Counted from the stretch's first letter, positions 1 through 64,000 are shown. The stretch: DNA of 64,000 nt from Bacteroides sp. (GCA_020861095.1 JAJBTC010000022.1:68854-132853), one strand, 5' to 3'. The notes: generated from the letters alone by a model not told the origin. A program made the numbers and translations.

Positions 1-75
1 CCTCTTTTCCTGTTTTGATATGGAGATACAAATATGAAGACGCAACTATGGAGACGCAAGTATGGAGACGCAAAA
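1..75. repeat. Degenerate tandem copies of the H half-site (atggagacgcaa-like, about 4 units), ending in the left half of an H palindrome that the IS interrupts
   Basis: Reads gatatggagatacaaatatgaagacgcaactatggagacgcaagtatggagacgcaaaa. The matching right half, ttgcgtctctaca, lies at 1511-1523 just beyond the IS. Confidence 0.6.
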
Positions 76-119
76 TTGAAGTGCACCCGAAAAGTTAGAC
101 ATAATTTGATTAGATTTTT

Positions 120-638
120 ATGTCAAGAGCCAGAATTCAATTTAGTATGAGTGATCGTAAAAATGCTGTTCTTTTAGTGGTTAATGATGGTTACTCTTAC
201 CGTCATGTAAGTAATCTTTTAGGTATAAGCGAGGTTATGGTTCGTCGTTGGACGGGTTGTTACCGTATTCATGGTACTTCTGGTCTCTCTTATAAGAGTG
301 CCCGGCACTGTAGTATCAGTTATAAGTGTACTGTCGTTGAGGATATATTAAATAATCATTTATCTTTGCATCAGGCCTCTTTCAAATATCTTCTTTCCCC
401 TTCTTCCATAAGGAATTGGCTTAAGAGCTATGAGAAGTTTGGCAAAGAATCTTTTAGTAAAAAACGTATCCGTGGTATGAAAAAAAGTAAATCCTGCTGC
501 CCTGAGCCTTTACCGGAGAGATCCTATCAGGGGCTTTTAAAAGAGAACCTTCGTCTTCGTGCTGAGAATGATTACTTAAAAAAATTGGCAGCCTTAATCC
601 GGCAGGAAGAGAAAAAGAGAACTGGAAAGTCCAGGTGA
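120..638 (+). CDS. IS3-family transposase OrfA (HTH DNA-binding part)
   Basis: 172-aa ORF. It has an HTH-like N-terminus and a C-terminal leucine-zipper-like segment (LRLRAENDYLKKLAALI) typical of IS3 OrfA. It overlaps orfB. Confidence 0.9.
   Translation: MSRARIQFSMSDRKNAVLLVVNDGYSYRHVSNLLGISEVMVRRWTGCYRIHGTSGLSYKSARHCSISYKCTVVEDILNNHLSLHQASFKYLLSPSSIRNWLKSYEKFGKESFSKKRIRGMKKSKSCCPEPLPERSYQGLLKENLRLRAENDYLKKLAALIRQEEKKRTGKSR
578..584 (+). other. Candidate programmed -1 ribosomal frameshift site (A7 slippery run) producing the OrfAB transposase
   Basis: tta aaa aaa ttg lies in the orfA frame. The -1 frame is open from here into orfB (..KIGSLNPAGREKENWKVQVIEGLRH..). A6G/A7 motifs are the standard IS3 frameshift signal. 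Confidence 0.6.
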
Positions 639-1480
639 TCGAAGGATTAAGGCATACCTATTCTCTCTCTCTTCTTTTAGATGTGAGTGGTATAGCCCGA
701 AGTACTTTCTATTATTATCGCCAAAAGATGGGTAGTAGTGATAAATATAAGCAGGAAAGAAAATTGGTCCATCGTATTTTCCATGCCCATAAGGGCCGGT
801 ATGGTTATCGTAGGATTACACTTTGCTTAAGAGAGCAGGGTTATTTGCTTAACCATAAAACGGTTTTACGCCTGATGAATCAAGAAGGGTTAAAGTCCAC
901 TGTAAGACCTAAAAAATATCGTTTTTATAAAACACAAGTCCATACAGACATTGGTAATCTTCTGCACAGGGATTTTACGGCTAAGCAAGCAAATCAGAAA
1001 TGGACAACGGATGTAACGGAGTTTGCTCTAAAGGGAAATAAACTTTTTCTCTCTCCCATAATGGACCTGTATAACGGAGAAATCATCAGTTATACTATCG
1101 GAAGACAAATGAATTTATCTCTGATTATAGAAATGATGGAAAAGGCTTTTAAGAAGATACCTCCACACACTGGATTAATCCTGCATTCTGACCAGGGACA
1201 TTTATATAAGCATCCATATTATGTGGATAGGATAAAGAAAAAGGGGATCATACAGAGTATGTCAGCAAAAGGAAACCCCTATGATAATGCTCCCATAGAG
1301 AGTTTCTTTGCATTGCTCAAAACTGAACTGTTTTATTTGCAGAAGTTTAGTTCAATAAAGCAACTCGAAGATAAAATACATAATTATATAAAGTATTATA
1401 ACCAGAAAAGAATTAAAGTAAAATTAAATGGATTGAGTCCGGTAAAATACCGAACTCAAAATAATAATAGAGTAGAATAA
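635..1480 (+). CDS. IS3-family transposase OrfB (DDE/RNase-H-fold integrase core)
   Basis: 281-aa ORF in the -1 frame relative to orfA. Motifs WTTDVTEF, HSDQGHLY and NPYDNAPIESFFALLKTE match the rve catalytic core. Confidence 0.9.
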   Translation: MIEGLRHTYSLSLLLDVSGIARSTFYYYRQKMGSSDKYKQERKLVHRIFHAHKGRYGYRRITLCLREQGYLLNHKTVLRLMNQEGLKSTVRPKKYRFYKTQVHTDIGNLLHRDFTAKQANQKWTTDVTEFALKGNKLFLSPIMDLYNGEIISYTIGRQMNLSLIIEMMEKAFKKIPPHTGLILHSDQGHLYKHPYYVDRIKKKGIIQSMSAKGNPYDNAPIESFFALLKTELFYLQKFSSIKQLEDKIHNYIKYYNQKRIKVKLNGLSPVKYRTQNNNRVE

Positions 1481-1870
1481 ACGTCCAACTTTTGGGGGGC
1501 ACATCAATTTTTGCGTCTCTACATGGTCCGTTATTAACTGTATCGACCACTGGTTATCACACAAAAAACAGAAAATCTGGCTACAAACAGGCCTACATGA
1601 AAGAAACAAGCAGAATCCTGACAGTTACTCAGAAAGATCAAAAAATTATCCTGGTGGGAAAAATATGTATCTCTTCGGACAATCCGTGTTTATAAATTTG
1701 TAATTTTGCCGGAGCACCGCCCTGTGGAGCCGTTGTTCTACAAAAGATAGATTATTATTTAAATACATCCGGAAATTGTTTCTTCTTTACATCCGACATC
1801 GGTCCAGAAGCTATCTGCGCATATTAGCGGCACTCGGGATACTGCGATTGATCTTTCTGATAGGTCTGCT

Positions 1871-2727
1871 ATGCGAAGGATTTTTTTGCTATACAGGCAT
1901 CCTTCTTCTTTTGTATTGCCTTTGGTATATAGTCTGATGCTCTTTCCCTACCATTCTTACCGCACCGACAGGGAATTCCTGCCAACCTACCTGAAACATA
2001 CAGAAAGGATCCTCACCTCAGAATATCTACTGTATTCCTGTCCTTTTGTGCTGCTCACCCTATTCAGGGAAGATTGGATCGTGAGTCTCTTCTACATCGG
2101 ATATGCTATTTTACTGCCTTATGTTCCCGCTCTGCGTTTCAGATACATTCGCCTTCCACTCTCTTTCCTCTCACCCGGTAGCTATGAATACGCGCGGGGA
2201 ATGCGGCGGTACATCCTTCTGTATGTTTTCCTGTTCCTGATTTCCTGCATAGGAGGATTGTATCATCACAACCTGCAGATCCTCCGGTTTTGCATCCTTT
2301 TCTGGGGGATATGTATGTGGGATTTTTCCTGCTTCCGTTGCATGCGGACGACTGGCTCTCTTACCGGACATTCAGCCAGCTATGGATCCACAAGTTCACA
2401 GGTATCCTGGTCAATACCACCGCTTTGTATGTTCCTTACCTGATCCTGATGTTAGTAGCAGGGGAAGGGCTCAGTGATCTTCCGGCTGCCCGGGGAGCAG
2501 CTGTCCTGTTACTTACAGGTAGTTGTATGCTGCATTATGGCTGTCCGCAGAACCAGTTCCTGCAATTTGTTGTGGGTGCAGTGTTTTTATTACCCTTCTA
2601 TCTGCTGACATTCTTTTCTCTATATAGCCTGGTGGTCCTCGCTATTCTTTGCCTGGGAATAATTGGGTATAGCTGTTACGTTTTCCGGAAAAACTCCCGG
2701 TATGTTAGAAATAAAAGACCTCTGTAA
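1871..2727 (+). pseudogene. Polytopic membrane protein split into two overlapping ORFs (1871-2443 and 2290-2727); probable frameshift
   Basis: Both ORFs are hydrophobic and TM-rich. The tail of ORF1 (CFRCMRTTGSLTGHSASYGSTSS) looks non-native. Candidate indel sites are the G5 run at 2303-2307 and the T5 run at about 2322-2326. The 3' end overlaps the downstream ABC ATPase start. Confidence 0.4.
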
Positions 2728-3394
2728 GAAGTACGACAAGCTGCCGGTATTGCGCGGCATTACCCTGAACTATCTACCGGGAAAGATCCATGGATTGGTA
2801 GGAGAGAACGGTGCCGGAAAAACCACTCTTTTCCGGTGTATCTTGTCTCTGGAAACATACGGGGGAACTATTTGTCACACCGAAGATATCCGCGTCGGCT
2901 ACCTGTCGGTTGCTCCTTTCTTCTATCCCCTTATCACCGGTATGGAATACATTGAGTTTTGTTTAAAAGCACGAAGGCTCTCTCCGGACAAAGCCGCCCT
3001 TGCTTCGCTGAACGGACTGTTCCACCTACCTCTGGAACGATACGTGGATGAGTATTCTTCCGGTATGAAGAAAAAGTTGGTCTTACTGACGCTTTTGCTA
3101 CAGGACAACGATATGTACCTGCTCGACGAACCTTTCAACGGGATGGATCTTTCGGGCTTTATCCATCTCAAACAGATCATCGGGCAACTGCGGGAAAAGG
3201 GAAAAACGGTGATCTTTTCTTCGCATCTGCTCCCTTCTCTGACAGAGATCTGCGACTGTATCCATTACCTGCACACGAGGGACGTATCATCCGGAAGTAT
3301 GAAGGGGTGTCGGTACAGACGATTGAAGAAGATATTCTCGCGCATCTCTCCGCGGGCACACCCCGACTGTAAGTCCGAACTCTCTTACTCTTAG
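2702..3394 (+). CDS. ABC transporter ATP-binding protein with a likely C-terminal frameshift near 3275
   Basis: Walker A GENGAGKTT, signature YSSGMKKKL, Walker B MYLLDEP. After IHYLH the annotated frame reads junk-like TRDVSSGSMKGCRYRR. The adjacent frame reads EGRIIRKYEGVSVQTIEEDILAHLSAGTPRL and stops at 3370-3372. The start was chosen at MLEIKDL (2702); the ORF is open from 2663. Confidence 0.8.
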   Translation: MLEIKDLCKKYDKLPVLRGITLNYLPGKIHGLVGENGAGKTTLFRCILSLETYGGTICHTEDIRVGYLSVAPFFYPLITGMEYIEFCLKARRLSPDKAALASLNGLFHLPLERYVDEYSSGMKKKLVLLTLLLQDNDMYLLDEPFNGMDLSGFIHLKQIIGQLREKGKTVIFSSHLLPSLTEICDCIHYLHTRDVSSGSMKGCRYRRLKKIFSRISPRAHPDCKSELSYS

Positions 3395-3444
3395 CTTATC
3401 TCTTATTCTGATCCGACCTGCCTGTCCGGGTGTAGCACACAAAG

Positions 3445-3492
3445 AGACCACCGCCCTTCCTGCTCCCAAAGAGCAGTACCGGACGGTGGTCT
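3445..3492. terminator. Hairpin between the convergent ABC ATPase and metK genes
   Basis: Outer 9-bp stem agaccaccg/cggtggtct with an inner stem ctgctc/gagcag. There is no clear U-tract on either strand. Confidence 0.35.
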
Positions 3493-3519
3493 ATAAATAA
3501 TAGCGTAAAGCTATGCTGA

Positions 3520-4812
3520 TTACAATCCGAAAGCCTTCTTCAGTGTGTCCACATAATCCAGCTTTTCCCAGGTAAAGAGTTCCACATCCATCACCCTGGC
3601 CGGCTGATAGCGGGACTTAAACTGCTTAGTCACCACCTGAGGCTCGCGCCCCATGTGTCCATACGCAGCTGTTTCGCTGTAGATCGGGAAGCGGAGTTTC
3701 AACCGCTCTTCAATCGCTCTGGGACGCAGGTCGAATATCTCTGCCAGCTTGCAGGCAATCTCTCCATCGGAGATCTGCACGTGGCTGCGACCGTGGGTAT
3801 TTACATAGATACTCACCGGCTGTGCCACGCCAATGGCATACGAAAGCTGCACCAGTACCTCGTCGGCCACTCCGGCGGCCACTAAGTTCTTAGCGATGTG
3901 CCGTGCCGCGTAGGCCGCGCTACGGTCTACTTTGCTGGGGTCTTTTCCGGAGAAGGCTCCCCCTCCGTGTGCCCCTTTACCACCGTAGGTATCTACAATG
4001 ATCTTACGTCCGGTGAGTCCGGTATCTCCATGCGGACCGCCGATCACGAACTTACCGGTAGGGTTGACGTGGTAGATAATATCTTCGTTGAACAGTGCCA
4101 GTACTTCGGGCCGGCTGATCGAAGCGATCACACGCGGCATCAGCTTTTCGATCACATCCTGGCGGATCACAGCTACCATCTCCGCATCGGCCTGCGCCTG
4201 TGCTTCCGGGGTCTGATCGGCAGGTGGGATGAAGTCGTCGTGCTGGGTAGATACCACAATGGTATCGATACGTACCGGCTTGCCGTTATCGTCGTACTCA
4301 ATCGTTACCTGGCTCTTGGAATCGGGACGGAGGTAAGTCATGATCTTACCGTCGCGACGGATATCTGCCAGTACGGCAAGGATCTTGTGCGACAAATCGA
4401 GAGACAGTGGCATGTAGTTCTCTGTCTCGTTGGTAGCGTAGCCAAACATCATTCCCTGGTCGCCCGCGCCCTGATCCATCGGATCTTCGCGCTCTACGCC
4501 GCGGTTGATGTCGGCACTCTGCTCGTGAATGGCAGAGAATACGCCGCAGGAGTTTCCTTCGAACATATACTCTCCTTTGGTGTAACCAATGCGGTTGATG
4601 ACTGTACGCGCTACCTCCTGAAGGTCTACATACGCTTCTGATTTCACTTCTCCAGCCAGTACTACCTGTCCGGTAGTTACCAGGGTTTCGCAGGCTACTT
4701 TGGAATTGGGATCAAATGCCAGCAATTCGTCAAGTACAGCGTCCGATATCTGATCGGCCACTTTGTCGGGGTGCCCTTCGGACACCGATTCGGATGTGAA
4801 TAAATATCCCAT
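3520..4812 (-). CDS. metK: S-adenosylmethionine synthetase
   Basis: 430 aa. Motifs [24 protein letters not shown] and [19 protein letters not shown]. Confidence 0.97.
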
Positions 4813-4991
4813 TTTAAATCAGGATTGAAATGAATAATAAAGTTGTTTGTGTCTGTGGAAAAGCACGCAGAGTAGAGTTGCAAGCGGATAGAATGTCTTT
4901 TAGCATTTTTTTTCGTGGTTGCAAGCTACTCAAATCTTTCCACATCATCCGGCTGTCTTTAGGTCAGGACGGCCTATCGGTTGCAAAGGTA
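4813..4991 (-). promoter_or_regulatory. metK promoter (-7 box TAccTTTG, complement of 4984-4991) and a structured leader of about 170 nt; possible SAM-responsive element
   Basis: The minus strand reads tacctttgcaacc.... There are three copies of the self-complementary hexamer TTGCAA. A 12-bp interrupted stem GAGTAG-C-TTGCAA / TTGCAA-CT-CTACTC encloses an A8 tract. Confidence 0.35.
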
Positions 4992-5664
4992 GATATTATT
5001 TATAGAATATCTGTCATGTCTATGTGTTAATAACATCAAACAACGCTAAAAACCCGTCCGGCATCGCCCAAAGGAGACCTTTGCCTTCCGGAGACAAAAA
5101 GAAAACAGGATGTCGGAATGAATAAAAATTTCTTATTGTTTGTATACTTTGCTTATTCAGAAGATACGCATCCCGATCGTTTATCTATTCCTGTATGGAT
5201 CTGAGTAGTTGTTGGGATATACCTCCTTTCTTACCAAAGTAATTAGACCGGATCACCTCTGCACTAAATGTATGGTAGAAAAATACCACAAATGGTGTAT
5301 TTCCCGGATCTGATACACCCTCTATCTTTGCAACATCATTCCTAACAGAGATACAATGAAACTTCCAGCTAAACACATCCGGTACACTATTCTTCCAGAC
5401 TATTCCGGAACTGAGATCGCTTTTTTCTCACTTCCGATCCAGGATCTTTCTTTGGACAGCACACGAATGTGCTGCTGCTGATATCTCTTTCTGCCTTTTC
5501 TTTCCGCCATACTTCATTCCATCGTTTTTACTTTTCCTGGCGGGAAAGGTGTATATGTATCTGTCATAAGGCTATCAGTCGTATTTATTCACAGTTGAAC
5601 ATACAAAAAGAATTCTTCCCGGCCCAGAATGTGAGGAAGGCTTCTTCCATGAAAATTAAATTCT

Positions 5665-8600
5665 ATGAGACTATCATTCCGCACTTTTATCAGCAGCATT
5701 GTTGCTGTTTCGTTATCTAAGCCTGTGTATATAGGAGTAGGGCTACTCCTGACCTCCCTCTGTGTATCGGCACAAACCCGGCTGACGGGTCGCGTTTTCG
5801 ATCAGACCTCCCGGGAGGCTATTATCGGCGCTACAGTATTGGAAAGCAGTAGCGGCAGCGGCACCGTTACAGATCCGGAAGGCCAGTTCTCTCTGCAGAT
5901 CCACTCTTTCCCGGCTACACTCACCGTCAGCTATCTGGGCTACAGGTCACAGGAGGTGATCGTCCGGACACCTGAGGAAGCATTTATCGGCCTGGAAGAG
6001 GAGATCAACAGCATCCATGAAGTGGTTGTGGTGGGCTATGGCACCCAACGGAGAAAGGAACTCACCGGGTCCGTATCTTCCATTCCCAAAGCTACCTTGG
6101 AACAGCCGGCCACCTCCATCAATGAACTGTTGGGAGGAAGTGTGGCCGGACTGAATGTAACACAGACTTCCGGACAGCCTGGCGCAGGCTCTGCTATCCG
6201 CATCCGTGGCGGCAATTCGATCTATGCCAGCAACGAACCTTTGTATGTAATCGATGGCTTTATCTATTTCAGTGAGAAAAATGCTACACAGGCAGGCGTA
6301 GGGGGGATAGACAGTAGTCTTGACCCATTGGCGGCAATCAATCCCGCAGACATCGAATCCATAGAGGTGTTGAAAGATGTATCGGCCAAGGCCATCTACG
6401 GCTCACGCGGAGCCAACGGAGTGATCCTTGTTACCACCAAAAAGGGGCAACGAGGCGGCAATACAGTACGTTATCAATATACCATAGGAGTAGACCGATC
6501 GGCCAAGAAACTCAACCTGATGACTGCCAGAGAGTGGCTGGCGGTGCAGAAGGAGTACTTCAATGACAAACCCGGTCAATACTACTCCCAGACAGAACTT
6601 GCCGCATTTGACAAGGGAACGGATTGACAAAACGCGGTATTGCAGACCGGCATCTCACAAACCCATGAATTGTCTGTCAGCGGAGGAGATGACAAAACAC
6701 GCTATATGATCTCCGGAAATTATACGGACCAGAAAGGGATTATCCTGAATTCGGGATTCAAACGCTTCAGCGGACGATTGAACATAGACCGGGAACTCCA
6801 CAGCAACCTGAAAGCGGGAGTTACCGCCAACATAAACCGCAGTACGCAGGACGCGCTGACCACCTTCGAGGGGAGCAATTACAACGATTCTCCTTATTCA
6901 CATGGTATTGCCGATTCGCTGACCTACGCGTTGTATATGCCGCCTGTACTCTCTATCTACAACGCGGATGGTGGCTACAACTATACCAATCCTTTCGAAT
7001 ACAGCTACCTGAGCTATTATGGCCAGGCAGCGAACCCGGTATCGGATCTGAAAAATAGCATCGGGCAGACGGTGAGTACTTCGTTGCTGGGCAACTTCTA
7101 TGCCGAATATATCATTGCCGAGGGATTGAAGGCCCGGATCAATGCCGGTGCGCATATAGATTACATTACTCAGAACTATTTCGCTCCCCCTTACACAGCT
7201 CTGGGACTCAATCAGGATATCCGTGGGATGGGAGCCATCGGCAACAGACGTACAGATGTGACTCAGACGGAATACCTGCTTACGTATGCCCGACAGTTGC
7301 ACCCGATCCATTTCATCGATCTGCTGGCAGGATATACCTATCAGCGTACGAAAACAAATTTCTCTGTCAGCAAAGCCAATCATCTGGAGTCGTTCGATAA
7401 CTTGGCTACAGGGAATGAACTTCCTTCCATATCGCGCAAACAGGAGGCTTCTTTCCGCTCGTTCTTAGGAAGGGCCAACTATACGCTACTGGAACGATAC
7501 AACCTGACAGCCACTTTCCGTGCCGACAAATCTTCCCGCTTTGCCAAAGGACACGAATGGGGATATTTCCCTTCTGTGGGGTTGTCGTGGAACGTGGACA
7601 ACGAATCTTTTCTGCAACCGCTATCGCCTGCGCTGAGTACCCTGAAATTCCGGCTGACCTACGGAAAGGCGGGCAATCAGGAAATAGATTTTGATGAGTA
7701 CGAACAGTATTTCAACACCGGCAGATACAACGGTGCTCCGGCCTACGACATGTCTACCCTGGGCAATTCGGATCTGAAATGGGAAACCACCACCGAATAC
7801 AATGCCGGGATCGACGCGGGTTTCCTGAACGACCGGCTGACACTCACAGCGGATATCTATTACAAGGAGACTAAAGATCTGCTGCTGCGGGTACCGGCGC
7901 CGCTGGGCTCGGGAACCAACGAAAAACAGATCACTAACATCGGAAGCGTAACCAATAAGGGATTCGAGTTTGCGGTGAATGCCCGGCTGATAGAAGGCAG
8001 GGAATTCCTGTGGACGGCTTCGGCCAACATGGCCCGTAACCTCAACCGCATCAAAGACCTGGGTGAGTACAATGAACTCACCATTGGCAACGATCAGGAG
8101 CAGATACTGCGCGTGGGCGAAGCGGTAGGTTCTTTCTATGGGTACCGTTTTCTGGGAGTGGTACAAAGCGATGAGGATGTATCGCAACTGCCGACCATCG
8201 GAAACCGTACCCCGCAACCGGGAGATGCCAAATTAGCGGATGTGAGCGGCGCGGAGGGAATTCCCGACGGGAAAATATCACCGGAATACGATCGGGTGGT
8301 CCTGGGAAGTATACAACCCGATTTCACCTACGGATTCTCTTCTACACTGACCTATAAGAACCTGGATTTTTACATCCTTTTTCAGGGTTCGAAAGGCAAT
8401 GAGGTATACAATCTGTTGCGACGCTATCTGGAACGGCCGAATGATTCTTATAATATGTCGGCCGTACTGCTCGACAGCTGGACGGAGAGCCATCCGTCCA
8501 ACACCATCCCGCACCTCAACAGCACACGTCCTACCGAACTGGACAGCCGTTATGTAGAAGACGCTTCGTTCCTGAAGCTGCGCAACATTACGCTGGGATA

Positions 8601-8778
8601 TACTATTCCGGTGAAGGTGAATACTGCTTCGGTAAAGCTACGGTTCTTTGCTTCGGCCCGCAACCTGTTTACACTTACGAAATACAAAGGATACGATCCG
8701 GAGGTAGCGGAAGGCATAGACCTGGGCATATATCCTTCTTCAAAAAGTTTCCTGGCAGGGGCCAGCCTTACTTTTTAA
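5665..8778 (+). pseudogene. susC: SusC-family TonB-dependent outer-membrane transporter interrupted by an in-frame TGA at 6625-6627
   Basis: ORFs 5665-6627 and 6640-8778 are in the same frame. The N-terminus has a carboxypeptidase-regulatory-like domain and a plug (VVVVGYGTQRRKELTGSV). The stop falls in GTD[TGA]QNAVLQTGISQTHELSVSGG, where SusC proteins carry a conserved TDWQ. The C-terminal beta-barrel ends in ..LTF. Confidence 0.9.
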
Positions 8779-8826
8779 TTTACAAATAGAATGATAATTT
8801 ATGTATAACTTTAAACATTCAAGAAG

Positions 8827-10503
8827 ATGAAAAAGAAACTATTTTTCTCAGCAGTGCTGTTCGCACTCTTTTCCACGGCATTTTTTTCGTGCAGTGATGA
8901 TGCCACCGATCCCATTGAGGGCGGCGGAGAGGGAGGTGGCAATGGGGAAACTCCCGTCGTACTGACGCGTTCAGAAGCGGAAGCACTCTCCAACGCGGTG
9001 TATGGTCCGTTGCAGACACTCTCTTCTTCGTATACTTTTCTGGTAGAGTCGGCCACAGAAACAACCATCTCTTTTGAAGAGGTGGATGACTCGAAAGACG
9101 GTCCGCAGGTAAGTATCTTCGAGACCACTCCCAGCAACTGGTACGCGATCAAAGTATTCAACCGTCTCTACAAGAGCATCGGAGCGGCCAATCTGGCTAT
9201 CGAACAGATCGGTGCGGCAGAGGTGAACGAAAGCCTGTCGGAAGCCGACAAAAACTTGTTTGTGGCCCGTTCGTATTTTATACGTGGGTACAACTACTTC
9301 CAGCTGGTGCAGTTGTATGGTGAGGTGCCTCTGATCCTGACATCGGGTAGCAGCGATTATACACGGGTCTCTATAGATGAAGTATATACACAGATCGTTG
9401 CGGATCTGACCAAGGCTTATGACGATCTGCCGGCTTTCGATAGCAACAAGTCCAATCCTTCGCAGGGTGCCGTCCATACGATCCTGGCTAAGGTGTATCT
9501 GACCTGGGGACAGCACCCACTCAGTCAGGAAGAGGTGGCCGCCATTGCAGGAGGCACTACCGATCCCGGCAAACCGGCGGTAGATGCTGAAAAGCTGGAG
9601 AAGGCTGTGGAATATGCCAACAAGGTGATCGACAGCGGCAATTATCGTCTGCTGGACGATTACAACAACCTCTGGGGAGTGATCCATGAGAACAATGCCG
9701 AAGTGATCTTCTCCATCAACCACGAAGGGGACGGGATCGATGCTCAGGGAAACCACCAGACACATTGCGGCTTCACCTGGCCCAAGAGCGCAAGAACCGA
9801 TCCGCACCTGAGCTATGCGGATATTACGCTGGAAGATCGTATCCCAAGTGATTACGACACACGTAAACTCTATTCCTATGCTACCCGTATAGAGTATACC
9901 GACGAAGTGGTGGATACGCTGACCTGGCCGGTAAGCATCGTACGTCCGGGCAAATGGATACACCGTACTACCGACGGTACCCACAGAGCGGTGGATGAAC
10001 AGCCCAACAACATCGACCATATCGACTTCCGCTATGCCGAAGTACTACTGATCAAAGCGGAAGCTCTCTTCTTCTTAGGCAAAGCTTCCGAAGCGCTGCC
10101 ACTCATCAACCAGATCAGGGAAAGAGCGTTTGGTGGTCATTACGATCACGGAGGACGCCTGACCGCAGTCACAGAAGAGATTCTTTACAACGAATGGGAC
10201 TATGAATTTGCTCAGGAGCAAAAGAACTGGACCAACCTGGTGCGCTGGAGAACCCTGCTTTCACGGGTAAAAAGCACTGTACCCAACTATGAGTATTACA
10301 AATCGGAGTATGCGTCCGCAGAAAGTATCAAAGCGGCATTCCCGGAAGTGGCCGACGTAGTAAATGCCGTATTCTATGCGCGTGTGCATAAACACCTGCG
10401 TGCCAAAGTGGATAATCTGGACGGCAAACTGTATCGCTTCCCGATCCCCTTAAGTGAAGACTACACCAGCCTGGGTATTACCCCTCAGAATCCGGGGTAT
10501 TGA
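8827..10503 (+). CDS. susD: SusD/RagB-family outer-membrane lipoprotein
   Basis: 558 aa. Lipoprotein signal ..FFSC. SusD-like segments YFIRGYNYFQLVQLYGEVPLI and FRYAEVLLIKAEA. It lies directly downstream of susC. Confidence 0.93.
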   Translation: MKKKLFFSAVLFALFSTAFFSCSDDATDPIEGGGEGGGNGETPVVLTRSEAEALSNAVYGPLQTLSSSYTFLVESATETTISFEEVDDSKDGPQVSIFETTPSNWYAIKVFNRLYKSIGAANLAIEQIGAAEVNESLSEADKNLFVARSYFIRGYNYFQLVQLYGEVPLILTSGSSDYTRVSIDEVYTQIVADLTKAYDDLPAFDSNKSNPSQGAVHTILAKVYLTWGQHPLSQEEVAAIAGGTTDPGKPAVDAEKLEKAVEYANKVIDSGNYRLLDDYNNLWGVIHENNAEVIFSINHEGDGIDAQGNHQTHCGFTWPKSARTDPHLSYADITLEDRIPSDYDTRKLYSYATRIEYTDEVVDTLTWPVSIVRPGKWIHRTTDGTHRAVDEQPNNIDHIDFRYAEVLLIKAEALFFLGKASEALPLINQIRERAFGGHYDHGGRLTAVTEEILYNEWDYEFAQEQKNWTNLVRWRTLLSRVKSTVPNYEYYKSEYASAESIKAAFPEVADVVNAVFYARVHKHLRAKVDNLDGKLYRFPIPLSEDYTSLGITPQNPGY

Positions 10504-10525
10504 TAGGAGTTTATGAGAGGAATGG

Positions 10526-10560
10526 ACAGTCCCCTTGCACATTATGGTGCAGGGGACTGT
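10526..10560 (+). terminator. Hairpin plus T-rich tail downstream of susD
   Basis: acagtccccttgcac / gtgcaggggactgt (one bulge), followed by ttgtgtatgtttt. Confidence 0.5.
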
Positions 10561-10620
10561 TTGTGTATGTTTTATGGATTGGAGAGCTTCCCTCTGTTTG
10601 TTTTTCAGTGGATTGTCTTT

Positions 10621-11040
10621 AGATTTACGATTTGACGATTTACGATGTACGATTGAAATTACATTTTGTAAACCCCCATACATTACATGTTAGATGCAAA
10701 CATACGAAACGCAAAGAAATTTACCATGTACTGAACCAACGGTTGACGAAGTCACCCAACGGTCAGCAAAGGGATTTACAATTTACGATTGAAATTACAG
10801 AAAGAATATATTTGTAAATTCCTATGCGTACCATTTTATAGGCAAACATACGAGACGCAAAGAGATTTATGATTTGACGAACCAACGGTTGACGAAGTCC
10901 ATCGAAGATCGGCGTAGCCAACCAGGCGATCAGTAAAGTTAATTACGATTTAAATTGCAGAAAGAATATGTTTGTAAATTTCTAAGCGTAGAATTATTTA
11001 TATGCAAACATATAAGACGCACGTTATGCGCCTCTACATA
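10621..11040. repeat. Tandem array of three degenerate units (about 135-160 bp) built from J, H-half and G modules
   Basis: Unit starts (t)tacgatt(g/t)aaatt(a/g)ca are at about 10648, 10783 and 10942. Each unit contains gcaaacatacgaRacgcaaag (H half-site). Units 1 and 2 contain gaaccaacggttgacgaagtc (G). The array ends in a degenerate H palindrome at 11013-11038. Confidence 0.8.
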
Positions 11041-11152
11041 GATACAACCACCCTATATATATACCTGATAAAGTTCATCTATATAACCGGGATATCTGTT
11101 CCATAGAATTATATAATGCAGGAAAAACATACACCAGCATTGGGCCTGTATC

Positions 11153-11882
11153 GCAGAGACGCCCACCATGCAGTGGTGTCCGAAATAAATCGTTAGCATT
11201 TGAGATCCTATGCTTTATTTCAAATAGTTACATTTGATTTTCTACCCGAAAGATTTCAAACTATTACTTTTACGGAAACTATGCAAATGACACTCATGTA
11301 CCCTGATTTCCTCTGAAAGCCTGAAGGGCTTTAATGTGAATAGCCCCCAGTGAAGCGCATAAGGGCCTTGCCCGTAACGAAGCGACTGGGGGTATATCTG
11401 AGGTATTTACAGTCAACCCCAAAGTGGGTTGAATAGAGAAAAACTCCATTCTACACAGCAAGAGTACGATTTTACATCGTTTTATTCAGGATAGAAGCAT
11501 TCAACCCACTTTGGGGTTGAAGACACAGGACGGATCCATACCCCCAGTCGCTCCGCTATGCTACGCTTCACTGGGGGTTATGCACAGTAAAGCCCTTCAG
11601 GCTTTCAGAGTGGAATAAGTATCCTTTGAGATCCATTTCCACCCCCAGTCGCTTCGTTACGGGCAAGGCCCTTACTGCGCTTCACTGGGGGTTATTAGCT
11701 TTGCTGACCGTTGGTTGACTGCGTCGACCGCTGGTTCACAGTAAAGCCACTTCGGGCTTTCAGAGAGGATTATTCACAGGAAAACCCTCCGGGCTTTCAG
11801 AGTGGATGAGTGACAGTTGGATAGTTGCGTAAATATTAAATTCTTTTTCCGGACACTATTGAACACCGTGCGTCTCCACAGG
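11153..11882 (+). repeat. Large mosaic palindromic element, copy 1 (about 730 bp, ORF-free)
   Basis: The ends are gagacgc..gtgtccg / ccggacac..gtgcgtctc. The element aligns block by block with 40251-40868 and with the reverse complement of 61045-61655. It contains S, P, N and G hairpin modules around a conserved core at about 11432-11500. Confidence 0.85.
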
Positions 11883-12516
11883 AAACGGATTACCCATGCG
11901 GAAAGAATAAACAACGGATATTTTCCGGCATTACTCTTGTTTGACTGATTGTTACTTCACGCCTTATATTTCTGACAAAAAGCAATATTTTTCCCTATTT
12001 CGCTTTTTCATACTTCTGTCAGAATAGCACTTATAGAGAATAAAATAGAATATATAATTGATATTTATTCCTGTTTTCCTCCAAATACGCGTATAGCTGT
12101 ACATTTTATCGTAAGAATATACATATTCTTACGATAGAAAATTTCTCTTCTTAGCATAGAATATTTCTTTTCTCTCATTGGAATATGATGATTTAGCCTA
12201 TGGAACCACTTTAAAGTGTAAGAAAAACAGAAATTCCATTCCAGAAGAGGAGTATTTACCAACAAATGGAAAATACCATAATAATTATAAAAATCGCATT
12301 TCAAAAGAAATAAGAAGATAAAAGAGGAATACTAAAACCATTTGCTATCAAACCAAACAATTAATCATCAAATTGAATATTCCAGATTGACTATGGTTGA
12401 GTTATTTTCCATTTTTAAAGATAGTTCCGGAAATACATGAATGATACAGCGCGAGAATATCCATTTGACAATTTGCAACTCCTTTATCACAAAAAGATGT
12501 TTCACATTCAGAAAGA

Positions 12517-12563
12517 ATAAAATAAAAAGAATGGCCGACAACTTACATACAGTGCCGGCCATT
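12517..12563 (-). terminator. Rho-independent-type terminator after the last gene of PUL B
   Basis: Stem aatggccg/cggccatt, followed on the minus strand by ctttttattttatt. Confidence 0.6.
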
Positions 12564-12608
12564 TGTCTTTCCTATACTAAGAGTACTTTTATTGGCAGAT
12601 CTTCTCTT

Positions 12609-13790
12609 CTACTTCTCGAAACAGACATTCATACGGATCGTATTTTCCTGCGGAGTAGCTCCGGCTACCACTTCCACAATCTCTATCAATCCGTTTTTGT
12701 CTTTATACTCATTGTAATACCACACCACGTTTCCGGCTACAAAGTCTTTCGGAGTACGGCTGGAGGGAGCAGATATGCCTTCGAACAATTCGTCATTGAT
12801 CTCTTCTATATCGCCTTCCCTGACTTTGGTAATGAGTTCCATCTGTGCCGCGTTGCTTTCCGAGAGGATACGGAATTTGGTGCTGACAGAGAGGAACAAC
12901 GAGTGGTCTTTACCGTCTTCCGTACCCAGAGCAAGACCATTGCACAACTGATTTTTCAGCACATTGGTGGTATTGCCCGGATCGTAGAACTGATTTTCAC
13001 CGGCATTGCTCACATTCATCATAAAGTCTATCTCTGCCTGATGATCAAACAGATCACAGGGAGAAGAGACGATGCCGGTAGTACCGTCGAAGAAGGAGAG
13101 ACCGGTAGCCTGTCCGCCGATCACCACATCGGTCCAGGTATATACCCGTGCCACCGGTAGCGGCAGGATACGGATCGAACCACTTACTGCAAGTTCCTGG
13201 TCTTTGCCCAGTGAGTTGTCATAGATCAGCTTCACAGTTGCCTCCGTCTCCACCTCCACTTCAGGGGCCAGGAAAGTAAGAGTAGTCGCATCTATGCTGC
13301 GCACAGGCACCTCTTCTCCATTCACCAGGATCTGACGGATGATATGCAGATGGGTACCTGAGAGTTCAATGATCTCTTTCGCCATCCGTTCGCCGGAAAG
13401 CTGCGTAGTTACCGTTGGGATCACAGGAGGCACTGTCACGTGCAGATCGCGACACACCACGATCTTCTGCATGGTATTGTAAGTCGCTGTCACATCTACC
13501 TTTCCGGTCAGTTCCAACGCAGGTACCTGCACCACCAATTCGTTGCGGTCACGCTCTCCGAGATTGAGATTAACTTCCGCTTCCGTCTCCCCGAAAGTCA
13601 CGTGGGTGATCAGGTACATATTTTTTCCGGTCAGCCGGATCTCATCGCCCACAGTGACCTCCGTCAGATTGACGGGGTCGATGGATGTCTGTGGGATCAC
13701 AATATCGTTGTCATAGCCGCATCCCGCTGCCGTCAGGATCAGGCAGAGCAGCATCAGGAAAAGTCCCGTTTTTCTATATGGCTTTTTCAT
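12609..13790 (-). CDS. IPT/TIG-domain surface lipoprotein (SGBP-like)
   Basis: 393 aa. Lipobox LTAAGC. Repeated IPT/TIG-like segments (VTVGDEIRLTGKNMYLITHVTFG, IELSGTHLHIIRQILVNG). The C-terminal domain is shared with the upstream paralog. Confidence 0.8.
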   Translation of the reverse strand: MKKPYRKTGLFLMLLCLILTAAGCGYDNDIVIPQTSIDPVNLTEVTVGDEIRLTGKNMYLITHVTFGETEAEVNLNLGERDRNELVVQVPALELTGKVDVTATYNTMQKIVVCRDLHVTVPPVIPTVTTQLSGERMAKEIIELSGTHLHIIRQILVNGEEVPVRSIDATTLTFLAPEVEVETEATVKLIYDNSLGKDQELAVSGSIRILPLPVARVYTWTDVVIGGQATGLSFFDGTTGIVSSPCDLFDHQAEIDFMMNVSNAGENQFYDPGNTTNVLKNQLCNGLALGTEDGKDHSLFLSVSTKFRILSESNAAQMELITKVREGDIEEINDELFEGISAPSSRTPKDFVAGNVVWYYNEYKDKNGLIEIVEVVAGATPQENTIRMNVCFEK

Positions 13791-13808
13791 CGTCGTACTG
13801 TTTTAAGA

Positions 13809-15338
13809 TTAACGTTGGTAATAAAGATCAAAGATCAGCGAAGCATGCTGGTCGCTATAGGTCTTCTCCTGTGTCCTGTCCAGATGGATGGTCTGGATCT
13901 CCATCAGTCCGATCCGGTTCTTGTATTCGTTCTTAAAGGCAATCACATGGCCTTCGTTGAATACACTGGTACTCTGAAAGTCGACACCTTCGGACATATT
14001 GGCCATACGTACGGTAGCTATGGAGGTAACAATGGTACCATTGAACAACGCAGGAGTAGCTTCCGGAGAGATCTCCTTCAATAGGCCGTTCTTCACCAGG
14101 CGGATGATCTCTGCCTGGGCAGGATCGCTTTCGGAAAGCACCAGGAACGTAGTTGTCACCGAGAGGAAATCTCCGTATCCTTCCGAGATAAGTCCTTCTG
14201 CTGTATTGGCCGTGGTCAGCGCGCTACCATTACACCAATAATTACGGAATCCGCCTACGGTGTTCTGAGGGCCATTTATGGCAAATACAGCCTTGGAAGT
14301 ACCTGGTATACTACCATCATTATTCACCACAGCAGCCATATCAAACAATTTCTGATTATCCTTTTCTCTCAACGCACATACCTGTGATACAATCCCTGTA
14401 GTCGCATTGAGCAAGTTGCCCTCCGCCGTACGATGCGCCCCCAGTTCCACACCGGGATAGTAAAGGACTTTGGGAATAATTACCTCACAGCTCTCCGACA
14501 AAGTGAGAGTTGCTGTACCGTTGTAATAAATCGCTTGTACAGCCACTGTAGAAGTCTCCGACAAAGTAGGCACACGGAAAGAGATCACCGTCTCATTCTG
14601 GCTGTTGATCACCGCCGGGGTCTCGCCAAACACAATCTCTTCGATCAGATGCAGGTGGGTACCTGTCAATACCACGATCTCCCCTTCGGTCACCTGGACA
14701 GGCATAGCCGAACTGATTTCCGGACGGATCTTTACGATTTCGAAAGCTCCTCCCTGGGTTCCTACGCGTTTCTCTCCCGCTTCATCGAAGTAGGCCAGGA
14801 AAATATCTACTTTGTCTTCCGTCACAAAAGGTACTTTCACTACCAGCTCTTTTTCGCTCTGGTAGCTCACGGAAGCCTCTACATCGTTGAAGTAGACCGC
14901 GGTCACCACATCCAGATGAGTACCAGCTATTTCCACCTCTTCTTCCAGTTCACCCTTTGCGGGGATCTCTGTCATTTCCGGTACAGGAAATACAACCGTG
15001 AAAGATCCGGAACTCTCCACCTCCAGCTTCCGGGTCTTGAGAACGATCTTTCCACTCTTAGCTCCCACGGGAACCACCAATACCATCTCTTGTTGAGATA
15101 CCTTGTAGCGTATATCCACTTCCACACCGCCTAAAGTTGCCGAAAGTACATCGCGAAAATATTCGCCGGTCAGCCTGATCTCCGTACCGGGTTTTCCTGA
15201 GGCCGGAGCAAACGCTTCGATCACCGGATCGCCCTGAATGATCTCATCTACGGAGATCTTTTCGTTACATCCCACTGTGGCCAACTGGCATACTCCCAGG
15301 ATCAGGAGAGACCAGATCGTATGTATTGAATGTTTCAT
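13809..15338 (-). CDS. IPT/TIG-domain surface lipoprotein (SGBP-like), larger paralog
   Basis: 509 aa. Lipobox ATVGC. At least three IPT/TIG-like repeats (PASGKPGTEIRLTGEYF, VEIAGTHLDVVTAVYFN, VVLTGTHLHLIEEIVFG). Confidence 0.8.
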   Translation of the reverse strand: MKHSIHTIWSLLILGVCQLATVGCNEKISVDEIIQGDPVIEAFAPASGKPGTEIRLTGEYFRDVLSATLGGVEVDIRYKVSQQEMVLVVPVGAKSGKIVLKTRKLEVESSGSFTVVFPVPEMTEIPAKGELEEEVEIAGTHLDVVTAVYFNDVEASVSYQSEKELVVKVPFVTEDKVDIFLAYFDEAGEKRVGTQGGAFEIVKIRPEISSAMPVQVTEGEIVVLTGTHLHLIEEIVFGETPAVINSQNETVISFRVPTLSETSTVAVQAIYYNGTATLTLSESCEVIIPKVLYYPGVELGAHRTAEGNLLNATTGIVSQVCALREKDNQKLFDMAAVVNNDGSIPGTSKAVFAINGPQNTVGGFRNYWCNGSALTTANTAEGLISEGYGDFLSVTTTFLVLSESDPAQAEIIRLVKNGLLKEISPEATPALFNGTIVTSIATVRMANMSEGVDFQSTSVFNEGHVIAFKNEYKNRIGLMEIQTIHLDRTQEKTYSDQHASLIFDLYYQR

Positions 15339-15363
15339 TGTTTCCTCTCTTTTGGATTACAGA

Positions 15364-16853
15364 TTAATAATAAGGATTCTGTGTCACCACATAGCTGTTG
15401 TTGTCGATCACACTTTGCGGGACAGGCAGTATCAACTGATAGTCCTGCAGGTATGGGGGCGCATTGTCATAGGTAGAATAGAAGGCCCATTCGATCCGGT
15501 GAATGTGATCGTTGATCACTTCTCTGGTTTTGCCCCAACGCAGCAGATCGAACCAACGGTGGTTTTCAAATGCCAGTTCCAGCCGTCTTTCTTTTTCCAG
15601 GGCTGTGCGGAACACATACCGGCTTCCTATCTCCGAAGATTCCAGCGCCTGCAGACCGGCACGCTGCCGCACCAGATTCAGGTAGTGCAGCCCGGCAGCA
15701 GGTCCCTGCAATTCATTCATCACCTCGGCATACATCAGCAGCACGTCCGCATACCGGAGTACCGGCCAGTCGTTTTCCGCATCGTAACGCACCGTCACTT
15801 CCGAAAGGAACTTCTTCACATACGAATCCGGGATCACCGGATTGGGCTTGCTTTCATCGATGTAATGATCGGCAATGGTCACATCCCGGCGGACATCCTC
15901 CGGTTCGTAGAGATCCCGGATCTCATCCGTCGGATAGTTGTTGCCATCGCCACTTCCGACAACCACACAGATACCGCTGTTGTTGGGCGCGAACATATTG
16001 GCAAAGGGCGATCCGATCCCCAGATTGCCTGTTTTGTAGCGTATGGCAAAGAGGATCTCCTCGTTCATTTCATTGTTGATATCAAAAATACTCACATACG
16101 GGATCAGATCCTCTCCTTTTTCCGCGATCACTGCTTCCAGCAGAGGTCTGGCTTCGGCAAACTGTCCCAGGGTCATATATACTTTAGCCAGCAACCCACG
16201 CGCGGCCTCTACGGTGGCTCTTCCCAGATCCGCACTCCCGTACTCCACTCCGTCCAGGTTTTCCACTGCCCGGGTCAAGTCTTTCACGATCTGCTCATAT
16301 ACCTTTTCTACCGGCGCGCGGTTCTCCTTCAGAGATTCTTCTACAGAAAGGGGATCCGTGATCAGGAATACCGGCCCCACAGGCGCACCAGGTTGAAGTA
16401 ATGATAAGCCCGTATAAAGAGTATCTCTCCTTCGTACTGGTCGCGCAACTTCTCCTCTTCCACCACAGCCAGATTCTCCGGAAGAAGGATTGTATTGCAA
16501 CTGTTTATGTTGTTGTAGGTACTTTCCCAATAACTCCGGATGTGGGTGTTGGCAGCGTTCATCGTGCCGTTATCAAATGCCAGAAGCAGCAGGTTCGCGT
16601 CATTCTGCGTACTGCTGCTGTACATGCGGCTGTTGTCCGAGCGAAGTTCGGTGAGTGCCCATTCGCAGCGCAGCGGGGCTTGCATGCCTCCGTAGCAACC
16701 GATCACAGCGGTATTCACCTGAGAAGCATTCTCAAAGTAATACTCATCGGCAATGTAAGAATAGGGAGCAATATTCAGATCACACGAGGTCAGTCCCAGG
16801 GCAAATATGCCCAGGATCGTCCATATATATGGTTTCAGTTTCATAGGTTTCAT
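15364..16853 (-). pseudogene. susD: SusD/RagB-family lipoprotein split by a frameshift (ORFs 16362-16853 and 15364-16530)
   Basis: The N-terminal part has lipobox LGLTSC and ends ..FIRAYHYFNLVRLWGRYS*. The other frame continues ..PVFLITDPLSVEES... The junction is at the C4 run 16375-16378 (G4 on the coding strand). One extra G would restore LVRLWGPVFLITDP. Confidence 0.85.
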
Positions 16854-16865
16854 CTCTTTAGGGAG

Positions 16866-19800
16866 TTAGAAATTGAGTTCTATACCAAAAGTCACAGTCG
16901 ATTGCAGCGGGAATCCTCCGCGTTGGTACCCATCTACCAGAGGAGAAGCGTAGTTTCCGCTTGTCATACGGGCTTCCGGGTTGATACCGCGGTAGTTCTT
17001 CGCGGAGAAATGGAGCAGGTTTTGTCCCGAAGCATAGAGGCGCAGGGAGTTCAGACCTATCTTCCTGAGTGGTTTCTTCCGGAACTTATATCCAAGTACC
17101 ACATCACGCAAAGCGATATAGGAACCGTCTTCGATCATATAGTCTGTATACCGCCACGCGATGCCATTGTCAAAGAAAGGAGTTTTTCCATCACCCGGAA
17201 AATCCGGGGAGAGCCATCTGTCTTTTACGTAATTGCGATTGAATTTCTTGCTTTCGTTGTAATATCCGTCTCCATTGAATACATCCAACCCGTGTACACC
17301 CTGTATCAGGATATACAGATCAAAGTTGTTCCATTTGAATGTATTTGTCATCCCCCAGCTGAGTTTCGGAAAAGGATTTCCGATCACTGTACGGTCTTTG
17401 TCATCGATCACTCCGTCTTTGTTCACATCCACGATACGCAATCCGCCCGGTACGTCTCCCGGCAGGTGAGGATGGTTGTCGATCTGTTCCTGGCTGAGCC
17501 ATACCCCATCGGTCTTGTATCCGAAGAAGGCAATCGCCGATTTGCCCACCTGTGCCATATAGCCCTCGCTACGCTCTCCGTAGGAGATCAGACGCTCCTC
17601 ACCAGAGAGTTCCAGCAATTTGTTGAAATTGGAAGAGAGGTTGAGAGAGGTGACCCACTCAAACTTCTTCGTACGTATGTTGTGCGTAGAGACTTCCAGC
17701 TCGATCCCACTGTTACGGATACGTCCGATGTTGTTCCAATAATCGCTATACCCCGTGAAAGAGAGTACCGGCTGTTTGAAGAGCAACTGCTTAGTGATGG
17801 AATAGTACCCTTCCAGCGTCACATTCACACGACTCTGGAAAGCACTGAAATCGATGCCTGCGTTGTATTCATAGGTCTGTTCCCAGGTGATCTCCCGGTT
17901 TCCTTTGGTACTGCTGTTCATACCCAATCCGGACACCAGATTGCCGTTGCCGCCTCCCAGTACGTAGTTGCTTGGATAGAGCAGGTCGTAATAGGAGTTG
18001 GCCGGGATGTTGTTGTTACCCGTGATACCGAAACTGGCACGCAGTTTCAGCATATCCAGCCAGGCCACCTCTTTCAGGAAAGGCTCTTCCGAGGCTCTCC
18101 AGCCCACAGATGCCGAGGGGAACCAGCCCCATTGATGGCCCGGAGCAAACATAGAGCTCCCGTCTGTACGGATACTTGCCGAAAAGAGATATTTCTCGGC
18201 ATAGCCGTAATTGAAACGAGCCAGTACAGACATCATCGCCGTACGGTATTTAAAGGTATTGGTACCGTCGAGGTCGATCACCGTAGCCGCGTTGAGCGTA
18301 TGGATATAATCCGTAGGGAATCCAAGTCCCACAATACCGGCAGTCTGCTCTACAGTCGTTTGTGCTGTATATCCCACCAATCCGGCATAATCGTGTTTAC
18401 CTTTCTTCCCTGTGTAATGGAGTGTATTCTCACTGAGCAGGTCTATATAAAGGCGGTTCTTGTAAGTGGCCTGTGCCGACTCTCCGTCCTTTTTGGCTTC
18501 GTAGTTGCGGTATTCATTGTTCTGGCGATACCGGAAGAAGAAGCCGTTGGAGGTAGTAAAGATCAACCCTTTGGCGAGTTCTATGTTGAGGGCGGCATTG
18601 GTTTGCAGGTTGTAGTCTTCGCGGTAGCGTTTTTCATTGTCCATCAATGAGCGGGGATTGTTGTTCGCACTCTGAAAAGGTCTGGCAGTGAAAGTAGTAC
18701 CGTCTTCCCGGGTAAACAACACATCGTTGAAGTCTCTTCCGTGGGCGTAGCTACCTACCGGTTTTCCGGTGAGCGCGGAGGTCTCTTCCGTATGTCTTAC
18801 CGGCATAAAAGAGGGAACCCGATAGAAGTCGATGAAATTGGTAGAAGGCGTCTGGGTCTTGTTGTACGAAGGCGCGATATTGAGACTGAGATCCATGCGA
18901 TTGGTCAGCCTGGCATAAATACGCGAACGCATATTCATACGGGTATATTTGCTGTCGATCATGATACCATCCTCTTGTACGAAGTTGCCGGATATATAAT
19001 AGGTAAGATCTTTTTTTCCTCCGGATACCGAAAGCTGTACCTGGTGTATCTGAGGAGCGCTGTTCAGACCTTGCTTCTGCCAATTGGTAGTGTTGTTGAT
19101 ATACCTCATGGCTTCATCGTTCTCGTTGAGCTTTACTCCACGCAACGGAGCCTCATAGGCAAGCATATCTACATAGTCCCGGGAGTTCATGATCGGGTGT
19201 AGCTGGTAGGCCCACTTCAGACCCGTGGAGGCTTTTACGTTGTAGCGCGGACGGTTGAAGTCTCCCTGTTTCGTGGTCACCAGGATCACCCCATTGGCGG
19301 CCCGCGAACCGTAGATCGCTGCCGAAGCCGCATCTTTCAATACCTCAATAGATTCGACATCTGCCATATCCAGTGTTTCCAGACCATCCGGAGTAGGATA
19401 GCCGTCGATCACCACCAGCGGACTGCTGTCGGCACTGATGGATCCCATACCGCGTACCCGGATCTGGGGAGCGGCTCCCGCTTCGGAAGTAGAGTTCTGG
19501 ATATTGACCCCGGCGATCTTTCCCTGTAAGACCTGATCCACACGGGTCACAGGGATATCGGTCAGGTTGTCGGTATCTAATTTGGAAACGGAACCGGTCA
19601 GGTGAGATTTCTTCTGTACACCGTATCCCACTACCACCACTTCGTCCAGGGTGCGGGCATCCTCCGTCAGGGTCACGGTGATCTACGTCTGGTTGCCCAC
19701 GGTCACCTCTTCGGTGATGTATCCGATGTAGGAGAATATCAATACAGAGTTGCCACCGGGCATACTGATACTGAAATTACCTTCTATATCCGTAATGGTA

Positions 19801-19970
19801 CCGTTGGTAGTACCTTTGACGGTCACGTTTACTCCCGGCATACCACCTTCGGCATCCAGGACAGTTCCTTTGACAAGAGTGGACTGTGCCTGCAAATTTC
19901 CCAGGAAAGGGATCTGTGCCAGCAACAGCAGAGCTATACAAAGATAGCTGTTCAGGGTTTTGTTCCTCAT
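16866..19970 (-). pseudogene. susC: SusC-family TonB-dependent transporter interrupted by an in-frame TAG (complement of 19683-19685)
   Basis: ORFs 19683-19970 and 16866-19676 are in the same frame. The sequence reads ..EEVTVGNQT[TAG]ITVTLTEDARTLDEVVVVGYGVQKK.., joining the N-terminal carboxypeptidase-regulatory-like domain to the plug. Confidence 0.9.
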
Positions 19971-19998
19971 ACTAACAGGATTTAAAGTTATATTCGTA

Positions 19999-21189
19999 TT
20001 AGTCTATGTCATATAGCAGCCACGAGCGGCTCGAAGGAGAAGTTTTGTCGTAGGTAGCAGCGATCTGGCTATAGCCGGCGGCAGGATCGTATTTCGCGGC
20101 CCGGCGCAATACCCAGCACCCTTCGTTCTGCTTTTCGTCCCACTCCTTGATCTGCTGATAGGGAAAGGCGCTTTGTGGCTTGCCGAGGTAAGGGATCAGG
20201 AACCCAATGGCAGCCGTCATCGAACGTCCGTCTTCACTTGTCGCGTGGTAGATGTCCATACCTAGGCTCCGGGCAATGCTTGCCATATCCAGCATATGGG
20301 TCAGGTTGAATACGGTATATCCGAGGGCTGTGGTCCGTGCCAGTTCTAAGGGCTGCTTGCCATCCGGTTCGATCTGCTTGAACAGACGGGTTTCGGGAAA
20401 TTCCGCTACGATGGAGCGGGCCAGTTCTTCCTTGCCTGTAAAGAGCGCGTAGCGCGCTACCTGCACATCATAGGCCAGACCGTGATTGTTCTTAGCTTGT
20501 TTCTCCTGGATAGCTACCGGATGGGTCGTAAGCCACTCCACAAACGCGGCGAACCAGCTTTGCATCCCGGCTTCCACCTCCGGTGTCCAGGCTCTGGAGT
20601 TTTTCAGCAACTCCACCGCATCCAGCATCTCAACAAACGCGTAGGTATCGATCACCCCTTCGCCACGTCCCAGACCGTTGTTGCGACCGGGAATGGTCTG
20701 TCCGTAGATCAGATTCGGATTCATGCGGGTATCCGGATCCAGGAACCACACGTTCAGGAAGTCCACTGCTTTGTGGGCATACTTTTCGTTATCCGAGAAG
20801 TAGTAGCCCAGTCCCAGGGTAGTCACGGCTTTTGCCATGCGTCCTAATTTGTTACGATCCAGTTTGTCGAGTTCCGGATTGCGTTCACCGTCCTTGCGGA
20901 TGTAAGGCAGTCCGTCTTCCTTGTTCGGATCAGGCCACCAGTAAGGGCCCATACTCATGTAGTCGTGTTTGTCGCCACTGGCAGGGATCATCGTTTTCTC
21001 CATCACCGACGGAGGGGTGCTTTTCAGTGCTTTGTCTGCCTGAGACAACAAAGATCTGACTGCTTTGCTGTGTGTTGCCGGTTCGGCTTTGATCTTCGCC
21101 AGCCGCTCCGGACTATAGACCCGGGTTTGCTGGGCAAAAAGCCAACCGGCATACAGGCAGCACAAACAGGTTAACCATACTTTTTTCAT
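19999..21189 (-). CDS. Alginate-lyase-fold (PF05426-like) polysaccharide lyase, secreted
   Basis: 396 aa with a signal peptide. Motif DYMSMGPYWWPDPNKEDGLPYIRKDGERNPE is typical of this family. It is a paralog of 21367-22539. Confidence 0.75.
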   Translation of the reverse strand: MKKVWLTCLCCLYAGWLFAQQTRVYSPERLAKIKAEPATHSKAVRSLLSQADKALKSTPPSVMEKTMIPASGDKHDYMSMGPYWWPDPNKEDGLPYIRKDGERNPELDKLDRNKLGRMAKAVTTLGLGYYFSDNEKYAHKAVDFLNVWFLDPDTRMNPNLIYGQTIPGRNNGLGRGEGVIDTYAFVEMLDAVELLKNSRAWTPEVEAGMQSWFAAFVEWLTTHPVAIQEKQAKNNHGLAYDVQVARYALFTGKEELARSIVAEFPETRLFKQIEPDGKQPLELARTTALGYTVFNLTHMLDMASIARSLGMDIYHATSEDGRSMTAAIGFLIPYLGKPQSAFPYQQIKEWDEKQNEGCWVLRRAAKYDPAAGYSQIAATYDKTSPSSRSWLLYDID

Positions 21190-21232
21190 GGGTAATTTTC
21201 TATTTTAATCGGTTTACTAATTATTGGATTCC

Positions 21233-21354
21233 TGTAGAGACGCATACTTGCGTCTCCGCATATGTCTCCGCAGTGTATATATCCATTCATCTATCATTAT
21301 TATATGATGTGTGGTTCCATCCGGCACGCTGAGACGCAAGTATGCGTCTCTACA
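21233..21354. repeat. Small H-spacer-H element (two gagacgc..gcgtctc palindromes flanking about 74 bp)
   Basis: tgtagagacgcatacttgcgtctc (21233-21256) and gagacgcaagtatgcgtctctaca (21331-21354). The spacer end ggttccatccggcacgct is the reverse complement of the spacer start of the 25074 element. Confidence 0.8.
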
Positions 21355-21366
21355 ATGGATCACTGC

Positions 21367-22539
21367 TCAGGGCAGCCACAACAACGGATGGCGCACCGGC
21401 AGGTTGCGGATCACCTCCGCATTCGCAGGGAAATGTTCCAGTCCTTTCCAGACTTCCCAATAGCGGGTTTCGAAACGATCGAGACACGCCAGCAAAAGAA
21501 AGGGATGTGCCACCGGCCACTCTTCCCAGAACATGACATCGGGAGGTAGCTGCCAGAGCGATTTGTCGGCCACATAAGGAAACATCCACTCTACCCCTTT
21601 GCGTATGCCGCGTCCGTCGGGAAGCGTAAACTCCCAGAGGTCTTCTTCCGGTGTAGACAGCAGCCAGGCCGTAACAGCCATCGCATCCAGATTGAACAGT
21701 GCGTATCCGTAGGGTTTGGTACGATCCAGTTCGAGCGGAAAGCTGCCGTCCGGAGCCATCTGTCCGGCAAGCAGTATCGTCTTGTATTGGTCGCGGCAGG
21801 AACGAAGCACCTCTTCGTCGCCGGTAAACAAGGCAAAAGCCGCTGCCTGCATCACCCAGCAGGTCCCATGGTTGTTTTTCGCATTTCTTTCGGCTACTCC
21901 ATAGCGGTGGGTGGAGATCCAGGTGAGATAGTCGGAAAACCACAGCCGGAAGGCACGCAGTTCCTCCGCAGGGATCAGCCCGGCCTGATCCATCAGCCGC
22001 AATGCCTGACTCACTTCCATCAGGTGTATGGTATCGATGATACCGATGCCTCTGCCGGTAGCGATCCCCTGGATGGCCTGTGCATACAGCAGGTTGGGAT
22101 TCATCCGGGTAGCATCGTCCATAAACCATGCGCGGCAATGCAGACGAGCCGCATCGGTATAACGGGTGTCGGAGGTAAGCAGCCAGCCCGATACCAGATC
22201 ACCGACCAGCTGACTGAAACGGATCGTGGCTTCCCGGTGCGCGGTGAAATTGTCCGGATTGGTCTCTCCGTCGCGGCGGATATAAGGCCCGTCGGGGTTT
22301 TGCGGATCGGGCCACCAATAATCACCTTCCGAATAGAAGTCCTGGATCCCTCCCGCGCTGCGCACCGCTGGTGTAGCTGTTACGGTTACCGGAAGTACCT
22401 CCAACGCCGCATCAGCCCGGACCATGATCTCTTCGTGCAACAACGCGGCAATCTCTCCGCGCAACTCTTCCGACGCCGAAGCTGCCGGACCATAGATACA
22501 TCCCAGACACAAGATCAGTACATAGTATATCGTTTTCAT
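21367..22539 (-). CDS. Alginate-lyase-fold (PF05426-like) polysaccharide lyase, paralog
   Basis: Motif DFYSEGDYWWPDPQNPDGPYIRRDGETNPD. The start was chosen at MKTIYYVLIL (22539), which overlaps the GH2 stop as ATGA. The ORF is open to 22599. Confidence 0.75.
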   Translation of the reverse strand: MKTIYYVLILCLGCIYGPAASASEELRGEIAALLHEEIMVRADAALEVLPVTVTATPAVRSAGGIQDFYSEGDYWWPDPQNPDGPYIRRDGETNPDNFTAHREATIRFSQLVGDLVSGWLLTSDTRYTDAARLHCRAWFMDDATRMNPNLLYAQAIQGIATGRGIGIIDTIHLMEVSQALRLMDQAGLIPAEELRAFRLWFSDYLTWISTHRYGVAERNAKNNHGTCWVMQAAAFALFTGDEEVLRSCRDQYKTILLAGQMAPDGSFPLELDRTKPYGYALFNLDAMAVTAWLLSTPEEDLWEFTLPDGRGIRKGVEWMFPYVADKSLWQLPPDVMFWEEWPVAHPFLLLACLDRFETRYWEVWKGLEHFPANAEVIRNLPVRHPLLWLP

Positions 22540-25004
22540 GGCTTTTTTACGTGTATATAAGCTGTGGGAATATGCTCCGACTTCACCGCTACCACGCACT
22601 CCCCGGTGAAAGCCACTTGTATGGAGGCACGGCCGTTGCGTGCCTGTACCTTGCTTGATCCGGTAGAGGTACCCAGATGCTGCATCAGCGCACCGTCTCC
22701 GGCTATTTCAAAGCTCACCCACGAAGCATTATCCAGACAAGGGATTCCCTGCGCGTCGGTCAGTTGTACATCTACCCAGGCACCTGCTTCCGATTCGCGG
22801 GTGGTGAGGCAGCTCTGTGCGGGCACTCCCCAGTTGCGGGTCTCATACCGCACCAGGATCTCGTCTTTCAGCCGGTCTTTGCCCTGGATAGCTACCGCCT
22901 CGATCCGGTTCCCTCCTGGCTGCAACACACAGTTCCAGCGGAGTCCGGCAGCCGGAAAGTCCTGACTGTTGCGGCGTTTCACTCCCTGACTGGTGCCGTT
23001 GACAAACAACTCTACCGCGGCACAGTTGGAGTAGACTAAGATCTCTTTTTCTTCTCCTTCCTCACCCCAGCGAACAGGCCAGCTATGTCCATAGATATGC
23101 AACATAGGGCGGGTGGTCCAGTAGGACTGGAATACATAGAAACCCTCTTTCGGCGTAAGGTCGCGCTCCACTACCCCTTTCTGGTTGACGTAAGGTACCG
23201 GATTGTCGGGGCGCAACGGAGTAGAAAAATCTTTGAAAGGCCAGTAAGCCGCACCGGTGAGCCAGGGCATCGTTTCCTGCTCTTTGAGGTGCCAGTCGAT
23301 CAGTTTCACGATGTAGCTTTCCGACCAGTCTCCGTCGCGTGAAGCACGGGCATTGCCTCCATAGAGCGAAGCATCTCCGGCCCGTTCGTCGGCACCCGAT
23401 CCGGTCTCGATGCGATCCAGGTTAAGGAAGGGATCTTCGGCATGACGTCCCGCGTGTGAATCGCCTCCCCACTCTACATGCAGAAAATGTTTCACCCGTT
23501 TGCTCTCTGCCTCAGACACGGGTTTGTAGTCGGTAAACATACCGCGGTACCATCCGGCCCAGATCGAAGGGGAATATACACCCACAATGTCTTTGCAGAA
23601 ATCGCAACGGCGAATGGCCGTCTGCCGCGAAGGGTCTAATGTGTGGGAAAGGTCGTTCAGTTCTTTCATAAAGGCACGTATCTCCGACTTTTCGAACGTA
23701 GTGAAGTCTCCCGGCCAGTCGTTCTCATTGCCCAGTCCCCAGACGATCACCGAAGGGTGGTTGCGGTGCTGCGCGATCATGTTGGTGAGCATTCTTCTGG
23801 CTTGTTCCTTGTAAGCGGGTCCACCCAGGCCTCCCCGGCACCAGGGGATCTCTTCCCATACCAGGATACCCAGTTCATCGCAAAGACTGAGGATGGTGTC
23901 AGACTGTTGGTAATGTCCCAGGCGGATAAAGTTGACACCCATCTCTTTCATCAGCCGCATCTCCGCTGTCATCTGTTCCTCTGTCATAGCAGCACCTACA
24001 CCGGCATGGTCTTCGTGGCGGTGTGTACCCCGGAGCAACAGCCGCTGACCGTTGAGCAGGAAAGGGCCTTGTTCTATAAATTCCGTACGACGAAAGCCAA
24101 CGCGTTCACTCACCGTCTGCCGGCTACCGGCCGTGAGGAGGGTAAACTCACAGGTATAGAGTTGCGGACGATCGGTACTCCATAGTTGCGGATTCTTCAC
24201 TGTAAACGTTCCCAGTTCTGCTCTGCCCAAAGGCAACACGTTCCGTATATCTCTGAGTACCACTTTTCCGGAAGGATCTTTCAGGGAGATCTCCACTACA
24301 GCTTCGGTATGATCGGCCGGGTTGTGAAAATCGGCATACAGCCGCAGAGAAGCACCGCGCAGGTCTCTGGTCACTTCCGTATCCACTTGCAGACTACGGA
24401 AAGAGAGTTCGGGCTGACGGATGAGGTTGACATAGCGATACAACCCTCCATACAGGTTGAAGTCCGACAGATCGGAAGGGATCATCTCCACATCCCGGGA
24501 GTTATCGCACCGGACGACCAATGGGATATGACCGCCAAACTGCCGGACGCATGTTTCATCGGAGAGCATGGCCTGTAGGGCTTCGGTAATGTCTAAGCTC
24601 CACTCGTCATATCCACCTACATGGCTACCCACCCGGGTAGTGTAGAGATATACTTCGGTTTTCTGTCCGGCTCCTTCAAACTCCAGTAAGATGCGTTCGC
24701 CTTCCACAGGAGGTTGTATATCCAACAGGGTGCGGTACCATCCGGGACCCTGGTAATAGTTGACATCGGGATCCACGGCATCGTCCGCGTTGAAACAATG
24801 CGGAAGGGTTACCGCGCTCCACAAAGGTACCGCTTCGGACGAAACCGGCTCTGCCGGACGAACGGCCTCCCATACGCTACCCAGATCCTGCCGGAGGAAC
24901 TCCCAGTTTTCCGTCAGCCGCAACCGTTCGGTAGCAGGGATCTTTGCCTGTACAGACAAAGCCAGACAAAGGAGGGCAAATAGAGATAGTATTTGTCTTT
25001 TCAT
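22536..25004 (-). CDS. Glycoside hydrolase family 2 (beta-galactosidase/beta-glucuronidase type)
   Basis: 822 aa with a signal peptide. The sugar-binding, Ig-like and TIM-barrel order is suggested by NFIRLGHYQQS, VIVWGLGNENDW and a WEEIPW context. Confidence 0.88.
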   Translation of the reverse strand: MKRQILSLFALLCLALSVQAKIPATERLRLTENWEFLRQDLGSVWEAVRPAEPVSSEAVPLWSAVTLPHCFNADDAVDPDVNYYQGPGWYRTLLDIQPPVEGERILLEFEGAGQKTEVYLYTTRVGSHVGGYDEWSLDITEALQAMLSDETCVRQFGGHIPLVVRCDNSRDVEMIPSDLSDFNLYGGLYRYVNLIRQPELSFRSLQVDTEVTRDLRGASLRLYADFHNPADHTEAVVEISLKDPSGKVVLRDIRNVLPLGRAELGTFTVKNPQLWSTDRPQLYTCEFTLLTAGSRQTVSERVGFRRTEFIEQGPFLLNGQRLLLRGTHRHEDHAGVGAAMTEEQMTAEMRLMKEMGVNFIRLGHYQQSDTILSLCDELGILVWEEIPWCRGGLGGPAYKEQARRMLTNMIAQHRNHPSVIVWGLGNENDWPGDFTTFEKSEIRAFMKELNDLSHTLDPSRQTAIRRCDFCKDIVGVYSPSIWAGWYRGMFTDYKPVSEAESKRVKHFLHVEWGGDSHAGRHAEDPFLNLDRIETGSGADERAGDASLYGGNARASRDGDWSESYIVKLIDWHLKEQETMPWLTGAAYWPFKDFSTPLRPDNPVPYVNQKGVVERDLTPKEGFYVFQSYWTTRPMLHIYGHSWPVRWGEEGEEKEILVYSNCAAVELFVNGTSQGVKRRNSQDFPAAGLRWNCVLQPGGNRIEAVAIQGKDRLKDEILVRYETRNWGVPAQSCLTTRESEAGAWVDVQLTDAQGIPCLDNASWVSFEIAGDGALMQHLGTSTGSSKVQARNGRASIQVAFTGECVVAVKSEHIPTAYIHVKKP

Positions 25005-25073
25005 GGTAGTATGAAATATAGGTGCATTTACAAATTAGTTATATTGATTTTGAAACGGAGGACAGGGATTTCC

Positions 25074-25214
25074 TGTAGAGACGCATATTTGCGTCTCAGC
25101 GTGCCGAATGGGATAACCTGCCAAATGGAAATATATTCCACAGGCACACATGGCTACAAAGAATCATCTCAGGAAAACATACTTACCGCGAAGACGCAAA
25201 TATGCGTCTCTACA
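25074..25214. repeat. Small H-spacer-H element, in opposite orientation to 21233-21354
   Basis: tgtagagacgcatatttgcgtctc (25074-25097) and gaagacgcaaatatgcgtctctaca (25190-25214). The spacer begins agcgtgccgaatgggataacc. Confidence 0.8.
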
Positions 25215-25249
25215 AGAAACCACTGTCCCAGGTAATCGTTCTATTTGTT

Positions 25250-26500
25250 TCAGAACAGAGGCTCGTTGCGGTCCAGCCGGTCTTTGCGCAGCAGGGCTTC
25301 CAGAAAGTAATAGTCGGCATATACAATAGGTACATCTATTTCCGAATCATGAGGCTTCGAACCTGTACTGTGCAGCAACAGGAATCCGTTGTCCTCTCCC
25401 AAGGTGGCACGGTAGTGTTGGGTTATATTTTCTAATATACGATCGGCATTCCGACGGTAGGTCTCCCCTTTGCCAGGCACATAGGTACTGAGTTCGTACA
25501 GAGCCGACGCGGTGCAGGTGGCCGCCGATACATCTCTGGGTTCGTCGGGGATCTCCGGCGCATCAAAATCCCAATAGGGGATCAGATCGGCAGGCAGCCG
25601 GGCATGGCTGAAGATGAATTTCCCGATCTGCTGAGCCTGTTCCAGAAACTCAGGCAGGCCCGTCTCCCGGTAACACATGGTATAGCCATACAACCCCCAG
25701 GTTTGTCCGCGCGCCCATGCCGATTCGTGGGCATATCCCTGATGAGTAGCTTTGGTACGTACGGCACCGGTCAGCGTATCGTAGTCTACCACATGATAGG
25801 AGCTATAGTCTTCGCGGAAATGGTTTTTCAGTGTAGTGCGTGCGTGATTCACGGCGATGTTATAGAAAACAGAGTCCTGTGTCTGGTTGAATGCCCAGAA
25901 AAGGAGTTCCAGATTCATCATGTTGTCGATGATCACCGGACAATCCCACTTGTCTGTGTTGTGATCCCAGGAGCGCAGGATACCGGCTCCTTCCTTGTAA
26001 CGGGTGATGAGTGTGCGGGCAGATTGCAACAGAATATCCTTATAGACAGGATCTCCGGTCAGGCGGTAGCCATTGCCGTAGCTGCAATACATCTTAAAAC
26101 CCATATCGTGTGTGCCGCCGTTCCACTGTTCACGCTCGATCAGCCTCGTATGCAAATCGGCCTGTTCCTTCCAGAAAGGTTCGCGCGTGTACTCATACAT
26201 ATACCACAACTCACCGGGAAAGAAACCGCTGGTCCAATCGCGGGAGACCACCAGATTCAGCGATCCGTCGGGTTCGTTGTTGCGCGGATTGGTAAGTTCG
26301 CCCCATCCCCGCTTTTCGCGGCGTTCCCGGCTTTCTCCGGATTCCAAAGCACGGGCTTCGTCTACCGCTACCAACGCGTAGCGCAATTGTTTATCTGCAA
26401 ATTCAAAATTATCAGCTACCAGATCGTCGCCTTTCTTTGTGTCGCATCCGGTCAGGAAGGCAAGGGCTGTTATACCCGCCATCAGGAAATAATGTTTCAT
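25250..26500 (-). CDS. Glycoside hydrolase family 88 (unsaturated glucuronyl hydrolase type)
   Basis: Lipoprotein-like N-terminus MKHYFLMAGITALAFLTGC. Motifs WTSGFFPGELWYMYEYT and WDHNTDKWDCPVIIDNMMNLELL. The ORF is open to 26539. Confidence 0.86.
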   Translation of the reverse strand: MKHYFLMAGITALAFLTGCDTKKGDDLVADNFEFADKQLRYALVAVDEARALESGESRERREKRGWGELTNPRNNEPDGSLNLVVSRDWTSGFFPGELWYMYEYTREPFWKEQADLHTRLIEREQWNGGTHDMGFKMYCSYGNGYRLTGDPVYKDILLQSARTLITRYKEGAGILRSWDHNTDKWDCPVIIDNMMNLELLFWAFNQTQDSVFYNIAVNHARTTLKNHFREDYSSYHVVDYDTLTGAVRTKATHQGYAHESAWARGQTWGLYGYTMCYRETGLPEFLEQAQQIGKFIFSHARLPADLIPYWDFDAPEIPDEPRDVSAATCTASALYELSTYVPGKGETYRRNADRILENITQHYRATLGEDNGFLLLHSTGSKPHDSEIDVPIVYADYYFLEALLRKDRLDRNEPLF

Positions 26501-26567
26501 GGGGTTCTCCATACAATTATCATTAAAGTAGTATGACACAAAAATAGGAGAACGTTTCCGAAAGGGC

Positions 26568-29500
26568 TTATTTCTGTGTACCGGATGTTTGCAAATTCAT
26601 CCCATTCCTGGTTTTGATGTATTCCGTAGGTGTCATTCCGTACATCGCCTTGAAACATTTGGTAAAATAGGCCAGTGTACTGAATCCTGTTGCCATGGAA
26701 ACTTCCGATACATTCTTGTCTGTTTCGCACAACATGCGGGCGGCGATCTCCAGGCGTTTGGTGCGGATCAGGTCGTTGGGCGAAAGATCGGTAATGGCCT
26801 TGATCTTCCGGTAGAAATTGGTACGGCTGAATCCCATCTCTCCACAGATCAGCTCTACCCGGAGATCGGGATTAGAGAGATGCTTTTCGATCACAACGAA
26901 CAGCTTCTGCATAAATTTCTCATCTGCGGAGGTGGTCTCGATGCCCAGAGACTCTAAGGAGAAATTCTTTCCATGGGCCGCCTTGAGTTTCTCCCGCTGG
27001 GCAAGCAGGTTATGGATACGGATCAGCAACACATCCATGTGGAAGGGCTTCACCATATAGTCGTCTGCCCCGGTACGGTATCCCTCTTTGATGTGCATCA
27101 CCATGGTGCGGGCTGTGAGCAGGATAACGGGTATATGGCTGGTGCGCAGATCTTCCTTGAGCCTACCACAGAGTTCCAGACCGTCTACTCCCGGCATCAT
27201 GATATCGGTGACCACCAGATCGGGATACTCCTGCAATACCTTTTCAAACGCTCCGGCACCTTCTGCCGCTTCCAGCACGTTGTAATGGGGCTCGAGGTGC
27301 TGACGGATATAGGTCCGGATATCCGGATTGTCCTCTACCAGCAGAATGGTTTTGCCCGGTACCGCCTCCACTGCCGGAACCGGAGTGGTGGCAGTTACAG
27401 CCATACTTTCTCCGGTAGTAAAATCCTCTTCCGGATAGACAGTCCGGTCATTGGGGAGGATAACGGTAAAAACCGTTCCCTTGGGCTGGTGGGGAGATAC
27501 GCTCACCATTCCCCGGTGTAGCTTGACCACAGATTGCGTCAGACTCAGCCCGATCCCTGTTCCATGCGCATTATCCGCTGCTTTCCGCACATCCGTGATC
27601 TGATAGAAAGGAGCAAATACATGCTTGCGCTCTTCTTCGGGTATGCCTTTCCCGGTATCCGCTACCCGGATCACCACATAGGAAGAACCTTCTCCGACCT
27701 CGTATGCTTCCTCTGTCAGGAGAGAGGAATACTCTTTTTTCACCTTTTCACCGGACAAAACTTCCAGAGATAGAGTGACGGACTCACCAGCCACGGTAAA
27801 TTTGAACGCGTTGGAAAGCAGATTGAATACGGCCTTCTCCAACAGGTCGAAATCGAAACAGCCGGGTACCTCTTCTTCGGGAGCTTCGTAACGGAATCCG
27901 ATGCGGCGACCTTCGGCGATCTGCCTGAAAGCAAAATAGATCTCTTTCAGGAAGGCATTGATATCCGTCTGGGAAAGTTCCAGCTTCAGATGCCCGCTCT
28001 GGTTTTTCTGCAGGTCCATCAATTGATTGACCAACAGAAAAAGCCTGCGTGAGTTGCGCAATACCAATCGCAGCTTTTCCCGGATGGAAGCAGACAGATC
28101 AATCTGTTGCAACAGTTCCTCCAGCGGACTGATAACGAGTGTGAGCGGTGTACGCAGTTCATGGGAGAAGTTGGTAAAAAGCCGCACTTTGGTCTGGTGG
28201 AATTCCTCCAGGCGTTGTTTTTCCAGTTGCCGCATCCGCAGATTGTATTCCAACCTCTTTTTGGTATATACATGATAGCCGATGGTAGCTGTCACGGTCA
28301 GGAAAAGCAGCAGATAGGCCAGATACGCCCACGGGGTTTTCCACCAGGGAGGCAGAATAGTAATACGCAGGCTCTTGCCTGTCTCGTTCCAGTATCCGTC
28401 GTTGTTGGAAGCGATCACCCGGAAGATGTATTTCCCCGGTGCAATGTTGGTATAGTAGGCCTCTTTCCGGGTACCTACCTGATTCCAACCGGATTCGTGT
28501 CCTTCCAGCTGATAGGCGTATCGGTTCTGGGAATGATAGATGTAGTTCATCGCGCAATAGGCGATAGAAAAATTGTTCCGGTCGTATGTCAGCACCAGTT
28601 CATCGGTATCGTCTAATACATGAGTCAGCAATCCGGTACTGTCTCCCGATGTCACGGCAAAGTTGTTGACAGTGAGCCCGGTAAGCACCACCGGCGGCAG
28701 CCAGATATTCTCCACCAGTTCACCGGGCCGGAAAGAGAGAAACCCATTGCTACCGCTGAAATAAATCTCTCCGTCGGGCAGGCAGATCCCTCCATTCGGA
28801 GTAAACTCCAGTGCCTCCAGCCCATTCAGTGAGTCGTAATTCCGGATCTCTCCGGTAGCTGTCCGCAACTCCGTGATCCCTTTATCCAGGCTGATCCACA
28901 GATTGCCTTCATACTCTACCAGCGCGTAGACATGGTTGTTGGGTAGCCCGGCAGAAACATCTACTTTGCGACGGATCCCCTCGGTTTCATCGAACAGACA
29001 GATTCCTCCTCCAAACGTTCCAATCCAGATCTCACCATCCTCTTTACGAAGGATAGAGGTGATGTAATTGCTTTCCAGCCGGCGCGATTCCTGCTGCTCG
29101 GTAGTGCTGTACCGGATGAGCGTTTGCCGCGCGGCATCGTACTGATAAAGACCATAGGCACGGGTGCCGACGAGATAGACATCCTGTCTCAGCTCTAAGA
29201 AGGAACGGATACCGGGAAAGTTGACAAAAGAAGAGTCGCCCCCCACCGGGAATCGGTCGGTCTTCTTTCCGTCGGCGGAAAATTTCCACAGTCCTCTGCC
29301 GGAAGTAGTACCAACCCACAACGCGCCTTCCCGATCCCGGTGCATGGTATAGATACCTATGTTCTTCTCGCGATCAAACTGGTGATACAACGCAAAACGC
29401 CGGGTAGGTACATGAAAGCGATAGATAGCTCCATAGTTGGTACCGCACCAGATATAGTCGCCCTCCTGCATCAGAGACTTGATGATGTTGCGGTTGTGGT

Positions 29501-30749
29501 GACTGCCTCGTTGTTCATCCGGCAGATAGTTGGTATAGGATCGGGTACGCGGATCGAAGCGGAAAAGCCCTCCCCCTTCCGTGGCCATCCAGAGCACGTC
29601 GTCGAGAAAAAGCATGGTGCCAAAGATGCCGTATATCTCATAGACAGGATCTCCCTGCGGATGATAGAATACAAACCGGTTGTTGAGCGGGTTGTAGTAA
29701 TTCACCCCTCCGGCGTAGGTACCCACCCAAAGTGTACCCACCCTGTCTACATAGATGCTATACACTGAAAAATGACTCAGGCTGCTGCGGTTCACATCAA
29801 AAATAGGGTGCCGCGACAGGGTATTATCGAACAGATTGAGCATGCTCAGTCCGTCGAAGGTACCCACCATCAGCCCACCGTTATACTCCGCGAAGCATCG
29901 GATGTTGTTATCTTTAAGGCCACTGTTTTGCCGGGTATAATTTTCCAGTCGATTGCTCTGCCGATCCCAACGGTGTATGCCCTGGGTCTGACTGCCGATC
30001 CATACCTGACCGTTGGAATCTTCGAAAATGGAAGTCACACAGTTATCTGCCAGCGCAGGTTGCGTATCTGTACCTAATATATAGACCGGCTTCAGATCCG
30101 ATCCACATTTCCAGAGACCCCGGGTCTGCGTACCGATAAACAATGTACCCGCGCGGTCTTGGCAAAGTGACAGAATGGCCTCTTCTTCTGTCATTCCGGG
30201 CAACGGGATGGAGAGGAACTCTTCCCCGTCCGGCCCGGTATAGCAAAGTCCTGTACGGGTACCTACGATCAGACGTTCCTCCGCATCGAAGCAGAGGGCC
30301 AGAATATCGTTTCCAGCCAGGCCCGGAGTGTATTCCCGTTGATAAGAGGTGATACGGTCGGTTGCGAAGTCGAGGTAATTGAGCCCGTTGGTAGTACCCA
30401 CCCACAGTCCTTTGCCCGAAAGATCGGGCAACAATACCGTGGTATGGTTGTAAGAAAGACTATACGGGGGTTCACTCTCGTGCCGGTATACAGTAAACTG
30501 CTCTCCATCGTACCGGTTGAGACCGTTGCGGGTAGCAAACCACATATATCCTTTGGCATCTTCACAGATACTCAGAATGGAGAGCTGTGAAAGGCCGTCT
30601 TTCAGATTGATGTTGGAAAAATAGAACGCGCGGTCCTCACTGGCCCTGACAGGCATCAGGCACATACAGAAAACAAACAGGAATAGAGTTTTCCTTCTCA
30701 ACAGTCGGTCGTGTTCCATAGTTACATGTGGTAGTAATAGAGAATACAA
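26568..30749 (-). CDS. Hybrid two-component system regulator (HTCS): periplasmic beta-propeller/Y_Y_Y sensor, HisKA, HATPase, REC and AraC HTH
   Basis: 1393 aa. Motifs FSHELRTPLT, GTGIGLS, LLVEDNPDIR..DIMMPGVDG and a C-terminal AraC-type HTH. A more likely start is MEHDRLL at 30719. Confidence 0.93.
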   Translation of the reverse strand: MYSLLLPHVTMEHDRLLRRKTLFLFVFCMCLMPVRASEDRAFYFSNINLKDGLSQLSILSICEDAKGYMWFATRNGLNRYDGEQFTVYRHESEPPYSLSYNHTTVLLPDLSGKGLWVGTTNGLNYLDFATDRITSYQREYTPGLAGNDILALCFDAEERLIVGTRTGLCYTGPDGEEFLSIPLPGMTEEEAILSLCQDRAGTLFIGTQTRGLWKCGSDLKPVYILGTDTQPALADNCVTSIFEDSNGQVWIGSQTQGIHRWDRQSNRLENYTRQNSGLKDNNIRCFAEYNGGLMVGTFDGLSMLNLFDNTLSRHPIFDVNRSSLSHFSVYSIYVDRVGTLWVGTYAGGVNYYNPLNNRFVFYHPQGDPVYEIYGIFGTMLFLDDVLWMATEGGGLFRFDPRTRSYTNYLPDEQRGSHHNRNIIKSLMQEGDYIWCGTNYGAIYRFHVPTRRFALYHQFDREKNIGIYTMHRDREGALWVGTTSGRGLWKFSADGKKTDRFPVGGDSSFVNFPGIRSFLELRQDVYLVGTRAYGLYQYDAARQTLIRYSTTEQQESRRLESNYITSILRKEDGEIWIGTFGGGICLFDETEGIRRKVDVSAGLPNNHVYALVEYEGNLWISLDKGITELRTATGEIRNYDSLNGLEALEFTPNGGICLPDGEIYFSGSNGFLSFRPGELVENIWLPPVVLTGLTVNNFAVTSGDSTGLLTHVLDDTDELVLTYDRNNFSIAYCAMNYIYHSQNRYAYQLEGHESGWNQVGTRKEAYYTNIAPGKYIFRVIASNNDGYWNETGKSLRITILPPWWKTPWAYLAYLLLFLTVTATIGYHVYTKKRLEYNLRMRQLEKQRLEEFHQTKVRLFTNFSHELRTPLTLVISPLEELLQQIDLSASIREKLRLVLRNSRRLFLLVNQLMDLQKNQSGHLKLELSQTDINAFLKEIYFAFRQIAEGRRIGFRYEAPEEEVPGCFDFDLLEKAVFNLLSNAFKFTVAGESVTLSLEVLSGEKVKKEYSSLLTEEAYEVGEGSSYVVIRVADTGKGIPEEERKHVFAPFYQITDVRKAADNAHGTGIGLSLTQSVVKLHRGMVSVSPHQPKGTVFTVILPNDRTVYPEEDFTTGESMAVTATTPVPAVEAVPGKTILLVEDNPDIRTYIRQHLEPHYNVLEAAEGAGAFEKVLQEYPDLVVTDIMMPGVDGLELCGRLKEDLRTSHIPVILLTARTMVMHIKEGYRTGADDYMVKPFHMDVLLIRIHNLLAQREKLKAAHGKNFSLESLGIETTSADEKFMQKLFVVIEKHLSNPDLRVELICGEMGFSRTNFYRKIKAITDLSPNDLIRTKRLEIAARMLCETDKNVSEVSMATGFSTLAYFTKCFKAMYGMTPTEYIKTRNGMNLQTSGTQK

Positions 30750-30753
30750 AAAT

Positions 30754-30777
30754 AGGGTTTCTTTGGAAAGAAACCCT
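30754..30777 (-). terminator. Terminator hairpin after folK
   Basis: Perfect palindrome agggtttctttggaaagaaaccct, followed on the minus strand by atttttgtatt. Confidence 0.55.
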
Positions 30778-30835
30778 GTATACGGTTGTGTTTTTTACCT
30801 CAAATGACGAAAAGTAAGGTGCGGATCCCTAACCC

Positions 30836-31318
30836 TTAATCAGCAGGCTGCTGATCTGTAAGCAAAGGCAATAAGTCCCTTATTGATTGATGCCACACAG
30901 GATGGATCAGATCCGGAGCAATCTCTGCCAGAGGCTCCAGTACAAACTTTCTTTCGGTCATCAACGGATGGGGAATAGAAAGCCCGGGACTTTCATAGAC
31001 CAGAGCGTCGTACAGTAAGATATCCAGATCGATGATACGATCTGCATACTTCCCTCCGGACGTCTTGCACAGTCGACCCATCTCCCTTTCAATACCCCGT
31101 AAATGTTTCAGTACCTCTTCCGGAGCCCACAGCGTATCTACCCCTATCGCGGCGTTCACAAATGTATTCCGTGACTCGAATCCCCAGGGTTCGGTATGAT
31201 AAAAAGCGGATCGGGAAATCACTTTCCCCACCCGCTCTTCTATCTTCCGGATGGCCCGATACAGATTTTCCTCTTTATCGCCCAGGTTGCTTCCCAGACC
31301 CAGATAAACTGTTGCCAT
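30836..31318 (-). CDS. folK: 2-amino-4-hydroxy-6-hydroxymethyldihydropteridine diphosphokinase
   Basis: 160 aa. Motifs YLGLGSNLGD, DLDILLY and PHP. Confidence 0.92.
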   Translation of the reverse strand: MATVYLGLGSNLGDKEENLYRAIRKIEERVGKVISRSAFYHTEPWGFESRNTFVNAAIGVDTLWAPEEVLKHLRGIEREMGRLCKTSGGKYADRIIDLDILLYDALVYESPGLSIPHPLMTERKFVLEPLAEIAPDLIHPVWHQSIRDLLPLLTDQQPAD

Positions 31319-31332
31319 CGTTGTATATGTTG

Positions 31333-32391
31333 TTATTTATCCAAGATCAGCATGGCATCTCCATAGGTACCGAACCGATACTCCTCTTTGATCGCTACCT
31401 GATAGGCATCCATCACCAGATCGTATCCGCCAAATGCCGCTGCTACCATCAGCAGGGTGGAAAGAGGCATGTGGAAATTGGAAACCATACTGTCTGCCAC
31501 CGAAAATTCATACGGCGGGAAGATGAATTTGTTGGTCCACCCTTCGTATTCCTTCAGATGGCCGTCTGTACTTACCGTACTCTCCATAGCACGCATCACC
31601 GTAGTGCCTACCGCGCACACATGCTTACCCAGGTCTTTGGCACGATTGACGATCCTTACAGCGTCGGGGCCTACCACCATCTGTTCCGAATCCATCTTAT
31701 GCTTGGTCAGATCTTCCACATCGATATCCCGGAAGTTGCCCAGGCCTGCATGCAACGTAATATAAGCGAAATCGATCCCTTTGATCTCCATACGCTTCAA
31801 CAGCTCACGACTGAAATGAAGGCTGGCCGTAGGAGCGGTAACCGCCCCTTCGTTCTTAGCAAAGATAGACTGGAAACGCTCGGCATCTTCCGGCTCTACG
31901 GGACGGTTGATGATGCTATGCGGCAGCGGAGTCTCTCCCAACGCGTACAGGGCTTTTTTGAATTCATCGTGCGGTCCGTCGTACAGGAAACGCAACGTGC
32001 GGCCACGCGAAGTGGTATTATCGATCACCTCGGCTACCATAGGGTCGTCCGGACCGAAATAGAGTTTGTTTCCGATACGGATCTTACGCGCCGGATCTAC
32101 CAGCACATCCCACAGACGCAACTCTTCGTTGAGCTCACGCAGCAGGAAAACCTCGATACGGGCACTGGTCTTCTCCTTATTGCCATAGAGGCGGGCAGGG
32201 AATACCTTGGTGTCGTTGAAAACGAAAACATCTTTATCATCGAAATAATCGAGAATGTCTTTAAACAGTTTGTATTCAATCTTTCCTGTCTGTTTGTGAA
32301 GCACCATTAAACGCGATTCGTCTCTGTACTTGGTAGGGTGCAAAGCAATTCTTTCTTCCGGTAATTTAAATTTAAATTGAGACAGCTTCAT
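31333..32391 (-). CDS. queA: tRNA preQ1(34) S-adenosylmethionine ribosyltransferase-isomerase
   Basis: 352 aa. N-terminus [32 protein letters not shown]-terminal [11 protein letters not shown]. Confidence 0.96.
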
Positions 32392-32411
32392 ACTTTTTCT
32401 CTCCTTCTATA

Positions 32412-33113
32412 TTAATTATCTGTTTCTATATCCTGCGTATCCAGCCACGTAGGAAAATCCTCCGGCTCCATGCAGTCTTCCAGGCGGATCTCCCCTACCC
32501 GGGTACGTATCAATCCCGTCAGGTGGGCTCCGCTTTCCAGCGCTTCGCCTATGTCGCGTGCCAGGGCACGTATATAGGTCCCTTTGCTGCAAACCACCCG
32601 TATCCGGATCTCCGGCAGGTGGCACTCCAGCAGCTCTATCTCATCAATAACAAGCAACTTAGGTTTCAGTTCGACCTCTTTTCCTTTGCGTGCCAGGTCA
32701 TACGCACGGGTGCCGTTGACCATACAGGCAGAAAAAGCAGGCGGTATCTGCTGTATCTCTCCGACAAACCGGGTGAGCACCTCTTTTACCTTTTCACAGG
32801 TGATATGGTCGGTCGGATAGGTAGCATCAATCTCTTTTTCCAGATCGTAAGAAGGAGTAGTAGCTCCCAACTGAATGGTAGCGATATATTCCTTGGTCTG
32901 GTACTGAAACTCCTCAATACGTTTAGTAGCCTTGCCGGTACAGATGATCATGACACCGGTGGCCAATGGGTCCAATGTACCTGCGTGACCCACTTTTAAT
33001 TTCTTTATGCCCATCTTGCGGCACAATTGCAACCGGATGCGGGAGACCAGGTGGAACGAAGTCCAGCGCAACGGTTTGTTGAAACAAAGGATCTCTCCTT
33101 CTTTAAAATTCAT
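32412..33113 (-). CDS. truB: tRNA pseudouridine(55) synthase
   Basis: 233 aa with catalytic motif GHAGTLDPLATGV. Confidence 0.95.
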   Translation of the reverse strand: MNFKEGEILCFNKPLRWTSFHLVSRIRLQLCRKMGIKKLKVGHAGTLDPLATGVMIICTGKATKRIEEFQYQTKEYIATIQLGATTPSYDLEKEIDATYPTDHITCEKVKEVLTRFVGEIQQIPPAFSACMVNGTRAYDLARKGKEVELKPKLLVIDEIELLECHLPEIRIRVVCSKGTYIRALARDIGEALESGAHLTGLIRTRVGEIRLEDCMEPEDFPTWLDTQDIETDN

Positions 33114-33923
33114 TTAGTGTTGTAAGAATGAAAAAATAAGAACAGCTACCCCTGCCAACGCGCAGTACACGGCAAAATAAACCAGTTTTCCCTTTTTAAC
33201 GATATTGATCATCCAGCGACAGGCAAAACAACCCGATATAAAAGCAGCGATAAAACCTACGATCAGCGATACGGTGGGAATACCGGAAGCCGCCGGGCTG
33301 AACTGACCTTGCATCAGATCCAGCAACGCTTCACCTGCAATGGGTGCCAGTACCATCAGGAAAGAAAACTGCGCGATAGCCTCTTTTCTGTTTCCCAACA
33401 GCAATCCTGTAGCGATGGTAGTACCTGAACGGGAAAGTCCCGGAAACACGGCACACGCCTGTGAAATCCCGATAATCAATGCATCCCGGGCAGAGATCTT
33501 GTCTTTCTGACGGGGCCTGGCATAATAAGAGAAGGTCAATAACACAGCTGTTACCAGCAACATAGCTCCTACCAGATACAAACCACCCTGCTCAAAAATG
33601 GCTTCCAGCTGATCTTTGAATACAAACCCTACTATGCCAATAGGGATCATGGAAAGCAGGAGATTCGCCGCATATCGCTTCTCATCATTCCAGTGGGGGT
33701 TAAACACTCCTTTCACGATCCATTCAATCTCTTTCCAGAGAACCACAATCGTACTTAGCATAGTAGCCGCATGCACAGCTATTGCAAAAGTAAGGTATTG
33801 CTCTCCCGACATATCCAGACCAAACATAGCGGATCCGATGGCCAGATGGCCGCTACTGCTCACAGGGAGATACTCTGTCAGGCCCTGGATGAGTCCCAGG
33901 ATCAATGCTTCTAACCAATTCAT
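33114..33923 (-). CDS. uppP: Undecaprenyl-diphosphate phosphatase
   Basis: 269 aa, polytopic. Motifs PVSSSGHL and [10 protein letters not shown]. Confidence 0.95.
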
Positions 33924-34162
33924 TCTGTTTCTTTTAAAGTTTTAGGTTTACGCATAATGCCATAGATCATAAAAAGAAACCCGGACAAACAGACTACCGG
34001 TGCCACTTTTATCCGACGTACACTGAATATATCCGGTTCGAAAGCGGTCTCTGTAGACACAGGACCCGTCATAAGTAAAAACCCAATCACTACCACCACC
34101 ATACCGGCAGCCAATAGGATAAAGTTGATCTTATCAAAGGCAAATTTTTGCTTATCAGCCAT
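33920..34162 (-). CDS. Small membrane protein, DUF3098-like
   Basis: 80 aa with two TM segments. Its ATGA overlaps uppP. The position between ftsX and uppP is conserved in Bacteroidales. Confidence 0.6.
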
Positions 34163-34187
34163 TTCTTTTTTGATTTTTGGTTAATGA

Positions 34188-35069
34188 TTATATATAGTAC
34201 AATGTACTTGCTTGCATGCGCAGGTATTTGTTGATCGATATCAGGGCACACATCCAGGTGATCAGCACGCCGAAGATCAGTACGGCTCCTGCCACCAATA
34301 ACATAATATCCGGTGTTACTACCCGGATCAGTTCAGGTTCATACATCACCAGATAATAAGCTCCTCCCATCAGTATGGCATCTGCCAGCAAGGCGGAAAG
34401 CACACCGACCCAGAAGTTACGCGCCAGAAAAGGCCTGCGGATAAATCCCCAGCTGGCTCCCACTAACTTCATCGTATGGATCAGAAAGCGCTTGGAGTAG
34501 ATGGTCAGGCGTATGGTATTGTTGATCAGCGCGAAAGAGATCAATGTCAACACCGCTGCCATACCCAGCAGTCCCAGACTGATCTTCCGGATGTTCTCAT
34601 TCACCGCGTCGATTAGTTCTTTGCGGTAAAGTACATCCTGAATATCGGTATTGCTCCGGATCTGCTCTTCTATCTGAGCGATACTGTCCGAATTGGCATA
34701 GATGGAGTGAAGCCGGATCTCGATCGAAGCGGTAAACGGATTATACCCCAGAAACTCCTGCGGGTCCGCCCCTATTGACTCGGACAGTTCGGAAAGAGCC
34801 TGCTCTTTCGAAATATAGTCCGTAGACTTCACAAACGGTTCCTGATTGAGCGTCCGCTGCAACTTCAGGATATCCGCCTCCTTCATATCTTCACTTAACA
34901 GGATAGAGAAGCTAATGTTCTCTTTCACATATACAGAAAGGTTATTGGCCGCCAGCACAAAAAACACCACCAGCCCCAGCAACAGCAATACCAGCATGGT
35001 ACTGATCGTGGAGGTGATGAATTGCATGTCGAAATAGGTGACCGAATGGTTTCCGCGTTTTCTGCTCAT
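34188..35069 (-). CDS. ftsX: Cell-division ABC-transporter permease-like protein FtsX
   Basis: FtsX topology: TM, extracellular domain, then three TM segments. The start at MSRKRGNHSV (35069) overlaps the upstream stop as ATGA. The ORF is open to 35168. Confidence 0.85.
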   Translation of the reverse strand: MSRKRGNHSVTYFDMQFITSTISTMLVLLLLGLVVFFVLAANNLSVYVKENISFSILLSEDMKEADILKLQRTLNQEPFVKSTDYISKEQALSELSESIGADPQEFLGYNPFTASIEIRLHSIYANSDSIAQIEEQIRSNTDIQDVLYRKELIDAVNENIRKISLGLLGMAAVLTLISFALINNTIRLTIYSKRFLIHTMKLVGASWGFIRRPFLARNFWVGVLSALLADAILMGGAYYLVMYEPELIRVVTPDIMLLVAGAVLIFGVLITWMCALISINKYLRMQASTLYYI

Positions 35070-35968
35070 CCTTGTTTTTTTCTGAATATATAGATCAGGG
35101 AACTGCTTCTGTCTTTGCGGCTCCAGGTACTTCTCCAGGCCGCCAGACCCGTCAGCACTCCTTTCCACAAGGGAAAGCGGCTACCTTTGTATTTTTCACT
35201 CAGCATGGATACGTAAAAGGCATCGAAAGGCATCGGATAACGTGCAGCCAGGGTCAGCCCGTGCCGCGCACCTAAGGCCTGTATGGTGGCCGGAGTGAAA
35301 TGCCACAGGTGACGGGGTACATCGTAGGCAGCCCAGTATGTACCGTATCTCTCCGCGTCATAAGAAGACCGATTAGGTACGGCAATGATCAATACGCCTT
35401 CATCGGCAAGCAATTCCGCCAATCTGCTCATCCAGGCGTTCAGAGGCTCTATATGCTCCAGCACATGCCACAGAGTGATCACATCGAAACTTCCCGGATC
35501 CCATTGCCACAAAGCCTCCTCTTCACGGACTTTCATTCCAAAAGCCTGAAAAGCAAATCTCCGGGCATCCGGATCTTTTTCTATCGCTTCCACTTTCCAT
35601 CCCCGACTGATCATGGTAGCCGGAAAATATCCCGTACCTGTTCCTACATCCAGCAAACGTCCGTGACGCAGATGAGAGGTCCGGCAAACCAACCGGGCTT
35701 TCTGCACCAGCATATATTTCCGGACCTGATGATAAAGAAAGTTGATCAGACCTTTCCGGGTATCGGAATGGGAGACATATTCGGCCGAAGCATAATACCT
35801 GCCTATCTCTGCGGCCACAGGAAAGTCCTGTGTGAAAACAAATCCACAGCGCTGACAACTGCATAACTCATACGGATCACCGGAAACAAAAAAATCCGTA
35901 CATGCAGAGACATGACCGAACTCCTTTCCCTCACATACCGGGCAGACATTTACCGTGAATTTATTCAT
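35066..35968 (-). CDS. Class I SAM-dependent methyltransferase with an N-terminal Zn-ribbon
   Basis: CPVCEGKEF..CQRCGF, then motif I LLDVGTGTGYF. The ORF is open to 35992. Confidence 0.8.
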   Translation of the reverse strand: MNKFTVNVCPVCEGKEFGHVSACTDFFVSGDPYELCSCQRCGFVFTQDFPVAAEIGRYYASAEYVSHSDTRKGLINFLYHQVRKYMLVQKARLVCRTSHLRHGRLLDVGTGTGYFPATMISRGWKVEAIEKDPDARRFAFQAFGMKVREEEALWQWDPGSFDVITLWHVLEHIEPLNAWMSRLAELLADEGVLIIAVPNRSSYDAERYGTYWAAYDVPRHLWHFTPATIQALGARHGLTLAARYPMPFDAFYVSMLSEKYKGSRFPLWKGVLTGLAAWRSTWSRKDRSSSLIYIFRKKQG

Positions 35969-36117
35969 TGACCTTGTACATACAACTAACAAAGAGAAGA
36001 TACCATACAGGCACTTTATTCCCGAATTTGGTGCAAAGAAACAAATAAAAAGCGATGGGAAACAGATTCTTTAAGGTCTTTTAATAATATAGTAAAACAA
36101 TTCATGGCCAAAAACCG

Positions 36118-36125
36118 TATATTTG
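36118..36125 (+). promoter_or_regulatory. Candidate Bacteroidetes -7 promoter box (TAtaTTTG) for the PspC-domain gene
   Basis: Matches TAnnTTTG and lies 29 nt upstream of the ATG at 36154. Confidence 0.4.
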
Positions 36126-36153
36126 TTTTACGTACGATCTAACCCCTATTGAG

Positions 36154-36348
36154 ATGAATCCACACAAAAGACTAACCAGATCCGCAAACCGCATGCTTGC
36201 AGGCGTTTGCGGAGGAATCGCGGAATATTTCGGATGGGATCCGACGTGGGTGCGTATAGCCTATGTCCTGCTGACTTTTTTCACCTTGTTCTCAGGAGGA
36301 TTTGTTTACATCCTGCTCTGGATCATTATGCCGGAACCCAGACGCTGA
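36154..36348 (+). CDS. PspC-domain membrane protein
   Basis: 64 aa. The segment RMLAGVCGGIAEYFGWDPTWVRIAYVL is the PspC signature. Confidence 0.85.
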   Translation: MNPHKRLTRSANRMLAGVCGGIAEYFGWDPTWVRIAYVLLTFFTLFSGGFVYILLWIIMPEPRR

Positions 36349-36352
36349 AGCT

Positions 36353-36509
36353 ATTTACGAATGGACGATTTACGATTTACGATTTAAATTACATTTTACC
36401 CATTTATAAATCAGACATACATATACGTCTTTACATGCTTTCATAATGGTTAAATCAATATTCTCTTTTGTATTCTCTATCGTAAATCGTAAATCGTCCA
36501 TTCGTAAAT
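36353..36509. repeat. J-type inverted-repeat element: 31-bp perfect IRs separated by 95 bp
   Basis: atttacgaatggacgatttacgatttacgat (36353-36383) is the exact reverse complement of 36479-36509. The arms contain ACGATTT heptad repeats. The interior holds a degenerate H unit, cagacatacatatacgtctttaca. Confidence 0.85.
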
Positions 36510-37873
36510 CAAATGGTTTTCCCTTTGAGGGTGGCTGAACTCGCTTCAAGAATCTCGACCTCTACAAAGTCGCCTACTTTATATCCCTGTCGGTCAAAAA
36601 CCACCACTTTATTCTGCGGGGTACGTCCGAACAGCTGATCCCGCGAACGTTTGGATACACCTTCCACTAAAACCTCATAGGTTTTTCCGATACTACGCTG
36701 ATTGGATTCGGCAGACAACCGGTTCTGTAAGGCTATGATCTCATTGAGCCGTGCTACTTTTACTTCTTCCGGAACATTATCTTCCAGATGTTTGGAAGCA
36801 TAGGTACCGGGACGTTCGGAGTATTTGAACATAAACGCGGCATCGAAGCCACACGCCTCCATCAGAGAGAGGGAAAGCTGATGATCCTCTTCGGTTTCGG
36901 AATGGAAACCGGAAAATATATCGGTACTGAGTCCGCAATCCGGGATCATCCGGCGTATGGCTGCCACTCTGTCCAGATACCACTCCCGTGTATACCTGCG
37001 GTTCATCAGTTTCAGGATACGTGAACTACCACTCTGCACAGGCAGATGAATGTGGTTGCATATATTCGGGGTGTCGGCAATTACCTGCAACGTCTCATCA
37101 CTCATATCTTTCGGATGTGAAGTGGTGAACCGGACACGCATGCCGGGCACATGAGCGGCCACCCGGCGCAGCAGTTCCGGAAAATTGATCCGGCTTCCGT
37201 CGGGCTGTTCCAACAGGTAAGAGTTTACATTCTGCCCCAGCAGGGTTACCTCTTTATAGCCTTTTTGCTGCAGGTCGGATACCTCATTGAGTATACTTTC
37301 CAGGTCACGGCTCCGTTCGCGCCCGCGGGTGTAAGGCACAATACAATAGGTACAGAAATTGTTGCATCCGCGCATGATAGAGACAAAGCCGGATATATGG
37401 TTGCCACAGATACGTGAAGGGATCACATCACGGTAAGTTTCCGTAGCAGAGAGCTGCACGTCTATCGCCGTTTCACCCGTCTCCACGGCAGCGATCAGTT
37501 CGGGCAGACTCAGATAGGCATCCGGCCCTACCACCAGATCCACATGGTGATTTTTGATCAGATCCTCTTTCACCCGCTCTGCCATACAACCCAGCACTCC
37601 CACGATCAGCCCTTTTCTTTTCTTTCTCATCGCGTGGAAATAATCGAGCCGATTGAATATCTTCTGTTCGGCATTCTCCCGGATGGAGCAGGTGTTCATA
37701 AACACAGCATCCGCCTCTTCCAGCTGTTCGGTCACCGAATAACCAGCCATTTGCATCACTGAAGCCACCACCTCACTGTCTGCCACATTCATCTGACAGC
37801 CATAGGTCTCCATAAATAGTTTTTTGTCTGCGACAGTTGCAGATTTAAAGTCTGCTCCCGCTACCTTGTTCAT
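36509..37873 (-). CDS. miaB: tRNA-2-methylthio-N6-dimethylallyladenosine synthase
   Basis: 454 aa. UPF0004 N-terminal domain (YGCQMNVADSE), radical-SAM motif CNNFCTYCIVPYTRGRERS and a TRAM domain. Confidence 0.96.
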   Translation of the reverse strand: MNKVAGADFKSATVADKKLFMETYGCQMNVADSEVVASVMQMAGYSVTEQLEEADAVFMNTCSIRENAEQKIFNRLDYFHAMRKKRKGLIVGVLGCMAERVKEDLIKNHHVDLVVGPDAYLSLPELIAAVETGETAIDVQLSATETYRDVIPSRICGNHISGFVSIMRGCNNFCTYCIVPYTRGRERSRDLESILNEVSDLQQKGYKEVTLLGQNVNSYLLEQPDGSRINFPELLRRVAAHVPGMRVRFTTSHPKDMSDETLQVIADTPNICNHIHLPVQSGSSRILKLMNRRYTREWYLDRVAAIRRMIPDCGLSTDIFSGFHSETEEDHQLSLSLMEACGFDAAFMFKYSERPGTYASKHLEDNVPEEVKVARLNEIIALQNRLSAESNQRSIGKTYEVLVEGVSKRSRDQLFGRTPQNKVVVFDRQGYKVGDFVEVEILEASSATLKGKTI

Positions 37874-38175
37874 AGGAATATTTTATTTTGAAAATGAAGG
37901 GTACAAAGATACGTCAACAGGAGCAATTATCGGGGCTCTGTACCGTTTTTTTAACCAGAATCACCCTTTGGAACGCCCAAATAGTTAATTAATGCAAAAA
38001 TAGGAAACATTTTTGGGGGCATCCCTTGCCCATATTAGAAATAATTCACATTTTTGTCTGGTGAAAGAAACATTAGATTTTTTCATAGTTAAGGTTTAGG
38101 TTAAAAAAATTAAGGGGAGCTGTGAAGCTGCCCTTTTTTCATGTCTGAATTATTGGTTTCCTTCCGTTTATTAGC

Positions 38176-38183
38176 TACCTTTG
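38176..38183 (+). promoter_or_regulatory. Candidate -7 promoter box (TAccTTTG)
   Basis: Lies 28 nt upstream of the ATG at 38212. Confidence 0.4.
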
Positions 38184-38211
38184 ACGAGCAAAAATAAAAC
38201 TCCCACGGATT

Positions 38212-38577
38212 ATGGAAGAGATACTTAAGTTTTTAGTGGTCATGGGTATTATAGGCTTTATGATTTACCGCCAGGCCACCAAAGCCCGTAAAGCGGCAGA
38301 GGAAACACAGGCCCAGGCTCCGTCATACGATCCGGAAGAATACGAAGGCTGGGAGGAAGAAGAGGAAACAATCCGGGATCTATATCCTCAGGAGGCTTCC
38401 ACCCGCCAAAGCCATGCCTCCCGACGGACTACTTCGGCACGTCCGCAAACTGTCCGGAAAGTACCCGAAGATGTAGCTACAGAAGAAACAGAGAACATAG
38501 ATTATGGAATTCACTCTGCAGAAGAAGCCCGCAGAGCCATCGTATGGTCGGAAATACTCAAACGCAAATACGACTGA
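38212..38577 (+). CDS. Hypothetical small protein: N-terminal TM helix followed by an acidic, low-complexity tail
   Basis: 121-aa ORF with a promoter-like box upstream. I recognise no family. Confidence 0.5.
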   Translation: MEEILKFLVVMGIIGFMIYRQATKARKAAEETQAQAPSYDPEEYEGWEEEEETIRDLYPQEASTRQSHASRRTTSARPQTVRKVPEDVATEETENIDYGIHSAEEARRAIVWSEILKRKYD

Positions 38578-38622
38578 CACCTGTAACAGAAGAGTCAACT
38601 ATTAAAATACACTAATAACACT

Positions 38623-40122
38623 ATGTCATTTACTTACATTTCAGCAGCCGAAGCCGCAAGCTTTATAAAAGACGGCGATATCCTGGGACTGAGCGGATTT
38701 ACTCCCGCTGGTACTCCGAAAGCCGTAACGATGGGGCTGGCAAAGATCGCAGAAGAAGAGCACCGCAACGGCAGACCTTTCCAGGTCAGTCTCTTGACGG
38801 GTGCTTCTACGGGAGATTCCTGCGATGGGGTGCTTACACGCGCCCAGGCAATCCGCTACCGCGCTCCTTACACCACAAACTCAGATTTCCGTAAAGCTGT
38901 GAACAACGGCGAAATTGCCTACAACGACATTCACCTCTCACAGGTGGCACAGGAGATCCGTTACGGTTTTCTGGGCAAAATACGCGTAGCCATTGTAGAA
39001 GCATGTGAAGTAACTCCGGATGGTAAGATCTATCTGACCGCCGCGGGTGGTATCACTCCTACCGTATGTAATCAGGCAGATCACATCATTGTGGAGCTCA
39101 ACAGTGCTCACAGCAAGAACATGATGGGACTGCACGATGTATACGAACCGCTCGATCCTCCTTACCGTCGTGAAATACCAATCTATAAGCCCAACGACCG
39201 TATCGGCCAACCGTATGTACAGGTAGATCCGAAAAAGATCATTGGTATTGTGGAAACTAACCTGAAAGACGAAGCCCGTGCTTTCGCGGAAGCAGATCCT
39301 GTAACAGACAAAATCGGTCAGAATGTAGCTGACTTCCTGGCCGCGGATATGCGTCGCGGCATTATTCCTGCTTCTTTCCTGCCGTTGCAATCGGGTGTAG
39401 GTAATATAGCTAACGCGGTATTAGGCGCGCTCGGACGCGACAAGACGATCCCGGCGTTCCAGATGTATACCGAAGTGATCCAGGATTCCGTGATCGACCT
39501 CATGCGTGAAGGACGCATCAAGTTCGGAAGTACCTGCTCGCTGAGTGTGACCAACGAATGTCTGGATAGCATCTATGACGATATGGATTTCTTCCGCGAC
39601 AAATTGGTGTTGCGCCCCTCCGAGATCTCGAACCATCCGGAAGTTGCCCGCCGTCTGGGTATTGTCTCTATCAATACGGCGATCGAAGCGGATATATACG
39701 GTAATATCAATTCCACTCACATTACAGGTACAAAAATGATGAACGGTATCGGTGGCTCGGGAGACTTTACCCGCAACGCTTATATCTCTATCTTTACCTG
39801 TCCTTCCATAGCCAAAGGGGGTAAGATCAGTTCCATCGTACCGATGGTATCTCACCACGACCACAACGAACACTCGGTGAATATTGTGATCACCGAACAA
39901 GGCGTTGCAGACCTGCGTGGTAAAAGCCCGAAACAGCGTGCGGAAGCTATCATTGAGAACTGTGCTCACCCGGATTACAAACAATTGCTGTGGGATTACC
40001 TGAAGCTGGCAGGAAATAAGAACCAGACCCCACACTTTATGCAGGCCGCTCTGGGAATGCATGTGGCATTGAGCGAAAAAGGAGATATGCGCGAAGTGAA
40101 CTGGGCGGATTATACCAAATAA
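38623..40122 (+). CDS. Acetyl-CoA hydrolase/transferase family protein (succinate/propionate CoA-transferase type)
   Basis: 499 aa. Motifs LSGFTPAGTPKAV and MMNGIGGSGDFTRNA. Confidence 0.92.
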   Translation: MSFTYISAAEAASFIKDGDILGLSGFTPAGTPKAVTMGLAKIAEEEHRNGRPFQVSLLTGASTGDSCDGVLTRAQAIRYRAPYTTNSDFRKAVNNGEIAYNDIHLSQVAQEIRYGFLGKIRVAIVEACEVTPDGKIYLTAAGGITPTVCNQADHIIVELNSAHSKNMMGLHDVYEPLDPPYRREIPIYKPNDRIGQPYVQVDPKKIIGIVETNLKDEARAFAEADPVTDKIGQNVADFLAADMRRGIIPASFLPLQSGVGNIANAVLGALGRDKTIPAFQMYTEVIQDSVIDLMREGRIKFGSTCSLSVTNECLDSIYDDMDFFRDKLVLRPSEISNHPEVARRLGIVSINTAIEADIYGNINSTHITGTKMMNGIGGSGDFTRNAYISIFTCPSIAKGGKISSIVPMVSHHDHNEHSVNIVITEQGVADLRGKSPKQRAEAIIENCAHPDYKQLLWDYLKLAGNKNQTPHFMQAALGMHVALSEKGDMREVNWADYTK

Positions 40123-40141
40123 ATACAGATCTTTCTTTTAT

Positions 40142-40179
40142 AAAAAGTCGGAAAACCTTTGTAGGTTTTCCGACTTTTT
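40142..40179 (+). terminator. Rho-independent terminator after the CoA-transferase gene
   Basis: 17-bp stem aaaaagtcggaaaacct / aggttttccgacttttt with loop ttgt and a T-run. Confidence 0.75.
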
Positions 40180-40250
40180 TATAGGCTTGTAAAAAAGAGA
40201 AAATATTTACGATTGGAAAGACAGATATTCCAACATTTATTAGATCCACC

Positions 40251-40868
40251 TGTAGAGACACACGGCATGCAGTGATGTCTGGAATAAATCGTTAGCATTT
40301 GAAATCCTATGCTTTATATCAAATAGTTACATTTGATTTTCTACCCGGAAGATTTCAAACTATTACTTTTCCGGAAGCTATCCAAATGACACTCATGTAC
40401 TCTGATTTCCTTTGATTTCCTCTGAAAGCCCGGAGGGCTTTACTATGAACCAACGGTCGACGCAGTCAACCAACGGTCAGCGAAGCTAATAACCCCCAGT
40501 GAAGCGCAGTAAGGGCAGAGCCCGTAACGAAGCGACTGGGGGTATATCTGAGGCATCTACAGTAAACCCCAAAGTGGGTTGAATAGAGAAAAACTCCATT
40601 CTACAAAGCATGAGTACGATTTTACCTCGTTTTATACCTCAGAAAATCATTCAACCCACTTCAGGGTTGAAGAGACTGATGTGATCCATACCCCCAGTCG
40701 CTCCGCTATGCTACGCTTCACTGGGGGTTATTCACATTAAAGCCTCCGGGTTTTCAGAGAGTTATGCACATGAAAGTCCTCGGGGCTTTCAGAGTGGATG
40801 AGTGACAGTTGGATAGTTCCGTAAATATTAACATAGTTTTCCGAACACTACTGCACGGCATGTGTCTC
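40251..40868 (+). repeat. Large mosaic palindromic element, copy 2 (about 618 bp, ORF-free)
   Basis: The ends are tgtagagacacacggcatgcagtgatgtctgg / ccgaacactactgcacggcatgtgtctc. It is collinear with copy 1 but has fewer S and P modules, and its G module (40447-40481) is on the left arm. Confidence 0.85.
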
Positions 40869-40998
40869 GGCAAAACAAGTCCAATAAAGAGATGAATTGA
40901 ATAAAGTATTCAACCTTTTTAGGAAATTATCCATCCTACTGATGATTATACAATCTATATTTTAATTGTATTGGATACGTATGTTGGATATGCCCCGC

Positions 40999-41024
40999 GG
41001 AGACGCACGCCGTGCGTCTCTACA
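40999..41024. repeat. Canonical H palindrome
   Basis: ggagacgcacgccgtgcgtctctaca: 9-bp stem gagacgcac/gtgcgtctc with a 3-nt loop. Confidence 0.75.
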
Positions 41025-41117
41025 AGTGGATGCCGACAGTAACAAATCCATTTTTCCCAACATTCAAAAATGAGTACATGCTACTTCCCAGATTCAGGGA
41101 TGCAACAAAGACTGGTC

Positions 41118-41154
41118 AATTGGTAACCAATCCGTTCCGGATTGGTTACCAATT
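41118..41154. repeat. 17-bp perfect-stem hairpin (ggtaacc-containing) with an adjacent partial third copy
   Basis: aattggtaaccaatccg-ttc-cggattggttaccaatt, followed by ttaaaattttggttaccggaattgg. Confidence 0.6.
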
Positions 41155-41251
41155 TTAAAATTTTGGTTACCGGAATTGGCCTGTTTTTCAGATAGGGTTT
41201 TCGGGTATTCAAAAACAAATTTCGGCAAACCCATAAAAGATTTCTGACAAG

Positions 41252-42703
41252 CTACTCACAAAGCAGTTCACATACAGCATCCTGGAAATCCCGGGCTTTG
41301 GTGCTGGAACGTACATTCTGGTTCATAATGGCAAAAGCCAGTTCATGTCCGTCGGAGGTTTTCAGATAGCCCGCCAAAGTAAATATACCACCGATCGAAC
41401 CGGTCTTGGCATGTACGTTCTTATAGGCCTTCCCACTTTTCATACGGTTGCGCAATGTACCGTCGATCCCCGCGATAGGTAAGGCTTTGTACAATTTCTG
41501 GAAAAGATCGGTGCGTTGGTAGCTGTATTTCAACAGATCTACCAACAGATCCGGAGAGAGGTAGTTGTAATCGGAAAGCCCCGATCCATCGGCCAGGCGG
41601 TAACGTTCCGGTTCATGTCCGATCTTCTCTACCAACTGATTCAATTGCAGCAATCCATCTTCGGCCGATACCCGTTTCTTACCGGTAGCCTGCGCAGCCA
41701 CCCGATAGAGCAGGGTTTCTGCTCCCAGATTATCGCTACGCTTCAGCACTTCGCCGATCACTGTCTGCATAGGAGACTCAAAAGTGGTAATATGCTTAGC
41801 TGCATCGTCTTTTATCAGTTCTTCAAACGCGTAACCTTTGGTAATGATCATACCCTGCTCCTGCAACCGGTCCAGGAAAGTATGCATAAAGAAACGCCCG
41901 GAATCATGGATATTCACCGTACCGCTCCTCCTGGTATCTACATTCCCCTTGACAACGACATTATTCCCGTTTTCCAGCCAGTTACGGGAAACGATAAATT
42001 TACCCGCAGAATTTGTCCGGCTTCTGGTCTCATTGGTAACGGTGTAGTAGGTAGAAGCCGGTTCACACTCCAACCGGGCAGTGTCTCCCCTCTCACCGGG
42101 AATAGCAGTCACCCGTGTGTAACCTTTGTGAAGCATCAGCGGAGAGAGATAAGGATGGTAATAAGAGGGATTATCGTCCCAGGCCCAGCCCGAACCGAAA
42201 TAGATAGAATCTTTCATGGATACATCTCCATAGACATATCCGTCGATCACAGAGAAAGGCAAGGTGATTACCGCGTCTGTCAACGCCTGCAACCCGGTAT
42301 CGTCAAACTCCGGGTCAAAACCTCCTACGACATACAGATCTCCCCGGAGCGTATCGTGCTCGATGGTACCCTTGTACCATACCTCCGTGCGAAAAGGTTC
42401 ATCGGCTTCCGGACGCGAGATAGCGGCAACGGTGGTCAGCAGTTTCATGGTAGATGCCGGCCGGCACAGTTTCTCTCCCCGGTAATTATAAAGGGGTTGT
42501 TGCGCGGTCAGATCGTAGACGGATATACCCACATCGGAGTATTCGTCTAATTTCTCCGCGATCAATGCTTCTATTTTTCCGGCCAGCTCTTCGGACTGGC
42601 CCCAGGTTGCCGGCGCAAACCACCACAGGCATACCAGCAAACAGGTTGTTTTGTTTATCATCTTCTTATTTCTGTGTTTGTATGATAGAATTGACTTCTT
42701 CAA
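41252..42703 (-). CDS. dacB: D-alanyl-D-alanine carboxypeptidase/endopeptidase (PBP4, peptidase S13)
   Basis: 483 aa. SxxK motif PASTMKLLT, KTG motif HAKTGSI and a signal peptide. Confidence 0.9.
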   Translation of the reverse strand: MKKSILSYKHRNKKMINKTTCLLVCLWWFAPATWGQSEELAGKIEALIAEKLDEYSDVGISVYDLTAQQPLYNYRGEKLCRPASTMKLLTTVAAISRPEADEPFRTEVWYKGTIEHDTLRGDLYVVGGFDPEFDDTGLQALTDAVITLPFSVIDGYVYGDVSMKDSIYFGSGWAWDDNPSYYHPYLSPLMLHKGYTRVTAIPGERGDTARLECEPASTYYTVTNETRSRTNSAGKFIVSRNWLENGNNVVVKGNVDTRRSGTVNIHDSGRFFMHTFLDRLQEQGMIITKGYAFEELIKDDAAKHITTFESPMQTVIGEVLKRSDNLGAETLLYRVAAQATGKKRVSAEDGLLQLNQLVEKIGHEPERYRLADGSGLSDYNYLSPDLLVDLLKYSYQRTDLFQKLYKALPIAGIDGTLRNRMKSGKAYKNVHAKTGSIGGIFTLAGYLKTSDGHELAFAIMNQNVRSSTKARDFQDAVCELLCE

Positions 42704-42737
42704 TCGTAATTGACTTTGTCGACCGTTGGTTCGTAAA

Positions 42738-44105
42738 TTAGTAAATCGTAAATTGAGAGAGTGCCTCTTTAAATATCTCTCCTACCGTGGGATGGGCTAC
42801 CACTACTTTTCGCCAGGCTTCTACAGTGAGACCCAGTTCTATCGCCATACCGGCCTGCGCGATGATCTCTGAAGCCGGATTACCCAGCACATGGGCTCCC
42901 AGGATCTTTCCATCCGTACCTATCAACAGTTTACAGAACCCGTTCACTCCTTCGTTCTCCGCCACGAAACGACCGGAGTAACTCATAGGCAATTTTACCA
43001 GTTGATGTTCTATCCCTTCGGCCTGCAACATCTCTTCCGTAGCTCCTACCCCGGCAAACTCGGGTTGTGTATATACTACCCCCGGAATAGCACGGTAACT
43101 CATACAGTCCTGTTTATCCAGAATAGCATGTACGGCTACTTCCGCCTCCCGTACTGCCGTATGAGCCAGCAACGAATGTCCGTTCATATCTCCGCAGACA
43201 TAGATGTGTGGTTGTGAACTGCGCATCGTGGCATCTACGCGGATACGCCCCTGTCCGGTATGCGCCAGGTCGAGTACTTCTATTCCCAGCCCTGTGGTCA
43301 CCGGTACACGTCCCGCACTCACCAATAAACGGTCTGCTTCGAGTACAGTTTCTCCTTCGGATCCGCTTACCTCCATCCGGATACCTCCCTCTTCATGGGT
43401 CGCGGATACGGAAACCGCCCACGTCTGCAACCGGAATTCCACTCCCCGCCTGGCATATTCCTGACGCAAAAGTCCGGCGAGTTCCCGGTCCATACCACCG
43501 AGAATCTCGTTAAACATCTCTACTACAGTAACCTTCACACCCAACGCGTTGAAGTAGGCAGCAAACTCCATACCGATCACGCCTCCACCCAGCACCACGA
43601 TCGAAGCCGGTAGGGATTTTGCATCCAAAGCCTCCCGATGGGTCCAGTAAGATACCTGATCCAGTCCCCGCACCGAAGGAATGAAGGGTTCAGAGCCTGT
43701 ACACAGGATCAGGTTCTCAAACGTATATATCTGGTTGTTGCACACAAGGGTATGCGTATCGGTAAGGGTAGCCGCTCCCGTTACTACCTCTACCCCGCAC
43801 GCAGCAAGGCGGGCTTTGATACCCAGTACCAGTTTGCGCACCACCCGGGTTTTGCGGGAAATGATCTTAGGCAGGTCGAAACAGACCTCCCGGGCAGTGA
43901 TCCCGTATCCGGAAGCATGCCGGACAGCATCGTAGGTCTTGGCTGCGTACAAGAGGGTTTTGGTAGGGATACATCCTTCGTTGAGGCATACGCCACCCAG
44001 GTTGTTTTTCTCAAAAAGGACTACAGATAGTCCGGCTCCGGCAGCTGCCTCTGCCGCGGTATATCCGGCCGGACCGGCACCGATAATAGCTATTTGGTAA
44101 TTCAT
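42738..44105 (-). CDS. lpdA: Dihydrolipoyl dehydrogenase
   Basis: 455 aa. Motifs GAGPAGY, redox-active GGVCLNEGCIPTK and C-terminal HAHPTVGE. Confidence 0.93.
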   Translation of the reverse strand: MNYQIAIIGAGPAGYTAAEAAAGAGLSVVLFEKNNLGGVCLNEGCIPTKTLLYAAKTYDAVRHASGYGITAREVCFDLPKIISRKTRVVRKLVLGIKARLAACGVEVVTGAATLTDTHTLVCNNQIYTFENLILCTGSEPFIPSVRGLDQVSYWTHREALDAKSLPASIVVLGGGVIGMEFAAYFNALGVKVTVVEMFNEILGGMDRELAGLLRQEYARRGVEFRLQTWAVSVSATHEEGGIRMEVSGSEGETVLEADRLLVSAGRVPVTTGLGIEVLDLAHTGQGRIRVDATMRSSQPHIYVCGDMNGHSLLAHTAVREAEVAVHAILDKQDCMSYRAIPGVVYTQPEFAGVGATEEMLQAEGIEHQLVKLPMSYSGRFVAENEGVNGFCKLLIGTDGKILGAHVLGNPASEIIAQAGMAIELGLTVEAWRKVVVAHPTVGEIFKEALSQFTIY

Positions 44106-44126
44106 AGAGTTATACGGGAATCAGGT

Positions 44127-44522
44127 TTATCTATTCATTTGTTTATTTATACAGGCCAGGAATTCCTGCTCGTTCAGCGGGATCAGCGAAAGATACGAGC
44201 CGTCTGTACACTCCACCAGCAGATACCTCACTAAGGAATAGCGACCGACAGTGAGTTTTCGTACCGGGATAATCTGAGTGATCTGTGAAAGAGGCAGCGC
44301 TTTCCCGCGACGGAAACGTCCGGAATGAATTTTCAGCCAGCCCTCTGTTGTTACCGTATACGTTGTATGGATGATCTGCTCGATCAGTACAATCAATAGC
44401 AACATCAATACAACTGCTATCCCGATGGAACGTATCCACAGGAAATACACGGTATTGACTGTAAACAGAATAAGCAGCAGGTATTGATACCAGGCTGTGC
44501 GTGCGTGAAAGATGCGGTCCAT
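44127..44522 (-). CDS. Small membrane protein with a bacterial PH-like C-terminal domain
   Basis: 131 aa: two TM helices followed by a soluble domain. The family assignment is tentative. Confidence 0.5.
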   Translation of the reverse strand: MDRIFHARTAWYQYLLLILFTVNTVYFLWIRSIGIAVVLMLLLIVLIEQIIHTTYTVTTEGWLKIHSGRFRRGKALPLSQITQIIPVRKLTVGRYSLVRYLLVECTDGSYLSLIPLNEQEFLACINKQMNR

Positions 44523-44693
44523 TGTTCCGGTTTTGGCGGCAAGTTAGCAATTTTATGAATTATTGCCAATCAAAAGCAAAATGAAAAACTTATTTTGTAG
44601 TTTTGTATGCTGAACGATCTGCCGGACAACCGGAGAAACGGGCTCCTATCCTGTTACTACCCCTGCCGGAGGAGAGTACCAATACAAAAAGAT

Positions 44694-46274
44694 ATGGTTA
44701 AAAAATTTGATTTCTTAGTCATCGGTTCAGGCATCGCGGGCATGAGCTTTGCCTTGAAAGTAGCCCGTAAGGGCAGTGTGGCACTGGTGTGCAAAACCAC
44801 ACTGGAAGAGGCCAATACCTTCTATGCCCAGGGCGGAGTGGCTTCGGTGACCAACACGCTGGTAGACAATTTCGAGAAACATATCGAAGATACGATGATT
44901 GCGGGCGACTGGCTGAGCAATCGTAAGGCGGTAGAGAAGGTGGTACGGGAAGCTCCTCAGCAGATAGAAGAATTGATCAGCTGGGGCGTGGATTTCGATA
45001 AGAACGAAGAGGGGGAGTTCGATCTGCACCGGGAAGGGGGGCATTCGGAATTCCGTATCCTGCACCACAAAGACAATACCGGAGCAGAGATCCAGGAGAG
45101 CCTGATACACGCTATCCACCGCCATCCGGCCATCACCGTACTGGAAAATCATTTTGCCATAGAGATATTGACGCAGCACCACCTGGGGGAGGTGGTTACC
45201 CGCCAGACCCCGGACATCGAATGCTACGGTGCTTATATCTTAGATCTGAACTCCGGAAAGGTAGATACCTATCTTTCGAAGGTGACGCTGATGGCCACCG
45301 GAGGAGTAGGTGCCGTATACCAGACGACGACCAATCCGCTGGTAGCTACGGGCGATGGTATCGCTATGGTCTACCGGGCCAAAGGTACTGTAAAGGATAT
45401 GGAGTTTGTACAGTTCCACCCGACTGCTCTTTACCATCCCGGCGACCGACCCAGCTTCCTGATCACAGAGGCCATGCGGGGATACGGAGGCATCCTGCGT
45501 ACCAAAGATGGCCGGGAGTTTATGCAGAAATACGATCCGCGTCTCTCCTTAGCACCCCGCGATATTGTAGCGCGTGCCATCGACAACGAGATGAAAAACC
45601 GGGGAGACGATTTTGTTTACCTGGATGTCACTCATAAAGATCCGGAAGAGACCCGCAACCACTTCCCCAATATTTATGAGAAGTGTCTGAGCCTGGGTAT
45701 AGATATTACCCGTGAATACATACCGGTAGCACCAGCTGCCCACTATCTCTGTGGAGGGATATGGGTAGATGGCGACGCACAATCTTCCATCCACCGGCTC
45801 TATGCCATCGGGGAGTGTGCCTGCACCGGCCTGCACGGGGGCAACCGACTGGCTTCTAACTCGTTGATCGAAGCGGTAGTCTATGCCGATGCAGCGGCCA
45901 GATATTCAACACAAGTATTGCCCCTTTATACGCACAACGACCAAATTCCGGAATGGAACGACGCGGGCACCCGCTCCCCGGAGGAAATGGTTCTTATTAC
46001 CCAGAGCATGAAAGAGGTGAACCAGATCATGAGTGCGTATGTGGGTATCGTGCGGAGCGACCTGCGCCTCAAACGGGCCTGGGACCGTCTGGATATTCTG
46101 TACAAGGAGACGGAAAGTCTGTTCAAGCGCAGCTTCGCTTCCAAAGAGATCTGTGAACTCCGCAATGTGATCAATGTGGGTTACCTGATCATGCGCCAGG
46201 CGATCGAACGGAAAGAAAGCCGGGGATTGCATTATACGATTGACTATCCTCCGCTTAAAGAGAAGAACGAATAA
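44694..46274 (+). CDS. nadB: L-aspartate oxidase
   Basis: FAD-binding motif DFLVIGSGIAGMS; RGYGG..; C-terminal ESRGLHYTIDYP. The ORF is open from 44607. Confidence 0.95.
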   Translation: MVKKFDFLVIGSGIAGMSFALKVARKGSVALVCKTTLEEANTFYAQGGVASVTNTLVDNFEKHIEDTMIAGDWLSNRKAVEKVVREAPQQIEELISWGVDFDKNEEGEFDLHREGGHSEFRILHHKDNTGAEIQESLIHAIHRHPAITVLENHFAIEILTQHHLGEVVTRQTPDIECYGAYILDLNSGKVDTYLSKVTLMATGGVGAVYQTTTNPLVATGDGIAMVYRAKGTVKDMEFVQFHPTALYHPGDRPSFLITEAMRGYGGILRTKDGREFMQKYDPRLSLAPRDIVARAIDNEMKNRGDDFVYLDVTHKDPEETRNHFPNIYEKCLSLGIDITREYIPVAPAAHYLCGGIWVDGDAQSSIHRLYAIGECACTGLHGGNRLASNSLIEAVVYADAAARYSTQVLPLYTHNDQIPEWNDAGTRSPEEMVLITQSMKEVNQIMSAYVGIVRSDLRLKRAWDRLDILYKETESLFKRSFASKEICELRNVINVGYLIMRQAIERKESRGLHYTIDYPPLKEKNE

Positions 46275-46293
46275 ATTTCATAGGTTTTATAAA

Positions 46294-46336
46294 GGAGATC
46301 TCCCGACAAAAAATCGTTTTTTGTCGGGAGATCTCC
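46294..46336. terminator. Bidirectional rho-independent terminator between the convergent nadB and sulfatase genes
   Basis: 20-bp perfect stem ggagatctcccgacaaaaaa / ttttttgtcgggagatctcc with loop tcg. It is flanked by aaa on the left and ttttt on the right. Confidence 0.8.
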
Positions 46337-46392
46337 TTTTTCTGAATGCACATACCTTTTATAGGAAGAAATGTATATACTGCATAGGCTGA

Positions 46393-47829
46393 TTATTCCG
46401 CATTTGTAAATCCATCTACCTGCTGAGCTTTGCTGGTAACCCCGCGTTGTTTCGCTTCCTCTATGGCTTCTTCCCTTTGCTGACGCAACTCATGCAACTG
46501 ATCGTTGAAACCCACTACTAACGGAGGAGGGATCTCTCCGTATTCCTTTTTATAGGCAGACAATGCTTCTGTCATCTCTCTGGCTTTTTCCGGGTATTTA
46601 TAATACAGATTGATCTGCTCTTCCGGATCTTCCCTCAGATTAAAAAGCAGTGTATCGTGTGCAGCCGTAGAAGCTCGCCAGAAGTTTCCGCGAATCTCTC
46701 CTTCCGGTAAGGTGATCTTCCAGTCGCCCACACGCAAACCGGTAGCCACTGTATTATCGCGGAAATAGGCATACTGATCACTGGCACGTTTGCCCCCTTT
46801 CAGCAATAGTTCTGTCAGGCTATATCCATCTATCGGCCGGTCGGCAGGCAGTTCTGCCCCGCACAGCTCAGCAATGGTAGGGAAAAGACCCATTGTAGTC
46901 ACAATGTCTTCCCGTATGGCAGGCTGTATCTTCTCTTTCCAATAGACCAGATAGGGCACACGAACGCCTCCTTCAAAACTGGTTCCTTTGCCTTCGCGCC
47001 ACGGCTCAGCCTCCCCACCCAGAGGGCCTTCCTGCAGCCAGGGTCCGTTGTCGCTGCTGAAAACGACCAATGTATTTTCCAGAAGCCCTTTCTCTTCCAG
47101 TGCTTTCATGATCTGCCCAACACTCCAGTCTATCTCCAGTACGGTATCTCCATAGAGTCCATGACCGGATTTGCCCCGGAATTCTTCGGAACAGAAGACG
47201 GGTACATGCATCATATTATGTGCCAGATAGAGAAAGAAAGGTTGTTCCTGATGCCGGTGGATAAAGTCGACGGCTTCCTCCGTATAGCGCCTGACCATCT
47301 GCGACTGATCGATATGGAACTCTTCCACCTCATTGCCCCGCAGGTAGACCTGGGCAGTCATATCGTTGCTGTATGGGATGCCGAAATATTCATCAAATCC
47401 CCGCTGCAACGGCAGGTATCTGTCGCGGTGTCCCGGGTGCCACTTGCCTATAATGCCTGTGGCATATCCTTTCTGTTGGAGTAATTCAGAGATCAGGATC
47501 TCACTCTCCGGAATTCCGGTATAGCTTTCCGGAAAGAACACATCCTTTATGCCCATACGGGACGGATAGCGGCCTGTAAGCAAGGCAGCCCGGGAGGGAC
47601 TGGAAACCGGAGAGGCGGAATAGGCTGCCGTAAAGCGAATCCCTTCCTGCCCCAGGCGATCGATATTGGGGGTCTGCCACTTCTGTTGACCGTAACAGCT
47701 GATATCGCTGTATCCCATATCGTCCATATAAATAATAAGTACATTGGGTTGTTGTTGGGCAAAAGCGGGGAAAGTAAAAGCTGCTCCCGCAGAAGCCAGA
47801 AAAGTTGTGTAAATAGATGGGTTTCTCAT
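46393..47829 (-). CDS. Sulfatase (S1 family, Ser-type active-site motif)
   Basis: 478 aa with a signal peptide. Motif SPVSSPSRAALLTGRYP (S-x-P-x-R), with GKWH downstream. Confidence 0.9.
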   Translation of the reverse strand: MRNPSIYTTFLASAGAAFTFPAFAQQQPNVLIIYMDDMGYSDISCYGQQKWQTPNIDRLGQEGIRFTAAYSASPVSSPSRAALLTGRYPSRMGIKDVFFPESYTGIPESEILISELLQQKGYATGIIGKWHPGHRDRYLPLQRGFDEYFGIPYSNDMTAQVYLRGNEVEEFHIDQSQMVRRYTEEAVDFIHRHQEQPFFLYLAHNMMHVPVFCSEEFRGKSGHGLYGDTVLEIDWSVGQIMKALEEKGLLENTLVVFSSDNGPWLQEGPLGGEAEPWREGKGTSFEGGVRVPYLVYWKEKIQPAIREDIVTTMGLFPTIAELCGAELPADRPIDGYSLTELLLKGGKRASDQYAYFRDNTVATGLRVGDWKITLPEGEIRGNFWRASTAAHDTLLFNLREDPEEQINLYYKYPEKAREMTEALSAYKKEYGEIPPPLVVGFNDQLHELRQQREEAIEEAKQRGVTSKAQQVDGFTNAE

Positions 47830-47860
47830 GAATGTAAAAATTAAGATCTAACTAAAGAGT

Positions 47861-47902
47861 AAAAATAAAAAAATAGTCCTAATGTCGGATAAATTAAGAC
47901 TA
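47861..47902 (-). terminator. Hairpin plus U-tract after the GH5 gene
   Basis: Stem tagtcctaat/attaagacta (one mismatch), followed on the minus strand by tttttttattttt. Confidence 0.5.
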
Positions 47903-48069
47903 CTTTTTATGGGTAAATTACTTTAGAATAAACTGCATGACTGTTGCTATGCCAATAGATAGCAGGGTCATTCTATTTTCAGGGATTGTTATATGAACCT
48001 TGAACTGTTATTGAATTTCCTCCGGGAATCTGAAAATACAGATTCCTGAAACACTCTTATCCCCCCTGA

Positions 48070-49755
48070 TCATAAACCCATGATTGCTTTTATAGCATCC
48101 GGATGTATCTGCTCGTATGTATACCTATTGAAAAGACCAAAACCATAATTTCCAGTTCCTCCATTGTCCCAATAAACCGGGACACATCCATTTTTGAGCA
48201 TGGCGCGTGTCACATAATTCAGGTAATAGTTGCGAGACTCCACATGTTGTTCATACTCCTGAGCAGACAGATCGGTACGTAAAATAGCTCCATACTCCCC
48301 TACAACTACCGGAATACCTTTATCAACAAAATGTGTTTTCATCATGCCAAATGCTTCATCGGCCCAATCTTCATTTCCCCAGGTTACCAGATGTGTACCA
48401 CTGTATCTTTGACTGCCCCAAAGATATTTGTTGCTGCTTTCGTCCAGACAAAAGTCATAAGGATCGTAATAATGTACCTCGGCCATCAACCGATCGGTGA
48501 TAGGATCGTCTGGCATCTTCAGATAATCTACCGCATACGTGATATTGGTATTATATGCCTGAACGATCAGATTCCGGTAAGCATTCCGTCCGCCGGTACC
48601 ACGAACCACATCTACAAACGTCTGGTTGTACGAGTGCTGAACCTCTATATATTCAGCGGTCGGTGTATTATAGTCCGCATGTACTTCGTTTGTGCCTGCA
48701 AACAGCAGGTGTTCGTCATACTCCCGGAAATAAACAGCAATTTGTTTCCAGAGGGCTTCCTGTTTCTCATTCACCTCCTTCTGTTTGTCATAGAAAGGAT
48801 TATTTTCCAACCAGCCCCCATCCCAATGGATATTGATGATGGTATACATATCATTGCTTACGCAATAATCTACTACTTCTTTGACACGGGCCAGCCAGGA
48901 ATCTTTGATCCGATAAGTAGTCTGATCTTCTATATATCCGCTCCAGGCACAAGGAATACGCACAGTGTTGAATCCGGCGGCTTTTACCGAGTCGATCAGA
49001 CCCTTACTCACTGCCGGATTTCCCCAGGCAGTTTCACTGGCACTATCCACTCCGCTACACGCTTCCAGAGAATTGCCCAGATTCCAGCCTATACCCATTT
49101 TATTTGCCAGTATCGGTGCATCACTTCCCATACCGGATGGATCTTCCGGAACACAAATATTTATGCCTGCTTGTGAAATAGTTACTGTTTCTACAAGGTC
49201 AGCTACTACAAAAGTAATTGTTGCTGTACGTTCAAATAGAGATGAATTCGGTTCTATCTCTAAATAAAGGCTACCGGTAGAAATAGTACGTGTCTTTGCA
49301 GATTCCCGGATCCAGGTATCATCTATGGTAATTTCCGGCTCAGACGAAAATTCGTACTCCACAGTTAGTTCCCCTCCTTCCTGGGAGATCTCATATTCTG
49401 TTTTAGTTAATCCCAGATGATTGACAGCAGATTGAACTACATTTATCTGCTTGGTAATACCTCCTGATTGTATAATTATAGTAGCACTCCGGGGATCTGT
49501 ACTTGAATTTTCGGTAACTGTCAGATTTATAGCAAGAGTACCTGTTTCATTGCCTGACAGTTTATCAACTGTACACCATAATTCCGAACAGTTTATTTCC
49601 CAGCTATTATTAGTCTTTATATGAAATTTCTTTTCAGTATCAGCGTGGGAAAACTCTATTTTATCTGTAGATATAATTAATTCCGCCGGTAGCTGACTCT
49701 GAGAATCAGAACAAGCAAGCAAAAAAACAAATAATATAGAAATAGTTTCCTTCAT
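48070..49755 (-). CDS. Glycoside hydrolase family 5 endoglucanase with N-terminal BACON domain(s)
   Basis: 561 aa. BACON-like segments (WCTVDKLSGNETGTLAINLTVTENSSTDPRSATIII). GH5 motifs GWNLGNSLEA, NIHWDGGW and FAGTNEVH. Confidence 0.9.
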   Translation of the reverse strand: MKETISILFVFLLACSDSQSQLPAELIISTDKIEFSHADTEKKFHIKTNNSWEINCSELWCTVDKLSGNETGTLAINLTVTENSSTDPRSATIIIQSGGITKQINVVQSAVNHLGLTKTEYEISQEGGELTVEYEFSSEPEITIDDTWIRESAKTRTISTGSLYLEIEPNSSLFERTATITFVVADLVETVTISQAGINICVPEDPSGMGSDAPILANKMGIGWNLGNSLEACSGVDSASETAWGNPAVSKGLIDSVKAAGFNTVRIPCAWSGYIEDQTTYRIKDSWLARVKEVVDYCVSNDMYTIINIHWDGGWLENNPFYDKQKEVNEKQEALWKQIAVYFREYDEHLLFAGTNEVHADYNTPTAEYIEVQHSYNQTFVDVVRGTGGRNAYRNLIVQAYNTNITYAVDYLKMPDDPITDRLMAEVHYYDPYDFCLDESSNKYLWGSQRYSGTHLVTWGNEDWADEAFGMMKTHFVDKGIPVVVGEYGAILRTDLSAQEYEQHVESRNYYLNYVTRAMLKNGCVPVYWDNGGTGNYGFGLFNRYTYEQIHPDAIKAIMGL

Positions 49756-49819
49756 GGTATAGTTTATTTATAAAGGAGGAAAATAGAGTCTATTTTCCTC
49801 CTTATTTGTCAAAGGATCA

Positions 49820-51718
49820 TCACTCTACTATCAAATGAAATGCTGTAATTTGGAAATCCTGGAAACTACCATTATCATCATATCTTTCCTCTTCGGGTCC
49901 CAACCAAAAATCTCCGGATTTTATATCAGTAATATTACTGTTTACAACATAAAATTCTGTCTTTTCTGCTTCTGAGTCTAACCAATTCCCAATTCTCGGT
50001 ATTCCTGTAGGTATAGTAACTAACATTGCATCAATATCTACTGTACATGTACCTGTAGCCTCGGTACCATCATAATCTACCAATTTTACACTGCAAGAAG
50101 TTCCGGTAGAATTATAGAAAGTAATTCTACCTTTAGATGCATTTGCCTTAATCTCATCATCCCAATACCATCCCTCTTCACTACCTGGACTGATCCAACC
50201 TCCACTCAAAGAATGTGATGAATTAACCAACCAGTCTATCGGCCAGGAAGTATCGATTTTATAAGTTCGGGAGTCAGAACCACAAATAGCTTTGAAAAAT
50301 TCTTTCTCAAAATCCGCGTCCCCACCGGCAGAATTACCTCCAAGTACAAAATGATATACCATATATTGATTTGCACCTTCTTCATCACGTTTACCCAGAT
50401 ACATCTCAGTTACCGTACCTACTGCATTGGTAACAGTTTTAACAATACGCAATTTATTATCAGATGTGGTAGACATTGACATTACACTCTCCCAACCATC
50501 ATATTGATGCCTGGAAATAACGAAATCAAAACCCTCACTAAACTTAATATCATTTTTACTATCAATCGTATAATCTCCTTCTACTTCATTACCTTCTGAA
50601 TCTGTTAATATATAAGTTCCTGTATTAACTCCCGTTCCTGTGAATACTAACTGAACATTTTCGAGTTTATCTTCTTCATAAGCAACCCAACCATTATTAT
50701 AATCATCTGCTGTAGCAAATTCATTCATTAAATCCCCCTCTAATGTCATCCAGTCATAAGGAGAATCCAACGAGAGTACCCAACTTTTTGTGTTGCTCGT
50801 AGACAGGATATCATTGGGATCACCATCTATGTCTAAAATAGGATCATCAGATGGAACGTAATTATCCGCATATTCCTTAGAAACAAAATTCCAGACATAC
50901 CACCATTCTCCTTCACTGGATGTATCTCTGAATACAGCAATACGCAATTGATTTTCCGTAAGCGCAACAACATTAAGATTATTTCTCCAGTTAGAAGAGT
51001 TAGCATCCCAGGATTCCGGATGCGGTATAGAAGCATCTACAAGTGATAATGTCCCATCATCCACATTCAACATAAAGGTTCCGGATTCATCTTTCCATCC
51101 TGCATTATGTACTTCCACAAATGCTCCTCCGTCCAGAGTAAATGTCATGTAACTATCCCAGATATTATCATCTCCGGTATGACCTGCACCCGGCTCCCAG
51201 TTGGGTGAAAAATTACTCATTGTCGGAGCACCATCACCTGGGTCCTGGAAAGAAAGTTCTCCACTTGCCAAACCATAATTTCCATTATCAAAGATCCAGG
51301 TCTTTGAATGGCCCACTCCTCCTGTCAGATATGTCCATAGATCATCACTCACAAAATCCGGATAAAATTCCGCGATAGTGAACTGTACGGTATCACCATA
51401 TACAATTTCACCTCGTGTCTGCACACCAAACACTACATCATATGTACCATCAAAAGGCATTTTCAAGGTCACTTCTTCTGCTTCCGAATATCCTTGCGGA
51501 TGTATCCATACAGGAGTGTATTGAGAACCCATCAGGCTCTTCAGATAGACAATATTGGGATTCTCCGTATCATGAGTTACCGTAAAAGCAATTCCTTCTA
51601 CCAGATCTCCCGGGCTGACTCCTTCAGCCCCCAGATCATAACTATCAGGGGTACACGATGAAAAAGAGATCGTTACCGCCACAATCATTAATGATAAAAT
51701 GGTATATATTTTTTTCAT
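49820..51718 (-). CDS. Surface lipoprotein of unknown family (SGBP-like position in the PUL)
   Basis: Lipobox SFSSC after MKKIYTILSLMIVAV. It sits directly downstream of susD. The ORF is open to 51748. Confidence 0.7.
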   Translation of the reverse strand: MKKIYTILSLMIVAVTISFSSCTPDSYDLGAEGVSPGDLVEGIAFTVTHDTENPNIVYLKSLMGSQYTPVWIHPQGYSEAEEVTLKMPFDGTYDVVFGVQTRGEIVYGDTVQFTIAEFYPDFVSDDLWTYLTGGVGHSKTWIFDNGNYGLASGELSFQDPGDGAPTMSNFSPNWEPGAGHTGDDNIWDSYMTFTLDGGAFVEVHNAGWKDESGTFMLNVDDGTLSLVDASIPHPESWDANSSNWRNNLNVVALTENQLRIAVFRDTSSEGEWWYVWNFVSKEYADNYVPSDDPILDIDGDPNDILSTSNTKSWVLSLDSPYDWMTLEGDLMNEFATADDYNNGWVAYEEDKLENVQLVFTGTGVNTGTYILTDSEGNEVEGDYTIDSKNDIKFSEGFDFVISRHQYDGWESVMSMSTTSDNKLRIVKTVTNAVGTVTEMYLGKRDEEGANQYMVYHFVLGGNSAGGDADFEKEFFKAICGSDSRTYKIDTSWPIDWLVNSSHSLSGGWISPGSEEGWYWDDEIKANASKGRITFYNSTGTSCSVKLVDYDGTEATGTCTVDIDAMLVTIPTGIPRIGNWLDSEAEKTEFYVVNSNITDIKSGDFWLGPEEERYDDNGSFQDFQITAFHLIVE

Positions 51719-51741
51719 AACTATTTCTTTTACTACTGTTA

Positions 51742-53367
51742 TTACCAACCTTCATTTTGTTCCAATACACCTCCGGAAAGGCTGATCTGATTGGCAGGAA
51801 TAAAGGTCAGGCCTTTGGTTTCCCGGACTCTGTCGCCACCAATTACAACCGTGCTATTCACACCCAGATCCACCACTGAAACACCATCTTCATGGATCAT
51901 ACTGGCAGCATATTCTATCCCCTGACGAAGCAGATCCCAGTAACGAAGTCCTTCGAAAGCAAATTCCAACATACGTTCTTCCATGATATTATCCTTCGTT
52001 ACTTCACGCGAAGAAAGTCCGGCACGGGCACGTACTTCGTTGTAATATTCATATGCATGGGTACTTCCCAGTTCTGCTGCCATCAATAAAACGTCGGCAT
52101 ACCGCATTACAACATAATCCTGCTTTTGAGAGAGCTGCATATCACCTCCGGAAGCATCCGTACCATTGGCATAAGCCATCGGAACATACTTTTTGATCAT
52201 GTATCCGGTATAATCTCTCTGGTCACCGATATCATAGGTATCCGCAATACCTTCTGCTACCATATTAATAATAGAAGCATCGCGACGTTCGTCATTGGAA
52301 GCATACGCATTCCACATTTTCGGATGCACGGTACATTGTCCCCATCCGGCAGCATACGGAGGATGAGCTTGTCCACGCATACCCAACATGGTGATCCAGC
52401 GGTTTCCATTGTTGGAACTTCCATCCCATTCGGTGGTACTGTTGTTGAATTTCTGTGCCAGTACAGTCTCTTCATTCCCGTCTCCCGCATAAGTAGAATC
52501 AAATTCTTCTTCTCCTTCAATGGGAGTAGAACTTGCCGCAGGCCAAAGGTTCTTAAATTCCGGTACCAGACTAAATTCTCCGCTGGCAATCACATCTTCC
52601 AGACCCTGCAATACGGTAGAAGCATTTACTACCCCTGCCAGATCCGACGCTCCATAGTATCCTGTATAATAAAGATACACACGTGCCAGAAGAGCTTTTG
52701 CCGCCCAACAGGTAATACGTCCGTCATTGCTGCTGGCGTTTGCCTTCGGATAGGCATCTTCCGGAATGTTGTTTGAAGCAAACAGAAGATCCTCAGCAAT
52801 CAAAGCATATACCTCTGTAGGATCTGCCTGAGGAATATTGTCCGTAGTAGGTTCTGTGACCAAAGGAATATGGCCAAAATACCGTACCATATCGAAATAC
52901 ACCAATGCGCGTATCGCCCGTGCTTCTCCTTCTATCCGGTTGCGGGTGATCGTATCTCCGTCCCAATCGATCTCATCCATGCGGATCAGCAGGCTGTTGC
53001 AACGATAGATCGCCTGATAGGAATAAATCCACAAAGACTCATTCATATCTATACCCGAAGGATTATAACTCAGATCGAACCGATCTACCACCTGACAGTT
53101 CCCATCACTGGAACCGCCCCCTCCGAAACATTCATCGGCCATCATCACCGAAGCAATGTAGAAAGCGGGCCACGGACCTTTGGAAGTGGTCTCACGCCAT
53201 CCACCGTAACAGCCTATCAATGCTTTTTCGGCATCCACTGCATCTTTATAGAAGTTGTCTGTAACAGGGTCCGTAATGGACTTTACGTCCAGAAAACTTT
53301 CGGCACAAGCTGTCATCATCAGAGCAGCCATTCCCAAAACCCATATATATAATTTGAACTTGTTCAT
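51742..53367 (-). CDS. susD: SusD/RagB-family lipoprotein
   Basis: 541 aa. Lipobox MMTAC. Motifs RALVYFDMVRYFGHIPLV and MRYADVLLMAAE. Confidence 0.93.
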   Translation of the reverse strand: MNKFKLYIWVLGMAALMMTACAESFLDVKSITDPVTDNFYKDAVDAEKALIGCYGGWRETTSKGPWPAFYIASVMMADECFGGGGSSDGNCQVVDRFDLSYNPSGIDMNESLWIYSYQAIYRCNSLLIRMDEIDWDGDTITRNRIEGEARAIRALVYFDMVRYFGHIPLVTEPTTDNIPQADPTEVYALIAEDLLFASNNIPEDAYPKANASSNDGRITCWAAKALLARVYLYYTGYYGASDLAGVVNASTVLQGLEDVIASGEFSLVPEFKNLWPAASSTPIEGEEEFDSTYAGDGNEETVLAQKFNNSTTEWDGSSNNGNRWITMLGMRGQAHPPYAAGWGQCTVHPKMWNAYASNDERRDASIINMVAEGIADTYDIGDQRDYTGYMIKKYVPMAYANGTDASGGDMQLSQKQDYVVMRYADVLLMAAELGSTHAYEYYNEVRARAGLSSREVTKDNIMEERMLEFAFEGLRYWDLLRQGIEYAASMIHEDGVSVVDLGVNSTVVIGGDRVRETKGLTFIPANQISLSGGVLEQNEGW

Positions 53368-53388
53368 ATCGTATTAATATTAAGGTAA

Positions 53389-56300
53389 TTAGAATTTAAG
53401 ATTTACACCGAACAGGAAGGTTCTTGGACGGGGATAATATCCCAGATCAACTCCGGAGACCCAACCATTATCTTCCGTACCGTATCCGATCTCCGGATCA
53501 GCACCGTCATACTTGGTAAATGTAAACGCATTCTGTACCTGAGCGTATATACGTAACTGACTGATGTAATTCCATTTGATAAACCTGGAAAAGTCATACC
53601 CCACAGTGATGTTGCTGATACGCAGGAAGTCGCCATCATGCACATATAAATCGGAAAATTCCCAGTTAATATTGGATTCAGTTACACGAGGTATTTTGTT
53701 GGAGGTGCCTTCTCCTGTCCAACGATCCAGAATTGCCGTAGAATAGTTGGCATACTTATTCACATGGTTCCGGTACGACTGAACGATCTTTTGCCCGAAC
53801 ATCCCGTTGGCATTCAATGAAAAGTCAAATCCTTTGTAATCAAATCCCAGGTTGATACCCATGGTAAACTTTGGCATCCCATTGCCCAGATTCACTTTAT
53901 CGTCTTCATCTATAGAACCGTTTTTATCCACATCCACAAAAATCACATCTCCGGGTCTTACATCCGTTTGCAATACACCGTTTCCGGCAGCGATCCACTC
54001 GTCAATCTGTTGCTGGTTCTGGAAAATACCCGCTGTCTTATATCCCCAGAAATAACCGATCGGATATCCGTTCTGCGCACGATAGAATTCGGGAGAGTTG
54101 TCATATAACATACCCGTCTGTCCATGGATAATACCCCCTTCAGTAGGAATGTTGCCTACCTTATTTTTATTATAAGCACCGTTGATACCGATGTTGTAGT
54201 TGACCTTACCGATGCGATCGTTCCAGTTCAATGCCAGTTCGAATCCTGTATTCTTCACATCTCCTCCGTTGATATAGGGGGCATCTGCTCCGGAAGTAGC
54301 CAGAATAGGTGCTTGTACCAGCCAGTCCTTTGTCTTTTTCACATAAAAATCGGCATTCACGTTCAGGCGTCCGTCCGCGAAACGCGCGTCTACACCGACA
54401 TTCGTCTGCTCGGAAGTCTCCCAGGTAATATCCGCATTGGCCAGACGGCTCGGATACGCACCCCATACGTCAGAAGTTGCTCCTGTACCTGTACCGAAGT
54501 TATAATAGGAGTTGCTGATATTCACCGGAGCAGCATACTGGAAATCACTGATGTTCTGATTTCCTACCTGTCCCCAGCTGATACGGAATTTCAGGAAGTC
54601 CATCCAGGAATGTACACCATCCATAAACGATTCATTGGTGATCACCCATCCGGCAGATACGGAAGGGAAATATCCCCAGCGATTGCCACGCGTAAACTTC
54701 GAAGACCCGTCGGCACGTAAGGTGGCATTCACCATATAGGTTTCACGATAGTTGTATCCCAAACGTCCGAAATAGGAAACCCGTCGGGAAGCATTTTCAG
54801 GTTTTCCTTCTATGGTGATATAGTTCGCATCCTGATTTTCCGTATTATTGATATAGGCATATTGCCAATCGTTGAAGATGACTTTCAGGTCCGAATTGCG
54901 GATCTTCATATACGTACCATCGTAACGAACCGATTCCATACCGATCAACGCGTTGAAAGAGTGATCTTCTTTGATCCTGAAATCATAACTGGCTGTATTG
55001 GTCCAGGTCAGGCTGTAGTTCTTACTTATATTCTGCTCTACATACGACCTGTCGCTGCGTGCATAGAAAGAGAACTGATATTGCGGTTCAAAACTGCGAT
55101 AATCCGAATTGTAATAATTAATACCAAATACGGTACGCAACCGCAGATTTTTCACCGGTTCCAGTTCGCCATAGATATCTGCAATAAAGCGTTGTGCTCC
55201 CGTCTTGTTATGGCTATTCACCATAGAAGCATACGGGTTACCGTCCGCATTGTACCAATCCGAATTGGAAGTATCGTTATAAGGAGAGTCATAAATATTA
55301 TTATCACTATAGATCGGTGCCAAAGGAGAAGTAGCAAATGCCCCGCGCAATGTATTGGAGTATTGATTGCCTACGGATATTCCGGTAGTCTGTGTAAATA
55401 CAAACGAAGCGTGTTGTCCTACCTTCAATACATCTTTATAGAGTTTATGTTCGGTATTCACACGGAAATTGTATCTTTCGTAGTTGGAATTGTCGCGTCC
55501 GCCCACAATACCTTCCTGTTGCAGATAACCCAATGACAACGCATAGGTAGAAGTCGCCGATCCACCCGTGATACCCAAGGTATAGCTTTCGGTTTTGGCA
55601 TTGCTTTTGAACATAGCATCCATCCAATCCGTATCGATCAGGCTGCCACGTACTTCATTACCCTCCGCATCTGTGGTCCAGTTCCAGATCGAACGGATGT
55701 TCTGCCAGTCATACGGACCGTTCCCGGAATTAAATGCCTGCTCATCCATAATAGTCATGTATTGCCGGGCATTCAGCACTTTGGCTTTCCGGGCAGCATT
55801 CTGGATCCCGTAATAGGCATCAAATGTCACCTGAGCTTTTCCTTCTTTTCCGGAGCGGGTAGTTACTAAGATCACTCCATTGGCAGCCTGGGCTCCGTAG
55901 ATAGCCGCAGAAGCGGCATCTTTCAATACGTCGATAGATTCGATATCCGCCGGATTGATCGTGGAAAGATCTCCTTCAATACCATCTATAATATAAAGGG
56001 GACCGGAGCTCCCTACCGTACCCAGACCACGAATAGTTACCTTCATGTCCGATCCCGGTTGTCCGGAAGTGGTACTGATGGTAACACCCGGACTCTGTCC
56101 CTGCATGGCCTGTAAAGGGTTGGTGGTATTCATACGGGCCAGTTCATCCCCTTTTACCTGCACGGTAGCACCGGTATTCAGTTTCTTTTTCTGCACCCCG
56201 TAACCGATCACAACTACTTCATCCAGCATTTCAGTATCTTCATGTAAAGAGACATTTATAACAGGTTGCCCCGTGTATTTGACTTCCTGGTTCACATAGC

Positions 56301-56568
56301 CGATATAGGAAAAGACCAGGGTTTGTCCCTCTTCCACACTCAACGAATAATCTCCGTCGATCCCGGTAATAGTTCCGGCGGCACTTTCTTTCACAAAAAT
56401 ACTCACACCGATGAGAGGTTCACCATCTGTCGCCGAGGTGACCACTCCTGTAATAGTTCGGTTCTGTGAAGGATTTGCCGTGAGGCTCATCGCAGGCAAG
56501 AGTAGAAAAAGCCACACGATGCTGCATACATGCACATGGATGCACTTTTCGAAAAATGTTTTTCTCAT
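53389..56568 (-). CDS. susC: SusC-family TonB-dependent transporter (intact)
   Basis: 1059 aa. Carboxypeptidase-regulatory-like domain, plug (VVVIGYGVQKKKLNTGA), TDWMDAMF and a terminal ..NLKF. Confidence 0.95.
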   Translation of the reverse strand: MRKTFFEKCIHVHVCSIVWLFLLLPAMSLTANPSQNRTITGVVTSATDGEPLIGVSIFVKESAAGTITGIDGDYSLSVEEGQTLVFSYIGYVNQEVKYTGQPVINVSLHEDTEMLDEVVVIGYGVQKKKLNTGATVQVKGDELARMNTTNPLQAMQGQSPGVTISTTSGQPGSDMKVTIRGLGTVGSSGPLYIIDGIEGDLSTINPADIESIDVLKDAASAAIYGAQAANGVILVTTRSGKEGKAQVTFDAYYGIQNAARKAKVLNARQYMTIMDEQAFNSGNGPYDWQNIRSIWNWTTDAEGNEVRGSLIDTDWMDAMFKSNAKTESYTLGITGGSATSTYALSLGYLQQEGIVGGRDNSNYERYNFRVNTEHKLYKDVLKVGQHASFVFTQTTGISVGNQYSNTLRGAFATSPLAPIYSDNNIYDSPYNDTSNSDWYNADGNPYASMVNSHNKTGAQRFIADIYGELEPVKNLRLRTVFGINYYNSDYRSFEPQYQFSFYARSDRSYVEQNISKNYSLTWTNTASYDFRIKEDHSFNALIGMESVRYDGTYMKIRNSDLKVIFNDWQYAYINNTENQDANYITIEGKPENASRRVSYFGRLGYNYRETYMVNATLRADGSSKFTRGNRWGYFPSVSAGWVITNESFMDGVHSWMDFLKFRISWGQVGNQNISDFQYAAPVNISNSYYNFGTGTGATSDVWGAYPSRLANADITWETSEQTNVGVDARFADGRLNVNADFYVKKTKDWLVQAPILATSGADAPYINGGDVKNTGFELALNWNDRIGKVNYNIGINGAYNKNKVGNIPTEGGIIHGQTGMLYDNSPEFYRAQNGYPIGYFWGYKTAGIFQNQQQIDEWIAAGNGVLQTDVRPGDVIFVDVDKNGSIDEDDKVNLGNGMPKFTMGINLGFDYKGFDFSLNANGMFGQKIVQSYRNHVNKYANYSTAILDRWTGEGTSNKIPRVTESNINWEFSDLYVHDGDFLRISNITVGYDFSRFIKWNYISQLRIYAQVQNAFTFTKYDGADPEIGYGTEDNGWVSGVDLGYYPRPRTFLFGVNLKF

Positions 56569-56786
56569 GGTACATTGATTAATGGTTAATTATCAGTTTT
56601 ATACAATTCCAACAAACCTTTGTATATTTTGGTCTGAGAAATCAGCATCAAAATTATAGGTTTTTTACAAAGTATCCCTTCGGAAACGTTAAACCTTCGG
56701 GTGCGATTGGTTAAATGAAGAGCGTTAAATGTTGTGTAACGGTGCGAAATGTATTCTGCCTGTCAGGAAACATTTGATACATGCAT

Positions 56787-56826
56787 ACAAAAGCAGCCTA
56801 TCCCCAGAGAGATAGGCTGCTTTTGT
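56787..56826 (-). terminator. Terminator hairpin after the rubrerythrin gene
   Basis: 16-bp perfect stem acaaaagcagcctatc / gataggctgcttttgt, 15 nt past the stop codon. Confidence 0.6.
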
Positions 56827-56840
56827 ATAAAGAACATCCG

Positions 56841-57419
56841 TCAATAATTCTCTTTTTTCACTTCGAAGTGAGCTTGTGGATGCAGGCAGGCGGGACATAC
56901 TCCCGGAGCTTCTTCTCCTTCGTGTACAAATCCGCAGTTGCGACACTGCCAGGTTTGGGTTTCTTCTTTTTTAAATACCGTACCGTCTTCGATATTCTTC
57001 AGCAGCGCGTTGTACCGGTCTTCGTGCGCTTTTTCAGCGATAGAAATGTTGCGATACATAGCCGCGATGCCGGGGAAGCCTTCCTGCTCGGCAATATCGG
57101 CGAATTTCGGGTAGTCTTCTGTCCACTCTTCGTGTTCACCGGCAGCGGCAGCACGTAGGTTTTCCAGGGTGGTACCGATCACACCGGAAGGGAAAGTAGC
57201 CATGATCTCTGTCATTCCTCCTTCTAAGTACTTGAACATGCGTTTGGCGTGCTCTTTTTCCTGATCGGCGGTTTCGGTAAAGATAGCAGCGATCTGCTCG
57301 TATCCCTCTTTCTTGGCCACACTGGCAAAATACGTGTAACGCATACGTGCTTGTGATTCACCTGCAAATGAATGCATCAGGTTTTTCTCTGTCTGGGTTC
57401 CTTTGATACTCTTAGCCAT
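56841..57419 (-). CDS. rbr: Rubrerythrin
   Basis: 192 aa. Ferritin-like diiron domain (GESQARMRYTYFA) plus a C-terminal rubredoxin CRNCG..CPAC. Confidence 0.95.
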   Translation of the reverse strand: MAKSIKGTQTEKNLMHSFAGESQARMRYTYFASVAKKEGYEQIAAIFTETADQEKEHAKRMFKYLEGGMTEIMATFPSGVIGTTLENLRAAAAGEHEEWTEDYPKFADIAEQEGFPGIAAMYRNISIAEKAHEDRYNALLKNIEDGTVFKKEETQTWQCRNCGFVHEGEEAPGVCPACLHPQAHFEVKKENY

Positions 57420-57545
57420 ACTTTTTTCTTTTTAAGGTAAAATGAATACAATTGTCTGTCCGAAGGTTGACCGGATTCTTTCCGCTTTCACATCTTTTTA
57501 TTAAATTATTAAAAAGAGAAAAAACTCCGTATCTGAATTGCTTTA

Positions 57546-57553
57546 CAAATATA
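57546..57553 (-). promoter_or_regulatory. Candidate -7 promoter box (TAtaTTTG on the minus strand) upstream of rbr
   Basis: Matches TAnnTTTG but is 127 nt from the start codon, so support is weak. Confidence 0.3.
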
Positions 57554-57659
57554 AAAAAACAGTTACGAAAAAGACCCTTGTTTTTCATAAATAAAATCTA
57601 TCCGGCAATTGACGAAACTTAAACAGGCCCTTACATACTGACGATTAAAGGAAATTATG

Positions 57660-57667
57660 TATTTTTG
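57660..57667 (+). promoter_or_regulatory. Candidate -7 promoter box (TAttTTTG) upstream of the SulP gene
   Basis: Matches TAnnTTTG and lies 65 nt upstream of the ATG at 57733. Confidence 0.35.
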
Positions 57668-57732
57668 CACCACTTTTCTTTTTGACAACAAACACTTGTT
57701 AAAAACATACCTTCACGGGTAGTACACAGGAT

Positions 57733-59425
57733 ATGAAAAAGATCGAGTTCAGACCGAAATTATTTTCTACACTAAAGACCTACAATCGGGAGACGTTTAT
57801 GGCCGACCTGATGGCAGGTATCATTGTGGGTATTGTGGCATTGCCTCTGGCCATTGCTTTTGGTATTGCTTCGGGAGTGACACCTGAAAAAGGGATCATC
57901 ACCGCTATCATTGCCGGCTTCCTCATCTCTTTACTGGGAGGAAGCCGTGTACAGATCGGAGGTCCTACAGGGGCATTTATTGTGATTGTCTACGGGATTG
58001 TGCAGGAGTATGGTGAACCGGGACTGATCGTCGCAACTCTGATGGTCGGTGTGATGCTGGTCTTACTGGGAATATGTCGCCTGGGAGCGGTAATCAAATT
58101 CATTCCCTACCCGATCATTGTCGGATTTACCAGCGGGATCGCTGTGACGATCTTCACCACTCAGATCCCGGACCTGCTGGGACTGAACTTCGGAGAGGAA
58201 AAGGTACCGGGAGAATTTATAGAGAAGTGGATGTTGTATTCCGGGCATCTGCATACGATCAACTGGTGGAATACCCTGACAGCGCTGATCAGCATTGCTA
58301 TCATTGTATATACTCCCCGGTTCCTGAAGAAAATCCCCGGATCGCTGGTAGCTATTGTCTTAGTGACAGTCGGAGTGTATATGCTGAAAACTTTCGCAGG
58401 AATTGATTCGATCGATACCATCGGAGACCGGTTCACCATACAGGCCCAATTGCCGGATGCTTCCCTGCCTGCTATCAACTGGGAAGCCATCAACCGGCTG
58501 TTCCCGGTAGCCATCACGATCGCTTTGCTGGGAGCTATCGAATCGTTGCTTTCGGCCACGGTTGCGGATGGGGTAACGGGAGACCGGCACGACTCCAATA
58601 CGGAACTGATCGCTCAGGGAATAGCCAATGTAGTCACTCCTCTGTTTGGAGGTATACCGGCTACGGGAGCCATTGCACGCACCATGACCAATATCAACAA
58701 CGGAGGCCGTACACCGGTAGCGGGGATCATTCATGCCATTGTACTGCTGCTGATCCTTTTGCTGCTGATGCCCCTGGCACAGTACATACCTATGGCTTGT
58801 CTGGCAGGGGTATTGGTAATTGTCTCGTATAACATGAGCGAATGGCGTACGTTCAGGACCCTGCTTAAAAACCCGAAATCGGATGTAGTGGTGTTGCTGA
58901 CTACTTTCTTCCTGACAGTGATCTTCGACCTGACCATCGCTATTGAGATCGGCATTGTGATCGCTTGTATTCTCTTTATGAAACGCATCATGGAAACGAC
59001 GGAGATCTCGGTAATACGCAACGAGATCGATCCGAACAAAGAATCTGACATGCAGAGCCACGAGGAACATCTGATCATTCCGGACCAGGTGGAAGTATAT
59101 GAGATCAATGGCCCTTATTTCTTTGGTATCGCCAATAAGTTTGAAGAACAGATGATACGGATGGGCAACCGCTCCCGGATACGCATCATCCGGATGCGGA
59201 AAGTACCGTTTATCGATTCGACAGGTATACACAATCTCACCAATCTGTGTAAACGATCCAAAAAAAGAGAAGACTACCATAGTCTTATCGGGAGTAAACA
59301 AGAATGTATATCAGGTATTGGAGAACAGCGGGTTCTGTGAAATCGTAGGAAAGGAAAATATCTGCCCGCATATCAACGCGGCATTGGAACGGGCAAATAC
59401 AATTCTCAAGGAAGAAAACAGATGA
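57733..59425 (+). pseudogene. SulP-family anion permease with a frameshift in the C-terminal STAS domain
   Basis: Polytopic SulP core. At the A7 run 59260-59266 the annotated frame becomes ..KRSKKREDYHSLIG..*. With A6 it would read ..KRSKKEKTTIVLSGVNKNVYQVLENSGFCEIVGKENICPHINAALERANTILKEENR and stop at 59423-59425. Confidence 0.88.
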
Positions 59426-59549
59426 ATTTACGATGGAACGATTTACGAAGTACAATTGATATCAGATAGGATTATCAGCAAAAGATATAACTTTTATATA
59501 TTATACCATGTAACTTCAATCGTACATTGTAAATCGTTAAATCGTAAAT
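59425..59549. repeat. J-type inverted-repeat element, second locus (imperfect arms)
   Basis: aatttacgatggaacgatttacgaagtacaattga (59425-59459) pairs with tcaatcgtacattgtaaatcgttaaatcgtaaat (59516-59549). It fills the gap between the convergent SulP and flavin reductase genes. Confidence 0.7.
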
Positions 59550-59561
59550 AGCGAAGCGTCT

Positions 59562-60071
59562 TCACTTGCTCCACACATTCACAATCTCCGCCACATACAT
59601 CTTGTGCAGATTATCACCATGTGCCTGGTTGTACCAACGCTGGTAAAGTTCGGGCTGAAGAAAATCATCTTTTTCCAGAAATTGTTTGTAGAGAATACGG
59701 CATTCTAGCTGCAAACGTCCCTGTTCGAAGATCACATTCCCGTTCTCTGTGGCTATGGGTTTCAGACCTGTTTCGGCCACTTTATCCGTATCTCTTCCCG
59801 ATTTGGAGCCACAGACTTTACGGATGGCTTTGTTTTCTTCACCCAGGAAAGAGAGTGTCAGGTACTCATTCTTTTCGGTAAATTCATAAGTATATCGTTC
59901 GGGACGGATAAATACGAATACAACCGGTTTGTTCCAGATATATCCTACTCCGCCCCAATTGGCAGTCATGGTATTGAAGGATCCGGTAGTACCGGCAGTA
60001 ACCAACATCCACTCTTTGCCGATGGACTCAATGAAATTGTCTGTTAATTCCTGAATAGCTATTTGTTTCAT
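59562..60071 (-). CDS. Flavin reductase-like (split-barrel FMN-binding) protein
   Basis: 169 aa. The segment NTMTANWGGVGYIWNKPVVFVFIRPERYT is typical of this family. Confidence 0.85.
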   Translation of the reverse strand: MKQIAIQELTDNFIESIGKEWMLVTAGTTGSFNTMTANWGGVGYIWNKPVVFVFIRPERYTYEFTEKNEYLTLSFLGEENKAIRKVCGSKSGRDTDKVAETGLKPIATENGNVIFEQGRLQLECRILYKQFLEKDDFLQPELYQRWYNQAHGDNLHKMYVAEIVNVWSK

Positions 60072-60119
60072 GATCGTATATAAGTTTATTAATATATAGA
60101 TGTAAGCATTTTATTTTAT

Positions 60120-60893
60120 TCAATAAGACACAGAGATGGAGATCCCGGCCGCATCTACCTGATCACGGATCCGGTTGAGTTCTTCGGAAGTGGCTTTTTT
60201 GAGTCCGCTCACCGGAGTTTCCCGGTCAATGGTATAGATCATCACCTGCTCCGGAGCCATCTCTTTCACCGCCTCCAACCAGGGAAGAACATACCGGTCT
60301 GTAGTATTGTTTACGTCTTCTCCCCGGAATTCTCCCTTGAGAAACATGGTTTGTATCATGCATTTTCCTTCGAATGCCTTTATGCGTTCAATGACTTTCC
60401 GTACATCGTAGCCTGCGGTCGGACGATCGACACAGCGAATGTAGTCCCTATCTACCGTATCTAATTTCAGGATATTGTTATCAATCCGCTTCAGCGCTTG
60501 AAATACTTCGGGACGATCCAGGAAAGAGGCATTGCTGAGAACACTGACTTTCGCCTGAGGAAAATAACGATCACGCAAGACTAAGGTATCCTCTATAATA
60601 TCCGGAAACTGCGGATGGGCGGTAGGTTCTCCGTTACCGGCAAAGGTGATCACATCGGGAGCAGGTCCTTCGGCCTGCATCTGCTGCAACCTGACTTCCA
60701 ATGCCTGTCGAACCTCTTCGCGCGAAGGCATATGCAGTCGCGAACGATTGTCACCGTTGAGACCACATTCGCAATAGATACAATCGAAAGAACAAACTTT
60801 TCCGTCGGGAGGCAATAGGTTTATTCCCAGGGATACTCCCAACCGACGGGAATGTACGGGACCGAAAACGGGTGCCGGAAATAAAATAGACAT
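60120..60893 (-). CDS. Radical SAM protein
   Basis: Motifs GPVHSRRLGVSLGINL and CSFDCIYCECG (CxxxCxxC). The start was chosen at MSILFPAP. The ORF is open to 61016. Confidence 0.85.
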   Translation of the reverse strand: MSILFPAPVFGPVHSRRLGVSLGINLLPPDGKVCSFDCIYCECGLNGDNRSRLHMPSREEVRQALEVRLQQMQAEGPAPDVITFAGNGEPTAHPQFPDIIEDTLVLRDRYFPQAKVSVLSNASFLDRPEVFQALKRIDNNILKLDTVDRDYIRCVDRPTAGYDVRKVIERIKAFEGKCMIQTMFLKGEFRGEDVNNTTDRYVLPWLEAVKEMAPEQVMIYTIDRETPVSGLKKATSEELNRIRDQVDAAGISISVSY

Positions 60894-61044
60894 ATCTGAA
60901 TGTAAATTGAATGTACAAAGATAAGAATATTTACAGGGAAAAGGTTCATTGCTCTTTGTTTGCTCTGAAAATTGCATTAAAGTTTTGTTGTTACTATAGG
61001 AGTAGAGATTCATCATTCATTGTATGTATACTACTCCGGTATGA

Positions 61045-61655
61045 TGTAGAGACGCACGGCGTGCAGTAGTGTCCGGAAAAATAATTTAAGATTTACGGAA
61101 CTATCCAACTGTCACTCATCCACTCTGAAAGCCCGGAGAGCTTTACTGTGACTAACTTTCTCTGAAAGCCTGAAGTGACTTTACGGTACATAACTCTCTC
61201 TGAAAGCCCGAAGTGGCTTTACTGTGCATAACCCCCAGTGAAGCGAAGCATAGCGGAGCGACTGGGGGTAGGGATCTGTCCTGTGTCTTCAACCCCCAAG
61301 TGGGTTGAATGATTCTATCCTGAATAAAACGAGGTGAAATCGTGTTCATGCTACGTAGAATGGAGTTTTTGTATATTCAACCCACTTCGGGGTTGAAGAG
61401 AGGTGTATGCGTGACTACCCCCAGTCGCTTCGTTACGGGCAAGGCCCTTCACTGCGCTTCACTGGGGATTATTCACAGTAAACCCTCCGGGTTTTCAGAG
61501 GAAATCAGAGTACATGAGTGTCATTTGGATAGCTTCCGGAAAAGTAACAGCTTGAAATCTTCCGAGTAAAAAAATGGATATAAATAATTGAAATAAAACT
61601 TGTTATATCAAATGTTAACGATTTATTCCGGACACAAGTGCACGCCGTGCATCTC
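61045..61655 (-). repeat. Large mosaic palindromic element, copy 3 (about 611 bp), inverted relative to copies 1 and 2
   Basis: The ends tgtagagacgcacggcgtgcagtagtgtccgg and ccggacacaagtgcacgccgtgcatctc match as IRs at 25 of 28 positions. The reverse complement aligns with copies 1 and 2 through the core and the 5' region. Confidence 0.85.
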
Positions 61656-61717
61656 GGCATACCGAATGGAAATACATATATCCTGCTGAATACTTTTGTA
61701 TTGGATGTTATATCACG

Positions 61718-61789
61718 GAGACGCACACTCCTGGGTTGGACCTGCACCGCGGAGACGCAAATATGGAGACGCAAATATGCGTCTCTACA
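61718..61789. repeat. Cluster of H half-sites ending in a complete H palindrome
   Basis: ggagacgcaca (61718), ggagacgcaaatat (61751) and ggagacgcaaatatgcgtctctaca (61765-61789). The spacer 61656-61717 resembles the spacer of the 25074 element (ccgaatgg..aatggaaata). Confidence 0.7.
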
Positions 61790-62045
61790 GGTAATTCCTT
61801 TCTCTGTAGACCACGTAAGATATATCCATGTTGTGGATACGCTTATAGATATAGTAGTATACTGCGTCTTTACGGAGTGACAGAGTAGTATATAGACACA
61901 TAATGATGAAGACTTACTCACAAATACAAGATTCAACAAATATACTTAACTCTATCAGACATACATATATCTTATATGGAAGTTGTGTCGCATAGGATTT
62001 ATATATGGATGATACTGCCAGACCTATAGACATATCACACATAAA

Positions 62046-64000
62046 TTACCACGAAAGCCGCATCAGCAGTTGCAGATCGCTTTTTACCGATCCGTTGATC
62101 TGATCGTTGCCCGACCCGATCACATCCCGGTCCGCATACCGGGTCTGTCCCCATTTGGCCATCATCATGCCCCATTTCCGGAAGTCCCAACGCAGATGTA
62201 TACCCCATCGCCACCCTCTGCCTGAGAACGAGGGAGTATAGAATGTATAAAGCAGATTCTTTTCTGAGATATATACCCGACTGTCGTGGTCATCGGTATG
62301 GAAATAACTTCCCTGTACTTCCCATTTGATTGCGGAACCCGGAAGTTCTCCCCGTACCATCTGAGTGAACTGGTATCCCTTAGCCACCTCTTCTCCCTGC
62401 GAATGGAACCGGTTGTAGTCTGCTGTTGTACGGAATCCCAGAAACGACAGTAGCTGATAGTTCCATCGGCATCGCCACCGGTGATGGTGTGTAGGCAGGA
62501 TCACCTCTCCTTTCGTCCCGGTAACGTCTCTTTCTTTGCGTTTGTACCGGTAATTGACATACATAGATATCTTTCGGGTAGGTTCCCAGGTCAGACGTGT
62601 CCACAGATCCATTCCTTGTGAGGGTTTACTGATGCGGTACTTCCACCAGGGAAAGGAGAAAAGATCCGCAGAGGCAAACCAGCGTATGCCCCGCCAGGGA
62701 GAGAGTTCGGTAGCTATGTACCAACCGTTTTCATTCTGCACCTGACTGCCTTCGGCAAACGACCGGGAAAACCAGGCCCAATAGTCATGGGCATAATAGC
62801 GATGGGTCAGCCGTACACGCAAGGCAGATCCGGAAGTATATTGCAAGTGATGCAGAAAAGCATTTCCCCGTTTTCCCAGAGCCGATTCGCCGGAAAGAAA
62901 AAACCGATGATAACGTACGGCATAGTCAATGCTCGCATTGTAAAATTGCTGCCCAACCATGTTGTAACGGGCATATTCCGGTAACGTATGTATATAGGGC
63001 CGATCGAACCTGTAGAACATTCCGGTAGCTCCGATCCGGTAGTGACTGCCTGTATACCGTAGATTGCCTCCTGCCACTACCAGCTGAGCCGCTCCTTTGC
63101 GTTCGGCCTCTTTTTCGGTCCGGTGCAGTCCGGTCTTTTGTATGGAAGTAAGGGTATCTCCCTGTGTGATGGCATCGAGTGAGCGATGCGAACCAAACGC
63201 TGTCAGCGTCCAGTTTTTCCAATCGATACTGGTAGCTACTCCACGCAAATAATTGTATTCGTCGGTAGAAGAGTGCTTCCGAATACCGGCTGTCCGCAGA
63301 TCGGGTCCGGAGAGGGTGGCACTTTTTCCGGTCAGAAATCCATTTCCCATGATGAGACCTTCTCCAAAGCCGATCCGGTAATTACCCACCGCCAACGTAT
63401 TCAACGGACCGATGTCTTTGAGGAGCAAATAAAAGGAATAATGATCGTATCCCTGTTTGTTGTGCAGGGCAAACATCGGTTCTCCGGCATCTTTCTCCGC
63501 TGTCATTCCCACGTGAAGGCGGTCTTTGTAGCGAAATTCATAACGCAGGGAATGGTAACAGGGAGTACCGAGGTAATTTTTCTCATATCCTTTGCGCCGG
63601 TAAAAAGGAATATCCAGACGTGTGATCAGCTGATGCTTGCCGTAACGAAAAATTTGCTTTGCGGAAGGAAATCTGTCTTCCGGTACCACAGGGCGAAGGG
63701 TGACAAAAGGAAGTAAATGTTCCACAGTCTGTACATCCATCTCTTCGATCAGTTGCAACTCATACAGGGTCTGCATCGGACCGTTTATGTACACATAGGC
63801 CAGTATGTTCTCTACCTGCAACGGAGTAAGAAAAGGCAGCGACTCCAACTGATCCCGCGTAGCCCCGTTGAGGTCAATGGGCTCTTCCCGGAGAAAAGCC
63901 AGTTCTTCGATCAGACTTTCCAGATCGATACCCCCTTCCTCCTGATCGGCCAGATCTTCGATCCATTCTTCCCAACGGGCTTCGGGAGACTGCGCATTCA
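62046..64000 (-). CDS. Helix-hairpin-helix (ComEA-like) domain protein with a large C-terminal domain; 5' end lies outside the window
   Basis: The reading frame stays open past the listed start to the window edge (..IDLNGATRDQLESLPFLTPLQVENILAYV..). The C-terminal roughly 500 aa is rich in aromatic residues and Gly, which looks beta-barrel-like. Confidence 0.75.
   Translation of the reverse strand, partial: NAQSPEARWEEWIEDLADQEEGGIDLESLIEELAFLREEPIDLNGATRDQLESLPFLTPLQVENILAYVYINGPMQTLYELQLIEEMDVQTVEHLLPFVTLRPVVPEDRFPSAKQIFRYGKHQLITRLDIPFYRRKGYEKNYLGTPCYHSLRYEFRYKDRLHVGMTAEKDAGEPMFALHNKQGYDHYSFYLLLKDIGPLNTLAVGNYRIGFGEGLIMGNGFLTGKSATLSGPDLRTAGIRKHSSTDEYNYLRGVATSIDWKNWTLTAFGSHRSLDAITQGDTLTSIQKTGLHRTEKEAERKGAAQLVVAGGNLRYTGSHYRIGATGMFYRFDRPYIHTLPEYARYNMVGQQFYNASIDYAVRYHRFFLSGESALGKRGNAFLHHLQYTSGSALRVRLTHRYYAHDYWAWFSRSFAEGSQVQNENGWYIATELSPWRGIRWFASADLFSFPWWKYRISKPSQGMDLWTRLTWEPTRKISMYVNYRYKRKERDVTGTKGEVILPTHHHRWRCRWNYQLLSFLGFRTTADYNRFHSQGEEVAKGYQFTQMVRGELPGSAIKWEVQGSYFHTDDHDSRVYISEKNLLYTFYTPSFSGRGWRWGIHLRWDFRKWGMMMAKWGQTRYADRDVIGSGNDQINGSVKSDLQLLMRLSW

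Follow-up and report, generated by a model that had tools for sequence, protein, structure and literature searches.

A palindromic intergenic repeat of Bacteroides, probably a MITE nested in a REP-type palindrome and carrying a hairpin doublet associated with Y1 transposases

Architecture of the palindromic unit

The stretch of DNA analysed, referred to throughout as the window, spans 64 kb of a Bacteroides sp. genome. Its neighbour genes are SusC/SusD, alginate lyases and similar, and its MetK is 86% identical to homologues of Bacteroides and Mediterranea. A palindromic unit bounded by degenerate palindromes (H) lies in this DNA three times, at 11153-11882 (+), 40251-40868 (+) and 61045-61655 (-), where an earlier note made from the sequence had placed it; reading of the sequence, a repeat search and a three-way alignment all recover the same copies. 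They are collinear over their whole length, with copy 3 inverted, and have a mean column identity of 76%, with long blocks that are 80-94% identical. The flanks of the unit are unrelated single-copy DNA, and the copies occur in both orientations relative to neighbouring genes. No ORF is common to all three copies, as the note had also stated: the longest stop-free stretches measure 65-81 aa, and similarity extends over all frames. The element within the H ends is of MITE size, at 580-695 bp, and is without an ORF conserved in 3/3 copies. The features of the three copies are as follows.

11153-11882, plus strand: copy 1, whole H-bounded unit, with H stems at 11156-11163 and 11869-11876
11164-11168 and 11864-11868: 5-nt direct repeats of copy 1, CACCA and CACCG
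11169-11863, plus strand: copy 1, MITE proper, with TG...(C)A ends and 17-nt TIRs at 11169-11185 and 11847-11863
11186-11310, plus strand: copy 1, left shell, with about 90 nt that have no right-arm counterpart and include the TAcaTTTG box at 11229-11236
About 11273-11298, in the left shell: copy 1, subterminal inverted repeat, pairing with about 11805-11825
11311-11431, plus strand: copy 1, left arm of the inner doublet, with S at 11311-11338, long-form P at 11344-11392 and N at 11414-11431
11432-11500, plus strand: copy 1, non-palindromic core of about 70 nt, known only from this family and, in the opposite orientation, from the MI.10_1 MAG
11502-11610, minus strand: copy 1, right arm of the inner doublet, with N' at 11502-11519, short-form P' at 11541-11577 and S' at 11583-11610
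11611-11802, minus strand: copy 1, extra material, with a second long P' at 11642-11691, G' at 11699-11738 and S' at 11738-11765 and 11775-11802
40251-40868, plus strand: copy 2, with H stems at 40255-40262 and 40861-40868 and the MITE proper at 40268-40855
40263-40267 and 40856-40860: direct repeat CGGCA of copy 2
About 40446-40485: copy 2, G module between S and P
61045-61655, minus strand: copy 3, inverted, with H stems at 61049-61056 and 61648-61655 and the MITE proper at 61062-61642
61057-61061 and 61643-61647: 5-mers of copy 3, CGGCG and CGCCG
61766-61785: partner H of copy 3

Between their ends the copies are built of hairpin modules, and in all of them S-P-N arms are inverted around the 70-nt core. 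Modules S, P, N and G were located by the note to within 1-2 nt (G at 11699-11738). For P its position stood while the proposed stem of 14-15 bp did not, as the module consists of an 8-bp stem (CCCCCAGT/ACTGGGGG) around a variable interior. Within the window the P hairpin is found inside the three copies only. The near reverse complementarity claimed for P at 11344-11392 and 11642-11691 is confirmed by the repeat search (pair I18), in which 11360-11393 and 11641-11674 of copy 1 are 100% complementary. Palindromy is also far beyond chance: the single-stranded DNA fold of copy 2 has a predicted energy of -124 kcal/mol, versus -60 ± 4.5 for shuffled sequences (z = -14).

The copies differ in module number, a claim that the three-way alignment upholds, with an extra P+G block (11611-11737) in copy 1 and a G module between S and P in copy 2. 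The stretch 11641-11748 of copy 1 is 94% complementary to 40436-40543, the G+P part of the left arm of copy 2 (pair I6), and both copy 2 and a locus of another genome (L009) have a G insertion at one and the same position in the S-P linker. The G module also stands alone in the window, at 10732, 10878 and 42709.

A scan with the P-hairpin pattern over one genome per species yielded ten loci in four Bacteroidales MAGs. Two of these, L007 and L008 in the Bacteroides sp. MI.10_1 MAG, are homologues of the full 600-bp unit, in which the P-to-P' segment lies in inverted orientation with respect to the shell; the inverted centre is seen between species and not within one. Recombination between the inverted arms may have given rise to the extra P+G block of copy 1, the G between S and P in copy 2 and the centre inversion in MI.10_1.

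Differences of this kind could also be read as the result of BIME-like accretion, in which the hairpin modules H, S, P, N and G gathered independently at intergenic hot spots and the resulting block was later multiplied through recombination or segmental duplication, with no transposition of the whole unit. The differing module content, the solitary G modules, the tandem S-P arrays of another genome described below and the MI.10_1 centre turned relative to its shell are all in keeping with such a history. It is nevertheless unlikely, given that a single collinear layout of about 600 bp, with ends that fall at the same H position, is common to the three copies, L007 and L008, that the flanks are unrelated single-copy sequences and that the P hairpin of the window is confined to the unit.

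Searches for the unit elsewhere gave little. BLAST of copy 1 against plasmid and phage records returned no match, and a 20-mer invariant in the three copies had no exact match in viral, GTDB-representative and JGI metagenome collections. A left-arm pattern conserved in the five known copies had no metagenome match either, so the composite seems confined to a narrow lineage. In viral contigs the P pattern was absent, and the TIR pattern matched twice, both times by chance and inside coding DNA. Logan contigs of the species, retrieved by exact-protein look-ups, are short and end at or near the repeats.

The H palindrome and the insertion site

The H palindrome consists of a GTAG foot, an AGACGCA stem, a loop of 4-5 nt and TGCGTCTC, followed by an asymmetric tail of the form ...C-RGC-GTGCCGAATGG. 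Its 8-mer GAGACGCA occurs 19 times in the window versus 1.6 expected, a twelve-fold over-representation that bears out the description of the unit's ends as degenerate H copies. Most H palindromes are footed GTAG or GTGG. Six of those in the window are unoccupied, standing as singles or as inverted doublets, and one of the six, at 41000-41020, is the partner of the H of copy 2 and has the loop CGCCG. Two unoccupied doublets and an insertion sequence that is relevant to H are listed here.

21225-21365, no strand: unoccupied H doublet, with inverted GTAG-footed H at 21237-21256 and 21331-21350
25060-25228, no strand: unoccupied H doublet, with H at 25078-25097 and 25191-25210
77-1506, plus strand: IS3-family insertion sequence, with orfA at 120-638, orfB at 635-1480 and ends TGAAGTGC...GCACATCA

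Each copy of the unit reads, in order, as an H half-stem, a 5-mer, the element TGCAGT...ACTGCA, a second 5-mer and an H half-stem. Outside the 5-mers the two H stems pair at 7-8 of 8 positions, and removal of the element together with one 5-mer leaves an H palindrome with a 5-nt loop, of the same form as the unoccupied H at 41000-41020. The TIR TGCAGTAGTGTCCGGAA (17 nt), searched with up to three mismatches, has six matches in the window versus 0.12 expected, all of them being the six copy ends, and L007 and L008 have it too. A probable target site and direct repeats are observed for the unit. Scored as duplications, the 5-mers agree in direct orientation at 5/5 positions in copy 2 (CGGCA/CGGCA; inverted 2/5), at 4/5 in copy 1 (CACCA/CACCG; inverted 1/5) and at 4/5 in copy 3 (CGGCG/CGCCG; inverted 5/5), and at L007, which is the one complete copy known from outside the window, the left flank (CGGTG) and the right flank (TATT) do not form a matching direct repeat.

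Three observations argue that H is the target of the element and not a part of it. Firstly, the asymmetric tail of H lies on either side of the element: with regard to the asymmetric element, the H flanks in the window, L007 and L008 take one orientation in four cases and the other in two. Secondly, copies 2 and 3 each occupy one member of an H doublet. Thirdly, the unrelated IS3-family element is bounded in the same manner, as it is located between GAGACGCA-AAAT and ATTTT-TGCGTCTC-TACA, in another H loop. The flanks AAAT and ATTTT of this IS3 copy do not form a clean direct repeat. It is the only IS in the window, and as a parent of the MITE it was rejected, the similarity of its ends being not above that of shuffled controls. 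No IS with ends matching the MITE TIRs was found in the window or in the public collections scanned.

In the arrangement that is preferred here, the outer layer, H, would be a REP-type genomic palindrome found alone or as REPIN-type inverted doublets. The second layer would be a non-autonomous MITE with TG...CA ends and TIRs of 17-20 bp, which would have entered the H loop and duplicated its 5 nt. Such insertion would be expected of a DDE transposase that recognises REP hairpins, like those of IS1397 and ISKpn1 in enterobacteria, and the shell may have been moved by a putative enzyme of this type. All the 5-mers are alike (CGGCG-like), so they are possibly element sequence rather than duplicated target.

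The same junctions allow a reading as a giant REPIN, in which the element itself terminates in the H half-stems. The unit would then consist of two H-type REPs in inverted orientation, separated by a long spacer, and an H-specific RAYT would move it in single-stranded form; solo H palindromes would be products of central deletion. The 5' GTAG foot of H is typical of REPs, the H doublets resemble REPINs, and Quentin et al. describe their subclass 2.4 as abundant in Bacteroidetes (PMC6006769). Moreover, the 5-mers of copy 3 and of the IS3 site can be read as inverted repeats and L007 is without a direct repeat. However, the 5-mers are direct and not inverted in copies 1 and 2, the asymmetric H tail takes either orientation relative to the element, the same half-stems bound an unrelated IS3 element, which fits H as a target, and no H-associated RAYT was seen. 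The giant REPIN is accordingly judged improbable. Insertion of a MITE into the loop is rated no higher than probable, with the giant REPIN and accretion both kept as minor alternatives, because L007 has no repeat, the IS3 duplication is not clean, the 5-mers are similar to one another and the ends of the IS3 element show no significant similarity to those of the MITE.

One site without the unit is available for comparison. Contigs of a relative encode a homologue, 93% identical, of the carboxypeptidase that adjoins copy 2; in these loci (L027, L028 and L029) synteny is kept and the flanks are about 88% identical. A block of 892 bp in the window is replaced there by 16 bp.

40200-41091, no strand: block absent from the relative, made up of the H that is split by copy 2, that copy itself, a spacer, the partner of this H at 41000-41020 and short flanking DNA

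The comparison shows that this block is an insertion in the lineage of the window or a deletion in that of the relative. Since the H doublet is missing in its entirety from the empty site, the entry of the MITE into the H loop is not isolated as a step. Neither an H nor a P motif occurs in the 12 kb of the relative (L027-L029), and no orthologous site with an intact H but without the MITE was found. The 8-mer CCAACATT flanks the block at 40230 and 41057; it could be a duplication, and it is not adjacent to inverted ends.

Inner hairpins and Y1 transposase genes

The remaining loci of the P-hairpin scan place the inner modules in another context. In the Bacteroides sp. CTOTU47028 MAG (L014 and L015) they form doublets of about 220 bp in the order S-P-N-N'-P'-S'. 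The MAG Bacteroidia bacterium PG1894_26 contains both gene-less tandem S-P arrays (L016) and a gene-bearing locus (L011), where a 132-aa ORF between inverted S-P-N arms encodes a Y1_Tnp domain (PF01797, E = 7e-21). With six further homologous Y1 loci taken in (L017, L018-20, L021, L022, L023 and L024), seven independent loci are available, and inverted hairpin arms flank the gene in 7/7 of these Bacteroidales cases. The arms consist, upstream, of S, a linker AAT(A/G)TGAATAA, P and usually N, with the mirror image downstream. The S-P-N order and the 8-bp P stem are common to these arms and to those of the window, in which there is no Y1 gene.

The Y1 proteins of the seven loci are 132-147 aa long. 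By sequence they belong with the IS200/IS605 enzymes: the corresponding NCBIfam model scores 63.4 bits (cut-off 55), the RAYT model REP_Tyr_transpos scores 21.7 bits (cut-off 80), which places the protein outside the RAYT family, and among PDB entries IS200/IS605 TnpA proteins match best. The proteins have DHIH as their HuH motif, and the tyrosine motif YIK.QQ.HH fits Y---Q--HH.

Across the genomes the S stem varies as AAGCCC/GGGCTT, AATCC/GGATT, AGTCC/GGACT and AATACC/GGTATT with pairing kept, and the P stem as CCCCCAGT, CCCCCAAT and CCCCGCAT with matching partners. As both sides of the stems change while pairing is retained, the S and P hairpins are conserved as structures. The stems were extracted sequence by sequence; when the arms were aligned with MAFFT, S and N hairpins fell out of register, and RNAalifold recovered the P stem only.

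The finding that S, P and N hairpins flank a Y1 gene in other Bacteroidales suggests that the centre of the unit, S-P-N / core / N'-P'-S', is a gene-less, REPIN-like derivative of a Y1 unit, which would form the third layer of the nest and be carried as a passenger of the MITE. The Y1 enzyme would be expected to act on the S-P-N hairpins as single-stranded DNA. A box reading TA(C/T)CTTTG or TAACTTTG lies upstream of the gene in four of the Y1 loci (L011, L017, L021 and L023). That the core might be what is left of a Y1-gene promoter was considered and rejected, as the core has no such box on either strand.

The note had also considered a large structured non-coding RNA; an invertible regulatory DNA switch is weighed here together with it. 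A very stable predicted structure (z = -14), local hairpins that keep their pairing despite changes on both sides, a Bacteroides-type -7 box in copies 1 and 2 and a centre that is found in both orientations in different genomes would all suit such a function. Several results speak against it. For the whole window at gathering threshold Rfam reports only a SAM-II riboswitch, outside the unit, and for the region of the unit at E ≤ 10 only chance microRNA hairpin matches on the N-core-N' hairpin. The TAcaTTTG box is, as the note had observed, absent from copy 3, and it is also missing from L007 and L008, on which account a promoter reading of TAnnTTTG was set aside. In the four copies tested about 190 arm-to-arm mismatches stand against 624 Watson-Crick pairs, and the strand bias expected of G.U pairing is absent (28 G.T versus 40 A.C, with 120 mismatches non-wobble). 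Furthermore, the unit lies in both orientations relative to neighbouring genes, its centre is inverted between species only, and the hairpins are already accounted for by their association with Y1 genes. An RNA or a switch is, on this evidence, very improbable.

Interpretation and comparison with known systems

Taken together, the unit is probably non-coding mobile DNA of three nested layers, namely an H palindrome, a MITE in its loop and an inner hairpin doublet. Its anatomy, the association of its hairpins with Y1 genes and one empty site in a relative are direct observations, and the nesting itself draws on four complete copies, three in the window and one outside. The view that the unit could not be assigned to any known class does not hold, as it resolves into a nest of three known kinds of repeat; it is their combination that is new. 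The likeness to REP/BIME mosaics drawn by the note is right in so far as S, P and N arms flank a Y1_Tnp gene in all seven cases and H is a GTAG-footed, REP-type palindrome. The contention that the unit is less MITE-like than BIME-like is not supported, given its TG...CA ends, 17-nt TIRs and 5-nt repeats. Also new is the evidence of cognate hairpins and gene-less derivatives for Y1 transposases that fit a group described as REP-less.

A broader proposal can be made tentatively. IS200-like Y1 transposases of Bacteroidales with subclass 1.2 motifs may run a REPIN-type system of their own, whose unit is the set of S, P and N and whose gene-less doublets are spread across several Bacteroidales lineages. 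In this lineage a MITE whose target is the loop of another REP, of GTAG type, may have taken up such a doublet, one selfish repeat travelling as the passenger of another.

These results account, as a class, for large ORF-free palindromes in the intergenic DNA of Bacteroidaceae, which break short-read assemblies. They indicate that transposable elements enter REP-type palindromes outside Proteobacteria too, here in a member of the Bacteroidaceae, and the cognate hairpins of this Y1 group provide defined substrates on which the enzymes can be assayed. A more general point is that strong predicted folds with compensatory changes in bacterial intergenic palindromes do not necessarily imply an RNA gene.

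Among known systems, the inner doublet is closest to the REPIN/RAYT pair, or REPtron, in which inverted REP doublets coexist with a single-copy Y1 transposase gene flanked by the same REPs (Bertels and Rainey, 2011, PMC3116915; Ton-Hoang et al., 2012, PMC3333891). S-P-N/N'-P'-S' is likewise an inverted hairpin doublet whose hairpins invertedly flank a Y1 (HUH) gene, its gene-less doublets are dispersed in intergenic DNA and its stems co-vary between genomes. In contrast, an arm in the window comprises three different hairpins over about 110 nt, compared with one REP of 20-40 nt, and the S-P-N arms, with their linker AAT(A/G)TGAATAA, revealed no GTAG foot. The Y1 protein is IS200-like and not RAYT-like by sequence, and in this window the S-P-N doublet occurs only as payload of a larger element.

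With TnpA_Y1 subclass 1.2 the Y1 proteins share their length, the DHIH and YIK.QQ.HH motifs, occurrence in Bacteroidetes and what appears to be a low copy number, the assignment being from motifs and length only. Members of this subclass are described as mostly from Cyanobacteria and Bacteroidetes, of low copy number, without REPs and generally without terminal hairpins of the IS200 type (Quentin et al., 2018; PMC6006769), whereas long inverted hairpin arms are present at every one of the seven Y1 loci considered here. An IS200/IS605-derived PATE, with different end hairpins, no TIR and no duplication, was rejected as an identity for the unit, the ends of which are inverted repeats of each other and accompanied by direct repeats.

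Insertion into REPs is established for IS1397 and ISKpn1 (IS3 family), IS621 (IS110 family) and others; besides IS1397 and ISKpn1, it is known for members of four other IS families (Tobes and Pareja, 2006, PMC1525189). The MITE and the IS3-family element of the window similarly lie between the stem halves of a REP-type palindrome. Unlike IS1397 and ISKpn1, the element described here is non-autonomous and its host is one of the Bacteroidaceae, not a proteobacterium; the H palindrome as a target is undescribed in the literature searched. The enterobacterial BIMEs are comparable as mosaics of palindromic units in alternating orientation and variable module number, but the present unit has transposon-like ends at defined positions, remains collinear from copy to copy and across two genomes, and is composed of modules unrelated in sequence to the enterobacterial PU/REP units. 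Finally, the unit resembles bacterial MITEs such as BrickBuilt of Porphyromonas gingivalis (PMC4596501) in being small, non-coding and intergenic, with TIRs, short flanking repeats (direct at copies 1 and 2), several copies and an internal repeat payload. It differs from them in that its payload is a Y1-associated hairpin doublet, almost the whole element is palindromic and insertion is apparently specific for the loop of a REP.

Paired units and variation in module order

The 600-bp unit, a MITE-like palindrome mosaic, can occur in pairs. At the Bacteroides sp. MI.10_1 MAG locus (L007:4088-4141) a second unit starts 46 bp past the first in the opposite orientation, the two occupying the two members of a single doublet of H, the GTAG-footed REP-type palindrome. 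This second unit extends past the end of the 340-kb contig.

Within the unit, which is composed of the hairpin modules S, P, N and G, the G module (ACCAACGGTCGA...) lies in the S-P linker of copy 2 (window 40446-40485). The MAG Bacteroides sp. CTOTU47028, which is unrelated, has it at the identical linker point (L009:575-620). This shared insertion point suggests that G is either a small insert with a specific target site or a variant form of the arm. A further arrangement accompanies the Y1 transposase gene of three Bacteroidia MAGs: both sides of the gene carry a P'-S'-S-P doublet that faces outward, primes denoting inverted modules (L018:2400-2960 and 3440-3960). Each doublet sits within long stretches of C-rich and G-rich repeats of short period (ctctcccatgcatcgcaccccct...), and the arrangement is unlike the S-P-N order of other loci.

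Tandem repeats and a flanking 8-mer

Tandem arrays lie next to these elements in the window:

10620-11050: composite-unit array, approximately 3 tandem copies of 146-160 bp each
24-76: array of 14-nt period, each unit formed by the left half-stem of H together with the loop (GGAGACGCAAnTAT)
61752-61779: array of the same period and unit

The composite array lies immediately upstream of copy 1, each unit combining ATTTACGATTT repeats, TTTGTAAA...CAAACATA and a G module. Parts of it are found again at window 36353-36513, 42709-42747 and 59426-59549, as well as in contig L027 of the relative. The two 14-nt arrays, of 2-4 units each, directly adjoin an H palindrome, one of them also adjoining the IS3-family insertion; they may have arisen by slippage or through successive rounds of insertion and excision.

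The 8-mer CCAACATT is located on either side of the block missing in the relative (window 40230-40237 and 41057-41064), where the relative has a single tcAACATTc as opposed to the two copies in the window. The pair may represent a duplication created on arrival of the H doublet; however, the copies do not adjoin the inverted ends.

Neighbouring genes

The SusC-like TonB-dependent receptor is present in the window as two ORFs of 320 and 712 amino acids (5665-8778). An independent Logan contig from the same species shows the split too (L001:772-3885), and in the relative the receptor is a single 1036-amino acid gene (L005:5087-8197). The split is probably a genuine frameshift or a pseudogene.

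Separately, a riboswitch lies upstream of metK (3520-4812, minus strand):

4890-4949, minus strand: SAM-II (long-loop) riboswitch, 61 bits

This belongs to a known family and its arrangement is an ordinary one.
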